NCBI GenBank assembly: GCA_937944035.1
Contig: CALDZQ010000153.1
Coordinates: 1-30,589, forward strand
DNA from: an uncultured Neomegalonema sp.
GTDB taxonomy: Bacteria > Pseudomonadota > Alphaproteobacteria > Rhodobacterales > Rhodobacteraceae
Reading direction: 5' to 3'
Length of the DNA stretch: 30,589 nt
Shown: piece after piece, positions 1 to 30,589 of the stretch
Layout of the letters: the number at the start of each line of letters is the position of its first letter
Position numbering within the stretch: position 1 is the first letter of the stretch
Position numbers and translations under genes: made by a program
Notes under the pieces: generated by a model
Databases searched by the model: none
What the model was told of the DNA's origin: nothing
The model's input: only the letters and a program-made list of their open reading frames with translations

Positions 1-6626: not shown

Positions 6627-7994
6627 TTATGACGCCGCAGAGCCACCCCACCCCGACCACTCCGCCTCATCCACCCAAGGCGGTTTTTCCCCCGCTGCAC
6701 GGGCGGCTTTCCAGGTGTCGTAGGCGTTGCGCCGCTCACTCCAGCCATCCAACCGCTCAGGATGCCAATGCGCCGGACGGTGGAACCCCTCCGGCAACAC
6801 CGTCCCCGCGCAGCCGAAACAGGTTTTCACCGCCTCTTGCGATAAATCTTCCGCCGCTGTAAAATCAGCGAAGCTGGCCATGACGGAGTCAATGCGCACC
6901 ATGGCCAGCTTCGCTGATTTAAGCTGCGCCTGTATGAGGTCCGCCCCTTCCAAGTGCGCCTCTCTGAGGTCCGCCCCTTCCAAGTGCGCCCCTCTGAGGA
7001 CCGCCCCTTCCAAGTGCGCCTTATAGAGGTCCGCCCCTTCCAAGTGCGCCCCTCTGAGGTCCGCCCCTTCCAAGTGCGCCGTATAGAGGTTCGCCCCTTC
7101 CAAGTGCGCCCGTGTGAGGTCCGCCCCTTCCAAGTGCGCCTCTCTGAGGTTCGCCCCTTCCAAGTGCGCCTTATAGAGGTTCGCCCCTTCCAAGTGCGCC
7201 TCCGAAAGCAGGGCATTCCTGAAATTGCCCGCACGCATGTCCGCTTTGCGCAGGTTGGCCTTGCGCAGGTCCAGCACATAGCGTGACTTGTCAGGGCTTT
7301 CTTTGATTTCATACCGGACACGCGCTTTACTCCGCCGCCCTAACACTGTCAGCACGGCCTGCACATCGCTACGGACATCGGGGAAAGCCCTAACCCATTC
7401 TCTAATCTGATCATTCTTCACATCCGTAACCGGCAGCGCCTCACACCCCGCCCCCGGCGCATTCTCCCGCACATACGCGCACAGCGTCTCCATCACCGCG
7501 ATATGGTCACGCTCTGAGTCCTGAGAAATCCGCTCCAGCGCATAAATCGCCCCCAACCGCACCTCGATATTCGGTTTGTAGGTATAGATGTCGTTGCCTT
7601 CGTCATCCTTCGAGCGGATTTCCCGCGTCGTCCCCAACTGCTCCACAGCCTTCGTGAACAGGTCCGCATAATCCCGGTCCTGCTGCCGCTTCACCTGTGC
7701 TTCCGCCGCTGCCGTTGCCCGCCGCGCGATCTCGGCTCGCCAGACAGCAAAACCACCCGCAACAAGCGCGGCCAGCACCAGACCCACATTCCTCACCGCA
7801 GCTCTATCGTTCTGCCCGTCTTTGTTTAGGGGCGGATCAGCCAGCACGTCGAAGAAATCGACCAACACCCAACCCGTCAGAACGATTAGCAACGTCACAC
7901 CCGCTACGGCCAGCACTAGCGCGCCCCACGGCAGAATCCCACCTATCAGCCGCCCAAGCCGCGCGACGTGATCTGTTTTTTCACCTTCACTCAT
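6627..7994 (-). CDS. Membrane-anchored pentapeptide-repeat protein, ~455 aa, antisense cargo before g15
   Basis: Two N-terminal TM segments; DLFTKAVEQLG...EVRLGAIYALERISQDS..DH..VMETLCAYVRE; nine AHLEGAxLxx units. Start 7994 (MSEGEK) or 8012; the 635-aa track ORF runs through repeat DNA and g15. Confidence 0.85.
   Translation of the reverse strand: MSEGEKTDHVARLGRLIGGILPWGALVLAVAGVTLLIVLTGWVLVDFFDVLADPPLNKDGQNDRAAVRNVGLVLAALVAGGFAVWRAEIARRATAAAEAQVKRQQDRDYADLFTKAVEQLGTTREIRSKDDEGNDIYTYKPNIEVRLGAIYALERISQDSERDHIAVMETLCAYVRENAPGAGCEALPVTDVKNDQIREWVRAFPDVRSDVQAVLTVLGRRSKARVRYEIKESPDKSRYVLDLRKANLRKADMRAGNFRNALLSEAHLEGANLYKAHLEGANLREAHLEGADLTRAHLEGANLYTAHLEGADLRGAHLEGADLYKAHLEGAVLRGAHLEGADLREAHLEGADLIQAQLKSAKLAMVRIDSVMASFADFTAAEDLSQEAVKTCFGCAGTVLPEGFHRPAHWHPERLDGWSERRNAYDTWKAARAAGEKPPWVDEAEWSGWGGSAAS
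6931..7200 (-). repeat. Nine tandem 30-bp coding repeats (AHLEGA[DNV]L decapeptides)
   Basis: Core cgccccttccaagtgcgcc recurs with exact 30-nt period; in-frame in the pentapeptide gene. Confidence 0.95.
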
Positions 7995-8045
7995 CCCGCG
8001 ACTTTCCCCCATCCACCCCCCGTCGTAAAGCAAAACCCCGCCCCC

Positions 8046-8141
8046 TTTCACCGGGAGTGCGCAGCACGACCACGCGCTCGCCCGCCCCACGGGCGTGTGC
8101 GTCCCGCCAAAGGCGGTCCACCCCCTCCCCGGTCGACCGCT
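8046..8141 (+). repeat. Multi-hairpin repeat family 3, copy D (between pentapeptide gene start and g15 start)
   Basis: Matches copy B along its length and copy C at the 5' end. Confidence 0.85.
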
Positions 8142-8181
8142 TTTTTCTTCCCCCTCCCCCCAACACGGACTCCCCGCACCC

Positions 8182-11100
8182 ATGTCCACCCTCGTCCTCA
8201 CCGCTGCCGGAGCCGCCATCGGCGGCGCGGCCCTCCCCGCAGGCGTCGGCTTCCTCGGCGCGACCATCTCCGGCGCGGCCATCGGGTCGGGCATCGGCGG
8301 CGTGTTGGGCAGCGCCCTCGACCAGCGCCTCTTCGGCCCCGGCGCGCAAGTCCGCCAAGGTCCGCGCCTCACCAATCTCGACGTTGTCACCTCCACCGAG
8401 GGCGCGCCGGTCCCCCGCGTCTTCGGGCGTATGCGCCTCGCGGGACAAGTCATCTGGGCCACCCGCTTCAGGGAAACCGCCACTGACAGCAGCACGGGCG
8501 GCAAAGGGGGCGGCCCCGCCTCGCGCGATTTCACCTACTCCGTCAGCGTCGCCATCGCTCTGTGCGAAGGCCCGATCGCGGGCATCGGTCGCCTGTGGGC
8601 CGACGGCCAGCCGATGGACCTCAGCGGCGTCACCCGCCGCCTGCACCACGGCACAGAGAACCAGCCCCCCGACCCCCTCATCGCAGCGCTGACCCCCGAC
8701 ACCCCTTCCTACGCGGGCACAGCCTACATCGTCTTCGAGGACTTGCCGCTGACCCCCTACGGCAACCGCCTCCCCCAGATCACGGTCGAGGTCCGCCGCC
8801 AGCCCGTCCCCCCCGCCGGGCACGAGGACGGCCCCAACCTCCCCGCGCTGATCGAGGGCGTCGCCCTCTCCCCCGGCTCAGGTGAGTTCGCGCTCTCCAC
8901 CCAACCCGTCCGCCGCATCACGGGCGAGGGCATCTACGAGTCCGAGAACGAAAACAACACCGCCGGACAGCCCGACTTCCTCACCGCCATCGACCAGCTG
9001 GAGGCAACCGCCCCGAATTGCCGCTCGGCCCTGCTGATCGTCTCGTGGTTCGGCACAGACCTGCGCGCGGGCCACTGCCAACTCCACCCCGGCACCGACC
9101 GCGTCACCAAAGAGACCGATCCCCTCGCATGGCTCGTGTCGGGCGAAACCCGCAGCTCCGCCCACGCAATCAGCACAGACGACACCGCCAACGCCGTCTA
9201 CGGCGGCACACCGTCCGATGTCTCCGTCTTCCAAGCCATCCGCGAGCTGACCGCGCGGGGCATAGAAGTCACCTTCTACCCCTTCATCCTGATGGACATC
9301 CCCGCCAACAACCCGATGAGCCAACCCGCCTTCCCGTGGCGCGGACGCATCGAGGGGGCAGGGCAGGGCGACATCGACACCTTCTTCGGCACGGCCGCCC
9401 CGTCCGACTTCGCCCCCTGGACAGGCGCAACCATCCCCTACACCGGCCCGGATGAGCGCACCCTGCGCCGCATGATCCTCCACTACGCCCATCTCTGCGC
9501 CGCTGCCGGAGGGGTCGAGGCATTCTGCATCGGGTCAGAGCTTCGCGGCATCACCACCACCCGCGCGGGCAACACGTATCCTGCTGTCCCCGCCCTGCGC
9601 GCCCTCGCCGCCGATGTGCGCGCCATCCTGCCAAGCACCAAGATCAGCTACGCCGCCGACTGGTCCGAATACGCCAACCACCGCTTGTCAGACGGCACAC
9701 TGACCTTCCATCTCGACCCGCTGTGGGCCGACCCGAATATCAACTTCATCGGCATCGACAACTACCTGCCGCTGAGCGATTGGCGCACGGGCGGCGACCA
9801 TGCCGACGCGGCAAACGCCAACAGCGTCTACGACCTCGCCTACCTCACCGCCAACGTGGAGGGCGGCGAATACGCCGACTGGTTCTACGCCACGCCAGCC
9901 GACCGCGCCGCCCAAACCCGCACCCCGCTGACAGACACCGCCCACGGCGAGCATTGGGTCTTCGGCGTCAAGCGGCTGCGCGACTGGTGGTCCAACCCCC
10001 ACCACAACCGCCCCGCTGGCGTGCGCGAGGCGACCCCGACCGCATGGCAACCCCAATCCAAACCGATCCGCTTCACCGAAACCGGATGTCCCGCCGTCGA
10101 TCTGGGTGCGAACCAGCCCAACGTTTTCCACGACCCCAAATCGTCCGAATCCGCATTCCCCTACCACTCACGCGGCGTCAGGGATGACGCGATGCAGCGC
10201 CGCTATCTCCAAGCCATATTAGCCCATTGGCAAAACGATCCGATGGTCGAGCGCAGCTACGTCTGGACATGGGACACGCGCCCCTACCCGGATTACCCCC
10301 TGCGCAGCAGCGTCTGGAGCGACGGCCCCGCCTATGACAAAGGCCACTGGATCACGGGCCGCCTGGATGCCGCCCCCCTCGCCGAACTGGTCGCCGAGAT
10401 CTGCGCCAGCGCCGGAGAGACCCGCATCGATGTAAGTCGCCTGCACGACCTCGTCCACGGCTACACCATCGACCGCACCATGAGCGCCCGCGACGCCCTC
10501 GCCCCGCTGATGCTGGTCTACGGCTTCGACGCGGTGGAAAGCGACGGCGTCATCCGCTTCACCCCGCGCGGCGCGGCCCCCGTCGCCACGCTGGACGAGG
10601 CTGATCTCGTCGAGTCCGAAGACCCCTTCACCCTGACACGCGCGCAGGAAACCGATCTCCCCCGCGCCGTGCGTCTGGGCTACATCCGCGCCGATGCCGA
10701 ATACAGGCGCGGCACGGCGGAGGCGACGCTGGAGCCGACCGCCTCCAACCGCATCGACGCCAGCGACCACGCCATCGCGCTCCCCGGCGGCAAAGCCCAA
10801 GCCGCCGCCAACCGCTGGCTGTCCGAGGCCCATGTCGCCAAAGACAGCGCCGCCTTCGCGCTGCCCCCCTCCCGCCTCGCGCTGGAGCCGGGTGATACGA
10901 TCACGCTGGTGAATGACGGTAACAGCTACCCCCACCGCCTCGCCGCGATTTCAGAGGCCGACAGCCGCCAGATCGACGCCATCCGCGTCGCCCCCGATCT
11001 CTACATCCCGTCCGATGCGCCGGAATCCCAGCCCGAACCGCCCGCCCTGCCGTTGCAAACCCCCGTCATCGTCGAATTCCTCGACCTCCCGCTCCTCAAA

Positions 11101-11973
11101 GGCTCCGAAAGCCCCGCCCCCCACATCGCCGCTTTCGCAAGCCCGTGGCCCGGCGCGGTCGCCCTCTACAGCGCCCCGTCCGAGGCCGATTTCGCCCTGA
11201 CCCTCACCCTGGAACGCCCCGCCACACTGGGCCGCACCCTCACCGCGCTCACCCCAAGCGCCCCCTCCCGCTGGAGCCGAACAAGCGTCGACATCAAACT
11301 CTCCTCCGGCAGCCTGCGCAGCCGCGACCGCCTCAGCACCCTCGCCGGAGCCAACGCCGCCGCCCTGCGCACCCCGTCCGGCGCGTGGGAGGTGATCCAG
11401 TTCCGCGAGGCATCGCTGACGGCCCCGCAAACCTACCGCCTCACGGGCCTGCTGCGCGGTCAGGCCGGAACCGAACCGCTCATCACAGACCTGCCCGCCG
11501 GAACCCGCTTTATCCTCATCACCGACGCGCTCAAACAACTGCCCCTCACGGCTGAGGATACCGACCGCGAAGTCCACTACCGCTATGGCCCCGCAAACCT
11601 GCCCTTCGACGCCGAACCCTTCCGCGCCACCACCCACACCCCCTCCGGCGCAGCCCTGCGCCCCTACGCCCCCGCCCATCTGCGCACGACCACCACCGAC
11701 AACGGAGACCTCTCGATCACATGGACCCGCCGCAGCCGCGTCGGCGGCGACAGCCTGCAAACCGAACCGCCCATCGGTGAAGAATCCGAACGCTATCTGG
11801 TCGAATTCTCCACCCCCTCCGGCCCCCTGCGCAGTTTTGAGACAACCTCCCCCGCCACCACCTACACAGCCGCCCAACAATCCTCTGACGCCGCCACGCG
11901 GCCCCTAACCATCCGCATCGCCCAACTCTCCGCTGTGATCGGCCCCGGCTTTTTCGCTGAGATCGTGGTCTAA
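8182..11973 (+). CDS. GTA megatron / host-specificity baseplate protein (g15-like; GTA_TIM + phage-tail domains), 1263 aa
   Basis: ATG 8182 (MSTLVLTAAGAAIGG); EGAPVPRVFGRMRLAGQVIWATRF; SGEFAL; VSWFGTDLRAG; YRRMILHYAHL-like RRMILHYAHLCAAAGGVEAFCIGSELRG; ISYAADWSEY; SKPIRFTETGCPAVDLGANQPNVF; WTWDTRPYP; HWITGRL. Confidence 0.95.
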   Translation: MSTLVLTAAGAAIGGAALPAGVGFLGATISGAAIGSGIGGVLGSALDQRLFGPGAQVRQGPRLTNLDVVTSTEGAPVPRVFGRMRLAGQVIWATRFRETATDSSTGGKGGGPASRDFTYSVSVAIALCEGPIAGIGRLWADGQPMDLSGVTRRLHHGTENQPPDPLIAALTPDTPSYAGTAYIVFEDLPLTPYGNRLPQITVEVRRQPVPPAGHEDGPNLPALIEGVALSPGSGEFALSTQPVRRITGEGIYESENENNTAGQPDFLTAIDQLEATAPNCRSALLIVSWFGTDLRAGHCQLHPGTDRVTKETDPLAWLVSGETRSSAHAISTDDTANAVYGGTPSDVSVFQAIRELTARGIEVTFYPFILMDIPANNPMSQPAFPWRGRIEGAGQGDIDTFFGTAAPSDFAPWTGATIPYTGPDERTLRRMILHYAHLCAAAGGVEAFCIGSELRGITTTRAGNTYPAVPALRALAADVRAILPSTKISYAADWSEYANHRLSDGTLTFHLDPLWADPNINFIGIDNYLPLSDWRTGGDHADAANANSVYDLAYLTANVEGGEYADWFYATPADRAAQTRTPLTDTAHGEHWVFGVKRLRDWWSNPHHNRPAGVREATPTAWQPQSKPIRFTETGCPAVDLGANQPNVFHDPKSSESAFPYHSRGVRDDAMQRRYLQAILAHWQNDPMVERSYVWTWDTRPYPDYPLRSSVWSDGPAYDKGHWITGRLDAAPLAELVAEICASAGETRIDVSRLHDLVHGYTIDRTMSARDALAPLMLVYGFDAVESDGVIRFTPRGAAPVATLDEADLVESEDPFTLTRAQETDLPRAVRLGYIRADAEYRRGTAEATLEPTASNRIDASDHAIALPGGKAQAAANRWLSEAHVAKDSAAFALPPSRLALEPGDTITLVNDGNSYPHRLAAISEADSRQIDAIRVAPDLYIPSDAPESQPEPPALPLQTPVIVEFLDLPLLKGSESPAPHIAAFASPWPGAVALYSAPSEADFALTLTLERPATLGRTLTALTPSAPSRWSRTSVDIKLSSGSLRSRDRLSTLAGANAAALRTPSGAWEVIQFREASLTAPQTYRLTGLLRGQAGTEPLITDLPAGTRFILITDALKQLPLTAEDTDREVHYRYGPANLPFDAEPFRATTHTPSGAALRPYAPAHLRTTTTDNGDLSITWTRRSRVGGDSLQTEPPIGEESERYLVEFSTPSGPLRSFETTSPATTYTAAQQSSDAATRPLTIRIAQLSAVIGPGFFAEIVV

Positions 11974-11983
11974 CCCTACTTCT

Positions 11984-12010
11984 CCCTCCCCCTTGGGAGG
12001 GCGGGGTGGG
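11984..12010 (+). repeat. REP-like palindrome family 1, copy 2
   Basis: ccctccc-cctt-gggaggg-cggggtggg, 10 nt after the g15 stop. Confidence 0.6.
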
Positions 12011-12067
12011 TGTCTCAAAGCCTGTCCCTGCATCGAGATTGGCGAAAAATAGCATAAAAATAACACC

Positions 12068-12137
12068 GTCATACTCCGCGAAGGCGGGGTATCCAGCCTC
12101 GCGGCCTGAAAGACTGTCTCTCCATCAATCGGGTCGG
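12068..12137 (+). repeat. REP/MITE-like family 2 (GTCAT..CCGCGAAGGCGG..ATCCAG), copy 1, right end degenerate
   Basis: gtcatactccgcgaaggcggggtatccagcctcg..cctgaaaga..tctcc..caatcg aligns with 14292-14360. Confidence 0.75.
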
Positions 12138-12198
12138 TGTTCCCCGCCGAAATCACCGTCTGCCTCCCCCTTCTACCTCCCCCAACACGAAAGCCCTT

Positions 12199-13296
12199 AT
12201 GACCCCCAACCTCGCCCTGACCCTCCTCGCCGCATCCCAAGCGCAAAAGCATGTCACCATCAACGAAGCCCTCACCCGCATCGACGCCGCCGCGCAAACC
12301 GCCGTCCTCACCCGCACCCTCACCGCCCCGCCAACCACCCCCGCTGACGGCGACCGCTACCTGATCGACGGCCCCGCCACGGGCGATTGGCAAGGGCATG
12401 AGGACCAGATCGCCGCATGGGACGCCCCCGCCCAAGGCTGGCTCTTCCTCACCCCGCATCCGGGCTGGCGCGTCTGGATCATCGACGAGGACACACTCCT
12501 CGCCCGCACCGCCGCCAGCACATGGCAGCCTGTGGGCGGCGGCGGTCAGCTCAACCCCGTGGCGGGCGACCTGCTCGGCGTCAACACCAGCGCGGATGCC
12601 GCCAACCGCCTCGCCGTCGCCTCCCCCGGCGTGCTCCTCACCCACGAGGGCGCGGGCATCCGGACAAAGCTCAACAAAGCCGCCGCCTCTGATACCGCGT
12701 CGCTGCTGCTGCAAACCAACTACAGCACCCGCACCGAGTTCGGCCTTGTTGGCGATGATGACACCGTCCTCAAAACCTCCCCCGACGGCAGTGCCTTCAC
12801 CGAGGCAATGCGCATCCCCGCCGCCACCGCCCGCCCGGGTTTCCCCCAAGGCATCACCCTCGCCGGAGCCACCCCGCTCACCCGCTACGAGGAGGGCGAC
12901 TTTACGCTGACACTCGGTCCGGGCGCGACGTCGGGCCAGTGGGATGCGGCCACGGGCCTTGCCGTCGAGAGCGCCCGCTACACCCGCATCGGCAACCTCG
13001 TCCACCTGCGCGCCGCCTTCCGCTTCACCGGACTGCCGGACGCCCCGATAACCGCCGCCACCTCGCGCAGCCTCGACATGGCCCCCTTCACGCCGACCGA
13101 TGCGGCCCCGACCGACTCCTTCGACCACGCGGGCATGGCCACCATCGTCGGCCCCCTATCGAACGGAGGCAGCGCGTTTGCGTTTGCGTATCTGAACAAG
13201 ATCGGGCGGCTGTTCCTGTCCCTAGCACCCCCCGCCATCAACCCGCCGGAGACTTCGGCGCTGATCCTCCTGAACCTGACCTACGAGGCCGACTGA
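12199..13296 (+). CDS. DUF2793 tail fibre protein (rcc00171-like N-terminus) with a C-terminal tip domain
   Basis: TPNLAL.LLAASQAQKHVTINEAL..ID; GDRYLI...ATGDWQGHEDQIAAW; NRLAVAS.GVLLTH; LNKAAASDTASLL.Q; EFGLVGDDD; tip with RYEEGDFT...ARYTRIGNLVHL. Confidence 0.85.
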   Translation: MTPNLALTLLAASQAQKHVTINEALTRIDAAAQTAVLTRTLTAPPTTPADGDRYLIDGPATGDWQGHEDQIAAWDAPAQGWLFLTPHPGWRVWIIDEDTLLARTAASTWQPVGGGGQLNPVAGDLLGVNTSADAANRLAVASPGVLLTHEGAGIRTKLNKAAASDTASLLLQTNYSTRTEFGLVGDDDTVLKTSPDGSAFTEAMRIPAATARPGFPQGITLAGATPLTRYEEGDFTLTLGPGATSGQWDAATGLAVESARYTRIGNLVHLRAAFRFTGLPDAPITAATSRSLDMAPFTPTDAAPTDSFDHAGMATIVGPLSNGGSAFAFAYLNKIGRLFLSLAPPAINPPETSALILLNLTYEAD

Positions 13297-13299
13297 TCC

Positions 13300-14043
13300 A
13301 TGCCGACCCCGTCCATCGTCCGCGCCAACAACCCCTGCGCCCTGCGCCCCTTGTCACGGGGGCGCTGGAAAGGACAGACCGGAACCATACGCACCCCCGG
13401 CGGCGCGTATTGCGCGTTTTCAGACCCCGTCTGGGGCGTGCGTGCGGGCCTTCGCAATCTCGACACCTACCGCCGCCGCCACCGCCTCACCAGCGCGGCC
13501 CAGATCATCGCCCGCTGGGCACCCAAATCTGACAACAACCCCGAAAGCGCCTACGCCCGCTTCATCGCCCGCCGCCTCGGCCTCTCGGTCCTGCAACCGA
13601 TCCCGTTCGACTACGACCACACCAGCCGCCTTGTCGCCTCCATCATCCGGTTCGAGACGGGAACCAACGCCGTCGGCCCCGACACCATCGCCCAAGCAAT
13701 GGCCCTAATGGCCGCCGAGGAAGAAACCGCAGGCCGCGACCCGGCCCCCTATCTGGTCGAGAGCGCCCCGCTCAAACCGCTCACCCGTTCCAAAGAAATC
13801 GCGCTGGGCGGGGGCGCGGCCACCATCGGCGCGGGCGGCGCACTCGCCTACGCCCCCGAAGCCATAGACGCCGCCCGCTCCGCCATCGACACAGGCCGCG
13901 ACGCGGCACAGTCCATCGGCATCTCCAAACCCGCCGCCAGCCTGGGCGAGTTCGCCTGTATCGGCAGCTTTCTGATCCTGCTGCTGTTCGGCCTCGCCAT
14001 CCTCGCCAACCGCCTCCTCGCCCGCTACCGCGCCGAAAGATGA
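13300..14043 (+). CDS. Putative endolysin (phage 'virion protein/P5-like' lysozyme-type family) with C-terminal hydrophobic helices
   Basis: RANNPCALR..W.GQTG..Y..FSDP.WGVRA...L..Y...L....IIARWAP..DNN..AY...IA...G...LVASIIRFETG motif string; tail SKEIALGGGAATIGAGG and FLILLLFGLAILANR. Starts 3 nt after the fibre stop. Confidence 0.65.
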   Translation: MPTPSIVRANNPCALRPLSRGRWKGQTGTIRTPGGAYCAFSDPVWGVRAGLRNLDTYRRRHRLTSAAQIIARWAPKSDNNPESAYARFIARRLGLSVLQPIPFDYDHTSRLVASIIRFETGTNAVGPDTIAQAMALMAAEEETAGRDPAPYLVESAPLKPLTRSKEIALGGGAATIGAGGALAYAPEAIDAARSAIDTGRDAAQSIGISKPAASLGEFACIGSFLILLLFGLAILANRLLARYRAER

Positions 14044-14046
14044 CCC

Positions 14047-14214
14047 ATGACCTCGACCCTGACGATCCCCTTGCCCAACACCCTCACCCTGACCCGCACC
14101 ATCAGTCCGAGCGGCGACCTGTCCCTGCACATCACCGACCCCTCCGGCACGATCCACTACAGCGAAGACATCACCGCCCCGCAGACCGTCGACACACCGG
14201 AGCAAATCCTCTGA
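14047..14214 (+). CDS. Small 55-aa Thr-rich protein MTSTLTIPLPNTLTLTRTISPSGDLSLHITDPSGTIHYSEDITAPQTVDTPEQIL (not in ORF track)
   Basis: ATG 3 nt after the endolysin stop (TGA-ccc-ATG, same spacing as fibre-endolysin TGA-tcc-ATG); C-ending codons as in neighbouring GTA genes. Confidence 0.6.
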   Translation: MTSTLTIPLPNTLTLTRTISPSGDLSLHITDPSGTIHYSEDITAPQTVDTPEQIL

Positions 14215-14291
14215 TTGCGTCACTTCTGCGCGGCCCTCGCTACGGCTTGGCTCTGATTATCGCAGTAAAGCGCTTACATCAGCAAAGCAGA

Positions 14292-14409
14292 GTCATCATC
14301 CGCGAAGGCGGATGATCCAGTCTCGTTTCCTGAAAGATATTTCTCCGGCAATCGAGTCTGGATTCTTTGCTGGAGCCTGTCCTCCGCGAAGGCGGGGGCA
14401 GAGAATGAC
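14292..14409 (+). repeat. REP/MITE-like family 2, copy 2, with nested hairpin insertion
   Basis: Reverse complement of 15604-15699 except that the second loop carries tggagcctgtcctccgcgaaggcggggg. Confidence 0.85.
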
Positions 14410-14422
14410 GGAAGATTTCTGA

Positions 14423-14719
14423 ATGACCCTCCTCGCCCGCCTCCTCACACTCCCCCGCTGGCTCCTCCTCGCCACCGCAGCAACAACCGCCATCACCACC
14501 CACACCGCCGCCTACCACCTCGGCGCAGCCTTCGCCTTCCGCGCAGGCTTCGACAACGGCGCAGCCACCACGCTCAACCGCCTCGCCGCCCAAGCCGCCC
14601 GCCGCACCGCCAACCAGATCGAAGACCGCCTCAATGCCGAAACCGCTTCTCATCCTCACAATGGCGAGCGCCCTGACGGCCTGCGCTGCGGTCCCTCCGC
14701 CCGTGACTGCCCCGAATAA
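14423..14719 (+). CDS. Putative inner-membrane spanin (Rz-like), 98 aa
   Basis: N-terminal hydrophobic segment, Ala-rich helix LNRLAAQAARRTANQIEDRLNAE, C-terminal RCGPSARDCPE; its 3' end overlaps a lipoprotein gene. Confidence 0.6.
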   Translation: MTLLARLLTLPRWLLLATAATTAITTHTAAYHLGAAFAFRAGFDNGAATTLNRLAAQAARRTANQIEDRLNAETASHPHNGERPDGLRCGPSARDCPE

Positions 14720-14873
14720 CTGCCTCAGCTGCCGCGCCCTCCCGCCGCCGAGTTCCAGCATCACCGACACCCCTAAAACCCGCGCGCTGACGGACGTGAT
14801 CTTCACCGTATGGGCCTGCACCTGCGCCCCCGACCTCGCCGCCGCCAAAGGACTGAAATGCTCCCCCGCCTGA
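14634..14873 (+). CDS. Putative outer-membrane lipoprotein spanin (Rz1-like), 79 aa
   Basis: Lipobox ALTA-C17, Pro-rich mature part (VPPPVTAP, LPPPSS), several Cys; starts 86 nt inside the upstream gene in another frame, GAAGA RBS. Confidence 0.65.
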   Translation: MPKPLLILTMASALTACAAVPPPVTAPNNCLSCRALPPPSSSITDTPKTRALTDVIFTVWACTCAPDLAAAKGLKCSPA

Positions 14874-15538
14874 CCGACAGAGCCGCCCTTACCCTGATGG
14901 GCGCAACCCTCGCCATCGCCTTCACCGCCGCGCTGACCTTCACCCGTGACAGCACCCGCCCCTGCACCGAGCGCGTGTTTCTCAGCGATAACGACTCCTA
15001 TTCATGGGGCACAATCACCCGCTGGGGCAGCGGCTATCTCACCGCTTTCCACGTCATCGACAGCGGCCAGATCGTCGACGGCCCCGCCGTATCAAGCATC
15101 GGCGACCTGCCCGCCACCGATTTCAGCTTTCTGACGGGCGCAGCCATCAAATCCGACCCCGCCAGCATCCCTGCCCCCCAAGGCGCGGTGACGCTGGAGG
15201 GTTTTCCCGCCCGCGCGACCATGCGAGAGCGGCTGAACGGCACAGTCTACGCACCGGACACTGTCCCGCCCGGCATATGGGTCATGCTCGACCACCCCGA
15301 ACCGCTGGTGGGTGGCTTCTCCGGTGGCTGTGTGCGCGATGCTGATAACGAGGTCGTCGCCGTCATCATGGGCGCATCCTCAATGAAGCTCGACGGCCAA
15401 ACCCGCCACTTCGCCCGCGTCATCCCAATCCGCGACGCCCTGCACGAGATCCAGGGCGCACCGCCCCCAAACACCCGCCCCCTGACCCTGCTCCCCCGCC
15501 TGATCCCGGCGTTACAGCAATGGCCCGAACGCGGATGA
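14858..15538 (+). CDS. Membrane-anchored trypsin-like (S1) serine protease, 226 aa
   Basis: ATG 14858 after AAAGGA, overlapping the lipoprotein gene end; TM ALTLMGATLAIAFTAALTF; triad motifs YLTAFHV (His), TDFSFL (Asp), GFSGGCV (Ser). Confidence 0.75.
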   Translation: MLPRLTDRAALTLMGATLAIAFTAALTFTRDSTRPCTERVFLSDNDSYSWGTITRWGSGYLTAFHVIDSGQIVDGPAVSSIGDLPATDFSFLTGAAIKSDPASIPAPQGAVTLEGFPARATMRERLNGTVYAPDTVPPGIWVMLDHPEPLVGGFSGGCVRDADNEVVAVIMGASSMKLDGQTRHFARVIPIRDALHEIQGAPPPNTRPLTLLPRLIPALQQWPERG

Positions 15539-15603
15539 TTTCCTCTGTCCCGGATTTGATGCTACCGCATTCACATCTTTTCGTGTTCGACGAACAAGGC
15601 ACA

Positions 15604-15699
15604 GTCATTCTCTGCGAAGGCAGAGAATCCAGACTCGATTGACTGAGAAATAATCTTTCAAGACACGAGGCTGGATCATCTGCCTTCGCAGATGATGAC
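15604..15699 (-). repeat. REP/MITE-like family 2, copy 3 (complete, two terminal hairpins)
   Basis: gtcattctctgcgaaggcagagaatccag ... ctggatcatctgccttcgcagatgatgac; inverted relative to copies 1 and 2. Confidence 0.85.
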
Positions 15700-15816
15700 A
15701 GTGTTTCTTTTTGAGGAGCTACCGAAATCCTCACTCAAGAGACTTTCTTACATAGATAGTGAATCGCAAATGCTCTGACCGGGGCCTCCCAACGGCGATA
15801 CAATCGAAAGCCCTGA

Positions 15817-16377
15817 ATGCCCACGCCGAGCCTACGCCTGAACCGCGCCGCCGAATACGCGGATAAATTCCTGAAAATCACCGCCGCCACCGCCCTTCTC
15901 GGCGGGGCCGGAGCCTTCACCTTTCTGAGCGATGCCCTGCGCGACAGCATCCAAGACTATTTCGGCATCAACGCCATCGTCGCCCGGATTGAGAGCATCG
16001 AGGCCCGCCTGCCCGGCCAGAAAGTCGCGATCTACGACGCGTCGTTCTCTTATATCGAAGGCCCGTGCGTGATCGGCGACGTATGCATCGCCCGCTTCAA
16101 AATCCGCCGCACCCCTTACGGCGCAGACTGCTCACAGCCCCGTGTGACGCCCTATGTCGATAATCACGGCGGCGTCAAACACCCTGCCGAATACATCGGC
16201 GGCAGCTTACGCGCGGGCGCGGATGTCTGGTCCCAAATCGAAATCCGCTTCCGCGTCCCCGCCAACGCACAGGCCGGCCGCGCCGCCTATGCCTCGCTGC
16301 AAGAATACCACTGCCCCAACGGCACGGTATCGGAGGAGTCGATCTCGTTGAGTTTTATCCTCAAAGCGGGCGCTTGA
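15817..16377 (+). CDS. Single-TM protein with 4-Cys periplasmic beta domain, 186 aa, unknown function
   Basis: Hydrophobic ITAATALLGGAGAFTFL, short coiled segment, Cys in GPC, DVC, ADC, YHC; GAAAG RBS. Confidence 0.7.
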   Translation: MPTPSLRLNRAAEYADKFLKITAATALLGGAGAFTFLSDALRDSIQDYFGINAIVARIESIEARLPGQKVAIYDASFSYIEGPCVIGDVCIARFKIRRTPYGADCSQPRVTPYVDNHGGVKHPAEYIGGSLRAGADVWSQIEIRFRVPANAQAGRAAYASLQEYHCPNGTVSEESISLSFILKAGA

Positions 16378-16407
16378 CCCAAAGGATTGCGCGGGTTCTT
16401 TTTGGAA

Positions 16408-16438
16408 CCCTCTCCCTGCGGAGAGGGCAGGGTGAGGG
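16408..16438 (+). repeat. REP-like palindrome family 1, copy 3
   Basis: ccctctcc-ctgc-ggagaggg-cagggtgaggg; preceded by a gggttc/gaaccc hairpin (16393-16410). Confidence 0.7.
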
Positions 16439-16523
16439 TTTTCTCCATCGCCACCCCAAACCCCCCCTCGACATTCCCGCCCCCCTCTGACACCCCTGCG
16501 CCGAACACGGCAGAGGGATTCAC

Positions 16524-17393
16524 ATGGACAATCTACGCGGCGCGGGGATTATGGTGCTGGCGATGCTGGGCTTCGCGGTGGAGGATATGTTCATCAAGCT
16601 GCTGGCGGACAGCTTGCCCATCGGTCAGATTATCGGGATGGTGGCGCTGGGCGGGGCGGTGATCTTCGCCACTATCTGCCGCACCCAAGGTCTTGCCCTT
16701 TTCTCGCGTGATATGCTCGGTGCGCCCGTCCTCATCCGCAATACCGGAGAGTTGATCGGCACGATCGGCTTCGTCACCGCCATCGCACTCACGCCGCTCT
16801 CCACAGCGTCCGCCATCCTGCAAGCCACCCCCCTCGTCGTCACCCTTGGGGCCGCGCTGTTTCTGGGCGAGAAAGTCGGCTGGCGGCGGTGGTCGGCGAT
16901 TTTGGTCGGCTTTCTCGGCGTCCTGCTCATCATCCGCCCCGGTACGGACGGGTTCGACATCCTGTCGCTGTTCACGCTGCAAGGCGTGCTCGGCCTCGCC
17001 ATCCGCGACATCGCCACGCGCCGAATCCCCAAATCAATCGCGTCGATGCAGCTCAGCTTCCTCGCCTTTCTCGTCCTCATCCCCGCATCCCTGATCCTGC
17101 AAGCCATGAACGGCACATGGTGGGTGCAGCCGTCGTCTCCGGAGTGGGTGCTGGTCGGCGGGTCGATCCTGATTGCGGTGGTGGCCTATTACGGCATCGT
17201 CGCCGCCATGCGTGTGGGCGAGGTCAGTTTCGTGACCCCCTTCCGCTACAGCCGCCTGTTATTCGCGCTGTTCATCGGCTTTTTCGTCTTCTCCGAGCGC
17301 CCCGACGCCCTGACTCTGCTGGGCGCAACCATCATCGTCGCGTCTGGCATCTACACCGTCTGGCGCGAGCGGAAGGTGAAGCAGTTAAGCTGA
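16524..17393 (+). CDS. DMT (EamA/RhaT) family transporter
   Basis: About 10 TM segments; LPIGQI, A..ILQATPLVVTLGAALFLGEKVGWRRWSAILVGFLGVLLIIRPG, V.PFRYSRL, FSERPD. Confidence 0.93.
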   Translation: MDNLRGAGIMVLAMLGFAVEDMFIKLLADSLPIGQIIGMVALGGAVIFATICRTQGLALFSRDMLGAPVLIRNTGELIGTIGFVTAIALTPLSTASAILQATPLVVTLGAALFLGEKVGWRRWSAILVGFLGVLLIIRPGTDGFDILSLFTLQGVLGLAIRDIATRRIPKSIASMQLSFLAFLVLIPASLILQAMNGTWWVQPSSPEWVLVGGSILIAVVAYYGIVAAMRVGEVSFVTPFRYSRLLFALFIGFFVFSERPDALTLLGATIIVASGIYTVWRERKVKQLS

Positions 17394-17837
17394 AACCGTC
17401 GGTGATTTTTCCGGTAAGTCCGGCAACCGTGCGAATATCGCCTGTTTCATCGCGTTGAAGTCATCCGCGCTCGACGTTTTCTTGTTGAACGCCGCATAGA
17501 CTTCCTTGCCGTCGCTCTCCCGATACCCCAACAGCACAATCCGCCCGCTGCTATCGAAATCCGCGAAAGTCAGCGCATCCCAGCCAATCAGCGTCGTCGA
17601 GAATACCCCGCGATGCTCAACCCCGCCTTCCCTGACCGCGCCATAGATGGGTTTGCGGATAAAACTGCGCAGCGCGAACAGCGCCCAGACCGAAAATAAC
17701 AGTCCCATCGTCAAATCGAAACCGCTGCCGGTTTGCGACCAGCGCCATAAATTCAGCCCCGCAGCGGCGGAAATCAGCGCCAGATTCAGTAAAATGAACG
17801 CAAGCGCGCGTCCGGTTCGTCTCAATTCTACGCCCAT
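17385..17837 (-). CDS. Hypothetical membrane protein (2 TM + PH-like beta domain)
   Basis: Starts 3 nt after the parE stop; two hydrophobic helices then GGVEHRGVFSTTLIGWDAL. Confidence 0.7.
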   Translation of the reverse strand: MGVELRRTGRALAFILLNLALISAAAGLNLWRWSQTGSGFDLTMGLLFSVWALFALRSFIRKPIYGAVREGGVEHRGVFSTTLIGWDALTFADFDSSGRIVLLGYRESDGKEVYAAFNKKTSSADDFNAMKQAIFARLPDLPEKSPTVSA

Positions 17838-17840
17838 GCC

Positions 17841-19823
17841 TTAAACATCCACATCTTCCGCAAACCGCGCGTTTTCCTGAATATACTCAAACCGCTTCTC
17901 GGCCTTCTTACCCATCAGCCGCTCGACAAGGCTCGCCGTCTCGCCCGGCTCAATATCCTCCAGCCGCACACGGATCAGCTTGCGTTGAGCGGGGTCCATC
18001 GTCGTGTCCTTCAACTGTTTGGCCATCATCTCGCCCAGCCCTTTGAACCGCCCGATGTCGATCTTGCCCTTGCCGCTGAAACCCGTTTCCATCAGGCGAT
18101 CGCGCTCCTCCTCATCGGCGGCATAGATCGATTTCGCCCCTTGGGTCAGGCGGTACAGCGGCGGCGCGGCCAGATATAACTTGCCCTTGGCCACGAGGTC
18201 GGGGAATTCGCGATAGAAAAATGTCATCAGCAGCGCCGCGATATGCGCGCCATCCACATCCGCGTCCGTCATGATGATAACCCTGTCATAGCGCAGGTCA
18301 TCCTCGTTATACCGCTTGCCCGGCTGAATCCCCAACGCGAGCATCAGGTCTTGCAGCTCCTGGTTTTGCGCCAGCTTATCCGCCGTGGCATTCGCGACGT
18401 TGAGGATTTTCCCCCGCAGCGGCAGCACCGCCTGAAACTTCCGGTCCCGCGCCTGTTTCGCCGACCCGCCGGCCGAATCCCCCTCGACCAGAAAAATCTC
18501 CGACCCCGCCTTGGTCGCATTCGAGCAATCGGTCAGTTTGCCGGGCAGGCGCAGGCGCTTGGTCGCCGATTTACGCTGCGTCTCTTTCTCCGCCCGCCGT
18601 CTCAGGCGGTCGTCGGCCCGCGCGATGCAGAAATCGATCACCGTCTCGGCCCGTTTCGGATCAGCCGCCAGCCAGTTGTCAAACCGGTCCCGCAGCGACC
18701 CCTCCACCAACCGCGCCGCATCCGCCGTGGACAGCTTTTCCTTCGTCTGTCCCTGAAACTCCGGTTCGCGCAAGAAGACAGAGATCATCGCCCGCGCGTT
18801 GATCATCACGTCTTCCGCCGTGATCTGCGCCGCTTTCTTGGTCCCGATCATTTCCCCGTGGGCGCGGATTGCCCGTGTCAACGCTTGGCGCAGCCCGATC
18901 TCATGCGTCCCGCCTTGCGGTGTGTGGATGGTGTTACAGTAAGACGAGATGCCCCCGTCCACCATCTGCGACCAGTGGATCGCCCATTCCACTGCGCCCG
19001 GCGTCTCGCCGAATTTCTCGGCAAAATCCGCCCGCCCCGCAAACGGCTCAGGTGACAGCGTTTCCGTCCCCTCAAGCTCGGCTGCCAGAAAATCCGCCAG
19101 CCCGTTCGGGAAGTGAAACACCGTTTCTTCCGGCGTTGCATCCCCGTCCTTGATGAGCGCCGCGTCACATTTCCAGCGGATTTCCACGCCCCGGAACAGA
19201 TACGCCTTCGAGCGCACCATCCGCAGCAACCGCGCGGGCTTGAACGTCGCCCGCTCCCCGAAAATTTCAGGATCGGGCGAGAACGTCACCGTCGTCCCCC
19301 GCCGGTTCTGCGTGGCCCCGCGATCCTCAAGTCCCGTGATCGGCAGTCCGCGCGAGAAAACCTGCCCGTACAGCTTTTTCTCCCGCGCCACCTCGACCTC
19401 CAGCCGGTCCGAAAGCGCGTTGACGACCGAAACACCCACCCCGTGCAACCCGCCGGATGTCTGATACGCTTTGCCGGAGAATTTCCCGCCGGAATGCAGC
19501 GTTGTCAAAATCACTTCCAGCGCCGATTTATCGGGAAAGCGCGGATGCGGGTCCACAGGGATACCCCGCCCGTTATCGCGCACCGTCACGGAATTATCCG
19601 CCCGCACATGAATATCGATCCGGTTCGCGTGGCCTGCGACCGCCTCGTCCATCGAGTTGTCCAGCACCTCCGTCACCAGATGGTGCAGCGCACGCTCGTC
19701 CGTACCGCCGATATACATGCCGGGCCGTTTGCGCACAGGTTCAAGGCCTTCAAGAACCTCAATATCCTCGGCGGAATACGCTTTTGACGCGGCGTCGTTT
19801 TGGGCAAATAGGTCAGAAGACAT
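17841..19823 (-). CDS. parE: DNA topoisomerase IV subunit B
   Basis: EGLEPVRKRPGMYIG, DNGRGIP, GGLHGVGVSVVNALS, EGDSAGGSAKQARDR, PLRGKILNV, IMTDADVDGAHI, RFKGLGEM..QLKDTTMDP; 660 aa, lacking the GyrB insert. Confidence 0.95.
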   Translation of the reverse strand: MSSDLFAQNDAASKAYSAEDIEVLEGLEPVRKRPGMYIGGTDERALHHLVTEVLDNSMDEAVAGHANRIDIHVRADNSVTVRDNGRGIPVDPHPRFPDKSALEVILTTLHSGGKFSGKAYQTSGGLHGVGVSVVNALSDRLEVEVAREKKLYGQVFSRGLPITGLEDRGATQNRRGTTVTFSPDPEIFGERATFKPARLLRMVRSKAYLFRGVEIRWKCDAALIKDGDATPEETVFHFPNGLADFLAAELEGTETLSPEPFAGRADFAEKFGETPGAVEWAIHWSQMVDGGISSYCNTIHTPQGGTHEIGLRQALTRAIRAHGEMIGTKKAAQITAEDVMINARAMISVFLREPEFQGQTKEKLSTADAARLVEGSLRDRFDNWLAADPKRAETVIDFCIARADDRLRRRAEKETQRKSATKRLRLPGKLTDCSNATKAGSEIFLVEGDSAGGSAKQARDRKFQAVLPLRGKILNVANATADKLAQNQELQDLMLALGIQPGKRYNEDDLRYDRVIIMTDADVDGAHIAALLMTFFYREFPDLVAKGKLYLAAPPLYRLTQGAKSIYAADEEERDRLMETGFSGKGKIDIGRFKGLGEMMAKQLKDTTMDPAQRKLIRVRLEDIEPGETASLVERLMGKKAEKRFEYIQENARFAEDVDV

Positions 19824-20167
19824 GGGGACTCGATGTTCTTGTTGTGTTTGGTGATGTCACGATGAATAGCCCAGTTTCGTCATCAAGGGAAGGGTCGGTT
19901 CGTTCCGCGCAGCTTTGCGGGCGGTTGCGTTTCCCCAAGGTAAGCATTCAACGCGGTTGAATCCGCTAACACTTTATTATTTAACAAAAAAAACCACACA
20001 TGATGATGATTAAATGTACGTGGTTTACTTATTATCAAACCCTCTATCGCACAGTGCATTTGACTAAAATTTGAGGTGATAGCGCGAGACGCAGGGGAAA
20101 AATCCTCCTCTCATTATTCCAGCGATCAAACAACGCGACGGGGTGATCTCGTGGTGAAGGAGAAACT

Positions 20168-23100
20168 ATGTCCATTATTTCGGGTCTTTCAAACGTTGCA
20201 GGCACGGCAAACGACGATCTTCTTTTCGGCGCACCGGATGGCGGGGCAGGGCATACGATCACGGGTGGTGACGGCTCTGATCTCATCTTCGGCAACCACA
20301 GCCCTATCGTAACGGATGCGGGGTCTGATGCGGCCACCGCCCTCGACCTCACCGCTTCCGACTCCCCGTGGAGCCTTGGCGAGAACCCGGACATCGCTGA
20401 TGCCACAAGCACACCGCATCTGTCCGTCGTGCGCGAAGGTGCAGGCTCCGATGACTGGTTCGCTTTCACCCTCGTCGCCGGACAAGAGCTGACGCTGGAT
20501 GTGGATTACGGCTCGGACGCTTTGGGTGGCGAGATCGATACGATGGTCGATATTCTCGGCGCGGACGGCACGTCTGTTCTGGCGAGCGGAGACGATTCTC
20601 CCGCTGCTGACGGCGCGGGTGGCAGTACAAGCGACTACGATTCTTTCCTTACCTTCACCGCACCTGGCGATGGCGTCTATTATGCCCGCGTGTCCAATTT
20701 CTGGGGCACAGGGCCGCAGGCTGGCCAGACCTATGTGATGAATGTCTCCCTCACAGGCCAAGCCGTCTTGGCGGGGGCTTCACCCGCAAGCGACGATGAT
20801 CTGGATGGCGGCGCGGGCGCTGATACGCTCTACGGCGCTGAGGGAAATGACACGCTGGCGGGTGGCGCGGATGATGATCTGCTGAACGGCGGTTCGGGTG
20901 ACGACATGCTCGACGGCGGCGCGGGCGATGACGTTCTGATCGGCGGCTTGGGCGGCGACGTGATGCAGGGCGGCGCGGGCCGCGATACTTTCATCCAGAA
21001 CGATGACGGCGCGGCCAATGTGATTGATGGCGGCGATGCGGGCATCAACACCCTTGATCTCTCCGGCTCGGCAGCGGGTTGGTCCACTGACGGAACCGGC
21101 GGCACATCCGGCACGACAACCTTGTCCCACACCAACATCACCAACATCATCGGCACAGACCACGCCGATACCCTGCGCACCAGCGCCACGACCCTGACCC
21201 TTTCGGCAGGCGATGGCAACGACACGGTCGCGTTTGTTGACAGCACGGGCGGCGAGCGCGTGGATGGCGGTGACGGCATCGACACCCTTGATCTCTCCGC
21301 TCTGACCGCCCCGCGCACACTTGATCTTGCGGCAGGCACACTCAGCGGCGCACAGTCCGTCACGGGTTTCGAGCGCTATATCACAACCGCAGGCGACGAC
21401 ACGGTTTCCGGTTCAGCGGCAGCGGACACCGTCTCCGGCGCGGCTGGCGATGATATGATTTCGGGCGGCGCGGGCAATGACAGGCTCTCCGGCGACACAG
21501 GCAACGACACGCTCGCGGGTGAAGCGGGCAATGACGCTTTGTTCGGCGGCGAGGGTAACGATTCACTCGACGGCGGCGAAGGGGCTGACAAAATCGGCGG
21601 CGGCGACGGCGATGACATCATCTCCGGCGGCAGCGGCCGCGATGCGGTGAACGCGGGTGCGGGCGATGACACCGTCCACGGCAATGACGGCGATGACCGG
21701 ATCGACGGCGGTGACGGTGCGGATAATCTGGCGGGCGATGCGGGCGCTGACCGTCTCAGCGGCGGCCTCGGCAATGATACCCTTGACGGCGGCGATGGTG
21801 TTGACCGTCTTGATGGCGCAGAAGACGACGACCTGCTGTTGGGTGGCCTCGGCAACGATCTGCTGAGCGGTGGTGAAGGCAGTGATACGCTGCGCGGCGA
21901 TGCGGGCGATGATTTTCTTGATGGCGGCGATGCCGACGATTTCCTCTATGGCGGCGAGGGTGCTGACAGCCTCATCGGCGGCCTTGGCGATGATACGCTT
22001 GAGGGCAATGACGGTTCCGACAACATCGACGGCGGCGAGGGTGCGGACGACCTTTCCGGCGGCCTTGATGACGATACGCTCAGCGGTGGCGAAGGTGATG
22101 ACGTGTTGCGCGGTGACGCGGGCGACGATTTGATCCGGGGCGACGCGGGTGCGGACACCATCGAAGGCAATAACGGTGCGGATAACATCGATGGCGGGGC
22201 TGGCGACGATCTGCTTGTCGGGGGCGAGGGCGACGATACGCTCGATGGTTCTGCCGGAGCGGATACGCTTCAAGGCGACGCGGGTGATGACATTTTGCGC
22301 GGCGGGGACGGTGAAGATTCGCTTTCCGGCGGCGCGGGCGCTGACAGTCTTTCGGGTGGTGCGGATAACGATACGCTCGTCGGCCATGACGGTGACGACC
22401 TGATCGACGCGGGCGAGGGCGATGACCGCGTGATTGCGGGGGCTGGTGTGGACAGTGTTTCCGGCGGTGCGGGTGCTGATACCATCGATGCGAATGCCGG
22501 CGATGACAGGGTCGATGGCGGCCTCGGCGATGACAGCATTTCGGGGGGCGAAGGCGTCGACAGCCTCACGGGCGGTGATGGCGCTGACATTCTCGCGGGC
22601 GACGGGGGCGATGACATCCTCTCCGGCGATGCGGGTGGTGACAGCCTCTACGGCGGCACAGGTAACGACGATATATCCGGCGGCGCGGATGCGGATGTGC
22701 TGAACGGTGGCGCGGGATCGGATGCCCTTGATGGCGGCGACGGCGATGACAGCCTTGATGGCGGTGCGGATAACGACGTTCTCCTCGGTGGGGCCGGGGA
22801 CGATACCCTGACGGGCGGCGCGGGATCTGACAGCATCGACGGCGGCGCGGGCGTTGACACATTTATACAAAACAATGACGGGGCCGCGAACACGATTGAC
22901 GGGGGCGATGCCGGAGCGAACATCCTCGATCTCTCCACTTCGACCGCCGCATGGACCGTAGATGACGCATCGGGCGCATCCGGCACATCGTCGCTGGAAC
23001 TCAGCAACATCACGCAGGTGATCGGCACGGATTTCGCCGATGACATCTCGGCCAGTGCGGCCCTGAACACGATCGCGGCGGGCGCGGGTGATGACCTCGT

Positions 23101-26100
23101 GAGGGCCGGAGATACCGCGTCGGGCGAGAATTTCGACGGTGGTGACGGTGTTGATACGCTCGATCTGTCAAACATGACCGCAAGCCGCATGATTGATCTC
23201 GCTGCGGGAACCATGAGCGATGCGCTTTCCATCACCTCGTTCGAGAACATCCTCGGCGGCGCTGGTAATGACGACATAACAGGCTCCAATGATGCGAACA
23301 CGCTGTCAGGCGGCGCAGGCGACGATGTGCTAACGGGCCTTGGCGGCGACGATGTCTTGGACGGCGGCACGGGGGACGACACGCTTTCTGGGGGCGAAGG
23401 CGCGGATGTTCTTTCCGGCGGTGACGGCACTGATACACTCGATGGCGGCGATGGTGATGACAACCTGGACGGCGGCCTCGGCGATGATGTGCTGGCGGGC
23501 GGGAATGGCGCCGATACGCTGCTCGGTTCCGATGGCAATGACAGCCTGTCCGGTGGCGATGGCGCGGATGTGCTTGATGGCGGCGCGGATGATGACATTT
23601 TGGGCGGCGGCCTTGGCGATGACAGCTTGCAGGGCGGTGATGGCAATGACAGCCTGACGGGCGACGAAGGCAGCGATGTCCTTGATGGCGGCGCGGGTGC
23701 CGATGTGCTCAGGGGCGGCGATAACGATGACACCCTGCGGGGCGGCGACGGCACTGATACACTCGATGGCGATGCGGGCGATGACAGCCTTGATGGCGGC
23801 GAGGGTGACGACACGCTCAGGGGCGGCGCGGGTCTCGATAATATTTATGGCGGCGACGGCAATGATCTGCTCGACGGCGGTGGTGACGACGACGCCCTGC
23901 GCGGTGGTGACGGTGACGACAGCTTGCTGGGCGGCGATGGCGCTGACATGCTCAGCGGCGGCGCGGGCGAGGATTCGCTGGATGGCGGTGCGGGTGACGA
24001 TACCCTGCTCGGCGGCGCGGATGCCGATATTCTCATCGGCGGTGCGGGCGCTGACAGCTTGAACGGCGGCGACGGTGCTGATCTGTTCATCCAAGACGAT
24101 GACGGCGCTGCAAACGTGATTGATGGCGGTGACGCCGGGACCAACACGCTCGACCTCTCGACATCCAGTGCGGGCTGGACCCTCAGCGATACGGCGGGCG
24201 TATCCGGCACGACCACACTCGCGCTCAGCAACATCACCAACCTGACCGCAACAGAGTTTGCGGACGAAATCACGCTGGGCGACTCCCTCAAGGCAGTTGA
24301 TACGCTCGACGGCGATGATCTGGTCGTTACCAGTGATGGCGGTTCCGGTTACAGTCTTGATGGCGGTGCGGGCGTTGATACGCTTGATCTTTCCGCTTCG
24401 TCGGATGCGCAAAGCCTTGATCTAGCGGCGGGTACGCTCGCGGGATCAATCGCGGCGGTGAATTTCGAAAACGCGTTGGGCGGCAGCGGCGATGACAGCC
24501 TGATCGGCTCTAATATCGACAACATCCTGTCCGGCGGCGCTGGCAATGATTATCTCTCCGGTGCGCGGGGTGATGACACGCTGCTCGGTGAAGGTGGCGC
24601 GGATACGCTGATCGGCGGCGTCGGTGAGGATTTCCTCAGCGGCGGCGATGGTGATGATTTCCTGAACGGCCACCATGATGACGATGAAATCAATGGTGGA
24701 GCGGGTCAAGACTCGATCTTGGGCGGGTTTGGCGATGACAGCGTCGATGGCGGCGACGGGGACGACATCATCTCCGGCAACGCGGGCACGGATACGCTCT
24801 TCGGCAGCGCCGGGAATGACTTGATCCAGGGCGGTGACGGTGACGATGCCCTCGATGGGGGTGCGGACAATGACACGCTCTTCGGTAACAACGGCTCGGA
24901 TAACCTGAACGGCGGCGATGGCGATGACGTGCTTGATGGCGGCGGCGAGGCCGATACGCTGATCGGGGCTGATGGTTCGGACAGCTTGTCCGGCGGCGCT
25001 GATAGCGATCTTTTGCTAGGCGGTGCGGGGGATGATGTGCTGGATGGCGGTGCGGATGCGGATCGGCTCGAAGGCAATGACGGCAACGATCTGCTGCGCG
25101 GCGACACTGGCGATGACATCCTCTACGGCGGCGCGGGTGCGGATACGCTGATCGGTGGCGCCGGGGCGGACACGATGAACGGCGGCGATGGTTTCGATAC
25201 GTTCATTCAAGACAATGATGGCGTCCGCAACATCATCAACGGCGGTGATACCGGCCCTGATTTGCTGGACCTCTCCACCTCCACACAAGGATGGCGGGTC
25301 AGTGGTATCAGCGGGACTTCCGGGTCTTCGACCTTGGTGATCTCGAACATCACCAGTGTAATCGCGACCGATTTTGATGACCGGATCACCGCGAACCGCT
25401 CGGTCTCAACGATCGCCGCTATGGATGGCGATGATACTGTCTATTCCGGTGAGAACATTACGGACGTGTCCTTTGACGGCGGTGCGGGTATCGATACACT
25501 GAACCTTGACGCCGCCGCCGGGCCTGTAACTGCTGATTTGGGGCTGGGGACACTGGGTTCCGCTGTTGCGGCGACGGGTTTTGAGCACGCGATTGGGTCT
25601 GCCTTTGCCGATCATATTGATGGCTCGGATGTCAGCAACTCTCTGATCGGCGGCAACGGAACCGATGTCCTCAACGGGTATGCGGGCGAGGACGTGCTGG
25701 TTGGCGGCAATGGTCACGACACCATTACCGCTGGCGATGATGCCGACCAGGTGACAGGGGGTGCGGGTAATGACGATCTGCACGGTGAAGACGGTGATGA
25801 CATCATCAGCGGGAATAACGGCAATGATGTCGTAACGGGGGGCGCGGGCAACGATAATGTCAACGGCGGCAGTGGCAGCGATGAGATCTCCGGCGACGCG
25901 GGCGACGATGTTTTGATCGGCGCGGCGGGCAGGGACACGATTTCCGGCGGTGACGGAAACGATTACATCCACGGCGGCACTGAAAGCGATGTTCTGACGG
26001 GCGGGTCGGGTAACGACACGCTGCTCGGCGCGGCAGGCAACGACTCGCTCTCCGGCGGCGATGGCGCTGACTTTATCAACGCCGGCGAAGGCAATGACCA

Positions 26101-27652
26101 TCTCACGGGCGGGGCGGATAATGACAGCCTCAGCGGCGCTGCCGGCGACGATCAGATCTTCGGCGGGACAGGGGATGATTACGTCCTGGCGGGAGAGGGC
26201 AACGACACCGTCTCCGGCGATCAGGGTGCGGATATGCTGATGGGCGGCGGCGGCGATGATATTGTCTACGGCAATGACGGCGACGACAGCCTGATCGGCA
26301 ATTTCGGGAATGACAGTCTGATGGGGGGCGCGGGCGCGGATACGCTTGATGGCGGTCTGGATCATGACACGCTTTACGGCGGCGAGGGCAATGATGTGCT
26401 CATCGGCGGCTTCGGTGACGATACCATGTTCGGTGGTGATGGCGATGACACGTTCGTTCAGAACAACGACGCGGGCGTCAACGCCGTTATCGGTGGTACG
26501 GGGGTGAACCGTCTTGATCTCTCAACGTCCGGCGCGGGGTGGATTATCGACACGACATCCGGGGTCTCGGATGAAACAACCACGCTGACCCATTCGATGA
26601 TAAGCGAGATCATCGCCACGGACCGTTCCGACGAGATCACTGTCGGGGGTACGATCCAAACCGTTGCTGCGGGTGACGGCGATGATCTGGTAGTGCTGGA
26701 GGATGGCCTCGGCCCGGTCACACTTGATGCGGGTCTGGGGGATGACCTGTTGGACCTGTCACGGCTCACGACCGGTCTGTCTCTTGATCTGGTGACGGGC
26801 TTGTTCAACGCGTCTTCATCCGCGAGCGGCTTTGAGGATGTTCTGGGCGGTTCGGCGGCTGACGATATTGCCGGAAGTGCGGATGATAACATGCTGCAAG
26901 GCAATGCGGGGGATGACACACTCAGCGGTAACGGGGGCGCGGATGTGCTCGACGGCGGCGAGGGTGATGACGTTCTCGGCGGCGGTGAGGGCGATGACCG
27001 GATCGTTGGCGGGTTGGGCAATGACACGCTCACCGGAGAAGATGACGTTGACGTTCTTACAGGCGGGGAGGGCAATGACCTTCTCGATGGCGGTGCGGGT
27101 GTTGATAATCTCAACGGTGGTGAGGGGGATGACACCCTGATCGGCGGAGCGGATGCCGATGTGCTGATTGGCGGTGAAGGCGCAGATACGCTTGCCGGCG
27201 ATGACGGCCGCGATTTTCTGAGCGGCGGTGGTGGTAACGACTCGCTTGACGGGGGCAGTGGCAGCGACACGCTGAACGGCGTGGACGGTGACGACATCCT
27301 TTCGGGCGGTTCGGGACACGATCTGCTGCTGGGCGGTCTGGGCAAGGATACGCTGGAGGGCGGTGAGCAGAACGACACGCTCGACGGTGGCAACGGCGAT
27401 GACATCCTGACGGGGGGCGATCAACAGGATACGTTCCGCTTCACCGGAAACTGGGGTGCGGACCGGATCACCGACTTTGCCGATAACGGCATCGAGAAAC
27501 TGGATTTCCAGACCTCCACGATTGTGAACGGTTTGGCTGATCTGACGATTGTTGACGGTGTCGATGGCGCCGTGATTACCAACGGTGCAAACTCTATCGT
27601 CGTCGAAGGCATCCTCGCTGCCGATCTGGGCGGAGATGACTTCCTGTTCTAA
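20168..27652 (+). CDS. Giant RTX Ca-binding protein, 2494 aa (N-terminal PPC-like domain, five internal spacer modules, T1SS signal)
   Basis: [18 protein letters not shown]...IDTMV...[18 protein letters not shown]; dozens of GGxGxD nonapeptides; C-terminus [17 protein letters not shown]...DDFLF; GAAGGAG RBS. Confidence 0.93.
20984..26860 (+). repeat. Five diverged copies of a non-RTX module (D.FIQ.DDGA.N.I.GGD.G.N.LDLS.S..GW...TLDLS) within the giant RTX gene
   Basis: Module starts near 20984, 22856, 24080, 25196 and 26447. Confidence 0.85.
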
Positions 27653-27690
27653 AGCATACTCCCTGCGCCTGCTCAGGTTGGCGCGGCGAC

Positions 27691-28401
27691 TTACCTCAGC
27701 CGCACATCGTAATGCAGGTCGTCTGTGACGTAGCGGCTGCGGCGCAACTCGACAATCCGGTCGGATATGTCGATGGCGACCCGGCGCACCTCGATCAGGG
27801 GTGCGCCTTTTTTCACGTCCATCACGGCGGCATCTTCGGCATTCGCGAGCGCGGCGCGCAATGTCTCGTCCGCTTTGGAAATCGCGATGCCGTAGGCTTG
27901 CTGATAGAACGCGTAGATCGCGTTCGGCAGCGGCGCATGATCGGTCAGCGCGGGAAACAGCGATATCGGCAGCACCGAAATCTCGCGCACGATGCGCTTT
28001 CCGTCGATGGTGCGGACGCGGTTGATCTCATACATCTGTTTGTCATCGACATTCAGCACCTTGCGCTCTTCGGCATTTGCGCGGCGGCGGCTGATCGTCT
28101 CGCTCTCCAGCAAGGGCGCGACGGCGGAGCCGTCTTCACGGCGTAACCGGAAAAAGTGGAAATGATCGCTTTCGGGCGTCGTTGTCGCGACAAAGGTTCC
28201 GCGCCCCTGCTGACGTTTGACGATCCCGCGTTGTTCAAGCTCGATCAACGCTTTTCGTGCTGTTCCCTGACTGACACCCATCTCCGCGCCCAGATCCGTC
28301 TCACTGGGCAGCATGACGCCGGGCTTCAGATCGCCCGTGACAATCCGGTGAACAATCGCATCGATCACAGAGCGATAAAGGGGCAGGCTTTCGTTTGACA
28401 T
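27691..28401 (-). CDS. GntR-family regulator, HutC subtype (wHTH + UTRA)
   Basis: PLYRSV...I..RI..GDLKPG..LPSETDL...GVSQGTARKAL.ELE..G...RQQGRGTFV; UTRA-like C-domain. Confidence 0.92.
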   Translation of the reverse strand: MSNESLPLYRSVIDAIVHRIVTGDLKPGVMLPSETDLGAEMGVSQGTARKALIELEQRGIVKRQQGRGTFVATTTPESDHFHFFRLRREDGSAVAPLLESETISRRRANAEERKVLNVDDKQMYEINRVRTIDGKRIVREISVLPISLFPALTDHAPLPNAIYAFYQQAYGIAISKADETLRAALANAEDAAVMDVKKGAPLIEVRRVAIDISDRIVELRRSRYVTDDLHYDVRLR

Positions 28402-28455
28402 GCTTACTGGATAGCGAAGCGGGCCGTGAAGGAACAGCGAAAAGTGGAAAGCGTA

Positions 28456-28483
28456 ACAAGAACTCTTGTATAAGACTTCTTAT
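28456..28483. promoter_or_regulatory. Tandem palindromic operator ACAAGA-AC-TCTTGT / ATAAGA-CT-TCTTAT
   Basis: Two abutting perfect 6-bp inverted repeats in the gntR-suyA divergent region; TATGAT (-10-like) at 28485-28490. Confidence 0.65.
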
Positions 28484-28527
28484 CTATGATACGCAGCGGC
28501 AATCTTATCGCTTTTAGGGGGAAAACC

Positions 28528-28815
28528 ATGAGCAAGCCGCATCTGCTGGTGCACGACGCGAAGGATAGTGTCGGCGTTGTCGTCATCGAAGGACTGACCG
28601 CCGGAACCGAAATGCTTTGTGTCGTCACGCACGACAACAGCGATTTTAAACTCACGGCCAAGCATGACATTCCCATCGGTCACAAAGTGGCGCTGGGCGA
28701 TCTGGCCGATGGCGAGACGATCATCAAGTACGGTGAGGAAATCGGCAAGATGATTGCCTCCGCCGGAAAAGGCGAGCACGTCCATACGCATAATATGAAA
28801 ACGAAGCGCTGGTAA
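28528..28815 (+). CDS. suyA: Sulfolactate sulfo-lyase alpha subunit (UxaA SAF domain)
   Basis: ATG 28528 after AGGGGGA; [47 protein letters not shown]. Confidence 0.82.
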
Positions 28816-28828
28816 GGGGGCTGATCAC

Positions 28829-30004
28829 ATGAGCTATACAAACAGAACAGTCAAAGCATGGCGCCGTGAGAATGGCCGCGTCGGTGTGCGCAACCACGTC
28901 GTGATCCTGCCGGTCGATGATATTTCGAACGCCGCGTGTGAAGCGGTTGCGAACAATATCAAAGGCACAATGGCGATCCCGCACGCCTATGGCCGGCTTC
29001 AATTCGGCGCTGACCTCGACCTGCACTTCCGCACCATGATTGGCACAGGGTCTAACCCGAACGTCGCCGCCGTGGTCGTTATCGGCATCGAGCCGAGCTG
29101 GACCAAAGTTATCGCTGACGGCATTCGCGAGACGGGCAAGCCTGTCGCGGAATTCTCCATCGAGCAAAACGGCGACATCAAAACCATCGCCGATGCGTCA
29201 TGGAAAGCCAAAGAGTTCGTCCAGTGGGCGTCCGAGTTGCAAAAAGAAGACTGCCCGCTGACGGACCTTTGGGTTTCGACCAAATGCGGCGAGTCCGACA
29301 CGACAACGGGTCTGTCTTCCTGCCCGACCGTCGGCAACATGTACGATAAGCTGGTCCCTGAGGGTCTGTATGGCTGTTTCGGTGAAACCTCCGAAATCAC
29401 GGGCGCTGAGCATATCTGCGAAAAGCGCGCCGCGAACCCGGAAGCTGCCGCAAAGTTCATGGCGATCTTCAAGGAATACTCCGAAAACGTCATCTTCGCG
29501 AACCAAACCGATGACCTCTCGGACAGCCAGCCGACCAAAGGCAACATCTTGGGCGGTCTGACGACCATCGAGGAAAAAGCGCTGGGCAACCTTGAGAAAA
29601 TCGGGCGCGAATGCACGTATATCGATGCGCTGCAAGCGGCTGAGGAACCTAAAAAGGGCAACGGTCTCTACTTCATGGACACGTCTTCGGCGGCGGCGGA
29701 GTGCGTCGTGCTGATGGCGGCGGCGGGTTATGTGATCCACACCTTCCCGACAGGGCAGGGCAACGTGGTCGGGAACCCGATCGTTCCGGTCATCAAAATC
29801 TCCGGCAACCCGCGCACCTTGCGCACGATGGCCGAGCATATTGATGTGGACGTTACCGGCGTTCTGTCGCGTGAGCAGACCATCGACGAGGCGGGCGATG
29901 CCCTGATCGACATGATCGAGCGCACCGCCAATGGCCGCAACACCGCAGCGGAGGCACTCGGCCACCGCGAATTCTCGATGACCAAGCTGTATCGCTCGGC
30001 TTAA
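28829..30004 (+). CDS. suyB: Sulfolactate sulfo-lyase beta subunit (UxaA family)
   Basis: [102 protein letters not shown]. Confidence 0.85.
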
Positions 30005-30012
30005 TCGGGTCT

Positions 30013-30074
30013 CTAGTGGATCAACTTATTTGGCTCCCACGGCAGGGACTCAAATGTCTCGGTCGATCCACTAG
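30013..30074. repeat. CTAG-bounded long imperfect palindrome (MITE-like)
   Basis: CTAGTGGATCAAC..ATTTGGCTCCC-ACGGCA-GGGACTCAAAT..GTCGATCCACTAG: outer arms pair 12/13, inner arms 9/11. Confidence 0.6.
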
Positions 30075-30149
30075 CCAAGCCCCTTGCGAAGGCGTTGTTG
30101 GACACGCGTATTGTCAGTGTCTGAGGCTGGATCATCAGAAGCAAACTTC

Positions 30150-30182
30150 AAAGCCCCGCAGTATTCGCTGCGGGGCTTTTTC
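30150..30182 (+). terminator. Rho-independent terminator (possibly bidirectional)
   Basis: aaagccccgcag-tattcg-ctgcggggcttt followed by further Ts. Confidence 0.8.
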
Positions 30183-30589
30183 GTACCTGCGATTCGCGCG
30201 CAAAACAGACTCCAACCGTTAAAAACGGTCCGGAATTGGAAAAATTTGGAAAATTATGGGTTTTTGGGCTGACTTCCCGATTAGACGAGTCATTCGCCTA
30301 TTCTGTATGCTTAGCGCAGTTTTTGCCCGATATATTGTGTGTGTGGTAGTAATAACCAGTTTTCATATAAGTGAATTCTGATTTTGTTCCATGATGCTTG
30401 CAGACGGATTCCATAGATTACCATTGACGGACAGTTATTTCCCATATACTCCCATGACCAAGGAGAGCGATGCGGCGTTCCGGTGAAGCAAACAAGATAA
30501 AAATACTTGAGGCAGGTTTCATCAGGACACACTCCCTGGCTGCATACGTCTCTCCAAAAAAACAATACGACCCAGGCGTCCAAAGAAGA

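Follow-up and report, generated by a model that had tools for sequence, protein, structure and literature searches.

A phage-type lysis gene cassette with a PDZ-less DegS-like protease behind the GTA tail genes of an uncultured Neomegalonema

In this study, we describe a cassette of lysis-type genes located directly 3' of the GTA tail genes of an uncultured sludge bacterium of the genus Neomegalonema. Its gene content and placement make it fairly probable that positions 12199-15538 hold a GTA tail fibre gene and a phage-derived lysis module for GTA release, which would replace the GH108 endolysin/holin of the RcGTA type. Given the position of the cassette behind GTA tail genes, the genus probably releases its particles with a tool set unlike that of the textbook GTA. 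The set of genes is conserved, under selection and translationally coupled, and its new element is a DegS-like serine protease devoid of a PDZ domain.

Results

The following features were identified in the window, that is, the whole stretch of 30,589 nt that was analysed:

8182-11973, + strand: g15, megatron-like distal tail protein, the upstream anchor (Pfam and PHROG)
12053-12148, no strand assigned: REP/MITE-like copy in the g15/fibre gap (repeat families D1, I1)
12199-13296, + strand: DUF2793 tail-fibre candidate (Pfam DUF2793, 3.5e-26; PHROG tail fibre families)
13300-14043, + strand: Enc34-type endolysin, 247 aa (fold, catalytic residues, PHROG 873)
14047-14214, + strand: p55, small acidic soluble protein, 55 aa (homologues, GC3)
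14277-14370, no strand assigned: REP/MITE-like copy separating p55 and p98 (repeats D1, I2, I4)
14423-14719, + strand: p98, i-spanin candidate (conservation, anatomy)
14634-14873, + strand: p79, o-spanin candidate lipoprotein (lipobox, overlap with p98)
14858-15538, + strand: serine protease (ORF 14810-15538; real start at 14858, set by orthologues)
15589-15711, no strand assigned: palindromic pair of REP/MITE copies in the p63 slot of relatives (repeats I2-I4)
15817-16377, + strand: p186, TM/periplasmic protein, 186 aa (lineage-specific)

The anchor gene g15 matched the Pfam families GTA_TIM (4.4e-128), Phage-tail_3 (3.4e-48) and Rcc01698_C (8.3e-28) and, in the PHROG search, tail protein PHROG 4271; its product is 63-72% identical to those of other Neomegalonema species. 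The same-strand gene series described behind it in the initial annotation was recovered with every ORF in place, and so was its tight spacing. Gaps of 3 nt separate fibre from endolysin (13297-13299) and endolysin from p55 (14044-14046), p98 and p79 overlap by 86 nt (14634-14719), and p79 and the protease by 16 nt (14858-14873). The ORFs from the fibre to p186 are real genes under purifying selection, beyond the chance ORFs of a GC-rich genome. GC3 is 0.78-0.91 in the cassette ORFs and lower in antisense ORFs, dN/dS of the cassette genes is 0.19-0.48, and synonymous change (pS) is depressed in both frames of the dual-coding p98/p79 overlap. No terminator-like site was found on the + strand between g15 and the protease.

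A search of relatives for an endolysin, a spanin pair and a protease behind the GTA tail, as had been suggested, found the order lys-p55-p98/p79-protease in eight further species of the genus, flanked by the GTA tail genes and cysE. The cassette is also present in metagenomic loci that are more distantly related (L027, L029 and L036), the first of which reads g14-g15-DUF2793-lys-p61-p98-o-spanin-protease-p63, with 4-nt overlaps, up to cysE. In L009, L010, L012, L027 and the P0031 contig, and likewise in GH108-type loci, the gene immediately 5' of the endolysin is a DUF2793 gene; L005-L007 have none between g15 and the endolysin. A reverse-strand gene sits between g15 and the cassette in L008-L011, and since this occurs in several species, co-transcription with g15 is not general.

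The Enc34-type endolysin was found in nine genomes and GH108 in four other genomes of the genus, with both together in none. In these four species, a sister group, the same slot is occupied by a module made up of a GH108 + PG_binding_3 endolysin and a DUF6107 membrane protein, which follows g15-DUF2793 and precedes cysE in G006, G008 and G014; in G015 it also follows g15-DUF2793, and the stretch fetched stops at the contig start, short of cysE. The cassette-bearing genomes, that of the window included, yielded no other GH108 endolysin. The attachment of a lysis cassette to the GTA tail end, in an arrangement unlike rcc00555/rcc00556 of RcGTA, was thus correctly recognized at the outset. The description as a single-locus GTA is not supported: the contig begins inside the tail module, the head genes lie on other contigs, with the GTA-type capsid encoded on one of these, and in better-assembled relatives the portal does not adjoin the capsid.

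The three larger gaps of the window (11974-12198, 14215-14422 and 15539-15816) each contain a copy of dispersed REP/MITE-like repeats, which occur on 16-25 contigs of the genome. Their counterparts in relatives are 4-nt overlaps or another gene; in L027 there is no such gap, the last 4 nt of g15 being shared with the DUF2793 gene. MITE insertions may uncouple the cassette genes of the window, which counts against a dedicated release module.

The 247-aa hydrolase is an endolysin of the Enc34/M4Lys type, alike in fold, in catalytic Glu, Trp and Tyr and in membrane domain, and not a new kind. A catalytic domain (about residues 1-145) is followed by a C-terminal two-helix membrane domain, with a weakly hydrophobic, Gly/Ala-rich segment at about 166-185, a strongly hydrophobic one at 211-243 and a basic tail; the structure model places the helices at 172-205 and 215-246. 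The Enc34 endolysin (7q47) was matched by hmmsearch against the PDB (E 7.7e-15) and by Foldseek (E 1.5e-6, prob 1.0; the sole match with E <= 0.001), Enc34 ORF39 by BLASTP (1e-12), and the endolysin family PHROG 873 at 1.4e-30. Residues E119, W73 and Y85, aligned to E131, W79 and Y95 of Enc34, are invariant, and dN/dS is 0.19. Full-length endolysins of this class lyse without a holin (PMC8943055). A membrane-tailed endolysin lacking a small holin, at first taken as undescribed, thus belongs to a known class.

Two conserved proteins encoded behind p55, p98 and p79, are likely an envelope-spanning pair. The first, kept in nine loci and in L027, has an N-terminal Ala/Thr-rich TM segment of weak hydropathy (1.27), a short helical periplasmic part (~65 aa) and a C-terminal Cys-x6-Cys, with C89 and C96 invariant; its position and size are comparable to those of Enc34 ORF40 (84 aa). 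It had no match in Pfam or PHROG, and among the Atlas clusters that bear a name, those nearest to it belong to the i-spanin families DUF2570, DUF2514 and Phage_lysis (0.78-0.81), which is a lead only. The second has a lipobox, L-T-A-C17, in agreement with the consensus [LVI][ASTVI][GAS]C (PMC6139136), Pro-rich stretches and five further Cys; lipobox, PPP and the five Cys are retained among orthologues, the latter two without variation. Its arrangement resembles that of Enc34 ORF41, with no sequence similarity found between them. Comparisons with Pfam, PHROG and the Enc34 spanins placed neither protein in any known spanin family by sequence. Nevertheless, the Rz-like/Rz1-like overlap proposed earlier fits what we found, since a TM protein with an overlapping lipoprotein has spanin anatomy.

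Three small genes differ in their distribution. Homologues of p55 (GC3 0.91; pN/pS 0.58) were found in all eight loci inspected and in L027, and in five of the eight the end of this gene and the start of p98 share 4 nt; hydropathy revealed no TM segment in p55, and family and PHROG searches gave no match. In seven of nine loci, a 63-aa gene (p63) overlaps the stop of the protease by 4 nt. Its product, encoded beside the lysis genes, has a coiled helix at its N-terminus and a TM segment at its C-terminus; it has no Pfam match, and the Atlas clusters closest to it are viral proteins of the XhlA family (0.93). Neither the window nor L012 has a p63 gene, and none exists anywhere in the G000 assembly; it was lost in the window lineage, where the rest of the cassette is still under selection. 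The absence of a canonical small holin, as initially annotated, describes the window; in relatives the holin-like or XhlA-like p63 follows the protease. The gene for p186 is restricted to the window and L012, the relative closest to it (pN/pS 0.24 between them), and has a promoter-like site of its own (15775-15804); its product gave no family match and is not similar to p151/p145 of relatives. This TM-periplasmic protein had been counted as part of the lysis cassette, but with such a confined distribution it probably falls outside the conserved module.

The protease, part of the cassette from the initial annotation onwards, proved real, conserved and unusual. It has a trypsin-type serine protease fold, DegS/HtrA-like and without PDZ domain; in the AF2 model (pLDDT 86.8) an N-terminal helix spans residues 7-26, and a periplasmic location, via a membrane anchor or signal peptide, is predicted. 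Foldseek matched DegQ, DegP and DegS (E 1.6e-7, prob 1.0), and Pfam Trypsin_2 scored under threshold. Residues H65, D88 and S155 and the pair C36/C158 are invariant, and dN/dS is 0.23. The family is rare, with 12-13 representative clusters at E <= about 1e-30 among 1.8 billion. Homologues occur in the cassettes of L027, L029, L034 and L036, and the family recurs in cassettes of uncultured Mu-like phages, adjoining C-terminally tethered endolysins of two catalytic types. It is also found outside cassettes, on another contig of this genome (C370) and in L035, which counts against a dedicated release module.

Discussion

One of the closest known counterparts is the ORF39-41 block of the Hafnia phage Enc34, in which the endolysin gene likewise precedes overlapping genes for a short TM protein and a lipoprotein. 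The endolysins (242 aa in Enc34, 247 aa in the window) share catalytic fold, Glu/Trp/Tyr and two-helix membrane domain; the spanin pairs (84/68 aa with a 74-nt overlap, and 98/79 aa with an 86-nt overlap) have no detectable shared sequence. Enc34 has an ORF38-type holin upstream, whereas the window has none and its fibre gene abuts the endolysin. Moreover, the window adds p55 and the periplasmic serine protease, and its relatives also p63, in an alphaproteobacterial host and a GTA context instead of a phage. M4Lys is the endolysin of Salmonella phage BSPM4; both phages are Casjensviridae/Chi-like (PMC8943055). Enc34 and Chi phages lyse without such a protease, which also weighs against the proposed module.

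Phage Mu encodes the SAR endolysin gp22, the releasin gp25 (DUF2730) and the spanins gp23/gp23.1 (PMC9239132). Both Mu and the window combine a membrane-tethered endolysin with the lack of a classical holin, and that of Mu needs an accessory for its release. The tether is C-terminal in the window and an N-terminal SAR domain in Mu, and the accessory is a candidate periplasmic serine protease in the former and a cytoplasmic DUF2730 protein in the latter; the window had no detectable DUF2730. The same cassette type, protease included, is found at the Mu lysis slot of two uncultured Mu-like contigs. One (L033) has transposase A/B, lysis genes and terminase in this order, and its p104 matches a PHROG Rz-like spanin (6e-4); the other (L034) has MuB, GemA and Mor, after which come a GH24 lysozyme whose C-terminus carries a TMD, spanin-like genes and a protein homologous to the window protease (E 6e-52).

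Such phage contigs raise the question of whether the cassette is the leftover of an unrelated, for example Mu-like, prophage or a mobile cargo island, and hence not dedicated to GTA release. Insertions concentrate between and behind the GTA tail genes, where RTX, pentapeptide and EamA genes, membrane genes on the reverse strand and MITE copies occur, and a reverse-strand gene parts the cassette from g15 in some species. We nonetheless regard this origin as quite unlikely, as the cassette stands without other phage genes alongside and is intact, under purifying selection and in the same position in at least nine species and also in distant lineages; start/stop coupling ties it to g15 and fibre in L027, and it alternates with the GH108 module in a single slot.

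Somewhat less unlikely, though still improbable, is that the endolysin is correctly assigned and p98/p79 are protease substrates, regulators, inhibitors or an unrelated pair, the outer membrane being breached by another route. Their lack of sequence membership in spanin families, the short periplasmic part and weak TM segment of p98 and the translational coupling of p79 to the protease agree with this. On the other hand, an N-terminal TM protein and an overlapped lipoprotein right behind an endolysin correspond to published spanin criteria, Pro-rich stretches and conserved periplasmic Cys are present, the Enc34 spanins are just as short, the L033 counterpart matches an Rz-like spanin, and all family-named Atlas neighbours of p98 are i-spanin families. 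That the 247-aa enzyme is instead a particle-associated or housekeeping wall hydrolase, acting in recipient DNA entry or envelope remodelling, seems very improbable. Its catalytic domain does occur within structural or injection proteins of many phages (epsilon15, PM2 P5, tape-measure-like proteins and Gp29 of PDB 9vvp), but here, as in Enc34 ORF39, it forms a stand-alone protein of ~245 aa with a C-terminal two-helix anchor. Besides, it has spanin-like neighbours, this endolysin type occupies the lysis slot of Mu-like contigs, and the GTA already has the wall peptidase genes g13/g14.

If the cassette is a GTA release module, the endolysin would accumulate tethered in the inner membrane and, in the manner published for M4Lys and Enc34 ORF39, gain access to the wall through its membrane domain with no classical holin involved, while p98 and p79 would act as a two-component spanin in outer membrane removal. 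The protease may be a lysis accessory, which could either free the tethered endolysin by a cut in the linker or in the periplasmic loop between its two helices, or cut envelope tethers. With E. coli DegS/HtrA it shares the trypsin fold, N-terminal membrane helix, periplasmic catalytic domain and His-Asp-Ser triad; it differs in the lack of PDZ, in its rarity and in being embedded in lysis cassettes. In relatives, p63, which resembles XhlA of the Bacillus PBSX prophage (PF10779) and is not present in the window, might add timing or membrane permeabilisation.

Release of RcGTA-type particles is the presumed role shared with the GH108 endolysin rcc00555 and holin rcc00556 of Rhodobacter capsulatus. 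The window differs from that system in endolysin family, in having spanin candidates and a protease, and in the location of the lysis genes, which adjoin g15 and fibre instead of forming a separate locus. In Caulobacter crescentus, a CARD-NLR-like GTA lysis hub, LypABC, involves no endolysin or holin (PMC13236601). As in the window, a GTA lineage has lysis machinery other than that of RcGTA; the mechanism is unrelated, the kit of the window consisting of an endolysin and candidate spanins of the classical phage type.

Genes of the Cassette

Judging from sequence, the genes behind the tail gene g15 are an Enc34/Mu-type lysis cassette (Enc34 is a Hafnia phage) fixed to the GTA tail module. The window is the entire contig C153 of an assembly of 389 contigs that is 91% complete (G000), and its relatives belong to Neomegalonema, family Neomegalonemataceae, Rhodobacterales. 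Every ORF listed by the initial annotation was found on the forward strand, with the spacing it had claimed.

Features of g15 and the cassette in the window
8182-11973, forward strand: g15 (GTA_TIM, Phage-tail_3, Rcc01698_C)
12053-12148: REP/MITE-like copy
12199-13296, forward strand: DUF2793, fibre candidate
13300-14043, forward strand: lys, 247 aa, predicted Enc34-type endolysin
14047-14214, forward strand: p55, 55 aa
14277-14370: REP/MITE-like copy
14423-14719, forward strand: p98, 98 aa, overlapping p79 by 86 nt
14634-14873, forward strand: p79, 79 aa, lipoprotein, overlapping p98 by 86 nt and the protease by 16 nt
14858-15538, forward strand: protease, overlapping p79 by 16 nt; start at 14858 supported by orthologues
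15589-15711: REP/MITE-like copy
15817-16377, forward strand: p186, 186 aa

We regard the cassette ORFs as real genes and not as GC-rich noise, because their GC3 lies between 0.78 and 0.91, their order is kept in eight other species of the genus, their dN/dS ranges from 0.19 to 0.48, and synonymous change (pS) is reduced in both frames of the overlap between p98 and p79. One further ORF, at 12006-12347, was rejected as non-coding (GC3 0.55), and Rfam gave no match within the window. Each of the three larger gaps in the cassette holds one copy of a REP/MITE-like hairpin repeat family, whose copies are dispersed over 16-25 contigs of this genome; the gaps that it fills are sites of overlapping genes in relatives.

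An Endolysin of the Enc34/M4Lys Type

Both its sequence and its AF2 model indicate that lys is an Enc34-type endolysin with a C-terminal TMD. A profile from 23 homologues matched the Enc34 endolysin's catalytic domain in the PDB (7q47) at E 7.7e-15, and lys itself matched Enc34 ORF39 by BLASTP (1e-12, 32% identity over 134 aa) and PHROG 873 (1.4e-30). The model, with pLDDT of 84-98 across 10-residue blocks of residues 41-150, retrieved 7q47 in Foldseek (E 1.5e-6, prob 1.0, TM(target) 0.64) and nothing else at E <= 0.001; the predicted fold is all-helical and resembles the alpha lobe of lysozyme. Residues E119, W73 and Y85 are invariant in the 23 homologues and align with Glu131, Trp79 and Tyr95 of Enc34. 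Toward the C-terminus the model has helices at 172-205 and 215-246, hydropathy being weak at the Gly/Ala-rich residues 166-185 and strong at 211-243, and a basic tail follows. This two-helix membrane domain is conserved among the homologues, and Enc34 ORF39 (242 aa) ends in one as well.

No canonical holin, that is, a small protein with at least one TMD, was found at 11974-15816 of the window. The initial annotation had considered the membrane tail and the lack of a small holin atypical; they are rather the signature of a phage class already described, to which Enc34 ORF39 and M4Lys, the endolysin of Salmonella phage BSPM4, belong. The two enzymes are reported to be toxic at full length, and M4Lys to use its membrane domain to lyse cells with no holin (PMC8943055). 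Muralytic, TMD-dependent and holin-independent lysis is established only for these two enzymes and, by analogy, is predicted for lys. The GRDPxPY linker of lys was considered as a protease site and rejected; the motif is probably structural, because a similar DRAPY is present in Enc34, where there is no protease.

Spanin Candidates and p55

Behind the endolysin gene of Enc34 lie overlapping genes for a TM protein of 84 aa and a lipoprotein of 68 aa, both annotated as spanins. In the cassette, p98 and p79 are candidates for an overlapped two-component spanin on account of their anatomy, for which the spanin features and the lipobox consensus were taken from PMC6139136. The N-terminal hydrophobic segment of p98, the putative i-spanin, is conserved but weak (KD 1.27), and its periplasmic part, about 65 aa long, includes a short helical stretch and, at the C-terminus, two invariant Cys (C89, C96). 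The o-spanin candidate p79 shows the lipobox L-T-A-C17 in the window, which is canonical in 7/10 orthologues and near-canonical in 3/10, as well as two PPP stretches and five invariant Cys. The 86-nt overlap, with its reduced pS in both frames, is kept in relatives.

Pfam, PHROG and NCBIfam searches returned no family for p55, p98, p79, p186 or p63, which leaves p98 and p79 outside the catalogued spanin families of these databases, and hhalign and BLASTP comparisons of both with Enc34 ORF40/41 and with their equivalents in a cassette-bearing locus (L029) gave nothing significant. Among named Atlas neighbours, three i-spanin families lie closest to p98, which we take as a lead only, and the positional equivalent in a Mu-like contig (L033) matches the PHROG "Rz-like spanin". 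The product of p55 is soluble, acidic and weakly constrained; it had no match in the Atlas, and its homologues occur in 8/8 inspected loci, most of them overlapping the start of p98 by 4 nt.

The Module across the Genus

The order of endolysin, overlapping TM/lipoprotein pair and serine protease, which the initial annotation had proposed to look for behind g15, is kept in eight other Neomegalonema species. The conserved module consists of six genes: lys, p55, p98/p79, the protease and p63. The last of these (63 aa) looks XhlA-like and is strongly selected (pN/pS 0.27); in seven of nine loci it has a 4-nt overlap with the protease stop. Neither the window nor its nearest relative has p63, and the entire G000 assembly lacks it; in the window its slot is taken by two REP copies that form a palindromic pair and by p186, which is lineage-specific. 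Purifying selection on the remaining five genes persists between the two genomes without p63. As a counterpart of p151/p145 of the relatives, p186 was rejected, there being no similarity.

According to the initial annotation, the usual neighbour of g15 in Rhodobacterales is cysE, and in the relatives this gene is reached downstream of the cassette. A metagenomic locus (L027), with an endolysin 55% identical to lys, reads g14, g15, DUF2793, lys, p61, p98, o-spanin, protease, p63 and two more genes, with 4-nt overlaps to cysE, a layout that probably differs little from the ancestral, operon-like state. Behind p186 in the window (16524-19823) we found an EamA transporter, a bPH-domain protein and ParE, not cysE, which in G000 lies on a separate small contig (C336, 370-1218); this indicates a rearrangement or an assembly break relative to the other species. 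Several species have reverse-strand genes between g15 and the cassette. A conserved reverse-strand membrane protein of 370-430 aa, of no known family, occupies this interval in L008 (1757-3061), L009 (oriented, 5820-6944), L010 (4-1161) and L011 (oriented, 5311-6420).

Exchange with the RcGTA-Type Lysis Module

The strongest argument that this slot encodes GTA release is that a recognised GTA lysis enzyme replaces the cassette in position. The Enc34-type endolysin was found in nine of the 16 Neomegalonema genomes and the GH108 endolysin of the RcGTA type in four others (G006, G008, G014 and G015). None of the 16 has both, and GH108 was not detected in any of the nine cassette-bearing genomes, G000 included; the three genomes with neither endolysin are 68-87% complete. 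In 4/4 cases the GH108 module stands behind g15-DUF2793. It comprises a GH108+PG_binding_3 endolysin, a 125-aa lipoprotein, a 230-aa protease-like protein, a DUF6107 membrane protein and another TM protein. In G006, G008 and G014 cysE stands behind it; in G015 the module is cut off inside the protease-like ORF, where the contig starts.

Positions of the GH108 module
L021 19467-20000 and L022 1-4325: G006
L038 5086-9587
L039 4283-9102
L023 1-2705

Such a swap with an RcGTA-type module within one genus provides direct comparative evidence that the slot encodes a release function and that lysis modules can be exchanged. The 230-aa protease-like protein is conserved and has no signal peptide. Its homology to the cassette protease was considered and is not established: His/Asp/Ser motifs fall in register, but the alignment is not significant (hhalign E 0.0023, prob 12.5%), and a PDB search with the 230-aa protein gave no match.

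A Periplasmic Serine Protease Beside Tethered Endolysins

The cassette protease is a conserved and so far undescribed component. Its AF2 model (pLDDT 86.8) shows a helix at the N-terminus and a trypsin fold, for which DegQ, DegP and DegS are the closest Foldseek matches (1.6e-7), and His65, Asp88, Ser155 and two Cys are invariant. No PDZ domain was matched, the chain stopping about 30 residues past the protease domain. As modelled, the protein is DegS-like in fold and topology and, because the C-terminal PDZ domain(s) are absent, not a member of the HtrA family.

The family is rare, with about 12-13 representative clusters at E <= about 1e-30 among 1.8 billion, and it was absent from 300 sampled alphaproteobacterial genomes except that of the window. 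Neither three versions of the protease nor the 4-TM gene behind it had a tblastn match in 50,697 phage records, and a pattern search for the protease in IMG/VR found none. Members also occur outside cassettes, in contig C370 of G000 and in L035. The C370 copy (4282-4796, at the contig end) is a partial paralogue that shares 52-55% identity with the L036 version and the Mu-like ones, and upstream of it a reverse-strand DNA-3-methyladenine glycosylase-like gene takes the place of an endolysin.

Contigs of Mu-like phages place the family in a wider context. One IMG/VR contig (L033), with transposase A/B and terminase, carries in its lysis slot a tethered endolysin of the Enc34 type together with an Rz-like protein, a lipoprotein, a protease of chymotrypsin type with a Tat signal, and multi-TM proteins, an arrangement repeated in L032; at one position in such Mu-like contigs the cassette protease is therefore replaced by a non-homologous one. 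A metagenomic Mu-like element with MuB, GemA and Mor (L034) encodes, at 4544-7238, a GH24 (Phage_lysozyme) endolysin that likewise ends in a membrane domain of two helices; behind it come a TM protein with an overlapped lipoprotein, then a small TM protein, a protein clearly homologous to the window's protease and a 4-TM protein. The C-terminal tether is therefore not limited to Enc34-type catalytic domains. In two further loci (L029 and L036) a fibre and an Enc34-type endolysin occur with spanin-like genes, the window's protease family and an XhlA-like protein, in L036 behind a g15-like gene. Across these contexts, a periplasmic serine protease is repeatedly found next to endolysins that are tethered at the C-terminus and belong to two catalytic types. 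Unlike the cassette, Enc34 and Chi phages have no such protease, and our literature search turned up no account in which a serine protease belongs to a lysis cassette.

It is conceivable, although we consider it rather doubtful, that the protease represents a new class of phage/GTA lysis protein, a proteolytic 'releasin' that frees or triggers C-terminally tethered endolysins of the Enc34 or GH24 type. If so, it would account both for the absence of a holin and for the way in which Enc34/M4Lys-type enzymes become active in these lineages, and its recurrence and its exchange for a non-homologous chymotrypsin-type protease would mark a required lysis step. The paper on the Mu "releasin" weighs, and then discounts, a proteolytic model for its own unrelated cytoplasmic protein (PMC9239132).

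Possible Route of Release

How GTAs leave the producer cell is a live question. Under the mechanism that we propose, lys would accumulate in the inner membrane and reach the wall by its own membrane domain, after which the p98/p79 pair would remove the outer membrane; the protease might free or trigger the tethered endolysin, or else cut envelope tethers, and in the relatives p63 might contribute membrane permeabilisation or timing. The R. capsulatus GTA relies on a holin-endolysin pair encoded at a separate locus. GTA lysis in Caulobacter involves the immune-like LypABC hub (PMC13236601). A Chi/Mu-phage-type cassette attached to the tail end of the cluster would represent a third arrangement for GTA release. 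The rare serine protease family that accompanies tethered endolysins in GTAs and in Mu-like phages known from uncultured material offers a lead to an undescribed Gram-negative lysis step and to the activation of Enc34/M4Lys-type endolysins.

State of the GTA Cluster

The presence of GTA_TIM and Rcc01698_C in the window's g15, with g12-g14 upstream, identifies the tail as RcGTA-type. The interpretation in the initial annotation is supported for a lysis cassette at the GTA tail and not supported for a single-locus GTA: the contig starts in the tail module, the GTA-type capsid of G000 lies on contig C220, and in relatives the portal is not adjacent to the capsid. The distance between capsid and g15 is about 8 kb in G013 and G002. 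The only portal match near the capsid of G013 (C4:87229-88209) carries an in-frame TAA and sits 9 kb upstream, and in G002 (contigs C52, C5 and C96) no portal match was found on the contig of capsid and g15. The head module may be split or partly decayed in the genus.

In G013 (L005 2487-8548) g12-g15 are contiguous. At 1443-8181 of the window, other ORFs are interspersed among g12-g15: that of an RTX protein, a 477-aa gene on the reverse strand, a 334-aa ORF and, also on the reverse strand, a pentapeptide-repeat gene. The ORF of the latter (6627-8534, reverse strand, 635 aa) begins with about 119 residues that are the antisense of the g15 start and that match relatives wherever g15 does; the true start of the pentapeptide-repeat gene therefore lies downstream, that is, to the left of 8182.

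Follow-up and report, generated by a model that had tools for sequence, protein, structure and literature searches.

The stretch of DNA analysed here, which we call the window, comprises 30,589 nt from an uncultured Neomegalonema sp. (contig CALDZQ010000153.1) and contains the tail end of a GTA cluster of the RcGTA type, with unrelated genes interleaved. The assignment to this type is based on the finding of a megatron (g15) equivalog with g12, g13 and g14 upstream. A DUF2793 fibre-like gene has its stop codon 3 nt before the ATG of the gene examined in this study, hereafter the lysin gene, and no terminator-like site was found between the two. The lysin gene is followed by a small ORF (orf55), an overlapping pair of spanin-like genes, a gene for a trypsin-like protein and the gene p186, and the positions of all these features are collected in Table 1. 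In RcGTA, pabC and cysE lie on either side of the structural cluster, and extra ORFs occur now and then (Hynes et al., 2016; PMC5026251); cysE comes after the corresponding genes in sister species of the genus but does not adjoin them in this window.

Table 1. Positions in the window of the GTA genes, the lysin gene with its parts, and the genes downstream
Feature	Position (nt)	Strand	Remarks
g12 (DUF2460)	743-1366		
g13	2769-3620		g13 domains found
g14, NlpC/P60 entry peptidase	5120-5701		Minor tail protein matches
GTA megatron (g15)	8182..11973	+	NF048004, 1579 bits (cut-off 800)
DUF2793 fibre-like gene	12199..13296	+	Follows the megatron
Lysin CDS, 247 aa + stop	13300..14043	+	ATG start, stop 14041-14043; complete
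Catalytic domain, residues 1-143	13300..13728	+	PHA02564/Enc34 fold; all-helical core, short hairpin
W73 (RWAP)	13516..13518	+	Equivalent of Enc34 Trp79 by alignment (PMC8943055)
Y85 (SAYA)	13552..13554	+	Equivalent of Enc34 Tyr95 by alignment
E119 (FETG)	13654..13656	+	Equivalent of Enc34 catalytic Glu131 by alignment
Linker, residues 144-166	13729..13797	+	Motif GRDPAPY; kept in close alphaproteobacterial-type relatives, not in Enc34
Proximal Gly/Ala-rich segment, residues 167-185	13798..13854	+	Glycine-zipper-like; conserved in genus
Distal transmembrane helix, residues 218-236	13951..14007	+	Within modelled helix 215-246
Arg-rich C-terminal end	14008..14040	+	4 Arg in last 12 residues; expected cytoplasmic
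orf55, 55-aa ORF	14047-14214		Without hydrophobic segment
i-spanin-like gene, 98 aa	14423..14719	+	N-terminal TM, helical periplasmic part, C-terminal Cys pair
o-spanin-like lipoprotein gene, 79 aa	14634..14873	+	Pro/Cys-rich; other frame, overlaps end of i-spanin-like gene
Trypsin-like protein	14810-15538		N-terminal TM segment
p186	15817-16377		One TM, large periplasmic part

It is confirmed that the lysin ORF is genuine and that purifying selection acts on it. The gene is present as a single copy in its own genome, its third-position GC content (GC3, 0.84) is similar to that of the adjacent genes, and dN/dS within the genus ranges from 0.07 to 0.27 in the catalytic domain and from 0.10 to 0.58 in the linker and tail. 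A sequence-only reading of this DNA had listed a series of motifs, and every one of them has been found in the 247-aa translation: NNPCALR (residues 10-16), WKGQ (23-26), FSDPVWGVRA (40-49), IIARWAPKSDNN (69-80), IIRFETG (115-121) and the C-terminal NRLLARYRAER. When the sequence was compared with 75 homologues of 25-74% identity, N11, F40, A74, P75, N80 and Y85 were invariant, and P12, W23, G25, G46, R48, A49, L54, Y57, R72, W73, E119 and G121 were conserved in at least 90%. The motif residues are thus conserved positions of a large family and not chance patterns. In an exhaustive HMMER scan, the number of cluster representatives was 4573 at E <= 1e-3 and fell to 430 at E <= 1e-10; many of the proteins found are longer and contain the Enc34-type domain internally.

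By sequence, fold, catalytic signature and architecture, the lysin clearly belongs to the Enc34/M4Lys (PHA02564) class. PHROG 873 ("endolysin") matches residues 7-139 with E 1.4e-30, and a phmmer search of the PDB sequences assigns 7Q47, the catalytic domain of the Hafnia phage Enc34 endolysin, with E 7.5e-7; the PDB sequence search also matches the N-terminus of the 1295-aa Gp29 (9VVP) with E 2.8e-11. BLASTP against the full Enc34 ORF39 gives E 1e-12 and 32% identity over 134 aa, and in the alignment with this ORF, whose full numbering is that of the paper plus 1, E119, W73 and Y85 are unchanged and pair with E132, W80 and Y96. No match to the lysin was obtained in Pfam (E <= 1) or in NCBIfam, because the family is absent from those libraries. 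The AlphaFold2 model, built from the 75 homologues, has a mean pLDDT of 87.7, with residues 1-150 at 93-99. A Foldseek search of the PDB with this model returned two significant matches only, 7Q47_B (E 1e-7, TM on target 0.71) and 7Q47_A (E 3e-7, TM on target 0.68). The independent all-against-representatives comparison by VIA-align placed 7Q47_B first with Z 18.3 and an rmsd of 1.7 Å over 134 residues; the next best match after 7Q47 had Z 6.5, and a GH73 glucosaminidase domain had Z 5.3. The sequence-only reading had proposed a lysozyme-like enzyme outside the GH108 family, with a Foldseek comparison as a check; both sequence and predicted fold identify an Enc34/PHA02564-type domain, and the one fold matched significantly is all-helical and distantly related to the lysozyme alpha-lobe (GH73/GH23; PMC8943055).

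Other class assignments were tried and rejected. Membership in the GH108 (rcc00555-type) family was rejected on the basis of the lack of a PF05838 match in Pfam at E <= 1, and membership in the SAR endolysins on the basis of the hydrophobic windows, which are only C-terminal, with none in the N-terminal part. The large virion-protein type, in which the domain is part of a protein of more than 800 aa, does not fit a stand-alone protein of 247 aa.

The catalytic domain of Enc34 ORF39 lyses permeabilised Gram-negative cells, with Glu131 as the catalytic residue and with conserved Trp79 and Tyr95 (Cernooka et al., 2022; PMC8943055). The earlier suggestion that the Glu of FETG may be catalytic is borne out by the alignment, in which E119 pairs with Glu131, and W73 and Y85 pair with Trp79 and Tyr95, so that the assignment of E119 as the putative catalytic residue is supported. 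In analogy with the characterised members, the lysin is probably a beta-N-acetylglucosaminidase that uses Glu119 and holds the sugar chain in position by means of Trp73 and Tyr85. The class and its membrane-tail layout have already been published; the lysin is therefore not a new enzyme type and by itself is no discovery. The new part is its position attached to a GTA and the replacement of a GH108 cassette within one genus, and our literature search found no link of PHA02564 or of spanins to a GTA.

The C-terminal part had been described as a two-helix membrane tail. The distal helix and the basic C-terminus stand firm: residues 218-236 are strongly hydrophobic (KD 2.68; summed Hessa-type insertion dG -3.5). 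The proximal segment, by contrast, is marginal as a second helix, with KD 1.31, a summed dG of +4.1 on the same scale, and pLDDT < 50 over residues 167-185. A weak proximal segment followed by a stronger distal helix was also obtained for Enc34 ORF39 when it was computed identically. The published descriptions give two predicted helices for the C-terminal membrane domain of Enc34 and one firm helix for M4Lys (PMC8943055, PMC7143992), and M4Lys also has a charged C-terminal end after its TMD (PMC7143992). The sequence-only reading had suggested that the tail may anchor or self-export the enzyme and so account for the missing holin; such behaviour has been demonstrated by experiment for the homologue M4Lys (PMC7143992), and the lysin of the window may act likewise.

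The spanin-like pair starts 380 nt past the lysin gene, and both of its overlapping frames are conserved at the protein level in 7 loci. The lipobox of the o-spanin-like protein ends with TAC, being LTAC in 6 of the 7 loci and MTAC in the remaining one. Enc34 has the same order, with an overlapped Rz/Rz1-type pair of 84 and 68 aa. Since neither gene of the pair has a family match in Pfam or PHROG, the assignment is made by architecture only, and we call these genes spanin-like on the view that an overlapped pair of a TM protein and a lipoprotein is the spanin arrangement. The lysin gene thus appears to lie in a lysis cassette beside candidate spanin genes. REP-like repeats separate the lysin gene and orf55 from the spanin-like genes and flank parts of the cassette. 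When orf55 and p186 were inspected, no holin-like gene was evident in the cassette of the window, and tblastn found no match in the window to the 63-aa XhlA-like membrane protein of the sister cassettes (phrog_1193, E 7e-4). DUF6107, a companion of GH108 in the sister clade, had no match in the lysin's own genome, which is a weak negative because the control of this search matched nowhere.

Examination of closely related genomes has shown that this slot is occupied in two ways within the genus. The closest genomic records are Neomegalonema MAGs and one Rhodobacteraceae MAG, and an Enc34-type lysin is present in nine Neomegalonema-like genomes, namely its own and those of 8 of 15 other species (71-96% identity). 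Four other Neomegalonema-like species (G306, G308, G314 and G315), all with a megatron, have a lysin with GH108 and PG_binding_3 domains, and no genome of the genus has both types. In three genus genomes neither type was found; these have no megatron match either and are 68-87% complete. All genus genomes are fragmented MAGs, so a GH108 gene or a holin gene may be present unassembled; no GH108 was found in the lysin's own genome, which is 91% complete. Outside the genus, no Enc34-type homologue was found at E <= 1e-5 in 300 other genomes covering 113 genera of the order.

Wherever megatron and lysin gene share a contig (seven of seven genomes), the lysin gene lies 92-2936 nt downstream of the megatron on the same strand. 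Two unrelated genes are inserted between them in G311 and G312, and in G312 the lysin gene adjoins only a megatron remnant of about 100 residues. The same slot in the four GH108 species contains, in order, DUF2793, GH108+PG_binding_3, a lipoprotein, a trypsin-like protein, a DUF6107 protein, a membrane protein and cysE; the lysin there has 166-180 aa and matches PF05838 with E 1e-24 to 1e-26 and also PF09374. The trypsin-like proteins of the two cassette types show a weak local match at GG(F/M)SGG (pairwise E 0.003). The claim of a non-orthologous replacement, made in the sequence-only reading, has thus gained a concrete basis, because GH108+PG_binding_3 takes up this locus in the sister species and never occurs together with the Enc34-type lysin.

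A maximum-likelihood tree of the megatron, constructed with three outgroup genera and without G305 and G312, whose megatron is partial, and G309, which lacks one, separates the Enc34-type (6 species) and the GH108-type (4 species) into fully supported sister clades. With the two lysin states in sister clades, one event suffices; the swap is a single evolutionary event, and the complementary distribution therefore counts as one observation and not nine. Of 121 genomes of the family, 103 have GH108 and 111 have the megatron. GH108 being the family norm, the simplest view is that the Enc34-type cassette is derived, although the tree alone cannot polarise the change. In about 25 genomes from other genera in which the two share a contig, GH108 lies 20 kb to 1.6 Mb from the megatron (tables inspected by eye), and within the family surveyed GH108 is adjacent to the megatron only in the Neomegalonema-like genus.

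The nearest viral relative is found in IMG/VR (3300002057_000010, here L023), with 51% identity over lysin residues 3-166; among the nearest homologues outside the genus, the gene context was examined for this one viral contig. Its gene order begins with a Mor-like late activator and a lysin, which has a TM helix and a longer C-terminal extension, continues with a weakly Rz-like protein, an overlapping lipoprotein-like gene and a small TM protein, and ends with a classical trypsin-like protease and the small and large terminase. On this gene order, the L023 lysin is seen to occupy the lysis slot of a Mu-like phage. The trypsin-like protein of the window has no similarity to the protease of L023. 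The Enc34-type domain also occurs inside epsilon15 gp15 (842 aa), 9VVP Gp29 (1295 aa) and the PM2 membrane protein P5. As to the link of VSH-1 with the epsilon15 endolysin drawn by Fogg et al., the epsilon15 protein matched here is gp15, the 842-aa virion protein, and not that endolysin; the match therefore says nothing about VSH-1.

On the basis of these results, we consider it likely that an Enc34/M4Lys-type endolysin heads a phage-derived lysis cassette at the 3' end of the GTA cluster and that the cassette most likely serves to release GTA particles. The cassette would consist of the lysin, the small ORF, the overlapped i-/o-spanin-like pair and the trypsin-like protein. The sister clade holds a GH108 (rcc00555-type) cassette in the same slot, and the likely job of the window's cassette is therefore the opening of the producer's wall for GTA release. 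We infer enzymatic activity, bond specificity, holin-independence, co-transcription with the GTA genes and the role in GTA release, and we propose the following steps. Transcription of the lysin gene would accompany that of the distal GTA tail genes or closely follow it. As the charge distribution and M4Lys suggest, the Arg-rich end would stay in the cytoplasm and the distal helix would span the inner membrane; for the Gly/Ala segment, packing against this helix is one possibility and behaviour as a marginal, releasable segment another. If the lysin works as M4Lys does, its membrane tail would make a separate holin unnecessary for reaching the peptidoglycan. The catalytic domain, judging from its conserved residues and from Enc34 and M4Lys, would cut the glycan strand via Glu119. 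The spanin-like pair, in keeping with its architecture, would then disrupt the outer membrane, and the GTA particles would escape. It may be objected that an N-terminal domain of 215 residues would have to cross the membrane, which holds also for Enc34 and M4Lys. Another objection is that a self-sufficient lysin coupled directly to structural genes raises a problem of timing.

The main alternative sees in the lysin gene the remains of a lysis cassette from a prophage that came to rest between the GTA cluster and cysE, where insertions are tolerated; the gene would be either idle or engaged in other lysis (vesicles or altruistic lysis), with no part in GTA release. This GTA cluster tolerates many unrelated insertions, and extra ORFs between the cluster and cysE have been reported in several genomes (Hynes et al., PMC5026251); the genes that part megatron and lysin in G311 and G312, the megatron remnant of G312, the REP-like repeats that flank parts of the cassette, and the fact that the closest relative is a true phage gene all fit with this explanation. 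No integrase or other phage genes accompany the lysin, however, and the gene has been kept under purifying selection across at least 6 species, on the same strand as the fibre gene and tightly coupled to it. In addition, the alternative occupant of the slot is the enzyme type used by RcGTA for release, and no other endolysin of that (GH108) type was found in the genome. We consequently regard the prophage explanation as unlikely.

It is more improbable still that the lysin is a virion-associated entry hydrolase of the GTA particle that arrives with the tail and pierces the wall of the recipient, as in podophage ejection proteins and PM2 P5. Because the domain occurs also in virion proteins, the domain alone leaves exit and entry undecided: besides its presence inside epsilon15 gp15 and 9VVP Gp29, PHROG 873 is a profile of 1277 positions, the lysin also matches tape-measure and injection-protein PHROGs, PM2 P5 is a structural membrane protein, and the lysin gene comes after tail and fibre genes. 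The stand-alone size, the C-terminal TMD and the spanin-like neighbours nevertheless decide for exit: stand-alone proteins of some 240 aa that carry their TMD at the C-terminus have been shown to be endolysins (PMC8943055, PMC7143992), and spanin-like genes follow the lysin. Against entry there is also the peptidase g14 (PMC3423380), with which the GTA already has an entry enzyme, as well as the classical GH108 endolysin that fills the same slot in sister species and the nearest phage relative, which is found in the lysis slot and not among tail genes. A role as an antibacterial effector, or in housekeeping remodelling of the wall, in place of one in lysis is scarcely credible: 7Q47 is listed in a type VI secretion effector context in one report (PMC13340143) and the T6SS glycoside-hydrolase effector 4kt3 is a weak structural match (VIA-align Z 4.8), but no secretion-system or immunity genes were found near the lysin gene, the lysin has no N-terminal export signal, and its tail architecture and neighbours are of the lysis-cassette type.

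Beyond release of GTA particles by this cassette, a more specific course of events can be put forward, which we think possible but doubtful: in one clade, the endolysin-holin system that the GTA had originally would have given way to a tail-anchored glucosaminidase that inserts itself, needs no holin, has spanins of its own and is wired to the end of the structural operon. If true, this replacement would add to rcc00555/556 and LypABC a third way of releasing GTAs, independent of both. Lysis timing might then follow operon position, or might depend on the co-travelling trypsin-like protein acting on the conserved GRDPAPY linker. Earlier descriptions limited the class to chi-like phages of enterobacteria and a few relatives, and it is now found in an alphaproteobacterium and a Mu-like phage, with a conserved linker motif and a much more hydrophobic anchor. 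A single genus in which the post-tail slot holds either GH108 or a cassette with no evident holin can be regarded as a natural experiment on GTA release, and the presence of alternative cassettes in close relatives makes the need for a holin and the lysis timing of a domesticated GTA testable.

Comparison with named systems places the lysin closest in kind to Enc34 ORF39, with which it shares the catalytic fold, the Glu/Trp/Tyr signature, the tail layout and nearly the length (247 versus 242 aa), though the identity is only 26-32%. Enc34 has an upstream holin gene, ORF38, whereas the lysin of the window has none upstream; the distal helix of the latter has a far higher hydrophobicity and four Arg at its end, and its linker has GRDPAPY, which is not present in Enc34. 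Enc34 is a chi-like siphophage, and the lysin studied here belongs to a GTA cluster of an alphaproteobacterium. M4Lys of Salmonella phage BSPM4 is of the same class, and its functional properties are carried over to our lysin by homology. M4Lys alone lyses E. coli, needing neither holin nor Sec, and azide does not block this lysis (Bai et al., 2020; PMC7143992); deletion of its TMD abolishes lysis while the TMD alone is only bacteriostatic, and its catalytic part removes GlcNAc from muropeptides as an N-acetylglucosaminidase (PMC7143992). The SAR endolysins (P1 Lyz and R of phage 21) resemble the lysin as a membrane-tethered muralytic class with a weak Gly/Ala-rich segment for which a large-hole holin is dispensable; their membrane domain, however, is N-terminal and Sec-dependent, whereas the lysin has a hydrophilic N-terminus and a C-terminal membrane module.

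Among GTA systems, rcc00555 of RcGTA is, in accordance with the sequence-only reading, taken by us to be a GH108-type endolysin with a separate holin. The release systems known for GTAs are the rcc00555/556 endolysin-holin and the CARD-NLR-like LypABC of Caulobacter crescentus (PMC13236601). LypABC is comparable with the present case in that another GTA lineage achieves release without rcc00555/556, but it consists of protease/NLR-like proteins, works through ghost-cell lysis and has no homology to the cassette described here (PMC13236601). With rcc00555/rcc00556 of Rhodobacter capsulatus the cassette shares the presumed function, lysis of the producer cell for release of GTA particles. The enzyme families are unrelated, the lysin of the window having neither GH108 nor PG_binding_3; a built-in membrane tail would replace the separate holin, and spanin-like genes are added. 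The locations differ as well: the cassette of the window lies 3' of the structural cluster, whereas rcc00555/556 occupies a conserved distant site at the cycJ/heme-lyase locus (Hynes et al., 2016; PMC5026251).

At the locus equivalent to that of the window lysin, three sister species (G306, G308 and G314) carry an alternative cassette, in which the gene for a GH108+PG_binding_3 lysin, overlapping the DUF2793 stop, is followed by those for a 125-aa lipoprotein, a 230-aa trypsin-like protein, a DUF6107 membrane protein and a further TM protein, and then by cysE; the DUF6107 protein is a possible holin partner. The DUF2793 fibre-like proteins of the window (12199-13296) and of the G306 locus (L015:462-1796) share 54% identity over their first ~215 residues only, and because their C-terminal parts are completely different between the two clades, the swapped block seems to start within the fibre gene. 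The REP/MITE-like repeats around the window cassette contain nested hairpins; the repeats are 61-93 nt long, 61-91% alike and found in direct and inverted orientation.

Features in and around the lysis cassettes
Feature	Position	Strand	Setting
RTX repeat protein	window 1443-2753		between GTA tail genes
477-aa protein	window 3617-5050	minus	between GTA tail genes
Histidine-phosphatase-like protein	window 5280-6284		between GTA tail genes
Pentapeptide-repeat protein	window 6627-8534	minus	between GTA tail genes
REP/MITE-like repeat	window 12053-12148		before fibre gene
REP/MITE-like repeat	window 14277-14370		between orf55 (55-aa ORF) and spanin genes
REP/MITE-like repeat	window 15589-15711		after protease gene
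Trypsin-like protein	window 14810-15538		Enc34-type cassette
Trypsin-like protein	L015:2690-3382		GH108 cassette
Trypsin-like protein	L023:7628-8404		nearest phage
63-aa protein, C-terminal TM helix	L002:5241-5435		equivalents in L003, L019, L020, L021
Alternative cassette	L015:1784-4072; L016:1609-3931; L017:1602-3854		G306; G308; G314

A trypsin-like protein travels with the lysin in three settings, namely the window cassette, the GH108 cassette and the nearest phage, and the mutual similarity of the three proteins is bare or undetectable (pairwise E 0.003, or no match). In most Enc34-type cassettes the protease is followed by a 63-aa membrane protein, whose match to phrog_1193 ('hemolysin', XhlA-like; E 7e-4) is weak. 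With tblastn, this protein matched neither the window nor the locus L001, and its place there is occupied by a 186-aa TM protein (15817-16377).

Unrelated genes lie between the GTA tail genes g12, g13, g14 and g15 of the window. In G312, a 98%-complete MAG, the megatron upstream of the lysin cassette is recognisable by its last ~100 residues only (C45:484-768, in locus L002), and no megatron match beyond this remnant was found in that genome; either the GTA has decayed while the lysis cassette was kept, or the remnant is an artefact of assembly. The window's own genome has two HK97-type capsid genes, of which that at C220:2855-3712 (E 1e-90) is probably GTA g5, and the weaker match at C137:19108-19815 may be part of a prophage.

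Within the lysin, the linker motif GRDPAPY (window 13732-13752, residues 145-151), E140 and P160 are conserved across the genus and also kept in the distant TMD-bearing relatives P0028 and P0032-P0036, whereas the motif is absent from Enc34.

What the first reader, a model, noticed from the sequence alone, without database searches (positions are those of the whole stretch)
14858..15538. Membrane-anchored trypsin-like protease translationally coupled to the o-spanin gene
Seen: the start and AAAGGA RBS lie inside the last codons of the lipoprotein gene; N-terminal TM; His, Asp and Ser motifs all present (LTAFHV, TDFS, GFSGG). A protease is not a standard member of holin-endolysin-spanin cassettes. 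Inference: it could release or activate the membrane-tethered endolysin, process spanins, or degrade an S-layer/RTX coat during release. The two RTX proteins in this window are conceivable substrates.
Basis: inference. Interest (0 to 1): 0.72.

Follow-up and report, generated by a model that had tools for sequence, protein, structure and literature searches.

The report
Periplasmic serine protease in lysis cassette
The gene is a real, conserved, membrane-tethered trypsin-fold protease whose start overlaps the end of the outer-membrane spanin gene at the end of a gene-transfer-agent lysis operon. Its relatives sit in, or are fused to, phage cell-wall-lysis genes, so it looks like an undescribed helper of cell lysis whose target is still unknown.

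Summary
ORF 14858-15538 (226 aa) starts 16 nt inside the o-spanin gene behind an AAAGGA site. It has one N-terminal hydrophobic helix and His65/Asp88/Ser155, which are invariant in 50 relatives. A high-confidence model (pLDDT 90) matches only chymotrypsin-fold proteases (Deg2 Z 16.1, DegS 15.4, MarP 14.9). It has no PDZ domain and reaches no Pfam, NCBIfam or PHROG threshold.

The link to lysis genes recurs:
- All nine Neomegalonema-type loci keep the order g15, endolysin, i-spanin, o-spanin, protease. The 13-16 nt overlap was confirmed in eight of them.
- Two Mu-like viral contigs carry the same cassette, with a different lysozyme that also has a membrane tail.
- A more distant sister clade has this domain fused to SLT, GH108 or CHAP lysins, including the endolysin slot of P2-like viral contigs.
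- One derived clade of lone chromosomal lipoproteins has no lysis neighbours. It includes a second copy in this genome.

Best reading: an accessory lysis peptidase acting in the periplasm on wall-associated peptide or protein links. I put the lysis role at about 0.75 and this particular target at about 0.4. Cleavage of the membrane-tailed endolysin, as MarP does to RipA, is the main rival. Nothing supports the RTX proteins as substrates.

The parts
14858..15538 (+). Protease gene, 226 codons plus stop
   Evidence: ORF and sequence. 26 close homologues. dN/dS 0.12-0.17. Model with pLDDT 90 has the chymotrypsin fold.
14847..14852 (+). AAAGGA ribosome-binding site inside the last codons of the o-spanin gene
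   Evidence: Read. An equivalent AAAGGA-like site precedes the ATG in six of the seven related loci where a start was found.
14858..14873 (+). 16-nt overlap between the protease start and the o-spanin end
   Evidence: A 13-16 nt overlap is seen in 7 of the 8 related genomes. A 26-nt overlap occurs in the Mu-like contig L009.
14885..14941 (+). N-terminal hydrophobic helix (residues 10-28), preceded by Arg4 and Arg8: a signal-anchor placing the C-terminal domain in the periplasm
   Evidence: Hydropathy; modelled helix at residues 6-25. Relatives have either a similar helix or a lipoprotein signal such as LAGC, LAAC or LLGAC. The topology itself is inferred from the positive-inside rule.
14963..15457 (+). 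Chymotrypsin-fold catalytic domain (residues 36-200) with His65 (15050-15052), Asp88 (15119-15121) and Ser155 (15320-15322)
   Evidence: Invariant columns. Fold matches: Deg2 Z 16.1 (rmsd 2.5 over 151 residues), DegS Z 15.4, Rv3671c/MarP Z 14.9. Foldseek E down to 1.8e-8.
15458..15535 (+). Pro-rich C-terminal tail (residues 201-226), low model confidence, no PDZ domain
   Evidence: pLDDT 61-68. No Pfam domain.
13300..14043 (+). Endolysin with a C-terminal two-helix membrane tail (Enc34-type catalytic domain)
   Evidence: phrog_873 endolysin, E 1.4e-30. Tail helices at 167-185 and 218-236. Alignment of nine orthologues. Architecture described in PMC8943055.
14047..14214 (+). 55-aa ORF with no membrane helix, conserved in L001 and L002
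   Evidence: tblastn identity 82% and 46%. No family match.
14423..14719 (+). i-spanin candidate (98 aa, N-terminal hydrophobic segment)
   Evidence: Sequence. Conserved in all 8 related loci.
14634..14873 (+). o-spanin candidate (79 aa, lipobox LTA-C17, Pro/Cys-rich), overlapping the i-spanin gene
   Evidence: Sequence. Conserved in all 8 loci. Weak similarity to the L009 o-spanin, including the DTP(K/Q)T motif, pairwise E 0.002.
14285..14400 (.). Palindromic REP/MITE-like element between the 55-aa ORF and the spanin genes
   Evidence: Inverted repeats I1 and I3. 28 matches in the 2.97-Mb genome.
15591..15714 (+). Second copy of the element. It folds into a long hairpin followed by UUUCUUUUU and is the likely end of the operon.
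   Evidence: Fold energy -59.8 kcal/mol, z -9.6. Inverted repeat I2. A promoter-like site for the next ORF lies at 15775-15804.

Best explanation
The gene encodes a small serine endopeptidase of the chymotrypsin (PA-clan) fold. It is closest in structure to HtrA/Deg protease domains but has no PDZ domain. Shown: the fold; the invariant His65-Asp88-Ser155 triad; purifying selection; an N-terminal hydrophobic helix (a lipoprotein signal in many relatives); and its position as the last gene of an endolysin, i-spanin, o-spanin, protease operon at the 3' end of a GTA-type tail cluster, with its start overlapping the o-spanin stop. Inferred: the enzyme is exported by Sec and held on the periplasmic face of the inner membrane. 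It would be made together with the spanins when the GTA lysis genes fire. At lysis it would cut peptide or protein links of the envelope: proteins that staple the outer membrane to the wall, or wall peptides. That would add a second lytic activity to the muramidase and clear the way for spanin-driven membrane fusion. The target class is inferred mainly from more distant relatives, in which the same domain is the C-terminal module of endolysin-type proteins (SLT, GH108 + PG_binding_3, PG_binding_1 + CHAP). My odds: active periplasmic serine protease 0.9; functional part of the lysis machinery about 0.75; this particular target class about 0.4.
For: Fold and active site: model pLDDT 90.1. An unbiased search of 48,161 chains gave 121 chains at Z 8 or more, and all 50 entries listed are chymotrypsin-fold proteins, nearly all proteases. 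The top hits are Deg2 at 16.1, DegS at 15.4 and MarP at 14.9. Foldseek gave E 1.8e-8. His65, Asp88 and Ser155 are invariant in 50 sequences. 24 of 33 distant relatives match Pfam Trypsin_2.

Linkage: gene order and overlap are conserved in the Neomegalonema-type loci, and cysE follows the cassette in three of them. Mu-like viral contigs L009 and L035 carry lysozyme-with-membrane-tail, i-spanin, o-spanin, protease, followed by a DUF2730-like gene in L009 (a weak Pfam match, below threshold) and gp27 and a large terminase-like ORF in both.

Fusions: P0048 is GH108 + PG_binding_3 + protease. P0042, P0052 and P0058 are PG_binding_1 + CHAP + protease. P0050 is SLT + protease. P2-like viral contigs have signal peptide + SLT + protease between a holin-like gene and overlapped spanins.

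Tree: GTA clade A is sister to a clade in which phage members branch early and the lone chromosomal copies form one nested clade; the fused forms make up the sister clade.

Independence from the endolysin: lone chromosomal lipoprotein paralogues show that the enzyme has a substrate in the envelope without any phage endolysin nearby. P0033 fuses the domain to a metzincin-like protease motif, which hints at protein substrates.
Against: There is no biochemical evidence at all. Chymotrypsin-fold enzymes are not known to cut the D-amino-acid peptides of Gram-negative walls. This rests on my own knowledge; the bacteriolytic Lysobacter L5 protease is only one of many tied structural hits at Z 14.0. 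The fused relatives are distant (profile E 2.5e-7 to 7.8e-4), so their role may not transfer. The GTA and Mu-like cassettes are probably one ancient cassette rather than independent inventions, because the endolysin tail and the o-spanin are weakly alike (pairwise E 4e-4 and 2e-3). The family is rare. It gave no hit in 50,697 phage genomes. It gave only weak hits to other trypsin-type genes in sampled genomes: 14 of 400 further Rhodobacterales genomes at E 6e-8 or weaker, and 2 of 400 further Alphaproteobacteria at E 1e-8 or better. So it is not needed for lysis in general.
Confidence: 0.4

Rival explanations
1. MarP-like processing of the endolysin. The protease cuts the membrane-tailed endolysin, in the conserved linker before the first tail helix or in the loop between the two helices. 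This frees or activates the muramidase once the tail has opened the membrane.
For: Every unfused, lysis-linked protease sits beside an endolysin with a C-terminal two-helix tail, an uncommon architecture (PMC8943055). The catalytic domain is Enc34-type in the window and GH24 in L009 and L035. The tail and its PLxPLxRS(K/R) motif persist while the catalytic domain differs. How such endolysins reach the wall is stated to be unknown. There is a precedent: membrane-anchored periplasmic MarP cleaves the wall hydrolase RipA (PMC6628586), and MarP is a top structural neighbour at Z 14.9. Glu148 near the catalytic serine is conserved in at least 90% of the 50 sequences, which would fit cleavage after Arg or Lys; this last point is inference only.
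Against: By the positive-inside rule the catalytic domain and the conserved linker lie in the cytoplasm, and the periplasmic loop is the most variable part of the protein. According to the paper, Enc34 and M4Lys-type endolysins lyse cells without such a protease. Relatives are fused to soluble endolysins that have no tail. Lone chromosomal paralogues have no endolysin neighbour.
Confidence: 0.22
2. A spanin-directed or timing function. The protease trims the i- or o-spanin, or degrades an inhibitor of lysis, and so sets when outer-membrane disruption happens.
For: The overlap with the o-spanin gene is conserved in the GTA loci and in L009. In fused P2-like forms the protease domain is followed directly by the spanin genes.
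Against: Overlapping starts are common in phage operons and show no interaction. Spanins are near-universal neighbours of endolysins, so the association does not discriminate. To my knowledge no spanin is known to need proteolysis beyond signal peptidase II. Lone paralogues lack spanin neighbours.
Confidence: 0.08
3. Not a lysis protein. It would be a periplasmic housekeeping or cargo protease, for example for envelope quality control, exclusion, or RTX or S-layer turnover, that merely rides at the end of the operon.
For: A whole clade of close relatives are lone chromosomal lipoproteins next to housekeeping genes (DAO/GCV_T, DegT, queG-like), including a second copy on contig C370 of this genome. 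Operon ends are typical moron sites.
Against: The position and start overlap are conserved across genomes only about 60% identical in this protein. The same position is kept in Mu-like phages whose large terminase-like ORFs are only 26-28% identical. Domain fusions to endolysins occur in a sister clade. The RTX gene is not a conserved neighbour. The lone copies are a nested, derived clade.
Confidence: 0.2
4. An inactive protease-fold protein used only as a binding or structural module.
For: Some chymotrypsin-fold proteins, such as MamO and haptoglobin, are among the structural hits and act without proteolysis.
Against: His, Asp and Ser, and the GxSGG loop, are invariant in all 50 sequences. 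That pattern is expected only if catalysis is under selection.
Confidence: 0.04

Closest known systems
HtrA/Deg protease domains (MEROPS S1C: DegS, DegP, DegQ, plant Deg2)
   Same: Best structural matches: Deg2 Z 16.1 (rmsd 2.5 over 151 residues) and DegS Z 15.4. Same His-Asp-Ser order and a GxSGG-type serine loop. Like DegS, it is periplasmic and membrane-anchored.
   Different: No PDZ domain; only a 26-residue Pro-rich tail. About 170-residue compact core. Sequence identity 14-21%. The Pfam Trypsin_2 score of 16.5 is below the 27.6 cut-off. Its genomic home is a lysis cassette, not a stress regulon.
MarP (Rv3671c) of Mycobacterium tuberculosis
   Same: A membrane-anchored periplasmic chymotrypsin-like serine protease that cleaves a wall hydrolase, RipA (PMC6628586). 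Structural Z 14.9. It is the best functional analogue for the endolysin-processing rival.
   Different: MarP has four N-terminal membrane helices, is a host housekeeping and stress protein of an actinobacterium, and is not linked to phage lysis genes. No specific sequence relationship was found; a PDB profile search returned no protease hit.
Modular endolysins with several catalytic or binding domains
   Same: Sister-clade relatives carry this protease domain as the C-terminal module behind SLT, GH108 + PG_binding_3 or PG_binding_1 + CHAP. In P2-like contigs this is in the canonical endolysin slot.
   Different: In the window the domain is a separate, membrane-tethered protein encoded after the spanins. 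In what I searched, a chymotrypsin-fold module is not among the described endolysin catalytic domains.
Bacteriolytic S1 proteases of Lysobacter (L5, alpha-lytic protease family)
   Same: Chymotrypsin-fold secreted serine proteases known to lyse bacteria. L5 is a structural hit at Z 14.0, rmsd 2.8 over 142 residues.
   Different: They are secreted predatory enzymes with pro-domains, and they act mainly on Gram-positive interpeptide bridges (my own knowledge). The match is no closer than many other proteases.
LypA/LypC of the Caulobacter crescentus GTA lysis hub
   Same: Trypsin-like serine peptidases whose catalytic serine is required for GTA-mediated host lysis (PMC13236601).
   Different: LypA and LypC are large cytoplasmic proteins with CARD, ATPase or endonuclease domains, and they work without a holin-endolysin cassette. 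The protein here is small, periplasmic and sits in a classical endolysin-spanin cassette.
Accessory lysis proteins: Mu gp25 releasin and mycobacteriophage LysB
   Same: Extra, lineage-specific lysis-cassette proteins. In L009 the protease sits between the spanin genes and a DUF2730-like gene, which is the region of gene 24 in phage Mu. LysB (title and abstract of PMC5707550) is an esterase of the mycolyl-arabinogalactan linkage; that it thereby detaches the outer layer from the wall is my own knowledge. That is the kind of job proposed here.
   Different: No homology. The releasin is a cytoplasmic, non-enzymatic membrane protein, and LysB is an esterase.

Membership tests
PA-clan (chymotrypsin-fold) serine peptidases | Two-beta-barrel chymotrypsin fold | tested here: met
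   Model pLDDT 90.1. 121 chains at Z 8 or more in an unbiased search, and every one of the 50 listed entries has the chymotrypsin fold, top Z 16.1. Foldseek E 1.8e-8.
PA-clan (chymotrypsin-fold) serine peptidases | Catalytic triad in the order His, Asp, Ser, with a GxSGG serine loop | tested here: met
   His65, Asp88, Gly153, Ser155 and Gly156 are invariant in 50 sequences.
PA-clan (chymotrypsin-fold) serine peptidases | Peptidase activity | not testable with these tools
   Needs an enzyme assay of the purified domain and its Ser155Ala variant.
Pfam PF13365 Trypsin_2 | Score at or above the gathering threshold (27.6 bits) | tested here: not met
   16.5 bits, E 0.015, for the window protein. 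24 of 33 distant relatives match at E 0.01 or better, best 6.4e-20. It is therefore a divergent relative outside the curated model.
HtrA family (S1C) | One or two C-terminal PDZ domains after the protease domain | tested here: not met
   Only 26 residues follow the domain. No PDZ hit. Structural matches stop at residue 200-205.
MarP-type membrane protease | Polytopic N-terminal membrane domain plus a periplasmic protease that cleaves a wall hydrolase | tested here: inconclusive
   One N-terminal helix rather than four (PMC6628586). Cleavage of the neighbouring endolysin was not testable.
Caulobacter LypA/LypC (CARD-NLR-like GTA lysis peptidases) | Trypsin-like domain joined to CARD and ATPase (LypA) or endonuclease (LypC) domains; cytoplasmic | tested here: not met
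   226 aa with a single domain and an N-terminal export or anchor helix. Architecture of LypA and LypC from PMC13236601.
Phage lysis-cassette component | Conserved position among endolysin, holin and spanin genes in unrelated elements | tested here: met
   Nine GTA-type loci, two Mu-like contigs, and fused forms in P2-like contigs. Exception: one derived clade of lone chromosomal copies.
Phage lysis-cassette component | Loss of the gene changes lysis | not testable with these tools
   Needs genetics in a reconstituted cassette.
SAR (signal-anchor-release) lysis proteins | N-terminal membrane helix rich in weakly hydrophobic residues that can leave the membrane | tested here: inconclusive
   The Gly/Ala/Ser/Thr fraction of the helix is 0.32-0.58, with hydropathy 1.65-2.3, in clade A. 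This is intermediate and cannot be decided from sequence. Many relatives are lipoproteins instead.

The most novel reading that the evidence does not exclude
This family would be a new functional class of lysis protein: a periplasmic, membrane-tethered serine protease that GTAs and Mu-like phages encode after the spanins, and that P2-like and other phages fuse to their endolysins. It would either sever the protein or peptide staples between the outer membrane and the wall, or free the membrane-tailed Enc34-type endolysin from its holin-like tail. The second option would explain how that endolysin class reaches the wall.
Probability: 0.35. Interest if true: 0.78.

Novelty: new variant of a known kind. 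Interest (0 to 1): 0.6.

Why it matters
Lysis of Gram-negative cells by phages and gene transfer agents is described as holin, endolysin and spanin, plus a few recently found extras such as the releasin and disruptin. A protease that stays with these genes in three kinds of elements (GTA, Mu-like, P2-like), as a separate gene or fused to the endolysin, would add another component. It would also give a testable handle on two open points. The first is how membrane-tailed endolysins reach the wall. The second is whether links between outer membrane and wall must be cut for spanins to work. In addition, it shows a GTA lineage carrying a complete phage-type lysis cassette on the structural cluster, unlike Rhodobacter (separate locus) and Caulobacter (LypABC). 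If the catalytic mutant has no phenotype, the gene is an ordinary small periplasmic protease.

Tried and rejected
- As a result the genomic contexts of most metagenomic relatives (P0027-P0060) could not be read. Contexts come only from the search for related loci and the genome search.
- **PDB sequence search.** A profile search found no protease, only chance hits at E 0.028 or worse.
- **Family libraries.** NCBIfam gave nothing. PHROGs gave only phrog_9683 'protease' at E 0.011 for the window protein and nothing for the phage-borne relatives.
- **Cultured phages.** tblastn of four family members against 50,697 phage genomes gave no match.
- **IMG/VR.** A scan with the close family found nothing.
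- **Failed scans.** Alignment A3 was too diverse for locus scans.
- **Complex prediction.** Complex prediction with protease residues 30-226 and endolysin tail 135-247 scored 0.00, no verdict. This counts neither for nor against binding.
- **First structure model.** The 23-row model was mediocre (pLDDT 73) and gave weak Foldseek matches at E about 1e-3. It was replaced by the 50-row model.
- **Mobile cassette idea, rejected.** The flanking REP/MITE copies do not mark a mobile spanin-protease cassette. The element has 28 matches across the genome, with another at 12068-12135. Related genomes keep the same gene order.
- **RTX substrates, rejected.** No RTX homologue lies near the protease in any related locus.
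- **Two weak alphaproteobacterial hits.** L058 and L059 are generic membrane-anchored Trypsin_2-like proteins in chromosomal contexts and were uninformative.
- **Pseudomonas phage JBD24.** It has the same endolysin catalytic domain without a tail and without a protease. This does not discriminate between the readings.
Full report
**1.
The ORF runs from the ATG at 14858 to the TGA at 15536-15538, giving 226 residues. AAAGGA lies at 14847-14852, 5 nt before the ATG. The preceding 79-codon lipoprotein gene (lipobox LTA-C17) ends with TGA at 14871-14873, so the two genes overlap by 16 nt. A longer frame from 14810 exists, but homologues start at the equivalent of 14858. Residues 10-28 are hydrophobic and preceded by Arg4 and Arg8. 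The motifs LTAFHV, TDFS and GFSGG are present and give His65, Asp88 and Ser155.

**2. It is a selected gene and a protease by fold.**
- dN/dS is 0.12-0.17 for pairs that are not saturated.
- Pfam Trypsin_2 reaches only 16.5 bits against a cut-off of 27.6. NCBIfam and PHROGs give nothing useful. A PDB profile search finds no protease.
- A profile search of 1.84 billion representatives found 35 proteins at E 0.001 or better. Of 33 family members scanned (the window protein and 32 of these relatives), 24 match Trypsin_2.
- Across 50 sequences down to about 20% identity, His65, Asp88, Gly115, Gly153, Ser155 and Gly156 are invariant.
With 50 rows the model reaches pLDDT 90.1 and pTM 0.82, with 93-98 over residues 31-200.
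- An unbiased comparison with 48,161 solved chains gives 121 chains at Z 8 or more, and every one of the 50 entries listed has the chymotrypsin fold. The best are Deg2 at Z 16.1 (rmsd 2.5 over 151 residues), DegS at 15.4, Deg9 at 15.1, and MarP and MamO at 14.9. Foldseek agrees, with E down to 1.8e-8.
- No PDZ domain follows; the last 26 residues are Pro-rich and poorly modelled.
- The protein is therefore a compact HtrA-like protease domain on an N-terminal anchor. In many relatives the anchor is replaced by a lipoprotein signal such as LAGC, LAAC or LLGAC. The whole family is thus predicted to be tethered in the periplasm. The topology is inferred, not shown.

**3. Setting in the window.**
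The window holds a GTA-type tail cluster:
- g13 at 2769-3617;
- g15 with GTA_TIM at 8095-11970;
- a DUF2793 fibre at 12199-13293.

Next come:
- an endolysin with an Enc34-type catalytic domain and a two-helix C-terminal tail at 13300-14043 (phrog_873, E 1.4e-30; helices);
- a conserved 55-aa ORF;
- an i-spanin candidate at 14423-14719;
- the overlapping o-spanin candidate at 14634-14873;
- the protease.

No separate holin is evident. That fits the report that Enc34 and M4Lys-type endolysins lyse cells on their own through their tail, by an unknown route (PMC8943055).

Downstream of the protease, a copy of a dispersed palindromic element folds into a -59.8 kcal/mol hairpin (z -9.6) followed by a U-run. 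The next ORF has its own promoter-like site. The protease is therefore the last gene of the operon. The element has 28 matches in the genome, so the pair that brackets the spanin-protease genes does not mark a mobile cassette.

**4. The link to lysis genes recurs.**
- **(a) GTA-type loci.** All eight genome loci found are seven 'uncultured Neomegalonema' MAGs and one Rhodobacteraceae MAG. Each has g15 (where the contig reaches that far), a variable fibre, the endolysin, i-spanin, o-spanin and the protease. In seven of them the protease start overlaps the spanin stop by 13-16 nt; the script returned no start in the eighth. In three loci a small membrane ORF and cysE follow.
- **(b) Mu-like viral contigs.** L009 and L035 from IMG/VR encode a GH24 lysozyme that also ends in a membrane tail, an i-spanin, an overlapped o-spanin lipoprotein, and then a protease 31-33% identical to the window's (32-35% by tblastn). 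In L009 the protease overlaps the spanin end by 26 nt. A DUF2730-like gene (L009, weak Pfam match; L035 by architecture only), gp27 and a large terminase-like ORF follow. The two phages are deeply diverged, with these terminase-like ORFs only 26-28% identical, yet their proteases are 50% identical.
- **(c) One old cassette.** The endolysin tails and o-spanins of the window and L009 are weakly alike (pairwise E 4e-4 and 2e-3), sharing PLxPLxRS(K/R) and DTP(K/Q)T motifs. The GTA and Mu-like cassettes are therefore probably one old cassette in which the catalytic domain was exchanged, not independent inventions.
- **(d) Fusions, the independent evidence.** In the sister clade the same domain is fused behind endolysin modules. 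Its own hallmark there is RRYF..WGGWxTAxHV..LDAAL..GMSGG. Examples are GH108 + PG_binding_3 (P0048, also matching the holin-associated muramidase model), PG_binding_1 + CHAP (P0042, P0052, P0058) and SLT (P0050).
- **(e) P2-like contigs.** Three viral contigs have P2-type capsid, tail X, GpR and GpS genes. Together with a fourth contig (L061) that carries the same SLT-protease fusion, they place a signal-peptide + SLT + protease gene in the endolysin slot. It sits between holin-like genes and overlapped spanins.

**5. The exception.**
A tight clade of lipoprotein paralogues lies next to housekeeping genes with no lysis genes nearby. One is a second copy on contig C370 of this genome. In the tree this clade is nested within a group whose early branches include the phage copies.

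The family is rare:
- no match in 50,697 phage genomes;
- only weak hits to other trypsin-type genes (E 6e-8 or weaker) in 14 of 400 further Rhodobacterales genomes;
- 2 weak hits in 400 further Alphaproteobacteria at E 1e-8 or better, both generic membrane proteases.

**6. Mechanism.**
What is shown is the fold, the catalytic residues, selection, the anchor type and the conserved genomic linkage. What is inferred is the place of action (the periplasm) and the role in lysis.

I favour an envelope target: proteins that tie the outer membrane to the wall, or wall peptides. Four observations point that way:
- The domain is repeatedly built into wall-degrading, wall-binding proteins.
- Lone paralogues imply a host substrate.
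- One relative is fused to a metzincin-like protease motif.
- All forms are periplasmic.

The main rival is processing of the membrane-tailed endolysin, as MarP does with RipA. It is attractive because every unfused, lysis-linked copy sits beside such an endolysin, and because the tail is kept while the catalytic domain differs. Against it, the positive-inside rule puts the conserved linker in the cytoplasm, the periplasmic loop is the most variable part of the protein, and tail-less fused forms exist. A complex prediction gave no verdict.

Spanin processing, a non-lysis role and an inactive fold are less likely, for the reasons given under rival explanations. RTX substrates have no support, because no RTX homologue accompanies the protease elsewhere.

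**7. Comparison and novelty.**
By fold the protein is an HtrA-like PA-clan peptidase. It fails the defining PDZ feature of HtrA and the Pfam threshold. It is unrelated in architecture to the cytoplasmic LypA and LypC peptidases that drive GTA lysis in Caulobacter (PMC13236601). Literature searches found no description of a periplasmic protease as a lysis-cassette member or of a chymotrypsin-fold endolysin module. I therefore rate it a new variant of a known kind: a known enzyme type in an undescribed, recurrent lysis context. All functional statements await experiment.

Earlier notes of this scan on the same window pointed me to the Enc34 paper and to the repeat elements. I checked both points myself.

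Noticed in passing
G000 contig C370 (L053) 4300-4796: A second, partial paralogue of the protease lies at a contig end in the same genome. It has a lipoprotein signal (LSAC) and is 33% identical to the window copy. It sits next to a queG-like gene and membrane-protein genes, with no lysis genes nearby.
   Followed up: partly
L009 433-1143 and L035 1489-2268: Mu-like viral contigs encode GH24 (T4-type) lysozymes that end in a C-terminal membrane tail. The tail resembles the Enc34-type tail and shares its PLxPLxRS motif. This suggests the tail is a movable module joined to unrelated catalytic domains.
   Followed up: partly
L062 5101-7323 (also L061, L063, L064): P2-like viral contigs carry, in the endolysin slot, a secreted SLT transglycosylase fused to the protease domain. 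Overlapped i- and o-spanin genes follow (lipobox LMTAC). The true start of the fused gene is uncertain, because a 105-aa multi-helix ORF overlaps its 5' part.
   Followed up: partly
window 14285-14400, 15591-15714 and 12068-12135: A palindromic element of about 100 nt has 28 matches in the 2.97-Mb genome. The copy after the protease forms a -59.8 kcal/mol hairpin with a U-run and probably ends the operon.
   Followed up: partly
protein P0026 (metagenomic): A 163-aa gene call joins the C-terminal part of an o-spanin to the second barrel of the protease and lacks the His and Asp region. It is likely a deletion variant or a broken copy of the cassette.
   Followed up: no
window 14047-14214: A 55-aa ORF without a membrane helix lies between the endolysin and the spanins. 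It is conserved in L001 (82%) and L002 (46%) and matches no family.
   Followed up: no
window 15817-16377: A 186-aa ORF with an N-terminal hydrophobic segment and its own promoter-like site (15775-15804) is conserved only in the closest relative, L001. It lies outside the cassette in the other genomes, where a small membrane ORF and cysE follow instead.
   Followed up: partly
proteins P0033 and P0035 (metagenomic): Two relatives have unusual fusions. P0033 is the protease domain followed by a metzincin-like HExxHxxGxxH region. P0035 is a coiled-coil N-terminal region, a membrane helix, then the protease.
   Followed up: no
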